Assembly (NCBI GenBank): GCA_964291265.2
Contig: OZ219747.1
Span: 1,920,001-1,984,000, forward strand
Direction: 5' to 3'
Source of the DNA: Alphaproteobacteria bacterium
GTDB taxonomy: Bacteria > Pseudomonadota > Alphaproteobacteria > SP197
Length of the DNA stretch: 64,000 nucleotides
Shown here: piece after piece, positions 1 through 64,000 of the stretch
Position numbering within the stretch: position 1 is the first letter of the stretch
Layout of the letters: each line of letters opens with the position of its first letter
Notes under the pieces: model-generated
What the model was told of the DNA's origin: nothing
The model's input: the letters and a program-made list of their open reading frames with translations, nothing else
Database searches by the model: none
Made by a program: the position numbers and the translations under genes

Positions 1-66
1 GATGGATTAACGTCCATGTCCGGATCTGTGCGGGGGGTGCGCAGCAATGCGCATCCCTACCGCGAC
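1..66 (+). mobile_element. 3' end (domains V-VI) of a group II intron; the rest lies upstream of the window
   Basis: Identical to 6521-6586, the 3' end of the RT-encoding intron; ends CCCTACCGCGAC with the bulged A at -8 and terminal AC. Confidence 0.9.
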
Positions 67-1607
67 CGGTCTGGATCGGCGCTGGCGACGCAAGCTGGGA
101 GTGGGTCCGGTCGACCCTTCCGGGTCGCTGGGACCCGGAGACGGTCTGGATGCTGCGGTGTGGGCGGTGAACGAATTCGGAGGGGCTCCCTTGGGTGACA
201 AGCGACTGTCGGCACGCCTGGTGAAGAGTGCGGCTCTTCTGGCCTCCTGTCCCGGTTCCAAGATTCACGCGAGCACGGATGCCGACAACACGGCGATCAG
301 TGCTTTCTACCGCCTGATCGAGAAGCCGGTGGAGAGTGCGGTGACGGTGGCGAACATTCTTGCTCCGCATCGGGAGCGCACGATCCGGCGCATCCAGGGT
401 CAAACGACCGTGCTGGCGATCCAGGACGGGAGCGACCTCAATTTCTCCCGGCGGCCGGGATGCGAAGGTCTTCAGGTCATCGGCAAGAACCAGACCTCCT
501 CGTCGGCCCGGGTTTGCACCTGCATGCGACGCTGGCGGTGAGCGAGACGGGGTTGCCGCTCGGGGTTCTGCGTCTGGGGTTCGATGCGGTGAAGCAGCGC
601 TCCCCGGCGGCCGAGGAGCGGTTGAAGAGCCGACGCTGGATGGAAGGCTTCAAGGACATCGACGAAGCGGTTCGCGACATCGCAAGCACGACGCGCGTGA
701 TCTCGGTCTGTGATCGGGAAGCGGACTTCTTCGAGCTGTTCGATCATCAACGTCTCAACCCACGGGTCGGGCTTCTGGTCCGAGCCCGACATGACCGGGT
801 TCTCGGCAAGGGGCGCGCAAAGCTGTTTGCAACCTTGAGCGCAGGCCCGCCCGACGGCGGCGTCACCGTCGAGGTCGACGGCCTGAGCGAGCGTCCGAAG
901 GCGAGCCGAACGAAGGCGCGGGCGGCCCGACGCAAACGCGTGGCTCAGTGCGCACTGCGGTTCCGCCGCGTGACCTTGCCCTCCACCCTCGAAGGCCGGG
1001 CGCCGCTCGCCCTTTCCGGTGTCCACATCATCGAAACCGATCCTCCCGAAGGCGAGAACCCGGTGCAGTGGTTCCTGCTCACCACGCTCAAGGTGCGCAG
1101 CGCCGAGGACGCCGCCAGGATGGTTGGCTTCTACCTCCAGAGGTGGAAGGTCGAAGACTTCTTCCGCGTCCTCAAGTCAGGCTGTCGCACCGAGTTCCTG
1201 CTGTTCCGGACCGCAGAACGACTGCAGCGGGCCATCGCCATCAACGCCGTCATCGCCTGGCGCATCATGGTCATGACCCTGCTCGGACGGCAGGTTCCCG
1301 ACTGTGAGCCCGAGCTGATGTTCACCGATCAGGAGCTGAGCTTCCTGCGCGACTACGCCGCCGAGAAGCGCATGACGCCGCCCGACCGCCTCGGGGATGC
1401 CGTCCGCCTGGTGGCCCATCTCGGCGGGTACCAGGATCGCAAGCATGATCCCGAGCCCGGACACCAAGTCATGTGGCACGGCGCGACCCGTCTGACCAGC
1501 GCCGTTCTTGGCCATCAAGTCGGCTTCCGGGCCGGACAGCGGCAACCCTTGCAACACATTCAGGCTCTCGACGTCACGTCGTAATTGTCATTACTCGGCA
1601 GACCTAG
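67..1607 (+). mobile_element. IS4-family (IS50/Tn5-like) element, 3' part, copy 1; transposase has a 1-bp frameshift near 511
   Basis: ORFs 47-541 and 460-1584 carry WAxNEFGGAPLGDKRL, LAIQDGS, VCDREAD, YLQRWKVEDFFRVLKSGC and LGGYQDRKHDPEPG. Near-identical to 6587-8128. Right end ...ATTGTCATTACTCGGCAG(A)CCTAG; exact end is 1601-1607. Confidence 0.85.
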
Positions 1608-2546
1608 ACCCTTGGCGGATGTCATGACAGGCCCTGTCTTCTGGACCTGGGCCTCGCGCCACAACACGTAGAGCCCGCTCATCATGAGGACTGCGGCGCC
1701 GATTGCCACGGTCCAGTCCGGCAGGTCGCCCCAGATGAGATAGCCGAACACGATGGCCCAGATCATCGCCGTGTAGTCGAAAGGCGCCAGGACCTGGGGA
1801 GGAGCGAGCGCACAAGCCCGGACCGCGGTGAGCTGGGCGACCATGACCGTAACCCCGCATGCAACCATGACCAGAAGGGCCTCGATCGAGGGCATGATCC
1901 ACTCGAAGGGAGCGAACACGGGCATGGTCATCACATAGATGCCGTTCAGCAGGAAGACCGTGGTGGTCGCCGCTTCGGTGCGGCTCACGATCCTCGTCAC
2001 GATGATGGCAAGGGCATAGGCGAGCGCCGAGCACAGCGCCCACAACGCCGCGATCTGGAAGATGCCGGTGGAGGGATTGACGATGATGAGGACGCCACAG
2101 AGACCGATGCCCACCGCTGTCCAGCGGCGCGGTCCGACCCGCTCTCCGAGCAACGGTACGCTGAGCGCCGTCATCAGCAAGGGCGAGGCAAACGAGACCG
2201 CCGTGGCGTCGGGAAGCGAGATGTGACGTACCGCCTCGATGAAACAGCTGAGCGCGACGAAGAAGCAGAGGAACCGTGCGACATGCATGCGCCAGCGCCG
2301 GGTTCTGAACGGAGTGCCGAGACCCGGACCGCGCCACAGCAGGAGCGTGGTGCCGACCACCACGACCACCGAGCGAATGAACAGGATCTGCGAGAAGTGG
2401 TAATCCGCGGCGAGCCACTTGAGGGCCGCCATCTGCGCCATGAAGAGGATGGTGGCGAACAGCCACAGACCGATCGCGGTGACGGGTGCGTTCCGGTAAC
2501 CGCCGCCCGGGTCAGTCGTTCCGTTGCCGGGGGAACGGAGCCGCAT
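1560..2546 (-). CDS. DMT/EamA family transporter; the C-terminus reads into the IS4 right end
   Basis: About ten hydrophobic helices, LLGERVGPRRW and LAPFDYTAMIWAIVFGYLIWGD motifs; the last ~15 codons derive from IS sequence. Confidence 0.85.
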   Translation of the reverse strand: MRLRSPGNGTTDPGGGYRNAPVTAIGLWLFATILFMAQMAALKWLAADYHFSQILFIRSVVVVVGTTLLLWRGPGLGTPFRTRRWRMHVARFLCFFVALSCFIEAVRHISLPDATAVSFASPLLMTALSVPLLGERVGPRRWTAVGIGLCGVLIIVNPSTGIFQIAALWALCSALAYALAIIVTRIVSRTEAATTTVFLLNGIYVMTMPVFAPFEWIMPSIEALLVMVACGVTVMVAQLTAVRACALAPPQVLAPFDYTAMIWAIVFGYLIWGDLPDWTVAIGAAVLMMSGLYVLWREAQVQKTGPVMTSAKGLGLPSNDNYDVTSRA

Positions 2547-2702
2547 GTGCCTGGATTATCCCATGGCCGGATGTTGAGGACAGGGAGGGGACTTGTTTGG
2601 TATCGTCATCATGATGGCGTTGGTTTCCGGGCGTCCACGAGGGATGATGCGCGTGTGGTTCGGGGTCGCCTGCCCCGTCGGCCGATGGAGGACCGACCGC
2701 GC

Positions 2703-3499
2703 ATGGTGCAGGATACTCACGAACATCGACAAGTCACGCAGCGGTCGCTCCCCGGCAGCCGCACGAAGGCTCGCGGCCGCGTGCATTCGTGCGGAACACG
2801 ATTCTCGGGTCAGCGGAACAGCTTCATGCCATCGCCGGCATGTCGTTCTCCACGCCGGGCAGGGCTTTCACCCGGCTGCGCAGGGTGGCGCCGTGGTTGC
2901 AGGAGATGCCGTTCGAGCCCGTTCGCCATGTCCTCAGGTGCCGTGCTGGATGCCTGGCAGGCGCCCCCACTTCAAGCGGGGTGATGTTCGATGACGCTCC
3001 CGGACAATGTTCGCATCCGCGGTGGCATGCTGCAGGTCCCGAAGATCGGGCCGATGCGGCTTCGCCGCCGGGGAAGAACCCTCAACCCCGGGCGGGCCGG
3101 TGCAGGCGGTGATCAGGCAGCGCTGCGGCAAGTGGTCGAGCGGCCCGACGATGGAAACGTGACCGGCCTCGACATGCGCGTGGGGCAGGTGGCTCAACAG
3201 CAACGAGCACATCCACCATCCACCGGATACGCGCGGCCTCGAAGCCCGCAGACGGCGAGCCAGCTTGCGCGGTTCCCGGCGTCGCAAGATGACGCGGCTT
3301 GCCGGACCGAATCGCCATGAGCCGCCGCAGCTGGCAGGATCATGTTTCTCGGGCCGTGGCTGGCGGAACCGTCGTCACTGAAGACCTCGACACACAGGCC
3401 ATGACGCGAAGGGAATGGTCGAGCGCCCCGGGACGAACGTGAAGGCGAAGTCCGGGCTGAACCGTGAAGTCCTCGCCACCGGCGGGGGGGGGTACGGTG
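2703..3499 (+). pseudogene. tnpB: TnpB (IS200/IS605-family RNA-guided nuclease) pseudogene, cut off by an IS66 end
   Basis: Fragments in several frames: RAFTRLRRVAPWLQEMPF, TLPDNVRIRGGMLQVPKIGPMRLRR, RuvC-I-like VTGLDM, and VVTEDL..AMT..KGMVERPGTNVKAKSGLNREVLATG. Confidence 0.75.
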
Positions 3500-4667
3500 G
3501 TAAGCGTTCGGCCACGCGGTGATTGTTGGTGATATTCACCGGTTGAGGATGCGTTTGGGAGGCGCACCACGTGGCGGTTCGCTGTTGGGTCCGAAGACGA
3601 TGGGTCCGGGTCGGGTTGCTCGTCGTTGGGGTGGCGGCAGGGTGATGAGGCCGTCGCGGTGCATGGCCAGAAAGGCGACATTCGCCATCATGTTCTTGAG
3701 GCCCCGTCGGGCTTGTATCAGCCGGTCTCGCGGCAGAAGGCGCGGGCGATGGCCGCACGGGTGGGGTGCTGGGTGATCAGGGAGCGCAACAGCGCCATCT
3801 CGTGCGCGGTGAAGTCACGGCCGTCGTAACGGCACTCGATCACCCCGGTTCCATGAGGTCCCTTCGACGCTCCGGGGTCATCGACCATGGCAGCCACGGG
3901 TCGAGGTCATCCGGCGGCTTGCCGCCGTTCTGCGCGCAGGCCTCAAGCCACTCATGAAGCCAGCGCCGAACATTGATGTTGTTCATGGCAAGGGTGCCGA
4001 TGACCGAGTACATGATGGCGGTGAAGGCGGCGCCCTCCTCGCTGTCGGAGCCGAAGCTCAGCTTTCTCGCGGTCACCGCACCCCGGAGGGTTCTCTCGGC
4101 AAAGTTGTTGTCCATGGGCACCTGGGGGTGGTCGACAAAGACGCACAGTCCCTCGCGGTGACGGATCAGGGAACGCAAGGGCTTCGCTTCGCGTGCACCC
4201 TCGGGCAAGGCGTCGAGTTCCTCCTGAGCCTGCCTGAACAGCGCCTCGACAGCCGCACGAAGGTCCTTCTGCAGGGCATTGAACCTCGCTGACTGACGCT
4301 TGCGTGCGGGATCGTAGTGCTTCAGCCGTTGCCCATTCAGTGTGTAGATCAGCGCGATCCTGTCGAGCCACTTGTCGCACCACTCTTCCAGCCCCTCTTG
4401 GCCTGCCGCAGCCTCGATCACATCGCGCCTGGAGTGCGCCCAGCAAAGGCAGAGGATCACCTTGCCATCAAGCTCACGCTCCAGTTTCCTGTAGACCACG
4501 TAGCGGTCGCAAACAAGGAAGACGACACCTTCGGTGGAGGCGAACAGCACCATGGCCACCCGGGTGCTGCGTGACGGGTCGATAAGGAAGAAGACGGAGT
4601 CGGCGCTGACCGCGGTCCACAGCCAGGCCTTCTGCGAGCGCCCCGAGGCCTTGAGGGACTGGATGCG
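3500..4667 (-). mobile_element. IS66-family element, 3' part only (tnpC C-terminus to right IR); ends at a group II intron
   Basis: Inverted near-identical copy of 21787-22954 (1168 bp); terminal GTAAGCGTTCGGCCACG at 3500; LVCDRY, CWAHSRR and PMDNNFAERTLR motifs; stop at 3840. Confidence 0.9.
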
Positions 4668-6586
4668 GTGTGCCAGGCGAACTGGCGGAAGGTAGGGGGT
4701 GAAAGTCCCCTGAAACGAAGGAGTAACCAAACCACGTTTCTCCGCGAGCCGTGCGTCGGTTCCCGCGAGGGGGCAGGCGAAGCGTCGGTAGCGGTACGGA
4801 TGGGCAGGGCTAATGAGCACCGAAAAGTCCGTTGTTCGGGGTGCCGAGGCTTTCGCATCGGTCGAAGGCAACATCGCAGGCATCGATTTGGTGAGATGTC
4901 GGCGAGCCCCGCGGTGTCGGAGAACCCATGCACGTCCGCACGCCTTCTGTTGGGACCCTGGGAGGTCTTCGAACTATCCCGCCTGTCGTGGCGGGACCGT
5001 GTAGGGAAAGGAGAAAGCCGAAGCCTATGAGGAACGGTTTGAAGAAGTCGGATGGGGCCGTAAGACCGGTGAAGGCGGCGAACAAGGGAGCGTCAGCTTC
5101 TGCGGAGTCGCTGGAGGAAAGGGCCTCAACCAAGGGGAATCCGGGACGCCAAAGCACGCACCGAACGCAGTGTCGGGCAAGTGTGCCACAGGCGGCGGAC
5201 CGGATACGGGAAGCTGCAGAGAGGAACCCGAAGGAGCGTCTCACTGCACTCTTCCATCACATTACGCCGGACGCGCTCCGGGCGGCCTACTTCGGTTTGA
5301 AGAAGGAAGCCTCGGCAGGTGTCGACGGCGTGACGTGGGCGGCGTATGGCGAGGGTCTGGACGAGCGCTTGCTTGATCTGCACTCGCGCCTGCATCGTGG
5401 GGGAGCGTACCGGGCGCCGCCGGTTCGGCGGGTTGAGATACCCAAGCCGGACGGCGGGACACGACCGCTCGGGATTGCCGCACTGGAGGACAAGATCGTC
5501 CAGAAGGCGGTTGTGGATGTGATCCTGACACCGATTTATGAGGTGGAGTTCCTTGGCTTCAGCTACGGGTTCCGACCGGGCCGAGGGGCGCATGACGCTC
5601 TCGACGCCCTGGCGTTCGGGATCGAGCGGCGCAAGGTCAACTGGATAGTCGACGCGGACATTCAGGGGTACTTCGACACAATCCCGAGGGATTGGTTGAT
5701 CAAGTTCCTGGAGCATCGCATTGGCGACAGGCGGGTGATCCGTCTGATCCGCAAGTGGCTGAACGCTGGCGTCATGACCGACGGATCATGGAGCGACACC
5801 GGTGCGGGCACGCCTCAGGGCGCCATTGTCAGCCCCTGCCTGGCGAACGTGTTTCTGCACTACGTGCTCGATCTGTGGTTTCACAAGGCATGGCGTCCGA
5901 AGGTTCCGAACGGTAAAGCGATCATTGTCCGCTACGCGGACGATATTGTGGTCGGGTTCCAGCATAAGCGGGATGCGGAGACATACCTTCGCGACGTTCG
6001 GGAGAGGCTGGACCGCTTTGGTCTCACCCTTCACCCGGACAAGACCCGTCTCGTTGAGTTTGGACGGTTTGCCAAGGCGAACCGGCGATCTCGCGGGGCG
6101 GGCAGGCCGGAGACGTTCGACTTCCTGGGCTTCACGCACTTCTGCACGGAGACCCGGAGAGGACGCTTCAGGCTTGGTCGCAAGCCGGTCGCAAAACGGG
6201 TCGCAAGGACCCTGGCGCGCATCGAGGAGGTGCTTCGCAATCGACGGCATCACGACATATGGGAGGTCGGCATGTGGCTTGGGCGAGTTGTCAATGGCTG
6301 GTCCAACTACTTCGCCGTTCCGGGGTCGACCCGATGGCTGCGCACGTTCCGCCAAAGGCTGCAACGCCTATGGCTGCGAGCGATCCGCCGCCGCTCCCAG
6401 CGCCACTGCTTTGACTGGAAGCGATTGGAGCGCATGACCGAGCTTCTTTGGCCGCGCGTCTCCATCCGCCACCCATGGCCGGACCAGCGGTTTACCGTCA
6501 AGCACCCGAGGTAGGAGCCGGATGGATTAACGTCCATGTCCGGATCTGTGCGGGGGGTGCGCAGCAATGCGCATCCCTACCGCGAC
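4668..6586 (+). mobile_element. Complete group II intron (class E-like) with RT/maturase ORF
   Basis: 5' GTGTG at 4668; domain V GAGCCGGATGGATTAACGTCCATGTCCGGATC; 3' CCCTACCGCGAC; candidate EBS1 CGCATC complementary to the 5' exon end GATGCG. Confidence 0.92.
5027..6514 (+). CDS. ltrA: Group II intron reverse transcriptase/maturase, no endonuclease domain
   Basis: IPKPDGGTRPLGI, SYGFRPGR, GTPQG, YADD, FDFLGF and GWSNYF motifs; C-terminus HPWPDQRFTVKHPR; ATG 5027 follows a purine-rich AAGGAG. Confidence 0.95.
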   Translation: MRNGLKKSDGAVRPVKAANKGASASAESLEERASTKGNPGRQSTHRTQCRASVPQAADRIREAAERNPKERLTALFHHITPDALRAAYFGLKKEASAGVDGVTWAAYGEGLDERLLDLHSRLHRGGAYRAPPVRRVEIPKPDGGTRPLGIAALEDKIVQKAVVDVILTPIYEVEFLGFSYGFRPGRGAHDALDALAFGIERRKVNWIVDADIQGYFDTIPRDWLIKFLEHRIGDRRVIRLIRKWLNAGVMTDGSWSDTGAGTPQGAIVSPCLANVFLHYVLDLWFHKAWRPKVPNGKAIIVRYADDIVVGFQHKRDAETYLRDVRERLDRFGLTLHPDKTRLVEFGRFAKANRRSRGAGRPETFDFLGFTHFCTETRRGRFRLGRKPVAKRVARTLARIEEVLRNRRHHDIWEVGMWLGRVVNGWSNYFAVPGSTRWLRTFRQRLQRLWLRAIRRRSQRHCFDWKRLERMTELLWPRVSIRHPWPDQRFTVKHPR

Positions 6587-8128
6587 CGGTCTGGATCGGC
6601 GCTGGCGACGCAAGCTGGGAGTGGGTCCGGTCGACCCTGCCTGGTCGCTGGGACCCGGAGACGGTCTGGATGGTGCGGTGTGGGCGGCGAACGAATTCGG
6701 AGGGGCTCCCTTGGGTGACAAGCGACTGTCGGCACGCCTGATGAAGAGTGCGGCTCTTCTGGCCTCCTGTCCCGGTTCCAAGATTCACGCGAGCACGGAT
6801 GCCGACAACACGGCGATCAGTGCTTTCTACCGCCTGATCGAGAAGCCGGTGGAGAGTGCGGTGACGGTGGCGAACATTCTTGCTCCGCATCGGGAGCGCA
6901 CGATCCGGCGCATCCAGGGTCAAACGACCGTGCTGGCGATCCAGGACGGGAGCGACCTCAATTTCTCCCGGCGGCCGGGATGCGAAGGTCTTCAGGTCAT
7001 CGGCAAGAACCAGACCTCCTCGTCGGCCCGGGGTCTGCACCTGCATGCGACGCTGGCGGTGAGCGAGACGGGGTTGCCGCTCGGGGTTCTGCGTCTGGGG
7101 TTCGATGCGGTGAAGCAGCGCTCCCCGGCGGCCGAGGAGCGGTTGAAGAGCCGACGCTCGATGGAAGGCTTCAAGGACATCGACGAAGCGGTTCGCGACG
7201 TCGCAAGCACGACGCGCGTGATCTCGGTCTGTGATCGGGAAGCGGACTTCTTCGAGCTGTTCGATCATCAACGTCTCAACCCACGGGTCGGGCTTCTGGT
7301 CCGAGCCCGACATGACCGGGTTCTCGGCAAGGGGCGCGCAAAGCTGTTTGCAACCTTGAGCGCAGGCCCACCCGACGGCGGCGTCACCGTCGAGGTCGAC
7401 GGCCTGAGCGAGCGTCCGAAGGCGAGCCGAACGAAGGCGCGGGCGGCCCGACGCAAACGCGTGGCTCAGTGCGCACTGCGGTTCCGCCTCGTGACCTTGC
7501 CCTCCACCCTCGAAGGCCGGGCGCCACTCGCCCTTTCCGGTGTCCACATCATCGAAACCGATCCTCCCGAGGGCGAGAACCCGGTGCAGTGGTTCCTGCT
7601 CACCACGCTCAAGGTGCGCAGCGCCGAGGATGCCGCCAGGATGGTTGGCTTCTACCTCCAGAGGTGGAAGGTCGAAGACTTCTTCCGCGTCCTCAAGTCA
7701 GGCTGTCGCACCGAGTTCCTGCTGTTCCGGACCGCAGAACGACTGCAGCGGGCCATCGCCATCAACGCCGTCATCGCCTGGCGCATCATGGTCATGACAC
7801 TGCTCGGACGGCAGGTTCCCGACTGTGAGCCCGAGCTGATGTTCACCGATCAAGAGCTGAGCTTCCTGCGCGACTACGCCGCCGAGAAGCGCATGACGCC
7901 GCCCGACCGCCTCGGGGATGCCGTCCGCCTGGTGGCCCATCTCGGCGGGTACCAGGATCGTAAGCATGATCCCGAGCCCGGACACCAGATCATGTGGCAC
8001 GGCGCGACCCGCCTGACCAGCGCCGTTCTTGGCCATCAAGTCGGCTTCCGGGCCGGACAGCGGCAACCCTTGCAACACATTCAGACCCTTGACGTCACGT
8101 CGTAATTGTCATTACTCGGCAGGCCTAG
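6587..8128 (+). mobile_element. IS4-family (IS50/Tn5-like) element, 3' part, copy 2; frame open to 8105 but native N-terminus missing
   Basis: ORF 6567-8105 has the DDE motifs; its first codons are intron sequence; same right end as copy 1. Confidence 0.88.
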
Positions 8129-8304
8129 GCATCGGCCATCACGGCGCCGGCGTTCTCGGTGCGACAGGTCATTTGCCGGATGCCGAACTCGGGAGTGGCC
8201 AGAAAGAAGGCCGACGGAATCGACTGGCCGAAAATCGTATCGACCCCGTGGCGGGCGAAGGCGGCGGCAAAGACCCTGGATGCGGAAAGGTTGCTGTCGG
8301 TCAT
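8125..8304 (-). pseudogene. Acetolactate synthase-like ThDP enzyme, N-terminal fragment truncated by IS4
   Basis: MTDSNLSASRVFAAAFARHGVDTIFGQSIPSAFFLA...RTENAGAVMADA, ending at the IS boundary; start overlaps the phzF-like stop. Confidence 0.75.
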
Positions 8305-9206
8305 GGCGGCAGGTGGAGCAGGCCGTCGACGGTCCTGGTGGCCATGCCACCGACCTCGAGGCTGGCGATGGTATCGTTCTCGATGACAGCACGCGAGACA
8401 ATCCTGCTCGCCCGGCCGATCTCGACGCCCTGTTCGGTCCTGACATGGACACGGCCGCCCGGGTCCGGCGACACGATGCGATGGCGTATCAGATAACCGG
8501 CAAGGGCAGCGTTCGTGGTCCCGGCGGCAGCGGACTCGGCCACCCCGACGGCGGGGCAGAAGTCCCTGACGTGGAGTGTCGACCAAGGGTCCAGGGTTTC
8601 GGTGGTGAAGAGAACCACGGTCTCGATTGCGTGGTCGTGGCACAGGGCGGCGATTCCCGGAAAGTCGGGACTGACGCGCTGCATGGCGTCGAGACCGGGA
8701 AGCGGCACGACGAGATGCACGAAGTCGCCGCAGGCGGTTTCAAGGGGATGGTCCCTGGCAAGGATGTCCGGTTCGAGACCCAGGAGACCGGCGAGGCGGT
8801 CCTTGTCGACATCATCGTGGCGGAATGCGGGCGGGGTGACCTCGAGCATGACCAACGGCCTGCTTCCTGAACCGGCCGAGACGGTGACGCGGGTCCGGGA
8901 TCGGGGAAGGCGAAGTTCCACCCTGGAGGGCATGGCGACGTGACCCTGCTCGACCATGCGAGTCATGAGGGCGATGGTGCCATGGCCGCACATCGGGAGT
9001 TCCATGACCGTCGAGCGGAATCGTGCTTCGACGCGTCCCTCGCCCGCGGCGCCGACAAAGCAGACGGCGGGGTACCCGAGTTCGCCGGCGACCCGCGCCA
9101 TGGTGGCCTCGTCCAGTGTTCCGGCATCCGAGACAACGGCGGCCTGGCTTCCCCCGAAGGGGGTGTCGCTGAAGGCATCGTAGAGAGCAAGGGGAAGGGA
9201 TGTCAT
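8301..9206 (-). CDS. PhzF family isomerase/epimerase
   Basis: YDAFSDTPFGGSQAAVV, ELPMCGHGTIA, ESAAAGTTNAALAGYL and EQGVEIGRAS motifs. Confidence 0.9.
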   Translation of the reverse strand: MTSLPLALYDAFSDTPFGGSQAAVVSDAGTLDEATMARVAGELGYPAVCFVGAAGEGRVEARFRSTVMELPMCGHGTIALMTRMVEQGHVAMPSRVELRLPRSRTRVTVSAGSGSRPLVMLEVTPPAFRHDDVDKDRLAGLLGLEPDILARDHPLETACGDFVHLVVPLPGLDAMQRVSPDFPGIAALCHDHAIETVVLFTTETLDPWSTLHVRDFCPAVGVAESAAAGTTNAALAGYLIRHRIVSPDPGGRVHVRTEQGVEIGRASRIVSRAVIENDTIASLEVGGMATRTVDGLLHLPP

Positions 9207-9420
9207 GGAGGATCCCGGTTCGTCTTCCCTCTCGTATCCGCAACGGTCCCGTTACCGAACCACGGATTATCAGAAGACATCATTCATAACATAAGGTTAT
9301 ACGACAACTCCGGTGGAATTCAGACTGGCATGAAATGGTGCTTGTTCCAACATTGGACCTGGCACTATGCTTGCGAGGTGTGGAACGTTCGATTGAACTT
9401 GAGAAGGAGGAGAGTATCAA

Positions 9421-10378
9421 ATGTCCCCCCCTCCCCCCCCCCGAACTGGCAGGCTGCAGGAATCACGGGTCTGACCTCTTTCTGATTTCGCTATCCCTTT
9501 CACTCGCGCTCGTCCTCACGGCCTGCGGCGGTGGTGGAGGAGGTACAGCATCAAAGCCTCCTGCCAATCCCGCAACCGTTTCAGGGACATATGCCGACAC
9601 CGCACCCCTGTCCGTCAGCGTGAACATCCAAGACTATTCGACGTCGCCGCGAACCTCTCAGAATGACATCAACAAGGTGAGTGCCGTCACGTCGGATGGC
9701 AGTGGCGGATACATGATCACATACATGATCGATGGAGTTTCCAGGTCCGTTTCGCTGGGATCGGCTGATCGGAGCACCGACTACTACTCCAGAAGGGACG
9801 GTGCGATCGACCATTACTTCGACGTGAATGATTACAACTTCGCTGATCCCAACGACGAGTACGACCATGTCAACCTGTCGTGGTTGTACCGTACCGTGTA
9901 TCCTGATGCAGAAAGTTCATCGCCGCTTTCCCAGACGATTCATACGGTTGTTCACGGCGAGAAGACTGCCCCCTCGGGCATGCCGACGACCGGCCGTGCG
10001 ACCTATGGCGGCAACTTTCACGTCGCCACCTTCGAGCCCCGTCCGGCGAGTGGCGAATTCGAGAGAGCGTCGACAAACTATCGTGGCGATTTGATGCTCT
10101 CTGCCGATTTTGCGACGGGCACCGTCAGTGGCACCTTCGACGGGCGCGACCGGCGCCTGCCCACAGACGATGGCTACGTTGAATTTTCGAGTCAGTTTGC
10201 GCTCAACGATGGCAGCATCTCAGGGAACGGACTGACCGCCGATTTCTCGGGTCTGGGCTATGACGGTACCGTGAATGGTGCGTTCTACGGTCCTGACGCT
10301 GCTGAAGTTGGTGGTGTCATGGATGCGACTCATGAGAATGGCAACATCCTCATGGGGATGTTTCGCGGGAACAGGTGA
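9421..10378 (+). CDS. TbpB-like surface lipoprotein (Slam substrate); the likely start is out of frame at a poly-C tract
   Basis: Lipobox LTA-C followed by a Gly linker; C-terminal barrel motifs MPTTGRATYGG, LSADFATGTVSG and GAFYGPDAAEVGG; SD AGGAGG then ATG 9421 followed by C7-T-C10, one base out of frame with the ORF. Confidence 0.8.
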
Positions 10379-10414
10379 AGGACATAACGATAGTGCGCAG
10401 GAGGGCGCCGAGAG

Positions 10415-11717
10415 GTGGCGCGTGTCGCGGTCATCGCCGTGCTGGTGGCTGCCGTCAGCAGCGTGGATGCCCATGAACCCTCTGCGTCTTCAGGTCTGAG
10501 CGATCTGCAGTTCGGCCGGCTTCTCCTGCAGGCCGGTCGACCGCAGGACGCTCACGCCTTCATCGAACAGGCACGTCCCGCCGATGACGAAGAGGCGATC
10601 GCGCGTCTCTTCATGCTCGGGCGTATCGAGATGCGCCTCGGCCTGCCGCGCATGGCGGCACGGCGTTTCGAGGCCATCCTCGAACGCCGCGCCGATCTTC
10701 CCCGCGTACGTCTCGAACTCGCGGCTGCATACTTCGCGGCTGAGCGCGATGACGAGGCACGGCATCACTTCGAGGAAGCCCTGGCCGGACGCCTTCCATC
10801 GTCCGTTGCGACCGTGGTCAGGAGTTTTCTCGATCAACTCGACAATCGCAGGCGATGGACGCTGTCGCTGTCCGCTGGGCTGGCCTCGGAGTCCAATCCG
10901 GGCCATCGACCGGCCGGGCGGACAGTGCTGATCGGTGGAGTCCCATGGACACTCGATGCCGACAGTCGGGCGAAGTCGGGAACGGGAATTCAGATCTCGG
11001 GCGGTGTCTCTTTCAGCCCCCCCCATCGGGGAGGACGTGCGCGGTGTAGCGTCGGTTTCCGCGGCGGCGAAGTTCTATCGACGACGTACCTGGAACGACG
11101 TGTCGTTGGCAACGGACCTCGGCCTCGCTTCGCTCTCCGACAGGTCCAGCCTGTCCGGTGGCCTGAGAGTCGGCAGACGCTGGCTCGGCAACCGTGGTTA
11201 CAGCCTCAGCGCCGGCCCATGGCAGCGCGGCACCTGGCAGGTGTCAGAGATCACCCGTGTGGGGGTGGCCGGCGACCTTCTTGGCTTCAGGCACGATGAC
11301 GTTCCAGGTCGTGATGGATGGCGCCTGTCGATCAGACCGAACCTGTTTCATGCGCTGGACCGTCGCAGTACAATGGCGGTCGCCCTTGACTTGGAATCCA
11401 TGGTCTCCCGCCAGCGACACTTCGGAAGCCGCATGGCAGGGCTGGAGGTGACCGTGACTCACGTCTTCGAAGGGGGACTGTCCGTCGCACCGACGCTGGG
11501 TGTGTGGTTCCGTCGATACGGTGGCCGTGATCCGTTGTTCGACAGGGTCAGGAAAGACACCACCATCCGGCCAGCGGTGACGATTCGCCACCAGTCACTG
11601 CACGCCATGGGGTTGACGCCTCATGTCGGTTACAGGTTCGAGACCGTGCGCTCCAGTCTCGACATTCATTCGTTCGGGAATCACGCTGTGGAAGTCGGAG
11701 TGTCGAGAACTTTCTGA
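10415..11717 (+). pseudogene. Surface lipoprotein assembly modifier (Slam; TPR plus DUF560-type barrel), frameshifted at C8 11017-11024
   Basis: N-part ARLFMLG...RVRLELAAAYF...A..HF; barrel part in the next frame ends in VSRTF; the frames switch at the homopolymer. Confidence 0.8.
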
Positions 11718-11959
11718 GGCGTTCAATGGGTAACGTGGGTCCTGTCCAGGATTCCCGGAGGCGAGTCCCGGGCTTCGGGCGCCCGTGCACCACTCAGGGT
11801 TAAGAAAGCTCCGATGTGCGTGTCCGGGAGATGCGTGCGTTCGCGACTTCACGGGCGTCGCTCATGTGCTTGAAGAAGGCATGTTCCGCATCATGGCGAT
11901 GGAGATCATAGTCCCCGCCACTCGATTCCAGGGCCTCCCCGGGATCATCCACGGCATTG

Positions 11960-12360
11960 GACGTACTCCGGTCGTCAGGATGCCGACGACTGGAGCCATA
12001 TGGTCGTACGCCCTTGCCGCAGCGCCGTCATGCTGCGATGCCGACCCGGGCCTCCTTGAGTATGCAGAGGATCTTCTCGTTGCGGCCTGGTGTTGATGCT
12101 CTCGATGCAGCCGTTCTCCCAGGGTAAGTCCGGCTCGAAGAAGGCGGTCCGGGCGCCAACCGCGGCGGTCCACCGATTGACCGGCGGCGCACTCCGGTCC
12201 GTTGGCGGAGCGGAGCGAGGCCGGGGACGCCGCGCAGGATGAACAGGTCGGTCAGCATGTCGGTGGGGGAAGGCTTGCGCCGTACCTGTATCGTCAGGTT
12301 TTCACGGATGAGCTCGTCCAGAGCGTTCGGCATGCGCAACGTCCGGCCGTCATGGGTCCG
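11960..12360 (-). pseudogene. IS3-family transposase (integrase core) remnant
   Basis: THDGRTLRM..LDE..RE.LTIQVRRK..LTDLFILRGVP and LKEARV fragments with frameshifts; boundaries approximate. Confidence 0.65.
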
Positions 12361-12399
12361 CCCTCCCGTCGCGCAGGCCACAGGTGCTCGGCACGCTCG

Positions 12400-12596
12400 T
12401 CGTTGATCTGCCAGCCGGCATCGTCGAAGGTCTTCCGGATTCCCTGGCCCCGTGCCGGGGTGAATGAAGCAGTGTCGGGCGCCCGAGGGCATGATGCGGA
12501 TGCCAAGGCCTTCAGTTCGACAAGGCGCCCATCCAGGAGGGTCATCTCTGGCTTGAGCGTATCGACCCGGTTGCGAGTGAGGTGTCGTGTGGCCAT
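12400..12596 (-). pseudogene. Tyrosine integrase arm-binding domain remnant
   Basis: LTRNRVDTLKP...ELK / GLGIRIMPSGARHCFIH across frames; boundaries approximate. Confidence 0.5.
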
Positions 12597-12808
12597 GTTC
12601 CCTCCGGCGTTCCGTGACCCTAATGAGGCTATGCCTCAGACCGACGAGAGACGTCGCGGAAGGCATCGCCTTTCCGTCCATCGTTGCAGAAACGACAAGA
12701 GTGAATTGCATTGTATCAGGTGATTGGTATCACAGGTGCGGCCTCTTGTGCAGCACGGATTGGCCGATATCGTGTGTTCCGGTGTTGGACACGAACACGG
12801 TGGCAGGC

Positions 12809-14110
12809 ATGATGACACGAGGTGCGCAGTCGTCTCTCCGCCAGAGAGCCGCGAGAGCCCTTCCCGGCGGCACGTTCGGCAACGTCTCCGGAGACCTCTT
12901 CATAACCCGGGGCAGCGGCAGCCGCGTGTGGGACGACGAAGGCCGCGAGTACATCGACTACCTCATCGGATCGGGGCCCATGATCATCGGGCATGCCCAT
13001 CCCGAGGTCACGAGCGCCGTGCGCGGCCAGCTCGAAACGGGGACGACGTTCTTTGCCAGCAATCCCGAGGGCATCGCCCTGGCGGAAGCCATCATTGAAG
13101 CCGTGCCGGTCGCCGAGAAGGTTCGTTTCACGAGCACGGGCTCCGAGGCCGACGCCTTTGCCATGCGCCTTGCCCGCGCCCATACGGGACGTCCGAAGAT
13201 CCTCAAGTTCGAGGGTGGTTACCATGGCTACAGCGATTACGGACTGATGAGCCTCGCCCCGAAGACGCCGGGCAACTCGTCCCGCCCGATTCCCGATTCG
13301 GCGGGCATTCCCGAGGCGGTGAGGGACACGGTCCTCGTGGCGCCGTTCAATGATGCAGGCGCGGTGGAGAGTCTGCTGAGGGAATACGGTTGTGAGATTG
13401 CAGCGGTCTTCCTCGAGCCGATGCAGCGTCTGATACCGCCGCAGCCAGGCTTCCTTGCCGCCCTCCGGGATCTGACGCGCGAGCACGATGTGCTCCTCGT
13501 GTTCGACGAGGTGGTCACGGGATTCCGGCTGGGCATGGGCGGCGCCCAGGAATACTACGGCGTCGTGCCGGACCTGTGCACGCTTGGCAAGGTGATCGGC
13601 GGCGGCTTCCCGCTTGCAGCCATCGCCGGACGCGAGGACATCCTGGCCGCCTTTGACAGCGAGCAGGCCGATCCCGGACGGTTCGTGCCACAGGTCGGCA
13701 CCCTCTCCGGCAATCCCGTGGCGGCCGTGGCCGGTCTTGCAACACTCGACGTCCTGTCGCGCCCGGGCACCTTCGAGCGCCTCTTCGACACGGGCGGGCG
13801 GCTGATGACGGCCCTCGAGGACATCCTTGCCGCCAACGGAATCGAAGGCCGCGTGATCGGCGAGCCTCCTCTCTTCGATGTCGTTTTCACGCAAGGCACC
13901 GTCAGCAATCACCGCGACATGCTGGCTGCCAATTCCACGATGCTGAAGCGATTCAATGCTCTCCTCGGTGAGAACGGCGTGCTCAAGGCGGATTCCAAGA
14001 TCTATGTCTCCACGGCCATCAGCGACGAGGACATCACCCGGACGGTCGCCGCAATGGAGGACGCCATCAGCCGCCTCGCCCAGGAACGTCACGCCGGTCT
14101 CCTCCCGTGA
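12809..14110 (+). CDS. Class III PLP aminotransferase (glutamate-1-semialdehyde aminomutase-like)
   Basis: G..VWDDEGREYIDY, TSTGSEA, FEGGYHG, VFDEVVTGFR, DLCTLGKVIGGGFP and GTLSGNP motifs. Confidence 0.9.
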   Translation: MMTRGAQSSLRQRAARALPGGTFGNVSGDLFITRGSGSRVWDDEGREYIDYLIGSGPMIIGHAHPEVTSAVRGQLETGTTFFASNPEGIALAEAIIEAVPVAEKVRFTSTGSEADAFAMRLARAHTGRPKILKFEGGYHGYSDYGLMSLAPKTPGNSSRPIPDSAGIPEAVRDTVLVAPFNDAGAVESLLREYGCEIAAVFLEPMQRLIPPQPGFLAALRDLTREHDVLLVFDEVVTGFRLGMGGAQEYYGVVPDLCTLGKVIGGGFPLAAIAGREDILAAFDSEQADPGRFVPQVGTLSGNPVAAVAGLATLDVLSRPGTFERLFDTGGRLMTALEDILAANGIEGRVIGEPPLFDVVFTQGTVSNHRDMLAANSTMLKRFNALLGENGVLKADSKIYVSTAISDEDITRTVAAMEDAISRLAQERHAGLLP

Positions 14111-15237
14111 CGGGGGTCAGCGTCGATCCCTCCGGAGCGTTCCTGACCCTGGGATCCAGGCGCTTCCACGCCATCTGGTTGCGCGACAATGCGGCTGATC
14201 CCGGGACCCGTGACCCCGGCAACGGTCAGCGGCTGATTGCGCCGGGCGCCATTCCGCCCGATCTCCGCATCAACTCTGCGGCCATCTGCAACGGCACGCT
14301 CATGGTCGAATTCGCGCCGGAGATGAGGACGATCGCCTTCGAGTTGTCCTGGCTCGCGCGGAATGCCTACGACCGGTCAGGGGTTGACGGGCGCGGCTGG
14401 ACGGATCCGATGATCGCCACGTGGACAGGGTCGCTTCTGGAAGAGGTGCCGTCTGCGGACCTCGAGGCCCTGGAGAGGCGCGGCGCGAGGTTGCGCGACT
14501 GGCTGGGCCATGTCCGGCGCTACGGCGTGGCGCGGGTGATCGACGGACCGACGGTACCCGGGGCACTCTTTCGCGTTGTCGATCTCTTCGGTCACGTGAG
14601 GGAAACCAACTACGGCCGGCACTTTGACGTCCGCAACCAGGTGAACCCGGTGAATCTCGCCTACACCGGACGCGCCCTCCAGGCCCACACCGACAATCCC
14701 TACCGGGATCCGGTGCCCACCGTTCAGGTGCTCTACTGCCTCGAGAGTTCCCAGGGCGGCGGCGACAGCGTGGTCATTGACGGATTTGCCGCCGTCTGCC
14801 GCTTGCGTGAAGAGAACCCGGATCACTTCGATGTGCTCGCTGATCACTGCGCACGCTTTGCCTTCGACGGCGAGGACGGTGTCTATCTCGCTGCCCGCCG
14901 CCCGCTGATTGAACTGGCGCCCGATGGGGAACTCCTGTGCGTGCGTTTCAACAACCGGTCGCTGGCAGCCGTGAGGGATGTGCCCTTCGAGCGCATGGCC
15001 CTGTGGTACGCCGCCTACCGGCACCTTGGCGACATCATCGACGACCCGATGATGGCGGTCACGTTCCGCCTGGAACCGGGCGAGTGCCTTGTCGTCGACA
15101 ACACCCGCGTGCTTCACGGCCGTACGGCATGGACAGGCGCCGGCGACCGCTGGCTCCAGGGCTGCTATGCCGATATGGACGGGTTGCGCTCGACACACGA
15201 GGCGATGGTGCACGCAACATCGCGAGCGCCTGTCTGA
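14107..15237 (+). CDS. tmpA: Gamma-butyrobetaine hydroxylase-like Fe/2OG dioxygenase, probable 2-(trimethylammonio)ethylphosphonate dioxygenase
   Basis: WLRDNA N-terminal domain, HTDNPYRDPVP, DNTRVLHGR and RWLQGCY; directly coupled to an HD oxygenase gene. Confidence 0.75.
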   Translation: MTGVSVDPSGAFLTLGSRRFHAIWLRDNAADPGTRDPGNGQRLIAPGAIPPDLRINSAAICNGTLMVEFAPEMRTIAFELSWLARNAYDRSGVDGRGWTDPMIATWTGSLLEEVPSADLEALERRGARLRDWLGHVRRYGVARVIDGPTVPGALFRVVDLFGHVRETNYGRHFDVRNQVNPVNLAYTGRALQAHTDNPYRDPVPTVQVLYCLESSQGGGDSVVIDGFAAVCRLREENPDHFDVLADHCARFAFDGEDGVYLAARRPLIELAPDGELLCVRFNNRSLAAVRDVPFERMALWYAAYRHLGDIIDDPMMAVTFRLEPGECLVVDNTRVLHGRTAWTGAGDRWLQGCYADMDGLRSTHEAMVHATSRAPV

Positions 15238-15827
15238 TGGGCCATGCCATCATCGATTGCCTGGCTGCCATCTTCGAGGACGTGGCGGCTGTCGAATACC
15301 TTGGCGAGGACGTGACGGTTGCCGAACACATGCTGCAGAGTGCCACCCTCGCCCAGAGGGCCCGCAGAAAGGACTCGGTCATCGTTGGTGCGCTGCTCCA
15401 TGATATCGGCCATCTCGCGGGCGACTCCGGAATGTTCTCCATGACGGACACTGAGGACCGCCGCCACGAAGTGGTCGGCGCCCGACTGGTAGCGCGGTTC
15501 CTTCCCGCCGTCGTGACCGACTGCATCCGACACCACGTGGCGGCCAAGCGTTACCTCTCGGCCACAAGGCGTGGTTACCTTGACAGGCTGAGCGACGCGT
15601 CGCTCCATTCGCTCTCCCTGCAGGGCGGACCGATGAGAGCACGCGAGGCCGAACGATTTGCCCGACATCCGCACCTTGACGAGATCATCACCGTGCGACT
15701 CCTGGATGACGCCGGAAAGCGACCTGGCGTGAAAACACCCGGATTTCCGCACTTTGTCCCGATCATCGAGCGCTTGGTGGAGGGACACGGGCCCAACCAG
15801 AGCAAGGAGACGCATGATGCTGCTTGA
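15237..15827 (+). CDS. tmpB: PhnZ/TmpB-like HD-domain phosphonate oxygenase
   Basis: YLGEDVTVAEHMLQ, ALLHDIGH, HE, HHVAAKRYL and LS.AS..SL.LQGGPM motifs; TGATG overlap with the upstream gene. Confidence 0.75.
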   Translation: MGHAIIDCLAAIFEDVAAVEYLGEDVTVAEHMLQSATLAQRARRKDSVIVGALLHDIGHLAGDSGMFSMTDTEDRRHEVVGARLVARFLPAVVTDCIRHHVAAKRYLSATRRGYLDRLSDASLHSLSLQGGPMRAREAERFARHPHLDEIITVRLLDDAGKRPGVKTPGFPHFVPIIERLVEGHGPNQSKETHDAA

Positions 15828-16149
15828 CGTACGAACCTACACCTGCCGTCCCGGCATGCTGAAGAAACACATGGAACTCTACGAAGCCCTTGGCAAGGAG
15901 CCGCAGACGAGGCATCTCGGACAGCCCCTGGCATGGCTCGTCACCGAGACCGGCAATCCCAATCAGTTCCTCCATATCTGGGTCTACGAGAATGCCGCTG
16001 ATCGCGAGGCACGCCGGAAGGCGATGCAGGCGGACCCGGACTGGCAGAACTACCTGGCCCGGAGTGCCGAACTCGGCGCCCTGGTCAACCAGGAGAACCG
16101 GCTCATGACGCCGGCCAGCTTCTTTCCGGCGCCCACCCGCCGATCATGA
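15817..16149 (+). CDS. NIPSNAP family protein
   Basis: DVRTYTCRPG, TETGNPNQFLHIWVYENAADREARR and ADPDW; SD AAGGAG. Confidence 0.88.
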   Translation: MLLDVRTYTCRPGMLKKHMELYEALGKEPQTRHLGQPLAWLVTETGNPNQFLHIWVYENAADREARRKAMQADPDWQNYLARSAELGALVNQENRLMTPASFFPAPTRRS

Positions 16150-16841
16150 TCATGCCGGTCATTGCCGGCGACCCGCTGTCCTTTCCACAGCGAAGCGGTC
16201 TCGATTTTCCGCGCACGGCGCTTCTTGTTATCGACATGCAGCGCGATTTTTGTGGGGAGAACGGCTACATGCACCGCCTCGGAGTCGATCTGTCGCGCCT
16301 GAGGCAGCCTGTCGCGCCGATTCGCCGTGTCCTCGACGCGGCCCGGCGGTGCGGACTCACGGTCTGCCACGCACGCGAGGGATATGCGCCGGACCTCTCG
16401 GACCTGCAGCCCTGGAAGGTTGGCGGTGCCGCCAACGAAGCCATCGGCAGCTCCGGGCCCCTGGGCCGGGCGCTCGTCCGTGGCGAGGAGGGATGGCACA
16501 TCATCGACGAGCTCGCTCCGTTGCCTGGCGAGGACGTGTTCGACAAGGCAAGCTACGGGGTCTTTGCGACAACCGGGATCGGCGCCGACTTTCGGGCGCG
16601 TGACATTCGGGCTGCGATCCTTGTCGGGCTCACCACGGACTGCTGTGTCACGTCGACGCTGCGCGAGGCCCTGGATCGTGGCATCGAGTGCTTGGTCGTG
16701 GAGGACTGCACGGCTGCAGCGAACCAGCGGCGGCATGACGCTGCCATCGACCTCATCCGCTCGTCCGGCGGCGTCTTCGGAACTCTCGCTGGTAGCAGCG
16801 ATGTCATCGAGACACTTGAAACGGCACGCTGCCAACGGTGA
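16146..16841 (+). CDS. Cysteine hydrolase (isochorismatase family, biuret-hydrolase-like)
   Basis: ALLVIDMQRDF, REGYAPDLSDL, LVRGEEGW, DK, GLTTDCCV and GGVFG motifs. Confidence 0.85.
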   Translation: MIMPVIAGDPLSFPQRSGLDFPRTALLVIDMQRDFCGENGYMHRLGVDLSRLRQPVAPIRRVLDAARRCGLTVCHAREGYAPDLSDLQPWKVGGAANEAIGSSGPLGRALVRGEEGWHIIDELAPLPGEDVFDKASYGVFATTGIGADFRARDIRAAILVGLTTDCCVTSTLREALDRGIECLVVEDCTAAANQRRHDAAIDLIRSSGGVFGTLAGSSDVIETLETARCQR

Positions 16842-16890
16842 CGTTGTCGTCAGCATCACTTCACGCTAGCGTGTCGTCCTGGAGGCTTCC

Positions 16891-17763
16891 ATGGTGACGT
16901 TGACGCCGCTTGATGCGGCCTTCGGAGTGGAGATTCACGGAGTCCGGCTTGCCGACGATATCGCCGACCGGGTCATGCGCACCCTCGTGGAGGCGCTTCA
17001 TGCCCATCGCGTGATCGTCATCAGGGACCAGAACCTCGACAAGGACCGGTTTCTCCGGTTTGGCAGGCTATGGGGCGACCCCATTCCCCATGTCCTCGAT
17101 CACATGCGCATGGAGAACTATCCCGAACTCATGGCCGTGGGCAACACGGAGGAGCGGGACAGGGACGCGAAGATTCGCAACGGCGCCGCCCTGTGGCACA
17201 CCGACCAGTCCTACGAGAAGGTGCCGGCGAGCGCCACCATGCTCTATTCGATCCTGGCGCCCCGGGAAGGGGGCGAAACGCGGTTCTGCGACATGGCGGG
17301 GGCCTATGATTCCCTCGACGCCGCCACCAGGGAGAGGATCGATTCCCTCGAAGTGGCGCACAAGTACGGTCGTGGCCGCCGCCTTGCAGGCGAAGCCGCG
17401 GCCAATCCGATCATCAGCGATGACCAGGATCGCCGGGTGCCGCCGGTCCACCACCCCCTGGTGATGCGCCATCCGGTCACCGGCAGGAAGGCGCTCTACG
17501 CCCTCGGTCACGGAGCCTACACCATCAGGGACGTGGCCTCCGACGAGGCCGGAGAGTTGCTTGATTCGCTGAAGGCCCACGCCCTGCGCGAAGAACACAT
17601 CTACCGCCACCGCTATCGCCCGGGCGATCTTGTCGTCTGGGACACCCTGCAGACGATGCATGCGGCGAGCCCCATTGCATTCGCCTCGTCGCCGGAGAAC
17701 GCCCGCCTTCTCTGGCGGATCAGCGTGCGCGGCCTGCCGGAAATCCTGTCACGGAGCGCCTGA
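16891..17763 (+). CDS. TauD/TfdA family Fe/2OG dioxygenase
   Basis: WHTDQSY, GGETRFCD, HPLVMRHPVTGRKAL and GDLVVWD..TMH motifs. Confidence 0.9.
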   Translation: MVTLTPLDAAFGVEIHGVRLADDIADRVMRTLVEALHAHRVIVIRDQNLDKDRFLRFGRLWGDPIPHVLDHMRMENYPELMAVGNTEERDRDAKIRNGAALWHTDQSYEKVPASATMLYSILAPREGGETRFCDMAGAYDSLDAATRERIDSLEVAHKYGRGRRLAGEAAANPIISDDQDRRVPPVHHPLVMRHPVTGRKALYALGHGAYTIRDVASDEAGELLDSLKAHALREEHIYRHRYRPGDLVVWDTLQTMHAASPIAFASSPENARLLWRISVRGLPEILSRSA

Positions 17764-17766
17764 TCG

Positions 17767-18177
17767 ATGGCGCCGGTCAGGGGAGGGTGCCTGTGCGGCG
17801 CCGTGCGCTATCACATCGATGCATCACCGCTGTGGACGGCCTACTGCCACTGCCGGAGTTGCCGGCGCGCCACCGGCACTCCCGTTGCAGCCCTTGTCGG
17901 CGCAGCGGCCTCGTCGGTGACCTTCACTGCCGGCAATCGGGCCATCCATGAATCCTCACCCGGTGTCAGGCGTGGGTTCTGTGCTTCGTGCGGAACGCCG
18001 TTGACCTATGAATCCGACGATGTCCCCGGTGAAATCCACTTCTACACCGGCACCTGTGATGATGCCGATTCCCTGCCACCCACCCTCCATGTCTGGTGCG
18101 AGGCAGCCCTTGCATGGTTCGATACCGACGATGCGCTTGTCCGTCACGACAGAGGCAGTGGGCGCCTGGACAGCTGA
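17767..18177 (+). CDS. GFA/CENP-V family zinc protein
   Basis: GGCLCGAVRY, CHCRSCRR and RGFCASCGTPL motifs. Confidence 0.9.
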   Translation: MAPVRGGCLCGAVRYHIDASPLWTAYCHCRSCRRATGTPVAALVGAAASSVTFTAGNRAIHESSPGVRRGFCASCGTPLTYESDDVPGEIHFYTGTCDDADSLPPTLHVWCEAALAWFDTDDALVRHDRGSGRLDS

Positions 18178-18185
18178 GAGCGGCG

Positions 18186-18401
18186 TCAGGCAAGAAGGGC
18201 GAAGGCACCGCCGATGGCGATGATCACGAAGCCCATGATCATGAACTTCGCCATCGACTGCCTGAAGGCCGGGTTCGTGATATCCGCATGGTCGCGCTGG
18301 TGTTCCGTGAAGCTCAGGTTGAGAATGTTGGCGAGCGACAGCAGCCCGAATCCGACGATCATGATGCCCAGGGTGATGAAGACGACGGCGACCGTTTCCA
18401 T
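18186..18401 (-). CDS. Small two-helix membrane protein
   Basis: METVAVVFITLGIMIVGFGLL...FMIMGFVIIAIGGAFALLA; two hydrophobic segments. Confidence 0.5.
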   Translation of the reverse strand: METVAVVFITLGIMIVGFGLLSLANILNLSFTEHQRDHADITNPAFRQSMAKFMIMGFVIIAIGGAFALLA

Positions 18402-18853
18402 GGCTGCCGATGGTACACGAAGGCAGAGGCGATTCCCAGGGATGCCGATCACGGCCCTGGCCGCCCCGACTGAATTGCTCCGGTGCTCCTTCTTGCGTCT
18501 TCACGAAGCGGACGGTCCCGGCCTCACGAACGGCGTCGACGGTTTCGATCGAGGGAATCGACGTGCATCCGAGGCCATGACTGACGTCTGGACAGGCCTG
18601 GGCTCTGGGCACAGGCCGTGGTATCTGCCGAACATGTCCTGCAACCTTGGCAATCACGCTTCTCCGAAGGCTGCAACGCCGTGAGACAGTCCAGCTGGCA
18701 GCGCGGCTCGACGGCTCCCAAGAATTTCACCTGGCGGACATGGGCGAAGGCAAGATCGCGACGATTGTGCTCGCGACTTCGCCGCAGATGCGGGACTCAT
18801 CTTCAAGGACAGAAGAAACAGATCAGGGGATGGGTGTGGTGGTGCGCTGTGCT

Positions 18854-19028
18854 GCAAGCGTTCGGTCACGTGGTGAGGACTGATTCTGGTTGGTTCCGGT
18901 CGTCAGCATTCGGTCAAAGGGGCGAGGATGATGGACATGACAGTGACATCTGCGCATTGTCCCGGTTTTCACTCAGCATTCTCTCAGACGCCATCATCCC
19001 CTTCATGACCGCGTGACCGAACGCCTAT
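18854..19028. mobile_element. 175-bp IS66-type MITE, or left-end region of the IS66 element
   Basis: GCAAGCGTTCGGTCACGTGGTGA at 18854 and ATGACCGCGTGACCGAACGCCTAT ending 19028; both resemble the IS66 terminal IR at 22931-22954. Confidence 0.7.
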
Positions 19029-20185
19029 CCGTGCCTGGGCCTGGCGGCTAGCACATCATCAAGGCTCATGGCCACCAGCACCGCCTCCGCCCAGGCCTCC
19101 AGTTCGGCGGCCGACGCGCCGCGGACCCGCTCGCGGACCGCGCCCGGCACATCACCGAAGCGCAAGGACAGTTGACGAAGAAGAAGTTCCGCGAGGGCCT
19201 CGCTCCGGCCTCGCTCGATTCCCTTCTCGATTCCCTCGGCTCTTCCCCTCTCGAGTCCTCTCTGGAGTCCCCTCTCGAGTCCTCTCTGAAGTCCCCTCTC
19301 GAGTCCTCTCTGAAGTCCCCTCTCGAGTCCTCTCTCGAGTCCCTCGGCTCTTCCCTGCTCAAGCCAGGTTTGTGCGATCGTGCCCATCAGAACCTCCCAA
19401 TGGTCCGGCTTCGTCCGGCGCAGTGACGCCTCCAGCATGGCCGGCGTCAGGCCTTTGTGCTCGGTCATATAGCGCACAATATGACGCTCGAACGCGCTCC
19501 CCGCAACCGGCCCGCCCGTTATCGCGTCCAGAAGCTCGGGGAGCACCTCCTTGGCAAAGGCAAACCTGAGGGCCAGAAGCCCGGACCGCACCTCGGGCGA
19601 GGTCGACAGCCGGTCCGGCGCCACCTCCCCGAGGTCGTGCACCACATAGGCGAACTCCCTGACGAACGACTCCATCCCCTCGGGCGCGTCGATCATCTCC
19701 AGCACCGAGCGCGCCGCCTTCCAGCGCCCCCGGCCGTGATAGAAGACCAGGGGGATGATCGCCGGCAGCTTGATGTCGTTCCCGCCGTCCTCGCTCTTGC
19801 TCCGCTCGCTCTTGCTCCGCTCGATCTCGCTCCGCCAGATGTTGACCATGTATCCCAGGAGCTGGAGCGGCGTCGCGGCGTCGACCTGGCTCTTGTGTTC
19901 GAGCAGCACGTAGAGGCGCGCATCTTGGCCGTCCTTCAATCTCACCCGGAACAGCGCATCGCACTGGCTGCTATGGGCGTCCTCGTCGACGAAACTGCCC
20001 TTGACCGCCTCGAGCGGCGCCTTGAGGTCGAGGAGGGCAGCCACCTTCGGCGGCAGGTAGTCGGTGAGCAGCGAAGCGGCGCGGGACGGTTCGGAGACCA
20101 GCGCCCGGAACAGCGCATCGTGACGCTTCACCGGAAATTTCTTCTTGCGAAAGGCCTCCGGCGTCTCAACGGGCATCACGCTCAC
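19025..20185 (-). CDS. Rpn/YhgA-family PD-(D/E)XK nuclease with DUF4351-like C-terminus; start uncertain (20131-20185)
   Basis: HDALF, CDALFRV, LYVLLEHKS, LPAIIPLVFYHG, MGTIAQ..LEQG, repeats, and LLRQL..RFGDVP motifs. Confidence 0.9.
   Translation of the reverse strand: MSVMPVETPEAFRKKKFPVKRHDALFRALVSEPSRAASLLTDYLPPKVAALLDLKAPLEAVKGSFVDEDAHSSQCDALFRVRLKDGQDARLYVLLEHKSQVDAATPLQLLGYMVNIWRSEIERSKSERSKSEDGGNDIKLPAIIPLVFYHGRGRWKAARSVLEMIDAPEGMESFVREFAYVVHDLGEVAPDRLSTSPEVRSGLLALRFAFAKEVLPELLDAITGGPVAGSAFERHIVRYMTEHKGLTPAMLEASLRRTKPDHWEVLMGTIAQTWLEQGRAEGLERGLERGLQRGLERGLQRGLERGLQRGLERGRAEGIEKGIERGRSEALAELLLRQLSLRFGDVPGAVRERVRGASAAELEAWAEAVLVAMSLDDVLAARPRHG
19245..19340. repeat. Four tandem 24-bp units (12-bp subunits) encoding GLER/GLQR in Rpn
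   Basis: CCCCTCTCGAGTCCTCTCT(G/C)(G/A)AGT x4. Confidence 0.9.
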
Positions 20186-20211
20186 GGGCTGGAAGAGGGA
20201 AGGTGGTCGTC

Positions 20212-22614
20212 ATGGAGCAGCTGACGGGAGGTGGTGACGGCCTATGTCGGGCGTCAGTGGCCTTGTCATGCGAGGCGCCTGACTGGCGTGCGCTCTATGA
20301 GGCGGAGCGGGTTCGTGCGGATGCGGCGGAAGCGCGTATGCGGTGTGCCAGGCGAACTGGCGGAAGGTAGGGGGTGAAAGTCCCCTGGAACGAAGGAGTA
20401 ACCAAACCACGTTTCTCCGCGAGCCGTGCGTCGGTTCCCGCGAGGGGGCAGGCGAAGCGTCGGTAGCGGTACGGATGGGCAGGGCTAATGAGCACCGAAA
20501 AAGCTATCATCCGGGGTGCCGAGGCTTTCGCATTGGTCGAAGGCAACATCGCAGGCATCGATTTGGTGAGATGTCGGCGAGCCCCGCGGTGTCAGAGAAC
20601 CCATGCACGTCCGCACGCCTTCTGTTGGGACCCTGGGAGATCTTCAAACCGTCCCGCCGGTTGTGGCGGGACCGCATGGGGAAGGAGAAAACCGAAGCCT
20701 ATGATGTACGGTTTGAAGAAGTCGGATGAGGCCGTAGTACCTGTGAAGGCGGCGAACAAGGAAGCGTTAGCTTCTGCGGAGTCGCTGGAGGAAAGGGCCT
20801 CAACCAAGGGGAATCCGGGACGCTAAAGCACGCACCGAACGCAGTGTCGGGCAAGCGTGCCACAGGCGGCGGATCGGATACGGGAAGCCGCAGGCTAGTC
20901 CAGTGGTTTGCCGTCCAGTACCCGAGGTAGGAGCCGGATGGATTAACGTCCACGTCCGGATCTGCGCGGGGGGTGCGCAGCAATGCGCATCCCTACCGCG
21001 TCTGACCTGCGCCGTGCGAAGAATTCTGCCCGTGCCCGTGCGGGCACATTCAAGTTTCATCTCGACCGCACTCGTGATCAGCTCAAGGAGGCTCGCCGGG
21101 AGGTGAAGCGTGGACAGGCCCGAGCGGAGGCGCTGGAGCGGGAAAGGGACGCTCTGAAGCTCAAGAACGCTGAACAGGCGAGCGAGCTGAGGAATCTCCG
21201 CGGGACGCGTGCCAAGCACGCGACGGCGCGCTTCGGGTCGAAGAGCGAGAAACGGAAGAAGAAGGAAGGCACCGGGAACAAGCGGGGTCAGCAACCCGGC
21301 AAGAGCGGCCACGGGCGCACTCCGCGTCCGAAGCTCAAGGAGAAGCACGAACGCCATGATCCACCGGCATCGCAGCGCACGTGCCCGTGTTGCGGCGAGC
21401 CCTATGTGGCCAACGGCAGCCACGAGACCTCGATCATGGAGGTCCATGTCAAGGCTCATATCCGGCGGATTGAACGTGGGCGTTGGCGCCGTGGTTGTCA
21501 GTGTTCGTCGGCGCCTGCGGAGATCATCGCGCCGCCACCTTTGCGCTTGCTTGCGAATACCCCCTTCGGCATCAGTGTCTGGGCATGCGTGCTCTATGAG
21601 CGCTTCGCCTGCTTGCGTCCCCTGCGCCGGGTCTCGCGATGGCTGGAAGACCAGGGACTGCCGATGGCGCCGGGAACGATCGCTGGCGGCATGAAGAAGA
21701 TGACGCCGATGTTCGCGCCTCTCGCTCAGGCCATCCTCGATCATCAGAACCGGCTGACGGTGCGCCACGGCGACGAGACCAGCTGGCGCATCCAGTCCCT
21801 CAAGGCCTCGGGGCGCTCGCAGAAGGCCTGGCTGTGGACCGCGGTCAGCGCCGACTCCGTCTTCTTCCTTATCGACCCGTCACGCAGCACCCGGGTGGCC
21901 ATGGTGCTGTTCGCCTCCACCGAAGGTGTCGTCTTCCTTGTTTGCGACCGCTACGTGGTCTACAGGAAACTGGAGCGTGAGCTTGATGGCAAGGTGATCC
22001 TCTGCCTTTGCTGGGCGCACTCCAGGCGCGATGTGATCGAGGCTGCGGCAGGCCAAGAGGGGCTGGAAGAGTGGTGCGACAAGTGGCTCGACAGGATCGC
22101 GCTGATCTACACACTGAATGGGCAACGGCTGAAGCACTACGATCCCGCACGCAAGCGTCAGTCAGCGAGGTTCAATGCCCTGCAGAAGGACCTTCGTGCG
22201 GCTGTCGAGGCGCTGTTCAGGCAGGCTCAGGAGGAACTCGACGCCTTGCCCGAGGGTGCACGCGAAGCGAAGCCCTTGCGTTCCCTGATCCGTCACCGCG
22301 AGGGACTGTGCGTCTTTGTCGACCATCCCCAGGTGCCCATGGACAACAACTTTGCCGAGAGAACCCTCCGGGGTGCGGTGACCGCGAGAAAGCTGAGCTT
22401 CGGCTCCGACAGCGAGGAAGGCGCCGCCTTCACCGCCATCATGTACTCGGTCATCGGCACCCTTGCCATGAACAACATCAATGTTCGGCGCTGGCTTCAT
22501 GAGTGGCTTGAGGCCTGCGCGCAGAACGGCGGCAAGCCGCCGGATGACCTCGACCCGTGGCTGCCATGGTCGATGACCCCGGAGCGTCGAAGGGACCTCA
22601 TGGAACCGGGGTGA
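20212..22614 (+). CDS. tnpC: IS66-family transposase TnpC split by an intron: join(20212..20342,21003..22614), 580 aa
   Basis: Exon 1 MEQ...PDWRALYEAERVRADAAEARM-CG joins T-GAC-CTG in frame (R-D-L-R-R); CPCCG zinc ribbon, HGDETSW, LVCDRY, CWAHSRR and DNNFAER motifs. Confidence 0.88.
20343..21002 (+). mobile_element. ORF-less group II intron (660 nt), deletion derivative of the 4668-6586 intron family
   Basis: Same GTGTGCCAGGCGA 5' end, domains I-III and domain V/VI; RT frame has a stop at 20824-20826 and lacks ~1.26 kb; ends GCGTC instead of GCGAC. Confidence 0.9.
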
Positions 22615-22900
22615 TCGAGTGCCGTTACGACGGCCGTGACTTCACCGCGCACGAGATGGCGCTGTTGCGCTCCCTGATCACCCAGCACCCCACCCGTGCG
22701 GCCATCGCCCGCGCCTTCTGCCGCGAGACCGGCTGATACAAGCCCGACGGGGCCTCAAGAACATGATGGCGAATGTCGCCTTTCTGGCCATGCACCGCGA
22801 CGGCCTCATCACCCTGCCGCCACCCCAACGACGAGCAACCCGACCCGGACCCATCGTCTTCGGACCCAACAGCGAACCGCCACGTGGTGCGCCTCCCAAA
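22611..22900 (+). pseudogene. DUF4338 (DruA-like) N-terminal remnant inside the IS66 element; also present in the 3500-4667 copy
   Basis: RYDGRDFTAHEMALLRSLI...TRAAIARAFCRETG*YKPDG / LKNMMANVAFLAMHRDGLITLPPP; one internal stop plus a frameshift; family call from memory of the motif. Confidence 0.6.
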
Positions 22901-22930
22901 CGCATCCTCAACCGGTGAATATCACCAACA

Positions 22931-22954
22931 ATCACCGCGTGGCCGAACGCTTAC
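22931..22954. repeat. IS66 right terminal inverted repeat
   Basis: ATCACCGCGTGGCCGAACGCTTAC; identity with the 3500 copy ends exactly at TTAC. Confidence 0.85.
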
Positions 22955-23192
22955 CCTGACCCGGGGTGGTCTGCCAGGCGGGCACCTCGATGACGAAGGC
23001 TTCGATATATTGGTTCGGGATCGGGAGAGGTCCACGCGCCGGGCGCTGTCGGCCGGATCCGTGGAGGTCAAGGACCGTGATCTCGTCGCCGTGGATGATG
23101 CGGCTTGCCGACGTGATCGGGCTCATGACGCGGCATGCGGTGAAGGCCAGACATATCCTCATCTACCGGTCTGGCGCAGGTGGTCCGTTTAG

Positions 23193-23959
23193 CCCGAAGT
23201 TCCGGACGATTTTAGCAATACAACCACACCAACTAGTTGATCTTACTGATAAAAACGTACAGAGACAACATGCAAGAGTTCCCATGTAACGGTGAAACAC
23301 CCTGTTGACACAGGCAGCTGTTGCCCCCATGTACGTGGACATCGTCCCCAACCGCATGAGCCGCCCGCCACCAGTCTCTCCTCCTGGCCCATGGAGAACG
23401 TCGAAACCCTGCGGCCCTTCCAGGTCACCACGCGGCCCACGACGCTCCATAAAAAGCCCTGAACCACCTCGGCGTGCGCCTCTAGCGTTCCCAGTAGCGA
23501 CACACGCGATTCTCTCAATCGTCAATACATTCATAACGATACGTCTGAACGGTGCTGGAACTTCGGTTTAGCCCGAAGTTCCGGACGATTTCAGCGGTAC
23601 AACCACACCAAGTCGTTGATCTTGCTGATAAAAATGGCAGAGGGACAGCATGCAAATGTTCCCATGTAACGGTGGAAATATCTGTGGACACATGCGTCCA
23701 TCGCCCCATATTCGTTGCCATGTACGTGGACATAGTCCCCAACCGCATGAGGCCCCCGCCAACAATCTCTCCCCCTGGCCCATGGAGAAGGTCGAAACCC
23801 TGCGGCCCTTCCAGGTCACCACGTGGCCCACGACGCTCCGGAAAAAGGCCCTGAACCACCTCGACGTACGCCTGTAGCGTTCCCAGTAGCGACACACCCG
23901 ATCTTTTCAAACATCAATACATTCATAACGATACGTCTGATCGGTTCTGGAACTTCGGT
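23193..23959. mobile_element. Two tandem MITEs (23193-23567 and 23572-23959) separated and flanked by TTAG
   Basis: Diverged direct repeats of 375 and 388 bp, each CCCGAAGTTCC...GGAACTTCGGT; TTAG at 23189, 23568 and 23960. Confidence 0.75.
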
Positions 23960-24313
23960 TTAGCCGGCCTGCAGGGTCTGAGGGATTCTTCAATCGCCGG
24001 TGTTCGAGCAAGGGGGGACCATGATGAGGATGACGGTGGCCATGACACACTGTCCCGGTCTCGCCGGCATTCGCTCAGTTCCACGATGCCTCGATCACTG
24101 CGTGAGCGAACGCTCTCGGTGTGCCTTGCGTCGACTGGTCCAGGGCGAAATTTTGGTGCATTTGCCTGAAGGGGCGGTTGCAGCTCGTTCTCAAGGGCAT
24201 TTCCGGTGGGTTCAAGGAGTATGCCGAACTGCCGGCCCGACGGGGGTATGAAGGCTGCTTCATACCCCCTTGACAGAAGTGTGGGAAGCCAACAGGAACC
24301 GGTTGCGCCCGAA

Positions 24314-25212
24314 TCAGCGCATCCGGTCACCATAGAACACTGACCGGAAATCCATGCCCGATACATACCCCACGACACCCCGTTGGTTGGTGCCGCCGAA
24401 CTGCCCGAGGCCGCTGTAGGTTCTTGACTCCCGGCTTCCGGATTCGGTCGGAACGGACACGGTTATGCTGGGCGCAAATCTGCCATCCGTGACGGAAGTA
24501 GGGGTGGAAGACAAGGAGGAGGGTATACCTTGAATATCTATGCCGGAATAGTTCCAGACATCCTGACCTACTCTTCTGAGGGGCATATCGCACCGCTCAG
24601 GAAACCCACGGTTTTCCTGTGTTTCTGCCTGTTTCAGCGCGGATTCTGCTTGACATGTGGCGATAAATACGTCCAATATCGCATGTTCCAATTTTAGCTC
24701 CCCATGGCACCCTCCCTACCGCTCCAGCCCGCCCATGCCACACCATCGTCTACGACATCGACGGCGCAACACAACAAAATCGTCTCATTGACGTTGGACG
24801 AGGTCAGGATGTCTGAGTTCAGTGTCGCAAGGATGTCGGTTTCGCTTATGGTCACGTTGATTCTTGCGCTCCCGCTATCTTGTCCGTCAAGGAAGCCATT
24901 GACCGAGTGCCTGCCATACCACTGCCCCGACCAGGTTCCGGCGACGGTGGGCTGGCGGGTCGATGAAGCAGCAGTGATCGTCGGATTGGAGCCATCTGCT
25001 TCAAACGCCGCCCTCAATCCGTATTCCGAATGTTGAATCCCTACAATGTTGCCGCCTGCAGACAGAGTATTCCACTCTCCGAGATCGCCCAGTCCACTGC
25101 CGGCTGAAGGACCGCCGCTACTGCCACCGCAACTCCCGATCATCAAGATCATGAGCAGAACGATTGGGGTTACGACCAGATTCCTTGCAACTGAAAATGA
25201 TGAAGATCTCAT
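24314..25212 (-). pseudogene. Surface lipoprotein with a TbpB-like barrel C-terminus, interrupted by a MITE
   Basis: Signal peptide with IGS-C lipobox and GGSSGG linker; removing 24555-24820 rejoins ILATLN-YSGIDIQ in frame; ends GQFGG...VVGYV...SVFYGDRMR. Confidence 0.72.
24555..24815. mobile_element. 261-bp MITE with 15-bp terminal IRs and a 5-bp TSD
   Basis: CAGACATCCTGACCT ... AGGTCAGGATGTCTG; AGTTC duplicated at 24550-24554 and 24816-24820. Confidence 0.85.
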
Positions 25213-26451
25213 GGAAACGACCTCGCTTGTTGCTGACGGGCAAGTCGCCCGTGGTTCCAGGAAATTGAATGATGACGACATGGAAATGGTCGCCGTCATT
25301 CCACTTGGCCAGTGAGAGCTCATTGATGGCAGGGGGTTTTTCCTGCCGCTCTCAAGGGGCCTCGCACGGCGGCGTGGCCGGCCGCCGGCAATTGTTGCAG
25401 GGATCATCCTCGGAATGTCACCTGCGATGGATGAGGGGGGTGCCAGATGCCGCCAGGTGGCTCTTGCCGTGAAACGGTTCCCGACGCGGTGCGGACGTGA
25501 GTCGTCCGGCGCCATGGCTTGTGTGCCGGGGTACGGGATATCGCCGAGAGTCGTGCGAGATCCATCTTCTGAGGAGAAGGAGCGTCTGCCCTGAAGCAAC
25601 GGCACCCGGCGGCACGGCGTGAACTGCCGTGTTCCCGCGGGAGTGGCGGAGCAAAGGACAAAAGGGAACTGCTGTGCCTGCGTGGCCGGGACCCCGACCG
25701 AAAAGGCCGCACTCAGGTGGCGGGTGATCTCCTCAGGGTCATCCGCCGATACGATCCAGCGTTGGGGGGGGGGGGAAGTCGACATCGCGCGCACGTGAGG
25801 CACCCGCGCTGCGCCCGAACGACCGCAGCAGGCTGCACATCGTAACGTCGCTCGGTGTCTTCGTCATGCTTTCCATACCACAGGCAACCTCTTGTACCAC
25901 AGGCTCAGCCGCATTGCCGACCACAACATGTTCACATATTGCTCGGACATGCAACCGAGTTCAAGTTTCCGGACCATCCCACGCTTAGTTCCGCCTGATT
26001 CCCCTTGACGTCGGGCATCCATGCGTTGCACGGGTACGCCCGCATGGAAGGCTGACCGGTCCATCCGTGCACTCCGGAAAGCTGTTCACTGCCCAAGGTC
26101 AAGGTCCGCGGCCGGAGGAACGTCCGTTCCGGGACGCGCCGATGGACGAGCACCACGATCTCGGATTTCACCGCCTTGCGGGCCGCGACCCTCGTTCGGC
26201 TATGGCCGCAGATCGTCTGACCTGATCAAGCGGGTCGAGTTGATGCGATCAATGCAGGCAACGGGATCAACCTGGTCAGCAATGGAGCACACACGATCAG
26301 CCTCCCGGCCGCAGGAGCCGACACAACAGACCGATCAGTTGTCCGTTGTCCGTTTCGGCAGAGCTTGCTGCCGGGCAGGATTCGAACCTGCCATCCTTGT
26401 TCCGAGCGGCCGACCTGCGCAACCCCAGCGCCCGGCGCGGCGTGTTCGTCT

Positions 26452-27648
26452 TCAGCCTGGAGGTGCCAGTGCGGCGAGCATCTGCGCTGCGCGCAGCGGC
26501 GGCCGGCCGGTCACGATGAGCTCCGCCATGAGCTCGCCCGCTGCCGGGCTCATCATGATCCCCGTTCCGCCGAAATGCGTTGCGAGATAGCCATTCTTCC
26601 ACCTCGGCAGACGCCCGAGTGTGGGCCTTTCCAGCGACGTCGGAGTCAAGGCGAGCAGGTCGCCCCGGTGCTCCATCAGCTTGGCTTCTTCGAGGGCGGG
26701 CAGGATCTCAAGGCACTCCGACACCGTTTTGAGCTTCAACTCTTCGGTGAGCGACTCATTGAAGTCGTCGCGCCTGCTGGCACTCCCCTCGTAGGCGCTC
26801 AGGATCACCTCGCCGTTCACCTTGGGGATGATCCAGTAGTCGCCGGCCTCGAGCGTGTGAAAGGGCAGGCCTGAGGGTAGCTGGACTCGGACGCACTCGG
26901 CCATGAACGTGAGCATGGGAACGTCGACATCGAGATATGATGCAAGGGTCCGCGACCATGGACCGGCGGCAATCACGAAATGGTCGGCCTCGAGGTGCTC
27001 GCCGGAGGCGAGCTGCAACCCGGTGATCCGATCGCCTTGCGTGGTGAAGCCCACGGCCTCGCCCTGCTTCACGCGAGCGCCCAGGTGCTCGGCCGACTGC
27101 GCCAGGCCCAAGGTGTACTTGTAGGGCTCGACCTGACCCTGCGGGGTGGTGATGCCCGCGACCCACTTCGGGTGGAGTGAAGGGAAGATCTCCCGCAACT
27201 GGCGAGCGTCGAGCAAGCCGGTCTCGATGGCCCCGGCCTGATGGTACGGGGCCAGCAACCCGTCCCGACCTTTCCCGTCGACCTCCGCTTCGGTCAGGAG
27301 CGATGTGTGAAGCGATTCGCCGTACTCGATGTCGACGCCGCCGCGCTCGGCGATTTCGAGAGCCAGGCCCGGCATGCGGTCATAGGACGATGCGGCGAGA
27401 CCGTGCCAGCTGTTCGCGCTGGAGTCTTCCGGCGTTCCGGCGGCGTCCTGGTCGGAGAGGTGGCGTGATATCGTCCGAGCCATGGATTTCTGCGGATAGG
27501 GGATCACCGCCCAGGCCTTGCCGGAGGCTCTAGTCCCGATCGACTCGCGCTCCACGACGACGGAGTTCACGCCGTGTCTGCCCAGGTGATAGGCGATGGA
27601 GCTGCCGATCGCTCCGGCTCCAACGATGACGACATCGCAATGGGGCAT
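26452..27648 (-). CDS. FAD-dependent oxidoreductase (DAO/glycine oxidase family)
   Basis: DVVIVGAGAIG, VIAAGPWS and ATHFGGTGIMMSPAAG motifs. Confidence 0.88.
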   Translation of the reverse strand: MPHCDVVIVGAGAIGSSIAYHLGRHGVNSVVVERESIGTRASGKAWAVIPYPQKSMARTISRHLSDQDAAGTPEDSSANSWHGLAASSYDRMPGLALEIAERGGVDIEYGESLHTSLLTEAEVDGKGRDGLLAPYHQAGAIETGLLDARQLREIFPSLHPKWVAGITTPQGQVEPYKYTLGLAQSAEHLGARVKQGEAVGFTTQGDRITGLQLASGEHLEADHFVIAAGPWSRTLASYLDVDVPMLTFMAECVRVQLPSGLPFHTLEAGDYWIIPKVNGEVILSAYEGSASRRDDFNESLTEELKLKTVSECLEILPALEEAKLMEHRGDLLALTPTSLERPTLGRLPRWKNGYLATHFGGTGIMMSPAAGELMAELIVTGRPPLRAAQMLAALAPPG

Positions 27649-27739
27649 AGGGGGACTCCCGATGAACCTGTTTCAAGAACCCCGCCCGGCACAGCCGGAA
27701 CCAAAGCTCTCCGAGATGGTGCGATTCCGGCGTTGACAC

Positions 27740-28537
27740 CTATGTCAGTGCCTCGATGAGGGCGTCCAGGGTTCGGTTGGGGCGCTCCGCCATCATCATG
27801 TGACCGCATCCCTCGAGGACGATCAAGCGGCCATGGGGGAGGGCATCGAGGAGGGACCGGGCATGGCGCGGCGGTGTCATCATGTCGCGGTCGCCGAGGA
27901 CGAGCGTTGCCGGGCAGTTGACCCTGGCGGCCGCCTCGAGCCCGTTCGTGTAGTCGTTGCAGGCCTTCATGTCGTTGTAGAGGACGCCGTCGCCGCCGCG
28001 TTCGAGAAGACGCATGCCGCCCCCGGTGATCCACAGCCCCGGAACGTCCGAGCCTCCCAACTGGGCGGTACGGCTGTGTCCCCAGACGGTCACCATGTCG
28101 TAGGCCGCATGGCTGTTGTTCCTGGCGTTGTTCAGCAGGGCATCGGCCACGGGCATCGGCACGCTGGTACCCAGCAGCGCGATGCGTGCGCATCGCGACG
28201 GGTAGCGGGAGGCGGCTTCGAGAACGGGAAGCGAGCCCATGGAATGGCCAGCCAGGGAGGCCGTGGCCACTCCGGCGGCATCGAGAACACTGATGAGCCA
28301 GTCGGCGACGGCGCCGATCAAGGGCAGGGGCGGCCCTTCCGAGCGGCCGTGTCCGGGCAGGTCAACGGCAAGGACGGCGTGGCCGTGGTGGGCAAACCAA
28401 CGGGCCTGGGCCGACCACACCGTGCGGTTCATGGAGGCGCCGTGGACGAAGAGGACGACAGGCAGCGCCGCGTCGAAGGTCTTGCCACCGGTGGCTGCGA
28501 AGACTGCACGGCCGTCGACGGTGAGTTCCAGCGACAT
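27740..28537 (-). CDS. Alpha/beta fold hydrolase
   Basis: FVHGA, DLPGHGRS, GHSMG, D..TP and GHMMMAE motifs. Confidence 0.9.
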   Translation of the reverse strand: MSLELTVDGRAVFAATGGKTFDAALPVVLFVHGASMNRTVWSAQARWFAHHGHAVLAVDLPGHGRSEGPPLPLIGAVADWLISVLDAAGVATASLAGHSMGSLPVLEAASRYPSRCARIALLGTSVPMPVADALLNNARNNSHAAYDMVTVWGHSRTAQLGGSDVPGLWITGGGMRLLERGGDGVLYNDMKACNDYTNGLEAAARVNCPATLVLGDRDMMTPPRHARSLLDALPHGRLIVLEGCGHMMMAERPNRTLDALIEALT

Positions 28538-28541
28538 GGCG

Positions 28542-29837
28542 TCAGGCCCTGGATGCGGCGCCGAGGCCGCGCTTGAGATCCTCCATGAGATCGTCCGCGT
28601 CCTCGAGCCCGATGGAGAGGCGCACGAGTCCTTCGGAGATGCCGGCCGCCTCGAGGGCGGCCGCATCCATCTGCTGATGGGTCGTCGATGCGGGATGGAT
28701 GACCAGCGACTTGGCGTCTCCGACATTGGCGAGATGGGAAAAGAGCTGCAACGCCTCGATGAACTTCACACCCGCCTCGCGGCCTCCCTTCAGTTCGAAG
28801 CCGAAGATCGCGCCGGCTCCCTTCGGCAGCAGTCGTTTCGAGAGCTCGTGGTCGGGATGGGACGGCAGTTCTGGCCACAGGACGCTGTTGACGGCATCGT
28901 GTCCGTCAAGAAAGGCGATGACGGCGCGGGTGTTCTCGACATGGCGCGTCATGCGCAGCGGCAGCGTTTCCACGCCCTGCAGCAGGTAGAAGGCGTTGGC
29001 CGGGCTCATGCAGGCGCCAAAGTCGCGCAGACCCTCGGCACGGGCCCGCATGATGAGGGCGCCCGGTCCGAACTCCTCGGCGAAGTCGAGGCCGTGATAG
29101 CCCGCATAGGGTTCCGTGAGGGTTGGGAAGAGCCCGCCTGCCTCCCAGTCGAAGGCGCCTCGGTCGACGAGCACGCCACCGATGGCAATGCCGTGTCCGC
29201 CGAGGAACTTGGTGGCCGAGTGCATGACGAGATCGGCGCCGTGGTCGAACGGGCGCGACAGGAATGGGGAGGCGAAGGTGTTGTCGATCATCAGCGGCAG
29301 GCCGGCCTCGTGGGCGATGCCGGCGACGGCGGGGATGTCGAGGACCTCGAGACCGGGATTGCCGAGGGTCTCTCCGAAGAGAAGCCGGGTGCGCGGGCCG
29401 ATGGCCTGGCGGAAGGCATCCGGATCCCGGGGATTGACGAAGGTCGTCGTGATGCCGAAGCGTGGCAGCGTGTAGTTGAACATGTTGTGGCTGCCACCGT
29501 AGATCGATCCGGACGCGACAATGTGATCACCGTTGCCCATGAGCGTGGCCACCGCGAGGTGGAGTGCCGCCTGGCCGCTTGCGGTGGCCACCGCGCCGAC
29601 ACCACCCTCGAGACCGGCGATTCGTTCCTCGAGGACGGAGACGGTCGGATTGGAGATGCGCGAATAGATGTGGCCGGCGCGTTCGAGGTTGAACAGCGAG
29701 GCGGCATGGTCGGTCGATGGAAAGACGAAGGAGGTTGACTGGTAGACGGGAACGGCACGCGCCCCGGTCACCGGATCGGGTTTCTGTCCACCATGCAGGG
29801 CAAGGGTATCGAAACGCGGGTGTCCGGGACCGGCCAT
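28542..29837 (-). CDS. metY: O-acetylhomoserine aminocarboxypropyltransferase (sulfhydrylase)
   Basis: YSRISNPT, ASGQAA, DNTF, HSATKFLGGHG and HLANVGDAKSLVIHPASTTH motifs. Confidence 0.9.
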   Translation of the reverse strand: MAGPGHPRFDTLALHGGQKPDPVTGARAVPVYQSTSFVFPSTDHAASLFNLERAGHIYSRISNPTVSVLEERIAGLEGGVGAVATASGQAALHLAVATLMGNGDHIVASGSIYGGSHNMFNYTLPRFGITTTFVNPRDPDAFRQAIGPRTRLLFGETLGNPGLEVLDIPAVAGIAHEAGLPLMIDNTFASPFLSRPFDHGADLVMHSATKFLGGHGIAIGGVLVDRGAFDWEAGGLFPTLTEPYAGYHGLDFAEEFGPGALIMRARAEGLRDFGACMSPANAFYLLQGVETLPLRMTRHVENTRAVIAFLDGHDAVNSVLWPELPSHPDHELSKRLLPKGAGAIFGFELKGGREAGVKFIEALQLFSHLANVGDAKSLVIHPASTTHQQMDAAALEAAGISEGLVRLSIGLEDADDLMEDLKRGLGAASRA

Positions 29838-29966
29838 GGGCGCTGCTCATTCTCAGGGGAAACCGACGCACACTAGACCGCCGGTCTCCGGGCGTCCACC
29901 GTCGGCAGATTGATCCTGAACGTCCTTGCGGTAATGTCAGCGCCGCTGACCGGAGGATACCTGATC

Positions 29967-31385
29967 ATGGCACGAGTCCCGCAATCCATGAATGAAGCGC
30001 TGCCGACGGATGAGCGCGTTCGCGAGACCGGCGAGTGGCTGGCGGGTCACAACGTCAAGTACATCCTGTGTTGCTGGATCGATCTCCTGGGGCAGCCCAA
30101 GACAAAGCCGGTACCGCTCAGCGACTGGGAACGACTTGCCCGGGGCATGGGTCCGCAGTTTGCCGTGCATTCGGTGTCGTTCGTTCCCGAGCTTGGTCCG
30201 GCGGATCCGGACCAGATCATGGTGCCCGATCTCGATTCCCTGACGCTGTGCCCCTGGGACAGGGCCATGGCCTGGGTCTTTGCCGATCTCTGGTGGTCCG
30301 ACAAGCCCTACAGCCTGTGTCCCAGGGGAGCGATGAAGAGAATCCTCGCCGACTGCGAGGACAAGGGCTACCTGGTCGATGCCGGGGTCGAACCCGAGTT
30401 CATCGCCATGCGCTGGAAGGACGGCAGGCCCGTCAAGGCGTTCGATGACGATCTGGAGGCGGATGAGGGCCTGCGTCCGCGCCGTCAGGCCTTTGGCTAT
30501 GATGTCGAATACTCCATCAATTCGATGGGATTTCTGGGCGAACTGATCGACATACTCGACGGCGAGCTCGGCTGGGACCTGCACGACGTGGTCTGTGAAG
30601 GGGCCTACAGCCAGTTCGAGCTCGACTTCGGTTACACCGACGTGCTCGCCATGGCGGACCGCCTTGTCTTCCTGCGAATCCTGCTCAAGGAAATCGCCAA
30701 GAAACACGACATGTTCATCACGTTCATGCCGAAGCCGACGACAGGCGACTGGCGCTCGGGTGCACACATGAACACCTCCATGCGTCGTACCACGTCGCCC
30801 GACCGCAATCTGTTCGAATCACCGGACGGCTGGTCGCCGGAGGTCAGCCATGCCATCGGCGGCCTGTTGCAGCATGGCGGGGCCCTGACGGCCATCGCGT
30901 GTCCGACGGTCAACTCCTACAATGGTCTGGTTCCCCGGGTCGGCGGCTTCGAGGGCGGTACGGTGACCTGGGCACCGACTCACATGACCTATGGCTACAA
31001 CAACCGCTCTGCCATGTTGCGCATGCCGCAGAACCGCTACTGCATCGAGAACCGTGCGGCCGACATGTGCATGAACCCCTATCTGGCTCTGGGCGTGACT
31101 GCAGCCTGCATGACCGAGGGCATCATCTCCGCCATCGATCCCGGGCCCCCGCTGAACGAGGATCTCTACAGCCTCAGCGAGGAGGAACTCCATCGTTCGG
31201 GCGCCCAGCGCCTGCCGCGCAATCTCTTCGAGGCGGCCGAAATCCTGCGGGACGATGCCTTCGTCAAGGAGGTCATCGGCGAGCAGATGCATGCCTCGTT
31301 CCTCGCCTACAAGTTCGACGAATGGGAGCGCTACCATCAGGAAGTGACGGACTGGGAGGTGCGAGAGTACCTGAGGCTCTACTGA
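29967..31385 (+). CDS. Glutamine synthetase-family ligase (GlnT/gamma-glutamylamine synthetase-like)
   Basis: GVEPEF, QFELDF, FMPKP, GAHMN, PTVNSY, NNRSAMLR and IENR motifs; SD GGAGG. Confidence 0.88.
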   Translation: MARVPQSMNEALPTDERVRETGEWLAGHNVKYILCCWIDLLGQPKTKPVPLSDWERLARGMGPQFAVHSVSFVPELGPADPDQIMVPDLDSLTLCPWDRAMAWVFADLWWSDKPYSLCPRGAMKRILADCEDKGYLVDAGVEPEFIAMRWKDGRPVKAFDDDLEADEGLRPRRQAFGYDVEYSINSMGFLGELIDILDGELGWDLHDVVCEGAYSQFELDFGYTDVLAMADRLVFLRILLKEIAKKHDMFITFMPKPTTGDWRSGAHMNTSMRRTTSPDRNLFESPDGWSPEVSHAIGGLLQHGGALTAIACPTVNSYNGLVPRVGGFEGGTVTWAPTHMTYGYNNRSAMLRMPQNRYCIENRAADMCMNPYLALGVTAACMTEGIISAIDPGPPLNEDLYSLSEEELHRSGAQRLPRNLFEAAEILRDDAFVKEVIGEQMHASFLAYKFDEWERYHQEVTDWEVREYLRLY

Positions 31386-32401
31386 TGGCCGCCTCCTTCG
31401 AAACGTGGTCGCTCGGCGATGTCACGCTGCAGTCGGGAGAGGTTCTTGAACGCGCGCATCTTGCCTACCGCACCTGGGGGGGCCTCAACCCGGCCGGTGA
31501 CAATGCGATTCTCATTCCCACCTACTACACGGGCACCCACCGCAACAACGAGGCCTATTTCGGTCCCGGGCGCGCCATCGATCCGGCACGGCACTTCATC
31601 GTCTCGATCGACCTCTTCGGCAACGGACTGTCGTCTTCACCGGACAATCATCCCGCTCCTCAGGATGGTCCGCGATTCCCGCGGACCACGTTCTTCGACA
31701 ATGTCGCCTGCCAGCACCGCCTGTTGACGGAGGTGCTGGGAGTCTCCCGCCTGCGCCTCGTCACCGGCTGGTCCATGGGAGGATGTCAGTCCTTCCAGTG
31801 GGGCGCCCAGTATCCCGACATGGTCGACGCCATCCTGCCGTTCTGCGGATCGGCGCGGACATCGCCCCACAACATCGTCTTCCTTGAAGGCGTCAAGGCT
31901 GCGCTCACCGCCGATGCAACATGGTCGGGCGGCGACTACACGAAGCAGCCGGTCACCGGACTCAAGGCCTTCGGGCGGGTCTATGCCGGCTGGGCCTACT
32001 CGCAGTCATGGTACCGCGAGGCCCGTTACCGCGAGCTTGGGTTCGACAGCATCGAGGATGTCCTGGCCGACTGGGAGGCCGACCATGTCGACAACTGGGA
32101 TGCCAACAACCTGCTCCACAAACTCTGGACCTGGCAGAAGGGCGACATCAGCGCGAATCACCTCCATGGCGGCGATTTCGCTCGTGCACTCGGTGCCATC
32201 ACGCCGCGCGCCATCGTCATGCCCTCGTCAAGCGACCTCTATTTCCCGCCCGAGGACAGCGAGACCGAGGTCAACGGCATGCCCAGCGCCGAACTCAGGG
32301 TCTACCAGACGGACTGGGGGCACTGCGTGGCCAGCGGTCATGCCGTTCCCGCCTTCCACGACTTCCTCGACCAGGCGATCCGCGATCTCATCGGCGGCTG
32401 A
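31385..32401 (+). CDS. Homoserine O-acetyltransferase-like alpha/beta hydrolase
   Basis: LAYRTWG.LN, GNGLSSSP, VTGWSMGG, DLYFPPED and WGH motifs; TGATG coupling to the GS-family gene. Confidence 0.85.
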   Translation: MAASFETWSLGDVTLQSGEVLERAHLAYRTWGGLNPAGDNAILIPTYYTGTHRNNEAYFGPGRAIDPARHFIVSIDLFGNGLSSSPDNHPAPQDGPRFPRTTFFDNVACQHRLLTEVLGVSRLRLVTGWSMGGCQSFQWGAQYPDMVDAILPFCGSARTSPHNIVFLEGVKAALTADATWSGGDYTKQPVTGLKAFGRVYAGWAYSQSWYREARYRELGFDSIEDVLADWEADHVDNWDANNLLHKLWTWQKGDISANHLHGGDFARALGAITPRAIVMPSSSDLYFPPEDSETEVNGMPSAELRVYQTDWGHCVASGHAVPAFHDFLDQAIRDLIGG

Positions 32402-32430
32402 CCGTCAGGAAGGGGCCCTGACGGTGATTT
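32401..32430 (+). terminator. Possible terminator hairpin
   Basis: ACCGTCAGG-loop-CCTGACGGT directly after the stop codon; weak U-tract. Confidence 0.35.
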
Positions 32431-32779
32431 CGAACAGGTCGTGTGACGCCGGCTCCTGCCTGCCTTGCCGGTTGCCCTCCCGGTGTTGGCGGATCCAGTC
32501 TGCATGGCCCGGAAACGTGATGGCTGCTGCTGATGGCAAGTCGCCAGCCATCTCGACATTGACCGCCGCTGCCTCGCCTTCGAGCGAGCAGGAAACGAGT
32601 TGGTGCCCGCGCGGGAATGATCGTTTCGGCTGACTTTCCGGCGAAACTTCGAACCTCCGATCCTCCGGGTGCTCCGTTTGCGACGGGATTCCTGCTGATT
32701 CGCGGCGGCATCAGGGATCTTCAACCGAAACTCCGGACGTCGGGCGAGCGGTTCCGGTCCCGCCCTCGGCGGGCTTCTC

Positions 32780-33100
32780 AGGTGGGGTGGATGGGAGACG
32801 CCCTCAGGCAGCGCGTCTTCGTCGTCTTTGGGCCCGGACCTCCCTGTGCAGAAGCAGCCCGATGCGGTGGACATCGAAGGCCACCATGGACAGCGCCACC
32901 ATTCGCGCAAGGCCGTCCGCCCCACAGGATCAGGCCCCGGTCCATGCCGCGGTGCTCGAGATCGTTGATCGCGGACTCCACGGCCGGATGCTGCCGGCCC
33001 ATGTCCGGAGCCGGGTGAACTGAGCGCCGGCGAGAGCGGCAACGGAACCTTGCGTGTCCATCCGAAGCCCGCCCGCCCAGCGTGGCGCGCCGCAAAGGGT
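32780..33100 (-). pseudogene. Transposase C-terminal remnant (ISNCY-like)
   Basis: RQHPAVESAINDLEHRGMDR motif, frameshifted; boundaries approximate. Confidence 0.55.
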
Positions 33101-33329
33101 CTGGGGCTGTCAGCCCTGCATTCGAGTTCCCCAGCGATCCACGGAGAGAACATGACACCGCCTCTCGGAACGATGGCAGGAGCCGAGACGCTGAAGCGGC
33201 GCACGGTCCGCGCGGCTCTCCGGAATGCCTGCCGCGACGATCCGGTCGTATTGTTTCAGTCTGTCATTCGTCATGTGATTCAAACCGAATGACGAAAGGG
33301 CGGATTGACAAGATCGCCTTCGTTCTCCC

Positions 33330-33358
33330 TTGACGTATATAGGTCATTGGCCTATGGT
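33330..33358 (+). promoter_or_regulatory. Sigma70-type promoter of the TA operon
   Basis: TTGACG-17 nt-TATGGT, with 6 nt between it and ATG 33365. Confidence 0.6.
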
Positions 33359-33364
33359 TCTGGG

Positions 33365-33640
33365 ATGGAATTCGAATGGGACGAGACCAAGAGCCGTGCT
33401 TGTTTCGAACGTCGCGGCTTCGACTTCGCCCATGCTGTACGCACCTTCCTTGATTCACACCGTCGTGCAGGATCGGCGGAGAGACTATGGCGAGGACTGC
33501 TTTCGCCTGCTCGGCACGGTCGAAGGGCGGGCTGTGTCGTCGTCTGCACGACACGGGGTCCGACCGTTCGCATCATCTCGGCCCGCAAGGCCAACCGCAA
33601 GGAGATCGCGGACTATGAGTACAACGCGCGTAAGGGTTGA
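33365..33640 (+). pseudogene. BrnT-family toxin with two compensating frameshifts
   Basis: MEFEWDETK..C...RGFDF and RIISARKAN in one frame; central QDRRRDYGEDCFRLLG in another. Confidence 0.8.
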
Positions 33641-33950
33641 TCCAGACGACCCGTCCACGTTCCCGGGCGGGCGGATCGACGCCGGGAGGGTGGAGGCAAC
33701 CACGGAAGCGGAGATTGTGGCGCAGGAGCGGGAAGACGAGGCCGAGGCATTGCAGGACATGGCGCGCTATGCGCGCCGGGTCCGGCGGCGTCTGGGTCTC
33801 AGCCAGACGGAACTCGCGCGGCGCATCGATGTGTCGCCCGAGACGGTCCGCACCTCGGAGCAGGGCAAGCGCTTCCCGACCGGCGCGGCGCGGGCACTGT
33901 TGCGAGTGCTTGACAGAGCTCCCGAGATGGCGCTTCGCGTCCTGTCCTGA
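33615..33950 (+). CDS. XRE-family HTH protein, probable antitoxin
   Basis: RRRLGLSQTELARRIDVSPETVRTSEQGKRFPTGAARALL; overlaps the toxin gene. Confidence 0.85.
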   Translation: MSTTRVRVDPDDPSTFPGGRIDAGRVEATTEAEIVAQEREDEAEALQDMARYARRVRRRLGLSQTELARRIDVSPETVRTSEQGKRFPTGAARALLRVLDRAPEMALRVLS

Positions 33951-34040
33951 AGAGGAGGGAGCGATGTCCGCTCCCGAGACGGCATGGCGAGCGCGTTCGG
34001 GTCGGCCACGGCTGACGCTTACGACGACGCTCCGACCCTA

Positions 34041-34960
34041 TCAATCCAATGCACTCAAGTCCGTGTCTTCATCTCCTTGCGACTGGTTCCCGTACCAATC
34101 CTGCATGGCCTGAATGCCGATGATGGCCTGAGACAGGAACCCGATGCCTTCCCGGAGCTTCTGTGTCCCGGTCAGGGGCTGGCGATTCGAGGGATGGAAG
34201 ATGGCCAGCCCGGCGGTGAGCACGACGAAGCGCGCGATGGTCATGTCCGGCGGTTCCCGGGAGACCTTGAAGCCGTGACGGGGTCCGTTCCCAGCACGTG
34301 CTCCCAGAGGTCTGCGTTGTCACCCGAAGGCAGCGCCGCCCCGGTTTCATGGGCCCGCGAGATCATCTCACGGACGTCCCCCTCGCGGTCGCAGACCGTC
34401 ACCACGCGGGTGCCCGGACAGGCGCGCGCGCATTCCTGCACCCGGTCGGGACCGGCGATCCAGCGGGCGCTGTCCTTGCCCTCGGCCCGGCGGGAGTCCT
34501 GAGTCCGACTCGAACATCCCGAGCGGCCGGCCGATCACGTTTACCGGCATGCCGACATGGGCCAGGATGCCCGAGGTTCCCGACAGGCCGTCGCGATTCA
34601 GCGTGGTCGTGTCCTGCACGGCCAGCACCAGCCGCTCGGTGCGGCACCGCTCCACCGTCTGCTCGACGTGCGAACCCGTTATGTGCTCCATCCTCACCGC
34701 CTCGTTGGACATCAACCGCCAGGCCGCCACCTGTTCCGCCGCCCCGGGAAGATCGCCGACAGGTGCTCGCCGAGGCGCCGGGTCCAGGCCGCGCCCATCT
34801 GCAAGGATCCGGCGCCTGATCCTGCCGTCCGGGTGCGGGCTGCGCTCAACTCCCTCGCCGTCCAATCCCTCTCACTCAACAGCGACCCGGACCAGCCGAG
34901 AACCCGTTCTGGCTCGCGGCGCAGGACCTGGCGCCAGCATGGCTCAAACGGCCTCAGCCA
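34041..34960 (-). pseudogene. Degraded IS4-family transposase
   Basis: HPDGRIRRRI, AAWRLMSN, LVLAVQDTTTLN, VVTVCDREGD and FHPSNRQP fragments in different frames. Confidence 0.7.
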
Positions 34961-35099
34961 GACCGCGCGGCGCACGCACGAACGCCCTGAGGTCAGGGGG
35001 TGTACGTCGGGATTGTGAGATTTGAACAAAGCGTGCGGTCTGCGGTCGTTTTTGGGTATTGTTCTGACAGTGTATTAGGCTGTCAGTATGGAGGCCCCG

Positions 35100-35519
35100 A
35101 TGACACTGCCCCCCGCATTGTCCGAGCTCAACCTCAGGCGCCGCGACATCCAGAACCAGCTTGCCGACCTTGGCGACCTGCGCCCCGGCTCGCTGACGCC
35201 GCGTTTCCGCAAGTGCGGCAAGCCCACCTGCCACTGTGCCGCCCAGGGAGACCCCGGTCACGGACCGAGCTGGTCGTTGACCTGGTCTGTCGAGGGCAAG
35301 ACCCAAACCCGGATCATCCCCGCCGAGGCGGTCGAGGAAACCCAGGCGCAGATGGCCGAGTATCAGCGCGCCCGTGCTCTTATGCGTGAACTGTTCGAGG
35401 TCAGCACCCGGATGTGCGACGCGCAACTCGACGCCATCAAGGCGATTCCAAAAAAAACTTCGTCGCGGCGCTCGAACCGGAAGTCCGCCACGAGATCGTC
35501 AGCGAAGCGGCGAGCCTGA
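35100..35519 (+). CDS. ISKra4 upstream ORF (DUF6788-like)
   Basis: LRPGSL..RFRKCGKPTCHCA..DPGHGP.W.LT; SD GGAGG; A8 tract at 35450-35457 overlaps the transposase frame. Confidence 0.75.
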   Translation: MTLPPALSELNLRRRDIQNQLADLGDLRPGSLTPRFRKCGKPTCHCAAQGDPGHGPSWSLTWSVEGKTQTRIIPAEAVEETQAQMAEYQRARALMRELFEVSTRMCDAQLDAIKAIPKKTSSRRSNRKSATRSSAKRRA

Positions 35520-36275
35520 TCGGTGTCGGCGTGCTTGACGACTTCCAGGCGATCGAGACTGAGGCCCGGCGGGTGGCATGGCAGATCATGGGGCAGGCGG
35601 TCGCCGCGAAGCTCAACGCCGATCATGCCGACGATCAGGGCCCCTGCCTGTGCGGGTGCGGCGGCAAAGCTCGCTTCGCCGGCCGCCGGCCCAAGACCTT
35701 CATCACCGCCTTGGGCCCGATGACGCTGGAACGGGCCTGGTATCACTGCGACGGCTGTCACTCAGGCTTCAGCCCGCGCGACCGCGCTCTTGGCATGGAG
35801 AACACCTTCCTGTCGCCGGCGTCGCTGCGCATGATCGGCATCGCTGCCGCCAGGATCAGCTTCGAGGGCTCCAGCGCCCTGTTGCGCGAGTTGGCCGGCC
35901 TCGCCGTCGCACCGAAGACGGTGGAACGCCACGCCGAGGCTCTCGGACGTGAGATCGCAGGCGACGAACACCGCGTCATCGAACCCGAGTTCGGCGATGC
36001 CCCCATCCTCTACCTCGGTCTCGATGGCACCGGCGTGCCGGCACGCAAGACCGAAGTCGCGGGGCGTGCGGGCAAGCAGCCCGACGGCGGCGCCAAGACC
36101 CGAGAGGCCAAGCTCGCGGTGGTGTGGTCGGCGGAAACCACCGACCAGGACGGCCGCCCCGTGCGCGATCCCGGTTCCTCCAGCGACAACGCGGCCATCG
36201 AAACCATCGCCTGCCGGGATACCGACGCCGAGCCCGCGCCCTTCGCACGGCGTATCCTGCGCGAGGCCCAGCGCC
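35450..36275 (+). pseudogene. ISKra4 transposase, 5' part
   Basis: CLCGCG..ARF, LERAWYHC..C, LYLGLDGTGVP and TREAKL motifs; cut at the IS21 insertion. Confidence 0.85.
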
Positions 36276-36429
36276 TGTCGGCGGCGATTTAGAACGGCGG
36301 GATATTGGCGGAGAACCGCTCTTTTGGGCGCTGATCGTGTGAGTGGGTGACCACGACAGGAGAACGTGCGGCATTGGACGAAGGTCCGCCCGGTCTTTGT
36401 TTTCTGCCTATTGTTGGATCCCATTGGTC

Positions 36430-37370
36430 TTGCATTGACGTTGACGATGTCGTTCCGGTCGGCGTTTTCTGGCGTTCGGCGTTTGTGGAACGTGATGTGG
36501 GAGGGGAGCTTCAGGCTTTTGCGCGTGGTTTCGTTCTGGCGTTCTCCGGCCTCGTCGTGGTTCGTCGGGCGGGACGATCTCGAGGCTGGAGAGCTGACGG
36601 TTTCTGTTGCGCTGGGCGAAGAGGCTGCGTGCGTTGCGGTTGCGGCGGCGCAGGGTGCGGCAGGCGTCGAGTGTTTTCGGGCGGATGCTGCGACCTGTGA
36701 GCCAGTCCGGCGGCGGATCGGGCGTTGCTGCGGCTCAGCGGCTGCGGCAGTCTCGTGATGTGGTGTCGTTTGGACGGCCCGGGGGTTTCCCGGGGAGGCT
36801 GAGAGGCGCGTCGGGGTGAGACGTTCTCATTCCTGGATGGTAACGCGTGACCGCGTTCAAGGGTCTTGCGAGATTACGTGTCCCTTCCGTAGCCGCGTGG
36901 CGGTTCGATGTCCTCGAGAGCCTCGATGTCGGCATCGGCGACGCTCTGCAGGCGTTCTCCGTAAGGCGTGTCACGGAGGGTTTCGGGGATGCTGTCGAGG
37001 CGGTCACGCCATTCGTCCTGCAGGGTGCGGCAGGCGTCGAGTGTTTTCGGGCGGATGCTGCGACCTGTAAGCCAGTCCGGCCAGCGGCTGCGGCAGTCTC
37101 GTGATGCGGTGTCGTTTGGACGGCCCGGGAGTTTCCCGGGGAGGCTGAGCGGCGCGTCGGGGTGAGACGTTCTCATTCCTGGATGGTAACGCGTGACCGC
37201 GTTCAAGGGTCTTGCGGGATCACGTATCCCTTCCGTAGCCGCGTGGCGGTTCGATGTCCTCGAGGGCCTCGATGTCGGCATCGGCGACGCTCTGCAGGCG
37301 TTCTCCGTAAGGCGTGTCACGGAGGCTTTCGGGGATGCTGTCGAGGTGGTCACGCCATTCGTCCTGCAGG
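36430..37370. repeat. Deleted copy of the toprim gene plus ~346-370-bp tandem mosaic repeats
   Basis: 36441-36560 resembles 37571-37690; 36651-37020 is repeated at 37021-37370. Confidence 0.8.
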
Positions 37371-37510
37371 GCGCGCAGTTCGGCCACGGCGTCGTTCCAG
37401 CGTTGCGGTCGCGAGCGCCGGTCACGGTGCTTTGGGGTGTGGACGGGAGGGATGCCGGCCTTGCGCCGTTCCCGGTATCGCCGCTGCTTTTCGGCGGGCG
37501 TGAGGGGCAT
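37220..37510 (-). CDS. Small hypothetical protein (IS21 cargo)
   Basis: SD AAGGAG; MPLTPAEKQRRYRERRK...RSRPQRWNDAVAEL..LQDEW...IEPPRGYGRD. Confidence 0.7.
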   Translation of the reverse strand: MPLTPAEKQRRYRERRKAGIPPVHTPKHRDRRSRPQRWNDAVAELRALQDEWRDHLDSIPESLRDTPYGERLQSVADADIEALEDIEPPRGYGRDT

Positions 37511-37536
37511 GAGTGGTCTCCTTGTGACGGACGTGG

Positions 37537-38430
37537 TCATGATCTCGCTTGTGGTTCTTTGGTCCTGGCGTTGACGACGTCGTTCCAGTCGGCGTTTTCC
37601 GGCGGTCTGCGTCTGTGGAACGAGACGTGGGAGGGGAGCTTCATCTTTTTGCGCAGGGTTTCGGCCTGTCGCTCTCCGGCCTCGTCGTGGTCCTGGGCGA
37701 GGACGATGGTCCTGACGTTGGGCAGGCTGCTTGCGGCGAGGCTGATCTGTTCGTGCTGTCTTCGCGAGGGTGCCCCGGCGGTGGAGAGGAAGGCGTGGCT
37801 GGGGGGACATTGGTCGATCTGGGCCAGGCTGAGGGCGTCGACGGCGCTTTCGGTGATGACGAGGGCCTCGAGGTCCGCGGCGGTTCCGGCGCGGACGGCG
37901 AACAGGCTTCGGGTTCCACCGGTGGCGAAGCGTTTCGGTCCGTCGGGGGGACCGATCTCGAAGCCGGTGAGCTTTCGCTTCCTGTTGCGATGGGCGAAGA
38001 GGACGCGTCCGTTGTGGTCGCGGCGGACCAGGGGGCGGCAGGTGTCGAGGGTCTCCGGGAGGATGCCGCGCCCGGTGAGCCAGTCCGGGGCCGCATCGGG
38101 CGTTGCCGCGGCCCAGAGGCTGCGGAAGTCGCGTGGCGCGGTGTCGGGTGCTGTGAAGCGGGTGCAGATGTCGGCGAAGGCCAGTCCGCGGTTGAGCATG
38201 AAGTCGATGACGGTTCCGTTGTCTTCATCGTTCTGGGTGTTGAAGTAGACCCAGTGTCCGTTGTTGAGGCACTTCGTGACGAGCTTCGGCAGGCCGGGTG
38301 CGCACAGGACGGGGTTGGCGCGTGTCGAGGCCTGTTCGTCGCGGACGTATCCCCAGTCGGCGGCGATGCGTTCGAACGGCATGCGCTTGACGGCGTCGAA
38401 GTCGACGCGGCGGGGTTTATCGGGTTTCAC
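37537..38430 (-). CDS. DUF3991/Toprim primase-like protein (IS21 cargo)
   Basis: WVYFN...DNGTVIDF, WLTGRGI, LVITESAVDALS, STAG and IVLAQDHDEAG (Toprim E and DxD); overlaps istB. Confidence 0.78.
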   Translation of the reverse strand: MKPDKPRRVDFDAVKRMPFERIAADWGYVRDEQASTRANPVLCAPGLPKLVTKCLNNGHWVYFNTQNDEDNGTVIDFMLNRGLAFADICTRFTAPDTAPRDFRSLWAAATPDAAPDWLTGRGILPETLDTCRPLVRRDHNGRVLFAHRNRKRKLTGFEIGPPDGPKRFATGGTRSLFAVRAGTAADLEALVITESAVDALSLAQIDQCPPSHAFLSTAGAPSRRQHEQISLAASSLPNVRTIVLAQDHDEAGERQAETLRKKMKLPSHVSFHRRRPPENADWNDVVNARTKEPQARS

Positions 38431-39118
38431 GCCTGAGCCGCCAGGAGTCGCTGTCGATGGAGATGAGGGTTGCGTCGTGCATGAGCCGGTCGACGGTGCC
38501 GGCGATGCCGGAGGCGCTGGGGAAGACGCGGTCCCACTGGGCGAAGGCGAGGCTTGTCGTGACCATGGTCGAGCGGCGCTGATAGCGCCGCGAGACGATG
38601 GCGTAGAGGATGTCGGCATGGTGGCTTTCGAGGGTCACGTAGCCGATTTCGTCGAGGATGAGCAGGCGGGGCCTGGCGAGGATCGCGAGGCGGCGGCGCA
38701 GCTCGCTGCGCGAGACGGTCTCGGCGAGTGCCTCGAGCAGTTCCGGCGCCTTCTCGAAGCGGACGGTGTGGCCGTGCAGCAGGGCCTGGTGCGCCACGTT
38801 GGCGGCGATCATGGTCTTTCCGGTGCCCTGCCCGCCGACGAGCACGGCGTTGTCCGCACGGTCGACGAAGCCGAGGCCGAGGAGCGCTTCGACATGAGCC
38901 CGGCTGATGTCGCGCGGCCATGTCCAGTCGAAGTCCGCCAGGGGCTTGAAGGCGGGCAGCCGCGCCGCGGCGCGGCGGCGCTCGTGGCTGCGGGCCCTGC
39001 GGGCCTGTTCCTCGCCGCTGACCACCTCCTCGATCCATGCGGTCCCGGCGACCTCGTCCCAGCGTTCGACGAGCCCGTGGAGGCCGAGCGCCCGGGCACG
39101 CTCCCTGAGCTCGCTCAT
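38417..39118 (-). CDS. istB: IS21 helper AAA+ ATPase
   Basis: FDWTW, Walker A GGQGTGKT, Walker B LLILDEIG, VDRLMH. Confidence 0.92.
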   Translation of the reverse strand: MSELRERARALGLHGLVERWDEVAGTAWIEEVVSGEEQARRARSHERRRAAARLPAFKPLADFDWTWPRDISRAHVEALLGLGFVDRADNAVLVGGQGTGKTMIAANVAHQALLHGHTVRFEKAPELLEALAETVSRSELRRRLAILARPRLLILDEIGYVTLESHHADILYAIVSRRYQRRSTMVTTSLAFAQWDRVFPSASGIAGTVDRLMHDATLISIDSDSWRLRRETR

Positions 39119-40608
39119 GTCTTGTTCCTGGCGCTGGCTTCGGGCCTGTCGTAGGCGTCGAGAGCGGTCCCCCGCGGCGTCGTGCCACGGCCGCCGCGGC
39201 CGTCGTCGGCGATGCTGAGGGGCGGCAGGCCCTGCTCCCGGCGGCGCTCCTCGATGATGACGCGCACGGTTTCGGGGTGGCACGAGCCGCGCTCCAGCGC
39301 CGTGGCGACAGCCCGGTCGAGAGCGTCGGCGCCGTGCGCGTTGAGAAGCGTCTCCAGCATCCGGGCGCAGGAGGCCACGTTGCGCCCGTTGGTCCCGGCG
39401 CGCGCCAGCATCTCCTCGGCCCGCGGCACGGTGCGCAGGACCCGGTCGCGGACGCTCATGGAGCGGGCCCGCCGCTTGCCCGCGGCGATCGCCCTGGCAT
39501 GCTCCGGATCGGTGACGGCCTGCTTCCTGTTGTAGGAGCGTCGGTGGCGCGCGACCTCGTCGGCGCCGTCGAGGATGCGAACCTCGTCGCGGTCGGCGAC
39601 CAGCGTCAGCAGGGCCTTGGAGAAGCTACCCGGAACGCTGTAGTCGTTGGTGTCGAAGCGGGCGTGGCAGGTCTTGTCGATGCGCACCGGGCGGACCTCG
39701 TGATGCGGGAAGGGATCGGCGGGAAGGACGATCAGGTGCTCCCTCTCCCGGGCGAAGGCGTCCCGCACCAGGAGACTGTCGTCGTCCGGCCAGGGCCGCT
39801 CCGCGGCGGCGCCGAAGCACCACTCCCGAACTGCGGCGTTGAGCTCGCCGAGCGGGACCGTGATGTCGCGCCCGGCGAAGAACCCGGTGCGCGCGAAGCG
39901 CACACGGCGTTCCACGCGGCCCTTCTCCTGCGGGCTCCTGGGCCAGGCGGCGCTCGGTTCGAAGGCATAGTGGGCCGCGAGGCCGAGCAGCATCGGATGA
40001 TAGGTGACCGCCTTGCCGCGGCGCGTCACCACGGCACTCTTCAGGTTGTCGTACAGAAGCCTCCGCGGCACACCCCCGAATGCCGCGAAAGCCTCGACAT
40101 GGCCTTGCAGGAAGCTGGCCATCCGCGCGTCGTGGAACAGGCTCAGGACAGTCTGGCGCGAGTAGCTGAGGGTGACGAGAAGCCCCATGAGCCTGCGCTC
40201 CGCCCGGCCGATGCGGACCTTCCCGAACTCGGCCCAGTCAACCTGCGCCTGCTCGCCCGGAAGGAAGCTCAGCCGCAGCGACGGCTCGGGCCTCTTCACC
40301 GGCCTCAGCCCAAGGCGGCGCAGGTCGTGACGGAAGTGATCCTCGCCGCCGCGGTAGCCCAGAGCCACGACCTGTCGCCAGAGCGTGCTGGCCGGAAGGT
40401 CCGGCGACGCCTCAAGACGCTCCCCGAGGAAGGCAACGAAGGGGTCGATGAGCTTGGCCCGCGGCCGCCGCTCCTGCCCCGACGCCTTGAGCGCCCGCGT
40501 CACCGTGCCGTGGTGCACGCCGAGATGCCGGGCAATCGTCCCCACAGCCCAGCCCTCGGCCCGCGACAGCCGCACGATCGTCGCCCGCGTGTCCTCGTCG
40601 ATCGCCAT
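39115..40608 (-). CDS. istA: IS21-family DDE transposase
   Basis: N-terminal HTH, PGEQAQVDW, LSYSR, LYDNLK, QEKGRVER and NDYSVP motifs. Confidence 0.93.
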   Translation of the reverse strand: MAIDEDTRATIVRLSRAEGWAVGTIARHLGVHHGTVTRALKASGQERRPRAKLIDPFVAFLGERLEASPDLPASTLWRQVVALGYRGGEDHFRHDLRRLGLRPVKRPEPSLRLSFLPGEQAQVDWAEFGKVRIGRAERRLMGLLVTLSYSRQTVLSLFHDARMASFLQGHVEAFAAFGGVPRRLLYDNLKSAVVTRRGKAVTYHPMLLGLAAHYAFEPSAAWPRSPQEKGRVERRVRFARTGFFAGRDITVPLGELNAAVREWCFGAAAERPWPDDDSLLVRDAFAREREHLIVLPADPFPHHEVRPVRIDKTCHARFDTNDYSVPGSFSKALLTLVADRDEVRILDGADEVARHRRSYNRKQAVTDPEHARAIAAGKRRARSMSVRDRVLRTVPRAEEMLARAGTNGRNVASCARMLETLLNAHGADALDRAVATALERGSCHPETVRVIIEERRREQGLPPLSIADDGRGGRGTTPRGTALDAYDRPEASARNKT

Positions 40609-40640
40609 GAACTCCCTCCCTTTGGTTCCTCAACGCCGCA

Positions 40641-41117
40641 TCACGGGTCCCTCAGCACCACATGCGTCACGACCCGTCCGCATCTGGCGCACCGAAGCGG
40701 CGATTCGCGCCGCTCTTGCGCCTTCACAACCGCAGGTAGGGAGGTCGGCAGCAGTCGGGAAGGGTGGTCCGTAACGATTTCTTCAGAACCGGCGTCTCCA
40801 GACACCGCCGGAACGTCGCCAAGCAGCACCACAGCAGACGTCTGCGTGCCCATGATCTCGGCAACCATCGCCGCCCTGGCCTTCAACGCACGCGCCTCCT
40901 CCGCCTTGCGGAGCCGGTAACGCCGCTGGCGGTGACGGCCCGTCTCACGGCCCTTCAGCGTGCTCTGGTAGCGACGACGCGACGCGCGGCGCCGCTCGAT
41001 CCGGGACCGCTCCCTGCACTCCTTGGAGCAATACACATGTCCCCGGTCACACGACCGGCAGAGAACAACCTGCCGCTGACACCGCCTGCAGTTGAACAGT
41101 CGTCCTGTCGTGCACAC
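40641..41117 (-). CDS. Cys-rich zinc-finger hypothetical protein upstream of istA; start uncertain
   Basis: RLFNCRRCQRQVVLCRSCDRGHVYCSKEC, Arg-rich helix, C-terminal CARCG. Confidence 0.7.
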   Translation of the reverse strand: MCTTGRLFNCRRCQRQVVLCRSCDRGHVYCSKECRERSRIERRRASRRRYQSTLKGRETGRHRQRRYRLRKAEEARALKARAAMVAEIMGTQTSAVVLLGDVPAVSGDAGSEEIVTDHPSRLLPTSLPAVVKAQERRESPLRCARCGRVVTHVVLRDP

Positions 41118-41435
41118 CGTCCGTCTCGAGAGCGGGGGTGGACCCGGACGCAAAATGGCTCGACAATACACGGGAGTTCGGTCCCCCGTGACCGGCTCGT
41201 CCGGGTGCTGCGCCGGGGGGCGTCACAACTCCGCCCGGCATCGCATCGCTCTTTCTCTTGATGCCGATCTAGCATCCACCCGGGGCGGCGGCAAAGACGC
41301 CGCCCCGGGACCGGACAACGCGACCCGCCCACAGGGAAGACAAACAATCCCGCGAGTGCCTCGGAACCGGAACCCTCCCGGCAACCGTCACCAAGACCGA
41401 AGCAGAGGTCGACGGAACCCGAACCGGACCAAAAC

Positions 41436-41528
41436 GACAATAGGAAAAGACGGCGGCGCTCGGGGAGACAACCAGCCGAACACTCAAACCACGACAACAG
41501 GACGTGACAATAGGACCTGACAACAGGG
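41436..41528. repeat. Four GACAAYAGG direct repeats near the IS21 end
   Basis: Copies at 41436, 41493, 41506 and 41519 (13-bp period for the last three). Confidence 0.75.
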
Positions 41529-41600
41529 AAGAAACACGACCCTGACAAAGCGCGGCAAATCGCCGAAATCCCGCCGTTCTATGCAGCCATCAACAGCGCC

Positions 41601-42122
41601 GCGGCTTCGACAGCGCAGCGCGCCAGGTCCTGCTCGGCGACGGTGCGCCATGGATAGGGAACTTCGCCAACGAGCACTTCCCCGACGCTGTCCAGATCGT
41701 CGACATCTTCCACGCCAAGGGCCATCTGTTCGATGTCGCCAAGGCGATCTACAACACACAGCAGCGAGATCGGCGAACGATGGGCCAGAAAGCGGCGCGA
41801 GGAGCTTGATGAGGGCCGCGTCGACGACGTGATCGCCGCCCTGCTGAGCCATGCCGCAAGCTGCGAGGAAGCCCGCAAGAACGCCGAGTACTTCGCCACC
41901 AACCGGGAGCGAATGAACTATCCGAGGTTCAGGGCGATGGGCCTGTGCGCTGCCTCCGGCGTGGTCGAGGGAGGCTGCAAGAACATCGTCGGCACCCGCC
42001 TCAAGCAAGGCGGCATGCACTGGACCGTCGACGGCGCCAACGCCATCATCGCCCTGCGCTGCGCCGTCGAAAGCAACCGCTTCGACGACTTCTGGGAACG
42101 GCGCGCCAGCGCAAGAGCATGA
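41601..42122 (+). pseudogene. ISKra4 transposase, 3' part (extra frameshift near 41755)
   Basis: LGDGAPWI, VDIFHA, RMNYPRFR, SGVVEGGCK and RLKQGGMHW motifs. Confidence 0.85.
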
Positions 42123-42286
42123 ATCTCACAAATCAGACGTACACCCGAGGTCAGGATGTCTGAACTTCGGTTCTTGGTTCCAATCGATCCAGAAAGACCA
42201 GAGCGTCTTTACGCTGACTGGCATCCTACCCATGCGCCGGTCAACAGGATGTAGGCGCCGTCAAGATTCTGCTGCGTCGCGCATAG

Positions 42287-43372
42287 TCACTCGCGCTCGG
42301 CCAGCAACGCCAAGAGCGGCGGGTTGATGTAGAGGTTCTCGCGCCCTGCCTTGATCTCCTCAAGGAGGCCTTCGGCCGCAAGGGCTTTCAGGTAGACGGC
42401 GGCCGTCTGGCGCTTGGCGATATCCGCTTTGACCATGTCGCTGATCCGGCAGCAGGGATGCACGAAGATGAGCTCCGCCAACTCCCGGGAGTAGATTTTC
42501 GGCATCCTCTGCCGAATGGCAGCGCCCGTCTCGTCGAGAAGCTCCCGGATCGCACTGATCTTCGCCGTCGTCCATTCCGCCGTCGTTCTGACGGTCTCAA
42601 GAATGAAGAGTATCCAAGCTTCCCAGTCCTGTCGGGTCGTCACCTCCAGAAGATGCCGGTAGTACAGCGCCTTGTTTCGGATGATGTGCCGGCTGAGATA
42701 AAGGACGGGAACGTCGAGCAGGCCCTTGTCGACGAGATAGAGCAGGTTCAGCACTCGTCCGGTCCGGCCGTTTCCGTCAACGAATGGATGGATCGCCTCG
42801 AACTGATAATGCATGACCGCAAGCCGGATCAGCGGGTCGATCTCCTCGGCCTCGTGAATGTAGCGCTCCCAATTGGCGAGCTTGCTCCGGAGAACGTTCT
42901 CTCCCTCCGGCGGAGTGTAGATGACTTTCCGGGTTGCATCGTTCATCAGCGCCGTTCCCGGCGTGTTGCGAATGTCCAGCTCCACTCCCTTGATCGTTCG
43001 ACAGACTTCGACCGCGATGGCGGTCGAAACCGGCCGTTGGTTCAGCATCTCGAATCCGCGGTGCAAGGCGGTGCGGTAGCGCAGTGCCTCTTTGGTGGCT
43101 GGGTCGGCCCGACCCGTAGCGTCGTTGGCATAGCGGAACAGCCGGTCGGCCGTCGTGATGATGTTCTCGATCTCGGAACTCGCCTGCGCTTCGAGCAGGG
43201 GGATCGAGTTAATCAGCATCGCCTGGTTCGGGATGAGCCGCTCGGAAACCCGGAGCTCCGCTAGTGCCGCGCGCGCGGCGATGCAGCTCCGAAGAATGGC
43301 CTTGGTCTCGGTTTCCGAAGCCGGCGGCAGGTTCGGAAGGTCATTGAAAGGACGCTTGGGATCGAACGTCAT
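42287..43372 (-). CDS. fic: Fic-family protein adenylyltransferase (SoFic-like, class II, C-terminal HTH)
   Basis: HPFVDGNGRTGR active-site motif; SSEIEN inhibitory motif. Confidence 0.92.
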   Translation of the reverse strand: MTFDPKRPFNDLPNLPPASETETKAILRSCIAARAALAELRVSERLIPNQAMLINSIPLLEAQASSEIENIITTADRLFRYANDATGRADPATKEALRYRTALHRGFEMLNQRPVSTAIAVEVCRTIKGVELDIRNTPGTALMNDATRKVIYTPPEGENVLRSKLANWERYIHEAEEIDPLIRLAVMHYQFEAIHPFVDGNGRTGRVLNLLYLVDKGLLDVPVLYLSRHIIRNKALYYRHLLEVTTRQDWEAWILFILETVRTTAEWTTAKISAIRELLDETGAAIRQRMPKIYSRELAELIFVHPCCRISDMVKADIAKRQTAAVYLKALAAEGLLEEIKAGRENLYINPPLLALLAERE

Positions 43373-43655
43373 GTCGATGTATCCTGCTCCCGTCGACACG
43401 TGTTCCGGACATGTCGATCTCATCGACACCTCACTCAAACATGTCGATGAAGAGAGTGTATATCGACATGTTGCGCTGCAGCAAGCACAAGGGCCGACAA
43501 TGTCGCCCACTGTCCATCGGGCGCTCCAAGCTCTCTACTGCGGGCGGAAGATGCCGCCGAGACCTTGGCGCTGACGCGGCCGATCGATGAGCGGTTCCTG
43601 AAATCCTTGCTGCATCGCGCCCACCCGATGGCGCTTCGCCTGCGCCGGCGGGTGT

Positions 43656-43827
43656 GATTCCGGCGTTGCCCCCTATGTCAGTGCCTCGATGAGGGCGTCG
43701 AGGGTCCGGTTGGGACGCTCCGCCATCATCATGTGACCTTAACCCCTCGAGGACGATCAAGCGGCCGTGGGGGAGGGCATCGAGGAAGGACCGGGTATGG
43801 CGCGGCGGTGTCATCATGTCGCGGTCG
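43656..43827 (-). pseudogene. Diverged duplicate of the 3' end of the alpha/beta hydrolase gene (27723-27893)
   Basis: Direct repeat of ~170 bp with scattered substitutions and a frameshift. Confidence 0.8.
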
Positions 43828-43828
43828 A

Positions 43829-44067
43829 CCCAACACCCCACCCTCATCACCGCCCTGATGACCGCCGATGCCAGCATCGAGCCGAACCACGAAAGCGGCA
43901 TCCTCGGCCTGGCCAACAACGCAACGACAAAGGCACATGCTGGCGCTGATCGAAGAACTCGACCAGACCAGGACCGTCCATCCGGGAACAAGCCTCCGCC
44001 TTACGACATCGACGGCGCAACACTCCACAATCGCCTCACTTGACGTCGGACGAGGCCAGGATGTCTG
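43829..44067 (+). pseudogene. Transposase C-terminal remnant with a right end of the same family as the 24555-24815 MITE
   Basis: LITALMTADASIEP / LIEELDQTRTVHPGTSLRL; 44002-44067 matches 24751-24815. Confidence 0.6.
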
Positions 44068-44278
44068 AACTTCTTCAGTGGCAATCCACGATCCCGACGT
44101 CGCATGGCCCGTCGTCCGGCACGACTCACCGTGGCGCATTGATTCGGACACCGTGCCGAACGGCGGTGCGGGCCGGGCCCATGACGCTGACGGCGAAAAC
44201 GACTTCGCGCATGGGGTGGCCTTGACGTCAACCCTGCTGAATCGCAGGTGAATGGGGATCCAGGGCGTCGAAGGTCGG

Positions 44279-45415
44279 CTACCAGGTGCGGCCGCGGGCC
44301 TCGATGGGCCAGATGTCGACGAGGCGATCGCCGCGGACGCAGTGATAGACGTCGTGGAGATTGACCGTGGGATCGCAGTGGGGTGTAACGCATGTGACGA
44401 TGTCGCCGACGGCGGGCCCCTTGGCTCCCGGCCTGACGACGATCCTGCCATGCTCGTCGCCCATGAATTCGTAGAGCGAGCCTTCCGGGGCGCCGCCGAT
44501 GACCCTCGGTACCGGTCCGTCCGTGGCGAAGGCCTTGATCCCCGCATCGATGGTGGCGGCGCCCGCCACGTTGGCCGAGATCACCGTCGACTGCACGAAG
44601 AGGGCGGTCCGAAAGGGGCCGGCGGTGCCGTCCCGGCGCATCACGGCACTGTACTCCACGTCCATGAAGATCGCCGAGCCCACCTGGATGTCGGTAAAGA
44701 CACCGCATCCGGAATCGTGGTCATAGGTCCCTGTGCCGCCGCCGGTGACGATCCCGGGAGAACCGGTGACCTGCGCCATGGCGCGCCGTGCTTCCTCGAC
44801 ATGGGCAGCCACCTCGGCGGCCTTCCTCTCGCGCAAGGTGCAGTCGGCAATGTGCTGGATGTCGCCGGCGTAGCACTGCAAACCGGCAAGGACGAGCGAG
44901 GGTCGGCGGACGATCTCCCGTGCCAGGATGACGGCATCCGCAATCGAGGAGACACCGGTACGGTTGGTGCCGATGCCGAGATCGACGAGGACCTTCACGG
45001 GTCTCCTGCGCCCGGCTGCAAGGGACGCGAGGCGATCGGCGACCGTGGTGTTGTCGACCACGAGGATCAGCTCCTCTGCCGCGTCGTGGAGCGTCAGGAC
45101 CCGTTCAAGCTTGTCGGCGGTGACGATCGGCGAGGTGATGAGGATGCGGTCGATGCCCTCACGGACGAGGGCGTCGGCCTCACCGAGCTTGGCGACGCAG
45201 ATTCCCGTCGCTCCGGCATCGAGCTGGCGCCTTGCGATCTCCGCGCACTTGTGGGTCTTGGCGTGGGGCCGCCAGCCGGCCTGCGTCCGGCTGAAGTTGT
45301 CTTCCAAGGTCCTGATGTTGTGTTCAAGGGCATCGAGATCCAGCACCAGGGCCGGGGTCGCCAGTCGCCACCTGTTCTCTCCCGTCAGATGATGGTTGAT
45401 GGAAGGGCCGGTCAT
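44279..45415 (-). CDS. DSD1-family PLP enzyme (D-threonine aldolase/D-serine dehydratase-like)
   Basis: TPALVLDL, RPHAKTHK, TGGGTGT, DAGIKA, DEHG and PHCDPTVNLHD motifs; SD AGGAG. Confidence 0.9.
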   Translation of the reverse strand: MTGPSINHHLTGENRWRLATPALVLDLDALEHNIRTLEDNFSRTQAGWRPHAKTHKCAEIARRQLDAGATGICVAKLGEADALVREGIDRILITSPIVTADKLERVLTLHDAAEELILVVDNTTVADRLASLAAGRRRPVKVLVDLGIGTNRTGVSSIADAVILAREIVRRPSLVLAGLQCYAGDIQHIADCTLRERKAAEVAAHVEEARRAMAQVTGSPGIVTGGGTGTYDHDSGCGVFTDIQVGSAIFMDVEYSAVMRRDGTAGPFRTALFVQSTVISANVAGAATIDAGIKAFATDGPVPRVIGGAPEGSLYEFMGDEHGRIVVRPGAKGPAVGDIVTCVTPHCDPTVNLHDVYHCVRGDRLVDIWPIEARGRTW

Positions 45416-45599
45416 GACGGTCTCCTGGCTCGGACGGTGGATGGTGGCCGTGAACTCTTTCCACGGCAAGGTGTGAACGGTCATTGCATCATCCGGCGAG
45501 AGGACGATACTTGGAGTCGCCATTGACGGAGCTGCGCGTGGAACGCGTCCTGCTTCAGGATCAGGCCGGTGGTGTCCTTGCCCGGGGGTGCGGCGCCGC

Positions 45600-47129
45600 A
45601 TGACCCGGCGACGCGGTCGGGACCGCCGCAGGGGGGAGCGCCTTCAGGCGCCGGTTGCCGCGGTGTCGCCCGGTTGTCCGGGCGGTTGCTACAGACCGCT
45701 CTCCGACGGTGATGTGGCGGCGATCCATCGGTGCGTCATGCGCCTGATGGAGGAAGTCGGGTTTTCGGGCGCCATTCCCCCGATGGTCGAGCGCGTCACC
45801 CAGCGGGGCGGCAGGATCTGCGGCAACGGACGGCTCCACATTCCCGCATCCCTCGTCGAGGAGGTGCTGTGTCGCAGCCGGCGCTCCTTCGTGGCCTGGG
45901 GGCAGACCCGCGAACATGACCTCGACATTGCCGACGGACGGGTTCATTTCGGATCCGGGGGCGCCTCGCCCAACATCGTCGATCTGGAGACGGGGCGCTA
46001 CCGGAGCGCCACGGTGCGGGACCTCTACGACGTCGCCCGCATCGTCGATACCCTCGACAACATCCACTTCTACGACCGCTCGCTCGTGGCCTGCGACATC
46101 GAGGACTCTCTCTGCTTCGACATCAACACGGCCTACGCCATCCTCGCCGGCACCGCCAAGCATGTCGGAACCAGCATCACCGAAGCCCGCAATGTCGAGG
46201 CCGTGGTCGGGTTGTTCGATGCCGTTGCCGGCGGTCAGGGCCGGTATCGTCAACGACCCTTTGCCATGCTGTTGTCGTGCCACGTGGTTCCGCCCCTTCG
46301 TTTTGCCGAGGAGCCCTTGTGGGTACTCGAAAGGGCCATTCCCCTCGGCGTGCCGGTGATGCTGGTTTCCGCGGGACAGGCCGGCGCCACGGCGCCGGCG
46401 ACTCTGGCAGGGGCGGTGGCCCAGGCGGTTGCCGAGGCACTTGCCGGACTGGTCTACTGCCACCTCATCGATCCCGACTGCGTGGCCATCATCGGGCCCA
46501 AGCCCCTGGTCTCGGACCTGCGCACCGGAGCCATGTGCGGTGGCAGCGGGGAACAGGCGGTCGCCGCCGCCGCCGCAACCCAGATGGCGCGTCACTATGG
46601 CCTGCCGTGCAGCGTCATGGCTGGCATCACGGATTCCAAGGTTCCCGATGCCCAGTCCGGCTACGAGAAGGCCTGTGCCGTCACGCTGGCCGCCCAGGCG
46701 GGCTGTTCGATGATCACCCAGAGCTGCGGCATGCACGCGAGCCTGCTCGGCGCCGCACCGGAAAGCTACATCATCGACAATGACATGCTCGGCGCCATCA
46801 TGCGGACGGTCCGCGGCATCGAGGTCAACGACGACACGCTGTCGGTCGATACCGTGAACGAGGTGGTGACCGGAGAAGGCCACTACCTGGGTCACGCGCA
46901 GACTCTCGGCGCCATGACCCGGGACTACCTCTACCCCCGGCTGGCGGACCGGCAACCGCCCGGCGCATGGGAGGAAGCCGGCGCACTCGACATCCGGGAG
47001 AGGGCACGCCGGGAAGCCCGGCGGATCCTCCGGGATCACCGGACGGGTCACCTTTCCCGGGCGCTCGACCGACGGCTGCGCGAGCACTTTCCCATTCACC
47101 TGCCGCCGGAGGTCATGCATCCGCCATGA
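45600..47129 (+). CDS. Trimethylamine methyltransferase (MttB) family protein, no pyrrolysine codon
   Basis: GATAPATLAGA, SDLRTGAM.GGSGE, DSKVPDAQSGYEK and GHYLG motifs; no in-frame TAG; start approximate. Confidence 0.9.
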   Translation: MTRRRGRDRRRGERLQAPVAAVSPGCPGGCYRPLSDGDVAAIHRCVMRLMEEVGFSGAIPPMVERVTQRGGRICGNGRLHIPASLVEEVLCRSRRSFVAWGQTREHDLDIADGRVHFGSGGASPNIVDLETGRYRSATVRDLYDVARIVDTLDNIHFYDRSLVACDIEDSLCFDINTAYAILAGTAKHVGTSITEARNVEAVVGLFDAVAGGQGRYRQRPFAMLLSCHVVPPLRFAEEPLWVLERAIPLGVPVMLVSAGQAGATAPATLAGAVAQAVAEALAGLVYCHLIDPDCVAIIGPKPLVSDLRTGAMCGGSGEQAVAAAAATQMARHYGLPCSVMAGITDSKVPDAQSGYEKACAVTLAAQAGCSMITQSCGMHASLLGAAPESYIIDNDMLGAIMRTVRGIEVNDDTLSVDTVNEVVTGEGHYLGHAQTLGAMTRDYLYPRLADRQPPGAWEEAGALDIRERARREARRILRDHRTGHLSRALDRRLREHFPIHLPPEVMHPP

Positions 47130-49063
47130 TGCTGCCTCATCTGTTTTCACCCGCCGCGATCGCAGGCAGGGAGATCCGCAACCGGATCGTCTTCACCGGT
47201 CATCACACCCATCTTGCCGACGGGCCGGTGAGCGATGACCTGGTGGCATACCACGAGGCACGGGCAGCCGGCGGCGCCGGTCTCATCGTCGTCGAGATCG
47301 CCACCATTCACGATACCGGGGTCTTTGCCGCCCATTGCCTCGATGCCCGCTCGGCGGACTGCATTCCGGGATACCGCCGCCTCGCCGGTGCGGTGCAGCG
47401 GCACGGCGTGCGGCTCTTCGGCCAGCTGTTCCATCCGGGCCGGGAAATCCAGGTCCGCACCGATGGCCTCATGGCCACTGCCGTGGCTCCCAGTCCGGTG
47501 GCCAGCGAGCGCTTTCATGTCATGCCACGGGCCATGTCCGGCGCTCTCATCGAGGAGGTCATAGAGGGGTTTGCCCGGGGAGCCGGATATCTTGCCGAGG
47601 CCGGCCTCGACGGTGTGGAACTGGTCGCCAGCCATGGCTACCTGCCGGCGCAGTTCCTCAACCCCCGGCTCAATCTCCGGGATGATGCATGGGGCGGTTC
47701 CTTCCAAAGGCGCCTTCGCTTCGTCGAGGAAACGCTGTCCGCAATGCGGGCTGCGATCGGCGATGCGGCACTCGGCATGCGGATTTCCGGCGACGAACTC
47801 GACCGGGCCGAGGGCCTCACGGCCGATGATGTCGAAGCCATCGCAGGGGCCCTGGCGCACCGCCTCGACTACATCAGCGTTGTTGCCGGCATGTCGTCGA
47901 GTCTCGGCGCGTCGATCCACATCGCCGCCCCCATGGGCATTCCGGCGGGATACATCGCTCCCCTTGCCAGGCGGGTGAGGAAGGCTTCCGGGTTGCCGGT
48001 GATCGCCACCGGACGCATCAATCAGCCGCAAGTCGCCGAGAGCATCCTGGCGTCGGGCGATGCGGATCTCTGTGGCATGACCAGGGCGATGATCTCGGAT
48101 CCCGCCATGGCGCTGAAGGCGCGTGAGCAGCGCTTCGACGATATCCGGGCCTGCATTGCCTGCAACCAGGCCTGCATCGGGCATTCGCACAAGGGCGTTG
48201 CCATCTCCTGCATCCAGAACCCCGCCTCCGGGCGCGAACGCCGTTACGGCACGGTCCTGCCATCCTCCGTCACTCGCTCCGTGATGGTGGCCGGCGCAGG
48301 TCCGGCCGGGCTCAAGGCGGCGGCGGTTGCCGCTGCGCGAGGCCACCGGGTCACGCTGCACGAGGCCGGAGACGTGCCGGGCGGACAGGCGCGGCATGCC
48401 TCCATGCTTCCGGGACGCCAGGAATTCGGCGGTCTGGTGCAGAATCTGGAACGCGAGGCGCGCAGCGCCGGCGCGGAAATCCGCACCGGATCGACGGTAT
48501 CTCCCCGCCTCGTCGAGGAATGCGAACCCGATGCTGTCATCGTGGCCACCGGCGCCCGGCCATGGATCCCGCCCATCGAGGGCGAAGCCCATGTCGTCGA
48601 GGCCATTGCACTGCTCGACGGGGCCAGCGTCGGTCATTCCGTCGTGATCGCCGACGGGCGCGCCGACTGGACCGGCCTCGGCCTGGCGGAGAGGCTGGCC
48701 GAGGCGGGCCACAGGGTGCGCCTCGCGGTCAACGGCGCCATGGCGGGAGAAATCCTCCAGCTCTATGTCCGCAACCACCATGTCGGACGGGTGCGCAAGC
48801 TGGGCGTCGACATCATCACCCATGCGCGTCTCTTCGGCGCCGACGATGACGTGGCCTACTTCCAGGACACGCTGACGGGAGAAGCGATCATCCTCGAGGA
48901 CATGGATTCCCTGGTGGTCTCTCAGGGCCATGTGCCGCACGACGATCTCGGTCTTGCTCTCGAGGCTACGGGCCGATCCTTCATGCGGGTCGGCGACTGC
49001 CTCGCCCCGAGAAGCGCCGAAGAAGCGGTTCTCGAAGGCCTCGAGGCCGCCTGGGGGCTGTGA
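47126..49063 (+). CDS. NADH:flavin oxidoreductase (OYE barrel, Fe-S and FAD domains; amine dehydrogenase/demethylase-like)
   Basis: QLFHPGRE, DGVELVASHGYL..QFL, CIACNQAC and VAGAGPAG motifs. Confidence 0.88.
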   Translation: MMLPHLFSPAAIAGREIRNRIVFTGHHTHLADGPVSDDLVAYHEARAAGGAGLIVVEIATIHDTGVFAAHCLDARSADCIPGYRRLAGAVQRHGVRLFGQLFHPGREIQVRTDGLMATAVAPSPVASERFHVMPRAMSGALIEEVIEGFARGAGYLAEAGLDGVELVASHGYLPAQFLNPRLNLRDDAWGGSFQRRLRFVEETLSAMRAAIGDAALGMRISGDELDRAEGLTADDVEAIAGALAHRLDYISVVAGMSSSLGASIHIAAPMGIPAGYIAPLARRVRKASGLPVIATGRINQPQVAESILASGDADLCGMTRAMISDPAMALKAREQRFDDIRACIACNQACIGHSHKGVAISCIQNPASGRERRYGTVLPSSVTRSVMVAGAGPAGLKAAAVAAARGHRVTLHEAGDVPGGQARHASMLPGRQEFGGLVQNLEREARSAGAEIRTGSTVSPRLVEECEPDAVIVATGARPWIPPIEGEAHVVEAIALLDGASVGHSVVIADGRADWTGLGLAERLAEAGHRVRLAVNGAMAGEILQLYVRNHHVGRVRKLGVDIITHARLFGADDDVAYFQDTLTGEAIILEDMDSLVVSQGHVPHDDLGLALEATGRSFMRVGDCLAPRSAEEAVLEGLEAAWGL

Positions 49064-50733
49064 TGCCGGAATCGTCGCGCATGGGTGCCGGTGAGGCCGT
49101 GGCGCACATTCTCGAACAGGCCGGTGTCAGCACGGTCTTCGGGGTCATCGGCGGTTCGATGCTCGAACTCCTCGATGCGCTCCACGATTCCCCCATGTCC
49201 TACATCGGCGCCCGCGACGAGCGTGCTGCCGGACACATGGCGGATGCTGCAGCACGCCTGTCCGGCGGGCCGGGCGTGGTGCTCGGCGCCCAGGCCGGCC
49301 CGGGTGTCGTCAACCTGGCGACGGCCCTTGCGGAGGCTCACCTCGCCTACTCTCCCGTGGTGGCCATCGCCGGCGCCATTCCGCGCAGCCAGTCAGGGCG
49401 CGACACCTTCCAGGAAATCGACCAGGAAGCGCTCCTGGCGCCGGTGACGAAGCGCTCGATCCGCGTGCCGCAAGCCGACAGGCTCTGCGAACTCCTCAAC
49501 GAGGCACTGCGTGTCGCCATGACCGGCAGGCGTGGTCCCGTCGTCCTCCACGTGCCGCGGGACATCTTCGCGTCATCGGTGCCCGCAAGTCTGCCGGGAC
49601 TTTCCGGGTCCATCACGGCAGGGGCGCCGGCGGGCCGGCACATCGAACAGGTGAGGGACCTGCTCGCCGTCTCCAGGCGCCCGGTGATCGTGGCCGGCGG
49701 TGGAGTGAAGTGGGCGAGGGGTTCGGCTGACCTCGACCGCCTTGCCCGCGCACTCGACGTTCCCGTCGTCGCCGCGACCGGCCACCACGACGTGCTGGCG
49801 ACGGACCACCCGCTGCTGGCCGGCCAGGCGGGCCCGCGCGGCAACCGACTTGCCTCCAGGCTCACACGCGAGGCCGATTTCATCCTGGCGCTGGGAACCC
49901 GTCTCGGATTCAATTCGACCTTTCACAGCGCCGACTACGTCAACCCGCACGCAGCCATCGTGCAGGTGGATATCGATGCCGCGGTGCCTGGCCGTCATTT
50001 CCCGGTGACACTGGGTCTTGTCGCCGATGCCGGTGAGGCGGCCCGTGCCTTCGTGACGGCTGTGCCGAAGGTCGTGCGCTGGCAGGCCTGGACAAGGGCC
50101 TTTCATGATGAACGGCGCCTCATCGAGGCCGAGCGAGAGAGCGAGGCCCGGTTGCCGAACGTGCCTCTCCCGCCGGTGAGAGTCCTGGGAGAGATACGCG
50201 AGTCGCTTCCCGCGAATGCGATCGTCACCCTCGATACGGGCGCCGTCTGCCTGCAGGCCGCCGACCGCCTGAAGTTCGGCCGTTGTCCGGGCCTCGTGAC
50301 ACCGCTGGATTTCGGCCTCGTCGGTTTCGCCTATGCCGCCGCGCTGGGAGCGCAGGCGGCATCACCCGGGTCCCCGGTGGTCGCCGTCATGGGGGATGGT
50401 GGATTCGGTCTTTCCATGATCGAGTTGACGACAGCCATGCAGCACGATCTTCCGGTCATCGCCATCGTTCTCGACAACCGCGCCTGGGGCGCCGAGAAGG
50501 CCTACCAGCGGGACTTCTTCGACGAACGCTACGTGGGAGCCGATCTCCTCAATCCACCCTTTGCCGACTATGCCCGTCTGCTTGGCGCCGGAGGCTGGCG
50601 CGTCAGCCGGCCAGGGGAGACGGCAAAGGCGCTCGCCAGCGCACTCGGCACCGGAAAACCGGCCGTCATCCATGTCGATGTCGATCCCGACGCCATCCAG
50701 AGCCTGAGGACAGACCTCTTCACGAAACGCTGA
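49063..50733 (+). CDS. Thiamine-diphosphate-dependent enzyme (acetolactate synthase/Xsc-like)
   Basis: RDERAAGHMAD, GPGVVN, FQEIDQ and GDGG...N..WGAEK motifs. Confidence 0.88.
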   Translation: MPESSRMGAGEAVAHILEQAGVSTVFGVIGGSMLELLDALHDSPMSYIGARDERAAGHMADAAARLSGGPGVVLGAQAGPGVVNLATALAEAHLAYSPVVAIAGAIPRSQSGRDTFQEIDQEALLAPVTKRSIRVPQADRLCELLNEALRVAMTGRRGPVVLHVPRDIFASSVPASLPGLSGSITAGAPAGRHIEQVRDLLAVSRRPVIVAGGGVKWARGSADLDRLARALDVPVVAATGHHDVLATDHPLLAGQAGPRGNRLASRLTREADFILALGTRLGFNSTFHSADYVNPHAAIVQVDIDAAVPGRHFPVTLGLVADAGEAARAFVTAVPKVVRWQAWTRAFHDERRLIEAERESEARLPNVPLPPVRVLGEIRESLPANAIVTLDTGAVCLQAADRLKFGRCPGLVTPLDFGLVGFAYAAALGAQAASPGSPVVAVMGDGGFGLSMIELTTAMQHDLPVIAIVLDNRAWGAEKAYQRDFFDERYVGADLLNPPFADYARLLGAGGWRVSRPGETAKALASALGTGKPAVIHVDVDPDAIQSLRTDLFTKR

Positions 50734-50825
50734 TGACAAGGCTAAGCATTCTTGGTCAGCGGGACATCGTCAAGAATGGCACATCCGGTCAGGCTGCACG
50801 CCGCCGTCCGTGCCATGATCGGTCC

Positions 50826-51728
50826 ATGCGTCACGTCACTGCAGAGTCCTGTTACAGTCGTCTTGTCAAGGCACTCGAAGCCGTGGCAGGCCGTCTCGAC
50901 CATCCCTGGACGGTCGAGGAGGTGGCCGCGGAGGCGAGGTTCTCGCGCTTCCACTGTCAGCGCGTGTTCCGTGCCATGACCGGCGAGACGATCGCCGGTC
51001 TGACGCGCCGGTTGCGTCTGGAGCGTGCCGCCTGGCGCCTCCGTCACGAACCGGTCGACGTCATCGAGGTTGCCCTGGATGCGGGCTACAACTCGCCGGA
51101 AGCCTTCTCGAGGGCATTCCGCCGGGGCTGCGGGATGAGCCCCAGCCGATACCGAAGCGCATGGCCGCTTCCTCGGTTCGCCGGCCCGCAGGCGCGGGTC
51201 CGGTACGACCCCGGTGACGGACGTCTCGAATTCGATCCACCAAGAGGAGACACCAGCATGGAAGTCCGTATCGACACCCTCGAAGCCATCGAGGTCGCCC
51301 GCATCCGACACGTCGGTCCCTACAACGAGGTGGGGCCGTCATTCGAGCGCCTGTTCGGGTGGGCGGCCAGTATCGGCGCCGAATTCGGCCGCGTCATCGC
51401 CCTCTCCCATGACGACCCCTATGACGTCAGGGCCGAGAACCTGCGTTCGGACGTCTGCCTCGAGATGCGTACCGACGCCTCGCCGCCGCCCGGTATCACG
51501 TTCGGCATGATCGAGGCGGGGCGCTTCGCCATCCATACCCACCGCGGCCCCTATGACGGCATTGCGGAAGCCTACCAGCGGCTCTTCTCGCGATGGTTGC
51601 CGCAAAGCGGCGAGGACATCGACGACAGGCCGGTCATGGAAATCTACCGCAACTCGCCTGTCGACACCGCGCCCGCAGACCTGCTGACCGACCTCTGTCT
51701 TCCGTTGAGGGCCGCATCCGGGCCCTGA
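50826..51728 (+). CDS. AraC-family regulator with a C-terminal GyrI-like effector domain
   Basis: SRFH.QRVF, VALDAGYNSPEAFSRAF, RHVGPY, HRGPY and EIYRNSP motifs. Confidence 0.9.
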   Translation: MRHVTAESCYSRLVKALEAVAGRLDHPWTVEEVAAEARFSRFHCQRVFRAMTGETIAGLTRRLRLERAAWRLRHEPVDVIEVALDAGYNSPEAFSRAFRRGCGMSPSRYRSAWPLPRFAGPQARVRYDPGDGRLEFDPPRGDTSMEVRIDTLEAIEVARIRHVGPYNEVGPSFERLFGWAASIGAEFGRVIALSHDDPYDVRAENLRSDVCLEMRTDASPPPGITFGMIEAGRFAIHTHRGPYDGIAEAYQRLFSRWLPQSGEDIDDRPVMEIYRNSPVDTAPADLLTDLCLPLRAASGP

Positions 51729-52323
51729 CAAGCCGATCCCTTCCCGGGCCATCGGGGTGGGGGCGGTGAATTCGGGGAACGGCGATGCGGCTGAAGCCGG
51801 ACCGGCGGCACCGACACGCAAGGCGATGCCCGCAAGGCGCTTTGGTGATGCCGCGAATCAGGATGCCAAGGAAGTTGCCAAGTGGCCGACGACCGCGCCC
51901 GACGTCTGACCGGCGCTTTCGGGACAATCGAGGCAGACGAGGCTGGCGACGAGTTCTCCGAGCGAAAGGAGACCGTTGACTGGTCTGGGATCGCTGTCGA
52001 GAACCGTGGCGGTCGTGTCGATGGACAGACCGCCTGAAGGTGATGGCCCGGTTCGATTTCGGAATGATCGGCGCTTCGGTGGAGCGCTCAGTCCCTGACC
52101 GCGGGGTAGAAGGCGATGTCCTGCAGGACGGCGGCATCGAAGGCCTCGTCATCGTCAGCGCCCTTGTGCCGTCGAGGTCAACCGCCACGCCGGGGGCAGG
52201 ATCTTCGCCGAGGACGGCGGCCTCCTTGTTGACAAGCAGGGGCATCAGCCTACCATGGATTGCCGGTTCAGCCGTGGCAAACGGAGGGCAGGCGCGGCTG
52301 AACGCAGGAGAGGACGCGGTCGA

Positions 52324-53190
52324 TTGCACGACACCGCACGATACAACACCAACGGCTTCGAGACCGCGTGCCTGGATGTCGGGCCGGCAGGGGCGCCGGC
52401 AGTCATGTTGAGTCACAGCCATTTCAGCGACTGTCGCATGTGGCGCCCCCAGATCGACGCACTTGCAGAACGCTACCGGGTTGTCGCCTACGACACCCGC
52501 GGCCACGGTGCGAGCGGTGTGCCGAAGGGCCCGTACACTCTCGAAGATCTGGCGAGTGACGCGCTTGCGCTGATCGACGCGCTGCAGCTCGATGCCGTTC
52601 ATTTCGCCGGATTGTCCATGGGCGGCATGATCGGCATGACTCTTGCGCTGAAGGCGCCCGGGCGCGTGAGATCGCTGCTGCTCTGCGATACGGCCGCGGA
52701 GATGCCGGCCGGCACGTGGGACGAGCGAATCGCGACGGCACGCACCCGGGGCGTCAGCCCGTTGCTCGAGTCGACGATGTCCCGCTGGTTCACGCCTGCA
52801 TTCCGCAACTCGTCTCCCGAGACGGTCGCATGGATCCGTCGCATCGCATCGGGTACCGTGACAGAGGGTTACATTGCCTGCGCCGAGGCCATCAAGGCGA
52901 TGAACCTGGTGCCGCATCTCGACGCCATCCGCACTCCCACCCGGGTGATCGTTGGCGCCGAGGACCCGGCCACACCGGTGGCGGCTGCACGGGTGCTGGC
53001 GAGCAGCATCCCGGGTGCTGACCTGGTGGTGATCGATGCCGCCTCCCATCTCGCGAATCTCGAACAACCGGCATCCTTCACCGACGCGATGCTGGCATTT
53101 CTCGACAGGCACGCGGCGACCGCCACACACGCCGTGGGCGCGTTGTCGTCATCTCGCCCGGCTCAACAGGCCGACGGTGGGTCGCCTTAA
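52324..53190 (+). CDS. pcaD: 3-oxoadipate enol-lactonase-like alpha/beta hydrolase; start uncertain
   Basis: YDTRGHGAS, GLSMGGMIG, RWFT, D.ATP and ASHLANLEQP motifs. Confidence 0.75.
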   Translation: MHDTARYNTNGFETACLDVGPAGAPAVMLSHSHFSDCRMWRPQIDALAERYRVVAYDTRGHGASGVPKGPYTLEDLASDALALIDALQLDAVHFAGLSMGGMIGMTLALKAPGRVRSLLLCDTAAEMPAGTWDERIATARTRGVSPLLESTMSRWFTPAFRNSSPETVAWIRRIASGTVTEGYIACAEAIKAMNLVPHLDAIRTPTRVIVGAEDPATPVAAARVLASSIPGADLVVIDAASHLANLEQPASFTDAMLAFLDRHAATATHAVGALSSSRPAQQADGGSP

Positions 53191-53216
53191 CCCGATATCA
53201 ACTGGAGGAAGAGAGA

Positions 53217-54299
53217 ATGTTGGATTTCAAGGCTCGAAAGTTCCTGGTTCAGGAGGCGCTGGAGTTCGCGGAGTGGAGCCGGCGCGATCTCTTGAAGGCC
53301 GGCGCCGCGGCGGGCGCCGTGGTCGCTGGAACGGCCCTGGCGAGCGACATCACCGGCGCCAGTGCACAGGACAAGAAGGTTCGCGTGGGCATTCCGCTGA
53401 CCTACGGCCCCTTCAACCAGCCCTGGCGTCGAGGATGCTGGCAGCTCGTGAAGACGGTCCTCGACATGGGGGGTGAGCCGGTCACGATTCGGGGTGAGCC
53501 GACCAAGGCGAGTGAGCAGGAAGCCGAACGCGCGCTCCTTGACCGCGATATCGACGTGCTGTGCATGGGAATCTATTCACTGGAGCCGGAGACGGAGTAC
53601 ATCGCCGACGAAGCCCACGCGCGCGGCATCCCGACGGTGGGCTTCGCCGTGCCCGTCAAGAATTCACCTGCCGTGGTCGAAGACACCTGGGCGACGGCGA
53701 TGACCCTGGGATACTACGTTCAGAACGTTCTCCAGCGCCGGGGGACACTGGTGCAGACAGCCGAGGACAAGGGCTTCTACACGCCCTTCGACATGGAGGC
53801 CGACATGCTCGACCTCATGACGAAGTATGAGCCTCGCATGGACATGTTGCCGTTCATGCCCGGCAGCGTCTCCACCCAGGACCAGATCTCCAAGGGGCGC
53901 GAGAACGCCTTGGCGCTGCTCCAGTCCAACCCGGAGCCGGGCTCCGTCAGTGGTCTTGTCTCGTGGTGGTGGCCGCTGACGATCGGTGCCGGCCAGGCCA
54001 TGCAGCAGATGGGGCGCGACGACCTGCGACTCTTCAATCACTACTTCTCGGACCAACTCCTGGGCGAGATGGCGGCGAACACCTATCCGATCGAGTTCTC
54101 CACCGATGTTCCGTGGCACACACTGGGTCACAAGACTGCCGAACTCGCCATGGCCATGGGTGCTGGCGAGACAGTCGAACCACACCAGTATCGTGTGCCG
54201 GTGACCGCCATACTCCAGGAAGAGGCCGAGGCTGCACTGGCCGAAGTGCAGGACATGGATCGCCAGGCAATCGCGCTTCTCGGCGAATACGGCGGCTAG
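53217..54299 (+). CDS. Sugar-type ABC transporter substrate-binding protein with Tat signal
   Basis: SRRDLLK twin-arginine motif; SD GGAGG; precedes permease and ATPase genes. Confidence 0.8.
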   Translation: MLDFKARKFLVQEALEFAEWSRRDLLKAGAAAGAVVAGTALASDITGASAQDKKVRVGIPLTYGPFNQPWRRGCWQLVKTVLDMGGEPVTIRGEPTKASEQEAERALLDRDIDVLCMGIYSLEPETEYIADEAHARGIPTVGFAVPVKNSPAVVEDTWATAMTLGYYVQNVLQRRGTLVQTAEDKGFYTPFDMEADMLDLMTKYEPRMDMLPFMPGSVSTQDQISKGRENALALLQSNPEPGSVSGLVSWWWPLTIGAGQAMQQMGRDDLRLFNHYFSDQLLGEMAANTYPIEFSTDVPWHTLGHKTAELAMAMGAGETVEPHQYRVPVTAILQEEAEAALAEVQDMDRQAIALLGEYGG

Positions 54300-54508
54300 T
54301 CTTCGCGCGACGACTGATCCTCTGGGGCAAGACGGCGTCACGTGGGCCGTTTCGCTCCGGAGGATGTTGCTGTGCAGGCCCTTCGGGCGACATTGGCCCG
54401 GGCGGTCTTGGCACCGGCAGGAGGCGGTTTCGTCGGCGGGCAATCTCTGACGTATGGTCGGTTCGGGGGACCTGATCGGCTCAGAATCCGGGGTTTGCGA
54501 TAGCTGTC

Positions 54509-55570
54509 ATGGAAGGGGAGAAAATGGTCGGACCTGTCGATGAGCCCGCGGCAGCGCCAGAGGACGCGTCGGCCTCCGCTCCGGCGTCGGGGGAGCCGTT
54601 CTGGTTGAGCCTGGTGCGCAGGTGGGGGACCATCGCCGTCATCGTCGTGACGGCAGTCGGCTTCTCCTTTGCGACTCCCTATTTTCTCACCTTCGCGAAC
54701 TTCAACAACATTCTCTTCTCCATGATCGTGCCGTGCCTGGTGTCGATCGGGCTGACCTATGTGGTGATCGCCGGCAGCTTCGATCTCTCCGTTGGCCTGT
54801 GCGTGACCACGACATCGATCGTCTGCGCCTTCCTGATCCCACTGGTCGGGCCATGGCCCGCGATCACGCTCTCCCTGCTGGTCGCCGTCCTGATCGGATC
54901 GATCAACGGCGTTCTGGTCACCTACGGACGGTTGTCGGGGATCGTGGTCACGCTGGGGATGATGTTCGTGCTCGGCGGTATCAACATCTATCTGACGGGC
55001 GGCTACCAGGTTGCAGTCGACTATACGGAACAGGCGTTCCGCTACATCGGGCAGGGCCGGATCCAGTTGACGGACGACCGCAGCATGGCGATCGGCGTGC
55101 CCGTCGTGATTCTGGCGGTGATCTTCATCCTTCATCTGGTCCTTTCGGGCAGGACGCGGGCCGGCTATTACATTCGGGCGGTTGGCGACAATGCGATGGC
55201 GGCGTTCTATTCGGGCATTCCCGTCTATCGCTGGGTGATCGTGGCTTTCGTTCTTTCTTCGCTCACCGCCGGGATCGGCGGTGTGCTGTTGACCTCGATT
55301 TCCTCCTCGGCGCAACCAGTGGGCGGCGAAGGGTATCTTCTCGGAGCGTTCGCGGCGGTGTTCATGGGCGCAACGGTACTCGGCAAGGGCAAGCCCCATG
55401 TCCTGGGCACATTGCTCGGCGTGTTCTTCATCTACATGGTGAACTCGGGCATGAACATGGTGGGGTTCCCCTTCGCCGCCCGCCAACTCTTTGCCGGGTG
55501 CATACTGATTCTTGCGGTCGGCGCCAATGCCATGCTGAACCGCGAGGAGATTCACCTGAAGTTCATCTGA
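54509..55570 (+). CDS. Sugar-type ABC transporter permease
   Basis: GSFDLSVG, IRAVGDN..AA..SGI and AAVFMGAT motifs. Confidence 0.9.
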   Translation: MEGEKMVGPVDEPAAAPEDASASAPASGEPFWLSLVRRWGTIAVIVVTAVGFSFATPYFLTFANFNNILFSMIVPCLVSIGLTYVVIAGSFDLSVGLCVTTTSIVCAFLIPLVGPWPAITLSLLVAVLIGSINGVLVTYGRLSGIVVTLGMMFVLGGINIYLTGGYQVAVDYTEQAFRYIGQGRIQLTDDRSMAIGVPVVILAVIFILHLVLSGRTRAGYYIRAVGDNAMAAFYSGIPVYRWVIVAFVLSSLTAGIGGVLLTSISSSAQPVGGEGYLLGAFAAVFMGATVLGKGKPHVLGTLLGVFFIYMVNSGMNMVGFPFAARQLFAGCILILAVGANAMLNREEIHLKFI

Positions 55571-57108
55571 TGAGGGTGGCGGCCATGGCTGCGAGCAAGA
55601 CAGGGGCCGACTGCGACAAGACCCTCGTCGATATCACCGACCTCGAAAAGCAGTTCTCCGGAACCAGGGCATTGGACGGCGTTTCGATGCGGTTCCGCCG
55701 TGGCGAGGTGCATGGATTGCTGGGCGAGAACGGCGCAGGCAAGTCGACCCTCGTCAAGATCCTGACCGGGGTCTACGCGCCGACCGCCGGACACATCGCG
55801 CTGGCAGGCGAACCGGTTCGCATCGACAGCCCTCTGGCGGCGCACAGGCTGGGATTCGGTGCCGTTTATCAGGATGCCGAAGTGATCAGCAGCTTCACCG
55901 TGGGGCAGAATGTCCTGTTGGGCAATGAACCTGGCGGGATCCTCGTTGATCAGCGCAGGATACATGCCGAAGCCCGAGGCATTCTCGACCGGATGGGAAT
56001 CGACCTCGATGTGCGCCGCCCGGCAGCGGATCTCTCGGCGGCCGAGATGCAGCTCGTCACGCTCGCGACTCTCTTTCAGCGCCGCTACAGGCTGATCGTG
56101 CTCGACGAGCCGACAGCGCGACTGTCGGCATCGGAGGTCGAGATCCTGTTCGGACTGATAGAGAGGTTTCGGGATCAGGGCATCACGATCATCTACATTT
56201 CTCACCGGCTGAGCGAAATCCAGCGCATTTGCGACCGTATCACGATCCTGCGCGGCGGCGTCGTGTCGGCGACTCTCGAGCGAAATGACATCACCGAGGA
56301 GCGCGTCACCGAGCTCATGGTCGCCAGGAGTCGTGCCGACCTGAAGATCGAGAATCCGGGACTGGCAACGGACCGTTCCCTGCTTGAGGTCGAGAACCTG
56401 TGCACGGACCATCTCGAGCCTCTGTCGTTCTCGGTGCGCGCCGGCGAAATCCTCGGTATCACCGGCCCGGTCGGCGGCGGGATGGAGCAGATCGGCCGCG
56501 CGCTGGGCGGCGTGGTTCAACACGACGGCTCCGTCCGCATCGACGGCAAGGGGGTCTCCACCCGAAACCCCCGTGTGTCGCGCGGTGCCGGGATCTCGGT
56601 CGTTCCGGAAGACCGCCGCCGGCAGGCACTCTTCCCTGAACTCAGCCTGGCAGACAACGTGTCGCTGCCGGTGCTGGGCCAACTCAGCCGCCTCGGCTTG
56701 ATCGGAGGCCAGCTCAAGTTGCGCTACGCCAGGGAAGTCGTGGATCGTCTTTCGGTCAGCCCCTCCATGCCCGGCCGATCGGTCAAGTTCTTTTCGGGCG
56801 GCAATCAGCAGAAGGCGGTGATCGGCAAGTGGATGAGCGCCCGTGCGCGGCTCTTCATATTCGTCGAACCGACGGCAGGTGTCGATGTGGGTGCGATCAA
56901 GGAGATCTACGACATTATCCTGAACATTGCTCGTGAGAAGCATGCGGTGATCCTCATCACGTCTGCCGCCGAGGAGATCATGGCGCTGGCCGAGACCGTG
57001 ATGGTGGTGCATGACGGCCACCTCGTGCACCACGCGCCCAAGGTGGATTGCACGCACGATCAACTGCTGACGCTCTCCATGGGCGGCCGTTCGCACGTCA
57101 AGACCTGA
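55570..57108 (+). CDS. Sugar ABC transporter ATP-binding protein (double ABC domain)
   Basis: GENGAGKST, LDEPT, PEDRR and SGGNQQK motifs. Confidence 0.92.
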   Translation: MRVAAMAASKTGADCDKTLVDITDLEKQFSGTRALDGVSMRFRRGEVHGLLGENGAGKSTLVKILTGVYAPTAGHIALAGEPVRIDSPLAAHRLGFGAVYQDAEVISSFTVGQNVLLGNEPGGILVDQRRIHAEARGILDRMGIDLDVRRPAADLSAAEMQLVTLATLFQRRYRLIVLDEPTARLSASEVEILFGLIERFRDQGITIIYISHRLSEIQRICDRITILRGGVVSATLERNDITEERVTELMVARSRADLKIENPGLATDRSLLEVENLCTDHLEPLSFSVRAGEILGITGPVGGGMEQIGRALGGVVQHDGSVRIDGKGVSTRNPRVSRGAGISVVPEDRRRQALFPELSLADNVSLPVLGQLSRLGLIGGQLKLRYAREVVDRLSVSPSMPGRSVKFFSGGNQQKAVIGKWMSARARLFIFVEPTAGVDVGAIKEIYDIILNIAREKHAVILITSAAEEIMALAETVMVVHDGHLVHHAPKVDCTHDQLLTLSMGGRSHVKT

Positions 57109-57130
57109 CGTGAGTCGGCATGAGTGCTGC

Positions 57131-59125
57131 TCACGGTGCGCTGTCGTCGCAAGGCGGCTTGAACAGGGCTTCGTCGAGCAACGCGGCGATTTCCCAGACT
57201 TCGATCCGGTCTCCTGCGCCAAGCGCCTGCACGGCGGCCGTGTACATCACCACGTCCTTGGGACATGACACGATGAAACGCGAGACGCCGTCGAGCGCCA
57301 GAGCCTCCTCGATCCGGCTTTCGCTTGGGCGTTGGGCGAGGTCGCTGTCGTCCATCCAGATGCGCCCGCCTCCGGCGCCGCAGCAATAGCTGTTCTCCCG
57401 GCAGCGGCCCATGTCGCGGAGCGTGTGTCCGAGCCGACGGATCAACCGTCTCGGGGCCTCGAACTCATCGTTGTAGCGACCGAGATAACAGGGGTCGTGA
57501 TAGGTGACGACATGCTTCGTCCGGGGAACCGGGTCAAGTCTGCCTTCCTCCACCAGTTCGCCAAGGAAGTGCGCGTGGTGCACCACATCGTACTGCGCCC
57601 CCAGCGCCGGGTACTCGTTGCGAAGGGCGTTCAGGCTGTGAGGGTCAGTCGTCAGGATGCGGTCGAAGTGACAGGTTTCGAGCGTGGTGATGTTGTGCCG
57701 GGCGAGCATCTCGAACAATCCCTCGTCGCCGACCCGGCGCACGTCATTGCCGCTGTTGTTCTCGCCGTCATAGAGGATGCCGAAGTCCACCTCAGCCCGT
57801 GCGAGCAACTCGGCGAAGAGGACCGTGAGTCGCTGGACGCGGGGGTCGAAACTTGCAAAGTCGCCGACGAACCACAGGATGTCGACCCTCTCCCTGCGCG
57901 CGTCCTTGGGCTTGACGGTCAAGGTCCGAGTCCAGCGCGCCCGTTGTCTGGGCGACTTGCCGAAGGAGTTGCCGTGAGTCTGCAGGCTGACAAGCGAATC
58001 CTGCAGCATCGGTTCGATCTTGCCGTCTTCCACCAGGGAACGCCGCAGCTGCACGATCTTTGGCACGTGCTCGATATGAAGCGGGCAGACCTCCATGCAG
58101 GCGCGGCACGTGGTGCAGGCCCAGAGCGCCTCGCTGCTGATCAGTCCGCCGGCCATGCCCGCGCCGGCGCCCGAGTCCCTGTCCCAGAGTGAGGAGAATC
58201 CCTCCCGCAGGTCCATGACGAGTCGCTTCGGGCTGAGTGGAGCGCCAGAGCCGTGGGCCGGACAGACCGCCTGGCAACGGCCACACTCGGTGCAGGAAAG
58301 ACCGTCAAGAATGTCCTTCCAGGTGAAATCGTGGACATCGCGGACCACGCCGGGTCGCTCGTCATCGTCACCCAGGGGCGGCGGTGCGGGAAGCTGACCC
58401 TTGGGCGCCAGCGAGCGGAAGAAGATATTGGGAGCAGCCGCGAACATGTGACGGTGTTTGGATCCCGGAATGTAGACAAGAAACGCGAGGATCGAAGCGA
58501 TGTGGGCCCAGTAGAAGGCCTGTGCTGCAACGTCCGCATCGGCACCGGCCAGTCCCAGCCTGCCCAGTCCCCTGGCCACCAGGGCCGAAAGCGGCCGGTA
58601 GGTTTCCGTCGGATCGTCTCCCGCCGCGATCCGCCCGGCCCATTCCAGGAGCGTGGTGAAGATGATGCTGGCGATCAGGATGTAGATGATCGTCGCATCC
58701 CGCCTGTTGGAGCCGACAAAACGAGCCGGTTGCCGCACGAAGCGATGCCAGATCGCCATGCCCAGCGCCGCTGCGACAATGAGGACAAATGCTTCCTGCA
58801 GTGCGGCAAGCCAGGTGTGGCCGCCGACGGATTCCAGACTGAAACCAGGGAAGAAGCCGGAACCAAAGGCCTGGACGATGACGGTGAACAGGACCAGGAA
58901 ACTCGTGAAGATCATGAGATGCATGACGCCGGAGAAGCGAAAGCGCAGGAGACGTCGGTGTAGCAGGATATCCGTGAGGACCCCTGCAAACCGGCGCCAC
59001 GGATGGTCCAGGCGACTGGCGGGCCGGGCCTTTGCGAGTGGTCCGAGCCAGAGGCGAGCGCGCCAGCCGGCGCCCGCGATGGCAGCGAGCGTCGCAATCA
59101 GGAGGATCAAGGGCTGTGTGTTCAT
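57131..59125 (-). CDS. Membrane Fe-S oxidoreductase (FadF/heterodisulfide reductase-like)
   Basis: TM region, CTECGRCQAVCP, CTTCRACMEVCP, YHDPCYLGR and CCGAGGG motifs. Confidence 0.9.
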   Translation of the reverse strand: MNTQPLILLIATLAAIAGAGWRARLWLGPLAKARPASRLDHPWRRFAGVLTDILLHRRLLRFRFSGVMHLMIFTSFLVLFTVIVQAFGSGFFPGFSLESVGGHTWLAALQEAFVLIVAAALGMAIWHRFVRQPARFVGSNRRDATIIYILIASIIFTTLLEWAGRIAAGDDPTETYRPLSALVARGLGRLGLAGADADVAAQAFYWAHIASILAFLVYIPGSKHRHMFAAAPNIFFRSLAPKGQLPAPPPLGDDDERPGVVRDVHDFTWKDILDGLSCTECGRCQAVCPAHGSGAPLSPKRLVMDLREGFSSLWDRDSGAGAGMAGGLISSEALWACTTCRACMEVCPLHIEHVPKIVQLRRSLVEDGKIEPMLQDSLVSLQTHGNSFGKSPRQRARWTRTLTVKPKDARRERVDILWFVGDFASFDPRVQRLTVLFAELLARAEVDFGILYDGENNSGNDVRRVGDEGLFEMLARHNITTLETCHFDRILTTDPHSLNALRNEYPALGAQYDVVHHAHFLGELVEEGRLDPVPRTKHVVTYHDPCYLGRYNDEFEAPRRLIRRLGHTLRDMGRCRENSYCCGAGGGRIWMDDSDLAQRPSESRIEEALALDGVSRFIVSCPKDVVMYTAAVQALGAGDRIEVWEIAALLDEALFKPPCDDSAP

Positions 59126-59170
59126 GCGTCCATGCCATCACTGCGACCCCGCACAGGGCCGCGAGGACAT

Positions 59171-60118
59171 TCAGGAGTCTCTCAGCCTGGAGGCAAGTCT
59201 GGGAAGCACGTCGAACATGTCGCAGACGGCACCATAATGGGCCTTGGCGAAGATCGGTGCCCTCTCGTCCGTGTTGAGCGCGACGATGAGTTCCGAATCA
59301 CCCATGCCCTCCACATGCTCCGGAGCCCCGGAAACGCCGGCCATGAAGTAAAGGCGCGGCCTGACGGTGACGCCGGACTTGCCCACCTGACGCGTCTTGG
59401 GCAGCCAGCCGGCATCGATGACCGGGCGGGAGCCGGCAATCTCGGCGTCCAGCGCGCGGGCCAGGTCTTCGACTGGAGTGAACCTGTCAGCGCCGCCGAT
59501 GGCGCGTCCCACGCAAACGATCCGCTCGGCCTGGGTCAGATCGACGCCGCTGGTATCGGGTTCCAGCGCCTCGACCAGCCGAATGCCCGCCTCACCGCGC
59601 ATCGGCATGTCCACAGACTTGACCGGTGGTGTGCCGCTCACGCGCCCGTCCTCGGCGCGAGCTGCTCCCGGCATCGCCATGACAATGGCCGGCAGAGGAA
59701 CGCGAGCCCGTGCCTCCAGCTTGCCGCCATACAGCTGGGCGCGCACCGCCAGTTGGCCTTCCTCAGGATGCAATGCCACGGCATTGCACATGAGAGGCAG
59801 GCCCAAGCGAAGGGCGGCCGGCGGTGCGATGTCGAGACCGGCGGTGCCATAGCTCAACAGAACGAGATCGGGACTGCGTGCCTGGATGGCTGCCTGAAGC
59901 GAGGCGCCATGTACATCGGGAAGGTAGGTCTCCAGCTCAGGATCGGTGATGGCAATCACGCTGGTGGCGCCGCCCAGTTGTCCGGCGAGGGTTGCCGGCT
60001 CGGCGCCCATGACCAGCGCCTCGACCTCGCCGCCCAGCTTTCGGGCGATCGCGAGCAGCTCGAAGGCGGTGTCGCTGATCGTGCCAGCCTGGTGCTCGAC
60101 ATGGACGAGAATGCGCAT
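59171..60118 (-). CDS. etfA: Electron transfer flavoprotein alpha subunit
   Basis: GSRPVID.GW, RQVGKSG.TV and GVSGAPEH motifs. Confidence 0.9.
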   Translation of the reverse strand: MRILVHVEHQAGTISDTAFELLAIARKLGGEVEALVMGAEPATLAGQLGGATSVIAITDPELETYLPDVHGASLQAAIQARSPDLVLLSYGTAGLDIAPPAALRLGLPLMCNAVALHPEEGQLAVRAQLYGGKLEARARVPLPAIVMAMPGAARAEDGRVSGTPPVKSVDMPMRGEAGIRLVEALEPDTSGVDLTQAERIVCVGRAIGGADRFTPVEDLARALDAEIAGSRPVIDAGWLPKTRQVGKSGVTVRPRLYFMAGVSGAPEHVEGMGDSELIVALNTDERAPIFAKAHYGAVCDMFDVLPRLASRLRDS

Positions 60119-60876
60119 CACACCAGTCCCTTCTCGATCAGGATGGCGTGAAGACTCTCGGCGATCTGTCCGCCGTCTCCGTCGATCATTTCTGCTCCGG
60201 CGCCGCGTTGAGGGAGGGCAAGGACGGCGGATTGCATGCCGGTCGCGGCCGGTTCGGCATCGACTGCCAGTTCGGGCACGTCGACCTTCAGCAGGTCGCG
60301 CAGTCTGCTGCCGGAAACGTAGCGCGGTGGTTGCGAGGCTGTCTGCAGGCCGATGACAGCAGGAAGAGGGATCGCGAGTCGCGCCGCCCTGCCGCCGGAG
60401 TACTCCTGGCGGACCACTGCATCGACCCCCATGATCTGAACATCGGAAACGGCGCTCGCCTGACGCCATCCCAGCTCGGAGCCAAGATACGGGGCCAATT
60501 CACCATGGAGGTCGTCGGTCGCGAGGACGCCGGTCAGCACCAGATCGGCCCCGATGGTGCGCACGGCTGCAGCGTGGAGCGGTGCCAGGGTACGGGAGGA
60601 GGCGACAACGTCGGCCACCGGAATGCGATAGGCAGCATCGGCGCCGCGGGCAAGCGCCGTGCGCAACAAGCGCTCGACTCCCTCGCCATCAACGGCAAGT
60701 GCAGTGACCTCTGCCCCGGTCGATTCCTTCAGGAGAACGGCCTGTTCCAGTGCCTGGTCATCGAACTCGTTGAGGACCAGGCCAATCCACTCGCGGTCGA
60801 TGTCGCGACCGTCCTCGGTGAGTTCCAGTTCTTCGGTGATGTCGGGCGTGAGACGCAGAATGACGGCGATCTTCAT
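60118..60876 (-). CDS. etfB: Electron transfer flavoprotein beta subunit
   Basis: NEFDDQALEQA, ALARGAD and PPRYVS motifs; coupled to etfA. Confidence 0.88.
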   Translation of the reverse strand: MKIAVILRLTPDITEELELTEDGRDIDREWIGLVLNEFDDQALEQAVLLKESTGAEVTALAVDGEGVERLLRTALARGADAAYRIPVADVVASSRTLAPLHAAAVRTIGADLVLTGVLATDDLHGELAPYLGSELGWRQASAVSDVQIMGVDAVVRQEYSGGRAARLAIPLPAVIGLQTASQPPRYVSGSRLRDLLKVDVPELAVDAEPAATGMQSAVLALPQRGAGAEMIDGDGGQIAESLHAILIEKGLV

Positions 60877-60965
60877 GGAGGCCCCGCGCGGCGTCCGCGC
60901 CACAATGTGACCCAGGTCGCCCGGGAAGACGACCTGTCGGAACCCACCTTTCTCAATGCCGTACA

Positions 60966-60991
60966 ATCTTGTCAACCACTATCTTGTCAAC
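60966..60991. promoter_or_regulatory. ATCTTGTCAAC direct repeat in the divergent etfB/GMC intergenic region
   Basis: Exact 11-mer at 60966 and 60981; each contains TTGACA on the minus strand. Confidence 0.5.
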
Positions 60992-61063
60992 TAACGTGCT
61001 GCAAACACGAACAGGCTCGACTGGAGGGCTTTTCCCGAAGCCGCCGGACGCAAGGGAGAGTGC

Positions 61064-62716
61064 ATGGCGAGGATGCAGAAGGGCCGCGAGCCGGCTGACG
61101 TACTGATCATCGGAGCTGGCGCATCGGGCTCCGTCGCCGCTGCCCACCTTGCCGCGGCCGGCGTCGATGTCGTGTGCCTGGAGCAGGGTCCGCGCGTGGA
61201 CAACGCCGAGTTCTACGGTGACAAGCCCGAATGGGAACTCATGGCGCAGAAGCGCTGGCATCCCAATCCCAATGTACGGGACCTCGAGGCCGACTATCCC
61301 ATCAATACCGATGCGAGCGATGTCAACCCGTTGATGTACAGCGCCGTTGGCGGATCGACCATCCTCTATGCGGCGCATTGGCAACGCTTCATGCCGTCGG
61401 ATTTCCGTGTCAGAACCCTGGACGGCGTGGCCGACGACTGGCCCTTCGTGTACGAAGACCTGGAGCCCTACTACACCCGGATGGAGGTGGAGATGGGCGT
61501 GTCCGGTCTGGCCGGAGATCCGGCCTATCCGCCGCATGCCGAGTATCCTCTGCCGCCCATGCCGATTGGTCGCATTGGCATGAAGGCCGCCGAGGGCATG
61601 AACAGGCTGGGATGGCATTGGTGGCCTGGTCCCAATGCCGTTCCGTCGCGCGACTACAAGGGCCGGAACCAGTGTGTGCGATACGGCACGTGCCTGACCG
61701 GTTGTCCCCACAAGGCCAAGGCTTCGACAGATCACACCCATTGGCCCATCGCGCTGGAGAACGGGGCCCGCCTCGTGACGGGCGCTCGCGTGCGCGAGAT
61801 CACGGTGGACGCCCAGGGGCTTGCCAACGGCGCAACCTACATTGACCGCAATGGGCGCGAGGCGCACCAGAAGGCGGGCATTGTCATCGTCTGCTGCAAC
61901 GGGGTGGGAACGCCGCGGCTGTTGCTGCTGTCGACCTCGAGGCACCACCCGGAAGGACTTGCGAACTCTTCCGGCCTGGTCGGCCGGAACCTCATGATGC
62001 ACCCCTATGCCGCGATCAGCGGCGTGTTCGACGACCCCCTCGAAAGCTGGCTTGGCCCGGCGGGGCAGAGCATTCAGTCGATGCAGTTCTACGAGACCGA
62101 TGTTTCACGTGGCTTCGTGCGCGGCGCCAAGTGGAATGTCATGCCAGGTGGAGGGCCGCTCGGTCTTCGCGCCGCTTATGGCGGCAAGGCGTTGGACGAG
62201 GCCTGGGGCGCCAACCTGCATCGCAACACCAGGAGGGTCTTCGGTCATTCCTTCGAATGGGGGATCATCGCCGAAGACCTGCCAGACGAGAACAACCGAG
62301 TGTTGCTGGATCCTGAGCTCACGGATTCCGACGGCATTTCGGCGCCGAGGCTCGTCTATCGGAATTCCGAGAACACGGAGCGGCTGCTGGACTTCCACGT
62401 GGCCCGCGCCGAGGAAGCGATGGAGGCGGCGGGCGCTGCCTCGGTGTCGTCGACGCGGCTGATGCGCGATTGCGGCTGGCACCTGATGGGGACCGCACGC
62501 ATGGGGGACGATCCCGCACGCTCGGTCGTGGATCAGTACGGCAGGTGCCACGATGTCCCCAATCTCTACATCTTCGACGGCAGCGTTTTTGTGACATCGT
62601 CCGGTTTCAATCCCACCGGCACGATCACGGCCATTGCACTGCGTTCGGTGGAGCACCTGATCGAGAACCGTGGCCATGCGAAAGTTGCCTGCAATCCATC
62701 AGGAGTCGTGTCATGA
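61064..62716 (+). CDS. GMC family oxidoreductase
   Basis: IIGAGASG, VGGST, C...GTCLTGCP and HLMGTARMG motifs. Confidence 0.92.
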   Translation: MARMQKGREPADVLIIGAGASGSVAAAHLAAAGVDVVCLEQGPRVDNAEFYGDKPEWELMAQKRWHPNPNVRDLEADYPINTDASDVNPLMYSAVGGSTILYAAHWQRFMPSDFRVRTLDGVADDWPFVYEDLEPYYTRMEVEMGVSGLAGDPAYPPHAEYPLPPMPIGRIGMKAAEGMNRLGWHWWPGPNAVPSRDYKGRNQCVRYGTCLTGCPHKAKASTDHTHWPIALENGARLVTGARVREITVDAQGLANGATYIDRNGREAHQKAGIVIVCCNGVGTPRLLLLSTSRHHPEGLANSSGLVGRNLMMHPYAAISGVFDDPLESWLGPAGQSIQSMQFYETDVSRGFVRGAKWNVMPGGGPLGLRAAYGGKALDEAWGANLHRNTRRVFGHSFEWGIIAEDLPDENNRVLLDPELTDSDGISAPRLVYRNSENTERLLDFHVARAEEAMEAAGAASVSSTRLMRDCGWHLMGTARMGDDPARSVVDQYGRCHDVPNLYIFDGSVFVTSSGFNPTGTITAIALRSVEHLIENRGHAKVACNPSGVVS

Positions 62717-63138
62717 CGATGGTGAACGATACGGAGCGCGACATCTTCGCGGCCCTTGCCGACGTTCTGATCCCCGCTGCCGAGGGCATGCCGGCGGCGA
62801 GCGAGATGAACGTTCACGGGACCATGCTTGATCGCATCCTTGGCCTGCGCCCGGACTTGGCAGAGGCCTTTCGACGCGGTCTGGCGGCATCGGCCGGCAA
62901 GACGCCGGAGGACGCCGCAGAGACCCTGAACCGGGACGATGCAGAAGCCCTCGCTGCCGTCAGCATCGTTGCGTCCGCCGGCTACTACATGGTGCCGGCC
63001 GTGCGCAGGCTCATAGGGTATCCGGGCCAGGAGAATCGCCCGGCGGACCCGGACGAGACTCCTGAGTACCTGACCAACGGAATGTTGCAGCAGGTCATCG
63101 ACCGCGGGCCGATTCATGTGCCCACGCCGGAGTCCTGA
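62713..63138 (+). CDS. Small GMC-associated protein (gluconate 2-dehydrogenase subunit 3-like)
   Basis: LADVLIP...MPAAS and GYYM...V...IGYPGQ motifs; ATGA coupling. Confidence 0.7.
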   Translation: MTMVNDTERDIFAALADVLIPAAEGMPAASEMNVHGTMLDRILGLRPDLAEAFRRGLAASAGKTPEDAAETLNRDDAEALAAVSIVASAGYYMVPAVRRLIGYPGQENRPADPDETPEYLTNGMLQQVIDRGPIHVPTPES

Positions 63139-63141
63139 ACC

Positions 63142-64000
63142 GTGGCCGGAGCGATCAGCGACTCCAGGCCGCGTCACGGCGAGGAGGTGGATGTCTGCGT
63201 CATTGGCGCCGGCCCCTCCGGGTCAGTTGCCGCGCGATATCTTGCCGAGGCCGGCCTTTCGGTCGTGACGCTGGAGCAGGGCGATTGGCCCGACGCGGCG
63301 GAGTTCCCCGGCGACAAGCCGGAATTCGAGCTGGTGGCGCAGAAGCAGTGGCACCCGAATCCGAATGTCCGCGACCGGGAACGCGACTACCCGATCAATA
63401 CGGACGACAGCGCCATCAATCCCTTGATGTACGCGGCCGTCGGCGGCAGCACCACCCTTTATGCCGGCCACTGGACGCCCTTCATGCCGTCGGATTTCAG
63501 GGTGCGGACCCTTGATGGCGTGGCCGACGACTGGCCCTTCACCTACGAGGATCTGCTGCCCAGTCTGGAAGAGATGGAGCGGGTGGTGGGTGTCTCGGGT
63601 CTGCCGGGGAACCCCGCCTATCCGCTGCGCAGGGCGTTTCCCACTCCACCGCTTCCCATCGGCAAGTGCGGCATGAAGGCTGCCGAGGGCATGGACAAGC
63701 TGGGTTGGCACTGGTGGCCCGGAACCAATGCCATGCCGTCAGTGCCCTACAACGGACTCAATCCCTGCGTGCGGCGCGGCACCTGCATGACCGGTTGTCC
63801 GGAAGGTGCGAAATCCACTGCCAACATCACGCTGTGGCCCCACGCACTCAAGGACGGCGCACGTATCATCGTCGGCGCCAGAGTGCGTGAGATCACTTAC
63901 GATGCGGTGCGCAACCGGGTGACCGGTGCCACGTACATCGACCGCAACGGGCGCGAGCGCCACCAGAAGGCGCGGACGGTCATCCTGTGCGCCAATGGCA
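63142..64000 (+). CDS. Second GMC family oxidoreductase (runs off the window)
   Basis: VIGAGPSG; clearly paralogous to 61064-62716; open to the window end. Confidence 0.88.
   Translation, partial: MAGAISDSRPRHGEEVDVCVIGAGPSGSVAARYLAEAGLSVVTLEQGDWPDAAEFPGDKPEFELVAQKQWHPNPNVRDRERDYPINTDDSAINPLMYAAVGGSTTLYAGHWTPFMPSDFRVRTLDGVADDWPFTYEDLLPSLEEMERVVGVSGLPGNPAYPLRRAFPTPPLPIGKCGMKAAEGMDKLGWHWWPGTNAMPSVPYNGLNPCVRRGTCMTGCPEGAKSTANITLWPHALKDGARIIVGARVREITYDAVRNRVTGATYIDRNGRERHQKARTVILCANG

Follow-up and report, generated by a model that had tools for sequence, protein, structure and literature searches.

Bacterial group II introns without an ORF are, according to a review of the subject, nearly always accompanied by a related IEP in the genome (PMC4424553). 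In Thermosynechococcus elongatus, TeI3 introns are served by driver IEPs such as that of TeI4c (Mohr et al. 2010, PMC2882425). The ORF-less intron described here, i2, resembles TeI3, as presented in that report, in having lost its ORF by a single deletion that left remnants of both ORF ends, in its many copies, in changed EBS motifs that pair well with the IBS at new sites, and in sharing its genome with a close, RT-coding relative, here designated i1. The TeI introns of that report encode an En domain and lie mostly outside genes or in other introns, whereas the RT of i1 shows no En domain and is likely of class E, and i2 is found mainly in an IS66 transposase gene. Action in trans was tested for the TeI introns (PMC2882425); for i2, we infer it.

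A group II intron in the tnpC gene of an IS66 element has been described as Sr.md.I1, in the Sinorhizobium medicae IS66 transposase (PMC4615759). As reported there, Sr.md.I1 and its sister RmInt2 share with i1 and i2 a bias towards the lagging-strand template and an EBS3 that diverges between sisters (G-C vs A-U); their IEPs are partly interchangeable, and RmInt2 uses both inverted repeats, securing a lagging-strand target. They are described as class D introns with their own ORFs, whereas the present two sisters, one of them ORF-less, occupy opposite strands of the IS. RmInt1 in ISRm2011-2 likewise interrupts a transposase gene and is reported to fill IS copies on the lagging-strand template first, and an engineered, ORF-deleted RmInt1 homes well with its IEP in trans (PMC3035460, PMC1802570, PMC5894124). 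RmInt1, which was read by its authors as a control of IS spread and splices at 0.07% (PMC3035460), differs from i2 in its IS630-family host, its autonomy and its single target strand; splicing was measured there, whereas i2 is known from sequence. These reports, as far as they describe the systems, provide a precedent for mobilisation of i2 in trans (PMC2882425, PMC4615759, PMC1802570). IStrons, in which a self-splicing intron is physically joined to an IS, offer another parallel; the IStron as described is a single stable chimera with a group I intron (PMC4227781), whereas i2 appears as a group II invader. We considered i2 and its IS66 as an IStron and rejected this, as the intron is group II, internal, and missing at site A (its insertion point on the sense strand of tnpC) from 13 of 27 IS copies. 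Instead, i2 is probably a non-autonomous intron that has lost its RT gene and retrohomed into resident IS66 copies by means of its sister's RT.

The window analysed here is a stretch of 64,000 nt from an alphaproteobacterial genome, and it contains both introns and one IS66 copy, with the following features.

4668 to 6586, forward strand: i1, the full-length sister intron, a chimera whose 5' flank is IS66 antisense and whose 3' flank is of the IS4 family
5027 to 6514, forward strand: RT/maturase ORF of i1, open, 495 aa, likely bacterial class E
20212 to 20215, forward strand: ATG start of the preliminary description, in a repeated flank upstream of an Rpn/YhgA-like gene, outside the IS
20216 to 20342, forward strand: remnant of tnpC exon 1 (IS66 nt 145-271); homologs share the N-terminus
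20343 to 21002, forward strand: ORF-less group II intron i2, GUGUG...ACCGCGUC, sense to tnpC
20701 to 20900, forward strand: RT ORF remnant with two stop codons, the deletion break lying between 20893 and 20900
20931 to 20962, forward strand: domain V of i2, with AGC triad and two-base bulge
20964 to 21002, forward strand: domain VI of i2, with predicted branch A at 20995, an ATG at 20983 inside the stem, and the UC end
21003 to 22614, forward strand: tnpC exon 2, with zinc-finger cysteines and the IS66 DDE domain, identical to the copy at C2:3880494
21786 to 21787, reverse strand: empty site B, the antisense target of i1
22611 to 22736, forward strand: truncated DruA/DUF4338-like ORF inside the IS
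22941 to 22954, forward strand: right inverted repeat of IS66, ...CGCTTAC

The preliminary description had reported an intron of 660 nt without an RT, lying in sense orientation in tnpC, and this is borne out by Rfam, by the fold and by alignment with i1. The 660 nt of i2 score 170 bits with RF02005 (cut-off 49), a match that carries the domain I-IV structure, and the 5' end, GUGUG at 20343, fits GUGYG. The folding z-score is -5.05 (against 20 shuffles), and domains V and VI fold as expected, with the AGC triad, the bulge and the bulged A of domain VI; these two domains score 33.6 bits (E = 1e-4) with RF00029, below its cut-off of 40. The 3' end, UC, departs from the AY rule for IIB-like group II introns: the penultimate base is U in i2 only, and i1 and three relatives end in AC. 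On this comparison, the UC ending appears to be a single-base variant of an otherwise clear group II (IIB-like) member. The change of the penultimate A to U, together with EBS1 pairing at 5 of 6 positions, could have lowered the activity of i2.

The alignment with i1 shows 94% identity over nt 1-551 and 558-658, with some 1,265 nt of the RT ORF missing from i2. In the genome (4.83 Mb in two contigs, of which C2 holds the loci listed here), i2 is present in 13 full-length copies that are 100% identical and in three more that are damaged or split. The ORF deletion junction, used as a DNA pattern, gave 0 matches in metagenome_contigs and 0 in genome_contigs, collections that may not cover this genome's own records. 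The intron query found matches in 13 of 60 other genomes, the four best being full-length introns at other targets, and none matched exon 1, with seven candidates scored per genome. At C2:1375030-1377785 the present genome holds a third variant of the intron, which has an EBS set distinct from the others; relatives at 85-90% (L002-L005) lie in four other genomes, at other targets.

An unspliced message reaches a stop 8 codons into i2. A truncated TnpC starting inside the intron at 20983 had been raised earlier as a caveat, and this ATG does open a frame of 543 aa, which keeps the whole IS66 domain (NF033517, 273 bits) and has a G-rich tract 8 nt upstream of its start; if TnpC were produced from it without splicing, the intron would cost the IS little. 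This ATG and the G-rich tract are both paired in the domain VI stem, however, and opening them is predicted to cost 27.6 kcal/mol, compared with 19.7 and 9.3 for two native candidates and 10.5 for the ATG at 20212; the product would also lack the conserved N-terminal 57 residues. On the modelled fold, a start at 20983 is unlikely to be a major route, and we give hardly any credence to the reading in which it spares the IS the cost of the intron. The 543-aa frame calls for a warning on annotation: starting in domain VI, it is what gene callers present as the transposase, in a cluster of 23 sequences.

Removal of 20343-21002 yields an open frame of 580 aa from 20212, and the resulting junction, ATGCG/TGACC, is base for base that of the 13 of 27 listed IS copies that are free at site A. 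The comparison with intron-free IS copies proposed in the preliminary description thus finds the same junction within the same genome. The restored frame itself stands only in part: it opens on intron removal but is not the transposase's own frame. The whole IS66 element is 2,224 nt long, with ends GTAAGCG...CGCTTAC and an ORF of 594 aa from IS nt 99. The window copy begins at IS nt 145 (position 20216), whereas the other 26 of the 27 copies all have upstream IS sequence; IS nt 1-144, comprising the left repeat, the native start codon and the first 16 codons, are absent from it, and the ATG at 20212 derives from the flank. The copy also has no target duplication and is not a complete mobile IS66. 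A DDE insertion sequence without its left repeat would not transpose. Because this repeat is missing, the window copy would be immobile whether or not i2 splices.

The flank with the ATG at 20212 recurs before at least 11 other loci, where it ends in ...GTCATGG or ...GACGTGG and then diverges, and the right side of the window IS matches the continuation of the left flank. Insertion of the IS followed by loss of about 190 nt fits this sequence arrangement and would account for the window copy, and both a strain-specific deletion and an assembly join are possible causes of the 20215/20216 joint. In runs X1, X2, X3 and X5 (4 of 7), no bridging of this joint was seen among the 15 matches listed (best 15 of 28); at 20215, sequence in runs X1-X3 goes on into the uninserted flank, and at 20216, sequence in runs X1-X2 goes on into a normal IS left end. 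The neighbouring Rpn/YhgA-like gene (19025-20185, reverse strand) has short tandem repeats in its 3' part and at least 10 related copies in the genome.

In runs X1 and X2, contigs contain the joint of 20342 to 21003, which we considered as evidence of splicing and rejected, as intron-free DNA copies explain it. For the same reason, the 20342/21003 junction is not diagnostic of splicing, since intron-free copies give it from DNA and would confound RT-PCR. No SNP unique to intron-bearing copies was found in the 8 copies tested, so short-read junction counts are not assignable to copies.

Assignment of the element to the IS66 family rests on matches to PF03050 and NF033517 over cut-off, and on the ends and 8-bp duplications of sister copies. 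Inverted repeats of the GTAAGCG type and an 8-bp target duplication are hallmarks of IS66. The 2,224-nt element shows no frame for tnpA or tnpB, and a scan for sigma-70 promoters that covered the IS left end and the window region gave no hit. A terminator-like hairpin lies just inside the IS left end (L016:189-210; one found, 0.3 expected), which is weak evidence. The second, DruA/DUF4338-like ORF of the IS is longer in a divergent copy (L019:2019-2939, PF14236) and shortened in the main subfamily.

Twenty-seven IS copies could be scored at both site A and site B, the latter being the antisense insertion point of i1 after IS nt 1055; 13 carry i2 only, 10 i1 only, one both and three neither. 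Thus, 14 of the 27 have i2 at site A, and 24 are filled by i1 and/or i2. IS fragments missing one site (C2:1360422, 1923500-1924667, 2127983/2144386 and smaller ones) lie outside this table, and the copy at 955759 and 936054 was counted as a single element on the basis of its matching target duplications. Of the i2-bearing copies, seven are complete at both ends, carry an intact intron and read as a 594-aa frame once it is removed; the others comprise four that are frameshifted or broken, one without the right end, one with an IS110 element in the intron, and the window copy. Two copies, at C2:927480-929703 and C2:181806-184069, are intron-free and complete at both ends; they are flanked by 8-bp duplications, and each has the DDE motifs in a 594-aa frame. 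Against 257 conserved columns, they show 38 and 35 departures, compared with 35-38 in the rest, and the former has two private changes, Y375H and E384V.

The central claim of the preliminary description was that transposition of this IS depends on splicing, the intron acting as a switch: the IS would move mainly via intron-bearing copies, with TnpC made only after maturase-assisted splicing. The seven intact copies that require splicing outnumber the two intron-free ones, the unspliced message ends early, exon 1 encodes an N-terminus that is conserved (matched by 33 of 120 homologs), and exons are identical in two pairs of intron-bearing copies, all of which could be expected of such a switch. 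The claim is nevertheless unsupported for the window copy, which has neither the left end nor the native start, and, judging by sequence, for the genome at large, where the two intact intron-free copies could offer a splicing-independent source of transposase and depart from conserved columns no more than other copies do. Matches to the IS were found in 7 of 22 same-genus genomes, and in two of these a related IS66 is unbroken at site B, in one (G010) also across site A. RmInt1, moreover, splices in its IS at only the rate quoted above (PMC3035460), and spread of intron-bearing IS copies should scramble their orientation, whereas 12 of 13 scorable ones face the same way. We regard the switch as quite improbable. 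As a switch i2 matters little, the window copy being crippled and intron-free copies remaining.

Orientation was scored relative to replication. The turning points of the GC skew are near 0.72 and 3.29 Mb, and dnaA, parB, gidA and hemE lie at 0.65-0.79 Mb; the zones 0.72-0.815 Mb, within which alone the origin is placed, and 3.285-3.325 Mb were treated as ambiguous. With the i2 duplicate (C2:2242635) and the chimeric i1 of the window left out, 13 of 14 scorable i2 insertions lie on the lagging-strand template (p = 0.0018; one more is ambiguous), as do 12 of 13 of i1 (p = 0.0034; one ambiguous), the ambiguous copies being one near the origin and one near the terminus; these p-values treat copies as independent and so overstate the case, as two intron-bearing pairs share identical exons. 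The exceptions on the leading-strand template are the i2 at C2:2579874 and the i1 at C2:2666740. The orientation of the IS itself is 15 vs 10 (p = 0.42), and for IS66 in Proteobacteria no significant orientation bias is given in a published survey (PMC3971601). Site A is filled in 12 of the 15 copies whose sense strand is the lagging template, compared with 1 of the 10 others; for site B the corresponding values are 1 of 15 and 9 of 10. The two introns occur together in a single copy among 27 (Fisher p = 0.0003), a near exclusion explained by their common preference for the lagging-strand template on opposite IS strands. Such a preference is described for endonuclease-minus introns (PMC4615759, PMC1802570, PMC5894124), and class E and ORF-less introns show a moderate lagging bias in a genome survey (PMC8919778). 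Since spread of intron-bearing IS copies would scramble the strand bias, the introns appear to have entered IS copies already in place. The identical-exon pairs may be duplicates or passengers, and together with C2:2579874 they leave room for a few passenger-spread events.

The target-pairing motifs of i2, which are its own, are placed as follows.

20503 to 20508, forward strand: predicted EBS2, GCUAUC, facing exon GGAAGC at -15 to -10, with 5 of 6 positions paired as judged by eye
20529 to 20533, forward strand: predicted EBS1, CGCAU, complementary to exon AUGCG but unpaired at the sixth position
20594, forward strand: EBS3, A, facing the +1 U of exon 2

Intron nt 252 is identified as EBS3 because, in all six introns for which the two ends are known, it complements the base that opens the 3' exon (A/T, G/C, C/G, A/T, C/G and G/C), and the EBS3 of i2 has changed in step with its target. 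EBS1 pairs at 5-6 of 6 positions in all 11 rows compared (5 of 6 in i2), and GGAAGC is retained at all three target variants. One i2 target is not an IS: at C2:2219838 (region C2:2217500-2220700, L018:669-3205) an oligopeptide-type ABC ATPase gene is interrupted by the intron close to its 3' end, at an IBS resembling site A, GGAAGCGGGCATGCG/T, and intron removal reopens the ATPase frame into a Cys-rich tail behind the intron. Independent insertions of i2 at EBS-matching sites are thus found at IS66 site A in two subfamilies and in the ABC-ATPase gene. A partial duplicate of the ABC ATPase locus at C2:2242062-2249134 contains an intron broken up by insertions.

In a tree of exon sequences from 25 of the 27 copies, two short ones being left out, the i2-bearing copies do not form one clade: six changes are needed, at least four of them forced by well-supported branches, and one i2 copy belongs to a subfamily 72-81 substitutions away, whose bases it keeps both before and after the intron. 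The tree is weak, the IS copies being mosaics and 8 of 20 inner branches open; clustering of intron labels on it is marginal against shuffles (38 of 500). Gene conversion could, on this pattern, move an intron among mosaic IS copies, and one might suppose that i2 entered once or a few times, was then copied by conversion or duplication, and has lost splicing and mobility. The identity of all full i2 copies would fit such a history, as would the replacement by U, in i2 only, of a conserved penultimate A. It leaves unexplained, however, the strand bias and the precise insertion in an unrelated ABC gene with matching IBS, and it accords poorly with a divergent-subfamily copy without co-converted flanks and with the alteration of EBS3 in step with the target. 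We consider this history very improbable.

The intact RT/maturase reported earlier at 5027-6514 was confirmed: the ORF matches TIGR04416 with 356 bits (cut-off 300), and RVT_1 and GIIM were found by Pfam, which found no endonuclease domain. With RF02005, i1 scores about 170 bits. The intron had been called near-identical to i2; it is indeed a close relative, at 94%, but the two diverge by 6%, and EBS1, EBS2, EBS3 and the penultimate base are among the positions that distinguish them. The genome contains 18 RT matches, 16 full-domain and two fragments, and all 16 full-domain matches sit in copies of i1 or its 98% variant. Retrohoming requires an RT. Because i2 has none and every full-domain RT belongs to i1 or the 98% variant, help in trans from an i1-family RT is the likely route for i2, which is a strong inference from gene content; the part of the preliminary description that placed the maturase in trans is thereby upheld as likely, and the dependence of transposition on splicing is unsupported. 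Among the RTs of three S. meliloti GR4 plasmids, that of i1 is closest to a split RT on pRmeGR4b (51%, 350 bits; the other full-length RTs reach 34-37%), a plasmid for which a disrupted class E intron, S.me.I4, is reported (PMC5894124). The IEP of i1 is likely of class E on this comparison, which covers those three plasmids, classes F and G being outside it.

Under the preferred reading, retrohoming of a borrowed-RT intron into resident IS copies, the events would run as follows. i2 is found precisely in the sense strand of tnpC in 14 IS copies, and one ABC-ATPase gene of the host also contains it. Transcription would give a precursor from which the i1 protein would splice i2, forming a mobile particle. 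To judge from the strand bias and the work on RmInt1, this endonuclease-less particle would enter the lagging-strand template at replication forks. As i1 enters the IS antisense, the orientation of an IS copy appears to set which intron it receives, the pattern seen with 24 of 27 copies hit. The IS would be damped as a result: antisense i1 insertions presumably cannot be spliced from tnpC mRNA, the seven sense-insertion copies would need splicing, and the two intron-free copies could still make TnpC.

By this account i2 is a parasite on a parasite of a known kind, rather than a splicing switch. The orientation split of one IS between two sister introns is a modest new point; searches of the open-licence literature did not show two sister introns dividing one IS by strand, although supplementary intron lists could hold similar cases. 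The genome is an unusually clean record of an ORF-less intron that retargeted with a compensatory EBS3 change, a presumably borrowed RT and an IS population split by replication orientation. It gives a rule by which in-place retrohoming can be told from passenger spread with a single assembly, and i1 and i2 are a ready pair for the study of trans-mobilisation in a likely class E intron. A bolder proposal has i1 and i2, working on one RT, braking an IS66 burst in an orientation-complete way, antisense insertions being knockouts and sense ones splice-dependent, with seven of nine TnpC-capable copies and the host ABC-transporter ATPase with its Cys-rich tail answering to one maturase. We hold this to be rather unlikely; if true, the host would have reason to keep the RT, and a bacterium would have taken a first step towards a splicing factor shared among genes.

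Several further observations concern the history of the introns. Both parent arrangements of the chimeric i1 (window 3499-8129) occur within 15 kb upstream of it (C2:1910675-1928129), and recombination between intron copies or mis-assembly would explain the chimera. The IS copies at C2:1144144 and 3293735, 96 substitutions apart, share their altered bases immediately 5' of i1, a hint that recombination carried the intron plus flank between them. No head-to-tail intron joint was found in the assembly; a contig of run X3 has an AC-ending intron 3' end joined directly to an intron 5' end (window 20343, 21000), and this joint may represent either an intron circle or a tandem insertion. Finally, the introns have themselves been invaded by a transposable element.

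C2:2594634, 2668812 and 3032853 (L017:412-2384): IS110-family insert in introns

The insert, an identical 1,966 bp with an IS110-family transposase, lies between intron nt 7 and 8 in two copies of i1 and one of i2, a placement that suggests that the IS110 element targets the intron 5' end.

Follow-up and report, generated by a model that had tools for sequence, protein, structure and literature searches.

An IS21-family insertion sequence with a predicted primase gene behind istB in an alphaproteobacterial genome

The gene directly behind istB in a recently active IS21-family insertion sequence likely encodes a primase, and we put at roughly one half (about 0.5) the probability that this enzyme makes RNA primers on a nicked, bridged intermediate, by which the element is copied out of its donor site. 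We give an even chance also to the view that the slot after istB serves to get the transposition intermediate replicated. The element spans 5,320 bp (36276..41595, genes on the minus strand) of the window, by which we mean the whole 64,000-nucleotide stretch of contig OZ219747.1 that was analysed (Table 1). A sequence-only reading of this DNA had suggested that a captured primase may assist replication, and this is the best reading of the primase fold, the conserved acidic residues and the selection acting on the gene.

Table 1. Coordinates of the element, its genes and the interrupted target gene within the window.
Feature	Position	Strand	Basis or remark
ISKra4-family transposase, 5' part (target, outside element)	35414..36275	+	NF033572 positions 7-252
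Target-site duplication, left copy (GCGCC)	36271..36275	.	Single copy at three empty sites
Right terminal inverted repeat, TG end, downstream of genes	36276..36310	-	Same end in 32 full copies
Second primase copy, degenerate, internally deleted	36436..36768	-	81-84% DNA identity to 37566-37707 and 37937-38146; frame remnant
Tandem duplication, ~350-380 bp (36650-37029, 37020-37375), with 3' half of orf5	36650..37375	-	
orf5, 106 aa	37220..37540	-	No family over cut-off; variable cargo
DUF3991/Toprim_2 primase-like gene, 297 aa	37537..38430	-	Pfam, fold, residues; GTG start inferred from homologues
istB, AAA+ helper ATPase, 233 aa	38417..39118	-	PF01695 172 bits (cut-off 24)
istA, DDE transposase, 497 aa, D124/D187/E233	39115..40608	-	NF033546 223 bits (cut-off 160)
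Zn-finger-like Cys-rich ORF, 176 aa from 41171	40641..41171	-	zf-MYND E 0.07 (weak); kept in relatives
Left terminal inverted repeat, upstream of genes, CA on + strand	41561..41595	-	Match to other end
Target-site duplication, right copy (GCGCC)	41596..41600	.	
ISKra4-family transposase, 3' part (target, outside element)	41601..42122	+	NF033572 positions 312-421 for 41733-42122

The element starts with TG at 36276 and ends with CA at 41595, and 26 of the 35 outermost bases match between its two ends, including a 14-bp identical core. It has split a transposase gene of the ISKra4 family in two, and the target duplication is proven by three uninterrupted copies of this host IS elsewhere in the genome, which contain GCGCC only once. 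The earlier proposal that the element moved as a unit, drawn from its TG...CA inverted repeats and 5-bp duplication, is borne out by the matched ends and these three empty sites. The genome holds 32 full copies, 31 of which start with TG and one with CG, and the duplication is 5 bp long in 22, 6 bp in four, 7 bp in one and absent from five, such that 27 of the 32 copies show a short (5-7 bp) target duplication like that of IS21. Two shorter copies of about 4,970 bp each are smaller by about one tandem unit, and the element was found at different insertion sites in other samples. The copies show no leading-strand orientation bias (15/31), no sigma-70 promoter match or Rfam match was found within the element, and a motif scan for R1/R2 transposase-binding sites inside the ends gave short partial repeats only. 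Contigs of three public runs from one study, which were compared with the whole element and with its left end, contained no end-to-end circle joint; contigs drop rare forms and the missing joint thus says nothing.

The genes follow each other in the order Zn-finger ORF, istA, istB, DUF3991/Toprim and orf5, with overlaps of 4 bp between istA and istB, 14 bp between istB and the primase gene and 4 bp between the primase gene and orf5. The gene order and the overlaps from istA to toprim had been correctly described from the sequence, whereas the proposed five-gene unit is not supported, since orf5 was found in only one of eight related genomes with istA loci and also resides inside an IS110 element in this genome. 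The conserved core consists of the first four genes, and orf5 is variable cargo; it is intact in 29 of the 32 copies, no plasmid homologue of it was found, and all Pfam and NCBIfam families scored below their cut-offs. The 0.9 kb beyond orf5, next to the right inverted repeat, contain a tandem duplication and a partial, degenerate second copy of the primase gene. At the other end, the Zn-finger ORF and istA lie 32 bp apart without overlap, with a purine-rich stretch resembling a ribosome-binding site in between, and for the ORF alignment makes a start at 41117 more likely. Among 83 relatives with 40-50% identity in IstA, 73 have this ORF, which is part of the wider subgroup, not of the primase module. 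The IstA triad is invariant in 44 sequences, and IstB has both Walker A and Walker B, its best NCBIfam model (NF038214, 192.2 bits) falling just below the cut-off of 200.

According to the accessible parts of the published accounts, canonical IS21 moves with two genes, IstA and IstB (PMC10122671), and IS21 and IS5376 share with our element the residue numbers of the IstA DDE triad, an AAA+ IstB, TG...CA ends and mostly 5-bp duplications. Unlike these elements, the clade studied here adds a Zn-finger ORF before istA and a primase gene after istB, its members are 4.1-5.3 kb long as compared to about 2.5 kb, and IstA has 497 residues here as compared to about 400. With four conserved ORFs plus cargo, the element is therefore a variant of the IS21 family and not a canonical member.

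The structure model of the DUF3991/Toprim protein (pLDDT 91) predicts an RNA-polymerase-domain fold around a Toprim core. Its best structural match is the T7 gp4 primase (1nui_B; Z 15.4, rmsd 3.5 A, 178 residues aligned), followed by DnaG and Twinkle, with topoisomerases and RNase M5 ranking below. T7 gp4, DnaG and Twinkle have the same combination of RNA-polymerase domain and Toprim (Z 11-15), with the catalytic Glu and DxD aligned; the Foldseek result is concordant with a primase fold, and a profile match to T7 gp4 gave an E-value of 9e-10. The Toprim assignment made from the sequence has thus stood up to both HMM and structure, which identify DUF3991/Toprim_2, a T7-gp4/DnaG fold and retained acidic catalytic residues. 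In comparison with DnaG-type primases, the protein has no conserved zinc ligands and no helicase or helicase-binding domain, and we refer to it as a predicted primase.

The predicted catalytic Glu, DxD and downstream acidic motif correspond to E194, D198, D247, D249, D281 and D284, which together with R121 and H147 are identical in all 32 local copies; the gene itself is intact in 31 of them. E194, D247, D249 and D281 are kept throughout the primase clade of the element (E194 in 38/38 proteins), and D198 is replaced by Asn in 17 of 38. R121, which corresponds to T7 R84, is kept, whereas position 160, aligned to T7 gp4 R124, is Gly, Ala or Ser in all 38 clade members, in contrast to the Lys or Arg of most homologues (139 of the 143 standalone ones and 43 of the 44 fused ones); a basic pair, K166/R167, is present nearby. 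These basic residues of the cleft matter in T7 gp4 and DnaG. The alignment of homologues contains no conserved Cys or His as N-terminal zinc ligands, and none of 34 clade members gave a zinc-ribbon Pfam match; the N-terminus of one homologue lies near clusters with 29% PF01807, which is a lead only. The median dN/dS over 21 pairs from seven lineages is 0.37 for the primase gene, 0.35 for istA and 0.31 for istB, and the primase gene is under purifying selection like istA. A complex prediction for the primase with IstA(105-490) and IstB scored 0.00, which is no answer either way.

Plasmid-encoded DUF3991-and-TOPRIM proteins and relaxase-primase fusions (MobP, MobQ, Mob_Pre) have the same three-part layout and acidic motifs at 26-38% identity, but the IS-borne primases lack the basic C-terminal tail of several standalone proteins and their basic cleft is altered. 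All 38 IS-borne primases form one long-branch clade. A sample of 400 genomes of the phylum gave six homologue loci, and neither these nor any of 20 viral loci lay beside istB, as sought with the IstB of this element. Among close IstA loci (62-84% identical, eight genomes), a primase gene is located downstream in 44 of 44, at a constant position and overlapping istB, and it is full-length in 40; among the more distant relatives, with IstA identities of 40-50%, it was found in 0 of 83. This fixed position agrees with the idea that IS21 elements with a plasmid-type primase make up an unusual subgroup, and the association of toprim with related IstA proteins holds for the close loci but not at 40-50% identity, where other small genes are found instead. 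IstA relatives (E <= 1e-60) occurred in two of the 300 further genomes sampled from the class and in one of 400 around genome G301, which makes the subgroup sparse in the genomes searched. An IS21 element with a primase or SSB-tail gene was not described in the literature searched, outside which lay most subscription papers, ISfinder and supplements, nor is the layout of this element described in the accessible parts of the accounts of Tn6048 and Tn6049.

In the relatives at 40-50% identity, the slot behind istB holds one small family of istB-coupled proteins of about 70 residues in 47 of 67 scorable elements. These proteins have F or W at the C-terminus in 43 of 47 cases, and an acidic motif with a [PSD][FW] end is present in 41 of 47, as compared to 51 of 4,858 control frames. 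The last residues of the host SSB are DFDDGIPF, and by sequence likeness the small slot protein ends like this docking tail. The family was not found in 53 primase-bearing sequences or in this genome, and no Pfam family was found for the 11 proteins scanned, nor an NCBIfam family for six of those 11. Sister elements of the SSB-tail type occur on plasmids of the cultured bacteria Aromatoleum aromaticum EbN1 and Alicycliphilus denitrificans BC, and several of the 40-50% relatives appear to end directly after istB. A DnaD-like reading of the slot protein of L112, L119 and L120, which had been prompted by visual inspection, was not supported, with Z-scores of 4.8 and 4.6 for DnaD domains tied with those of many AAA lid bundles and no Foldseek match.

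Another IS21 lineage, L187, has a different primase-like gene in the same slot, which has lost the catalytic Glu and DxD while its frame is open; it belongs to a different subfamily than the primases of this clade. We considered, but did not adopt, the idea that the primase layout arose twice independently within IS21: the IstA trees need two changes, but an AU test on the one-clade IstA tree, using 19 of 90 rows, does not reject one clade (p 0.35). Primase-like genes are also located behind the ATPase in IS481/ExeA-type transposons, and in this genome both a helicase and a primase are encoded by a transposon unrelated to the element.

A copy-out/paste-in route has been proposed for IS21 in the accessible parts of two accounts (PMC11208146; 10.1101/2023.06.07.543989). 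In such a scheme, IstA would nick one end and bridge both ends, and copying of the element would require priming of the strand lacking a free 3'-OH. The primase clade would bring its own enzyme, predicted to synthesize primers on the bridged intermediate, and in the sister elements the acidic-Pro-Phe tail of the small protein would, to judge from its likeness in sequence, recruit host partners of SSB such as DnaG or PriA. The helicase and the polymerase would come from the host, and IstA and IstB would afterwards integrate the copy, giving a 5-bp duplication. The slot gene is exchanged across the subgroup (primase, SSB-tail-like protein, other or none), and because some relatives have an empty slot, the primase is an accessory.

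Several observations speak against primer synthesis, namely the absent zinc ligands, the loss of the basic residue at position 160, D198N in 17 of 38 proteins and the dead gene in the same slot of L187. Together with the small non-enzyme that usually occupies the slot, they favor an accessory without primer-making, which could bind ssDNA or forks at the intermediate, dock host replication or repair proteins, or regulate the transpososome. We take this reading seriously but consider it unlikely: E194, D247, D249 and D281 are kept across the clade and in 32/32 local copies, a pattern most simply explained by continued selection for metal-dependent catalysis. Further points against a need for the primase are its absence from the 83 distant relatives and the movement of canonical IS21 with two genes. 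The gene could also be a passenger from a plasmid transfer region, kept for the host or for horizontal spread, for example by second-strand priming on an incoming ssDNA plasmid, and not for transposition. Homologues are indeed present on 306 plasmid records, relaxase or type IV secretion genes adjoin them in two of three regions read, 15 of 26 long homologues scanned have a relaxase domain, and the element does acquire cargo, as shown by orf5 and the primase remnant. Yet true cargo behaves like orf5, which is found in one of eight related genomes, whereas the primase gene keeps its position and its istB overlap in 44/44 loci, is under selection equal to that on istA, replaces the usual slot gene instead of being added to it, and recurs in unrelated transposons. 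A passenger thus seems to us distinctly improbable.

Repair of the target gaps after strand transfer, which the sequence-only reading had offered as gap filling, is the role that we find hardest to credit. The gaps need filling for the 5-bp duplication to arise, but a 3'-OH is already available at a gap of 5 nt and no primer is needed, which makes gap filling by a primase unlikely. Moreover, two-gene IS21 elements give the same duplication, according to the accessible part of the account (PMC11208146). We also considered the possibility that the excised circle is a mini-replicon, copied and kept up extrachromosomally by the primase, with IstB possibly acting as the loader of the host helicase. 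IstB scores on the DnaC and DnaI models and is presented as a close paralogue of these proteins in the accessible part of the same account (PMC11208146), and the unrelated transposon mentioned above encodes a helicase as well as a primase. However, these scores are far below the cut-offs and are general for IstB, no initiator, relaxase, helicase or polymerase gene is present among the ORFs of the element, and its listed repeats include nothing like an origin array, all of which makes a mini-replicon very unlikely.

Casposons, Polintons and pipolins are mobile elements with their own DNA-synthesis gene, a family B DNA polymerase. The element described here has instead a predicted primase and an IS21 transposase, and neither an ORF nor a Pfam match for a family B DNA polymerase was found in it. 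IEE is an AEP PrimPol-helicase whose gene lies outside the IS and which promotes loss of the IS (10.1101/2023.06.07.543989); in the accessible part of that account it likewise appears as a priming enzyme proposed for the copy-out step of circle-forming ISs, whereas the enzyme considered here is a Toprim protein encoded inside the element.

We tentatively propose, with somewhat less than even confidence, that ATPase-assisted DDE transposons, as in this IS21 subgroup and the IS481/ExeA type, have a dedicated, exchangeable gene for replication recruitment behind the ATPase, which may be an SSB-tail mimic, a captured primase (of at least two subfamilies) or a helicase with a primase. The element described here would then be a self-priming IS and would stand between ISs of the simple kind and elements that replicate themselves. 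Gene swaps can draw on a natural series, in which the slot of a single IS21 backbone is occupied by a primase, by a dead primase or by an SSB-tail-like peptide, or is empty. Locally the element carries weight, with 4.3% of the main contig and insertion sites that differ in other samples, and if our favored hypothesis is true, the DNA copying thought to be needed for its movement likely begins from a starter that the element itself supplies.

The transposon at window 36276-41595, hereafter the element, is 5,320 bp long with its genes on the minus strand, and it has inserted into an ISKra4-family transposase gene. Its termini are TG...CA, with 26 of 35 bases alike between the two ends, and GCGCC is found on both flanks, compared with a single occurrence in three uninterrupted copies of the target; the ends and 5-bp duplication proposed in the sequence-only reading are thereby borne out. 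The order proposed there (Zn-finger ORF, istA, istB, DUF3991/Toprim gene, small ORF) also agrees with the ORF and family matches, and the overlaps claimed from istA to the toprim gene extend through orf5. The Cys-rich, Zn-finger-like ORF is separated from istA by 32 bp. A tandem duplication of ~350 bp and what is left of a second primase copy (81-84% identical, with an internal deletion) lie between orf5 and the right end. The target, an ISKra4-family element (window 35088-42122), has a DUF6788 gene upstream, and its transposase frame is also broken past the insertion point. By eye, neighboring genes include a BrnT/BrnA-like or HTH antitoxin-type pair (window 33305-33950) and, near the insertion site, a Fic-domain-like gene (window 42287-43510).

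Genes of the element (window coordinates) and the gene family found behind istB in distant relatives
Feature	Location	Strand	Annotation
Cys-rich ORF	40641-41171	minus	
istA	39115-40608	minus	NF033546 over cut-off
istB	38417-39118	minus	PF01695
DUF3991/Toprim_2 protein gene	37537-38430	minus	
orf5	37220-37540	minus	
SSB-tail-like family, ORF after istB	L065-L144, L058, L061, L164-L166 (compared stretches)		unannotated

The genome of the organism (4.83 Mb, two contigs) contains 32 full copies, for the most part 98-100% identical, as well as 14 left and 8 right ends that lack a partner. Target duplications of 5 bp flank 22 of the full copies; four others have 6 bp, one has 7 bp and five have no duplication. 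Every full copy has istA, istB and the Cys-rich ORF intact; the primase gene is intact in 31 and orf5 in 29. In contigs from public runs (three runs, one study) the left end abuts other flanks; two of six flank motifs checked are insertion sites of the assembly, three are empty there and one is absent, which points to insertion sites that are polymorphic between these samples. We conclude that the element is real and active. Multi-copy DNA flanks both sides of 16 of 31 full copies (4 lie within the element itself), as compared to 84 of 400 random control stretches, an excess that may reflect either target preference or survival bias.

In a primase-seeded scan, 15 genomes whose titles name Paracoccaceae or other alphaproteobacterial MAGs yielded 52 loci; istB lies directly upstream in 42, and each of the remaining 10 is a fragment no longer than 155 residues. 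An IstA-seeded search of the genomes selected in this manner gave 47 rows, reduced to 44 distinct loci (62-84% identity, eight genomes) once two rows for the second part of a broken gene, and one match at 41%, had been set aside. The primase gene is downstream in 44/44, full-length in 40, so that close IstA relatives without a toprim gene, which would have told against the earlier reading, are absent from this set. Since the genomes were picked through the primase, this shows fixation within the clade and is no measure of its frequency. Four related elements delimited by copy comparison are 4.1-4.7 kb long with TG...CA ends and 5-7-bp duplications. Nei-Gojobori dN/dS ratios (21 pairs, seven lineages) were 0.35 for istA, 0.31 for istB, 0.37 for the primase and 0.55 for the Cys-rich ORF, and by these estimates the primase is under constraint like that on the transposase. 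The five-gene unit of the sequence-only reading is not supported, because homologues of orf5 were found only in genome G302 (43-44%) and in an IS110 element of the same genome as the window, and orf5 is thus cargo. At G000:C2:3032600-3034900 (L056) in the latter genome, an orf5 homologue (78%) stands directly behind a transposase that is IS110-like by eye; this arrangement recurs in several copies, and after it come short repeated motifs, perhaps binding sites. A 6.4-kb insert within istB of another related element (L209:3420-9782, G301:C6) holds two canonical-type IS21 gene pairs and, between them on the opposite strand, an intact-looking primase gene.

The primase-like nature of the 297-residue protein is supported by the predicted fold. 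The AlphaFold2 model (mean pLDDT 91) best matches T7 gp4 primase (Z 15.4, rmsd 3.5 Å, 178 aligned), then Aquifex DnaG (Z 13.2) and Twinkle (13.0), with topoisomerases and RNase M5 behind; Foldseek against solved and viral structures agrees, and a profile search finds T7 gp4 at E 9e-10. Residues R121, H147, E194, D198, D247, D249, D281 and D284 are kept in all 32 local copies. Three observations speak against a plain primase: the N-terminal domain has no conserved zinc ligands, D198 is Asn in 17/38 clade members, and a Lys/Arg conserved in 139/143 standalone and 43/44 fused homologues is Gly/Ala/Ser in 38/38 clade members, where K/R166-R167 lies close to the replaced position.

The wider family is of plasmid type (306 plasmid records). 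Two of three plasmid regions read have relaxase or secretion genes close by, and a relaxase domain is present in 15 of 26 long homologues scanned; the IS-borne primases form one long-branch clade. Another IS21 element (L187/L207; L207:1959-5544, G1098:C38) has the same four-gene layout including the Zn-finger ORF (IstA 46%, istB 52%), and the place behind istB is taken by a different primase-like gene in which the catalytic Glu and DxD are missing. The IstA tree needs two primase gains, with a single clade not rejected (p 0.35). The protein of that gene is of the same type as the primase carried by a second transposon in the genome of the window: the two share 36% identity over 270 residues, against only 27% over 111 with the primase of the element. 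In this second transposon (5,161 bp; L053:7063-12223, equal to G000:C2:47062-52222, minus strand; 4-5-bp duplications; four full copies, with several others split or incomplete), a Cys-rich ORF is accompanied by genes for an IS481-like DDE protein, an ExeA-like ATPase and an AAA_25 helicase-like protein, and the DUF3991/Toprim primase that it also encodes retains its acidic motifs. A DDE and ExeA-like ATPase element at L208:7311-16173 (G308:C18) carries a primase 46% identical to the latter and occurs twice in that stretch, once partially.

Distant relatives were represented by 83 loci with IstA at 40-50%, 80 of them metagenomic (the best of 583) and three from genomes; 73 have the Cys-rich ORF and 77 istB. 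No primase was found in these loci, of which only 16 extend at least 900 bp past istB. The next gene is readable in 67; in 47 of them it encodes a member of a single family, about 50-95 residues long, that combines a helical core with an acidic tail, and in most cases the gene overlaps the stop codon of istB. These tails end in F or W in 43 of the 47, in PF in 33 and in an acidic residue plus [PSD][FW] in 41, compared with about 1% of 4,858 control frames. The host SSB ends in DFDDGIPF, and the SSB tail is where DnaG, PriA and other repair proteins dock. Neither the primase-bearing loci nor the genome of the window yielded a member of the small family, which is present on annotated plasmids of cultured strains and, in the members scanned, matched no Pfam or NCBIfam family. 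Other occupants are a helical protein of 120-130 residues (L120:3082-3474, L112:3376-3735, L119:2753-3139; 23 homologues), yet another protein in L081, winged-helix-like by eye, other small ORFs, or apparently no gene.

IS21 is proposed to move by copy-out/paste-in, and its members often generate 5-bp repeats (PMC11208146); in this pathway a single-strand bridge arises, and a circular copy is synthesized from a 3'-OH (10.1101/2023.06.07.543989). The other strand of the bridged intermediate would then need fresh priming. IS911 circles reportedly require DnaG. We therefore favor, at roughly even odds, the hypothesis that the gene behind istB serves replication of the intermediate; replicative transposition was among the roles suggested from the sequence. 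A non-catalytic accessory role for the primase-like protein is an unlikely but sizeable alternative, consistent with the dead gene of L187 and with the altered basic cleft of the clade. That the primase is passenger cargo is somewhat more doubtful and fits less well than the replication hypothesis, as do the two other suggested roles, of which a self-maintaining circle is improbable and gap repair by the primase more improbable still.

Members of IS21 have two genes according to PMC10122671. The element resembles the family in IstA, IstB, ends and duplication and differs only in this two-gene organization, and it is thus a variant of IS21. The unusual subgroup that had been proposed stands as a variant, and no description of such an element was found in the open literature searched. 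The likeness to IEE lies in the priming step where IEE is proposed to act, which here would be built into the element; IEE itself, which promotes loss, is an AEP enzyme encoded elsewhere and unrelated to the primase-like protein, whose gene is internal. Under the replication hypothesis, the gene behind istB would get the transposition intermediate replicated, in most lineages through a protein that would recruit the partners of the host SSB, and here through a predicted primase of the element's own.
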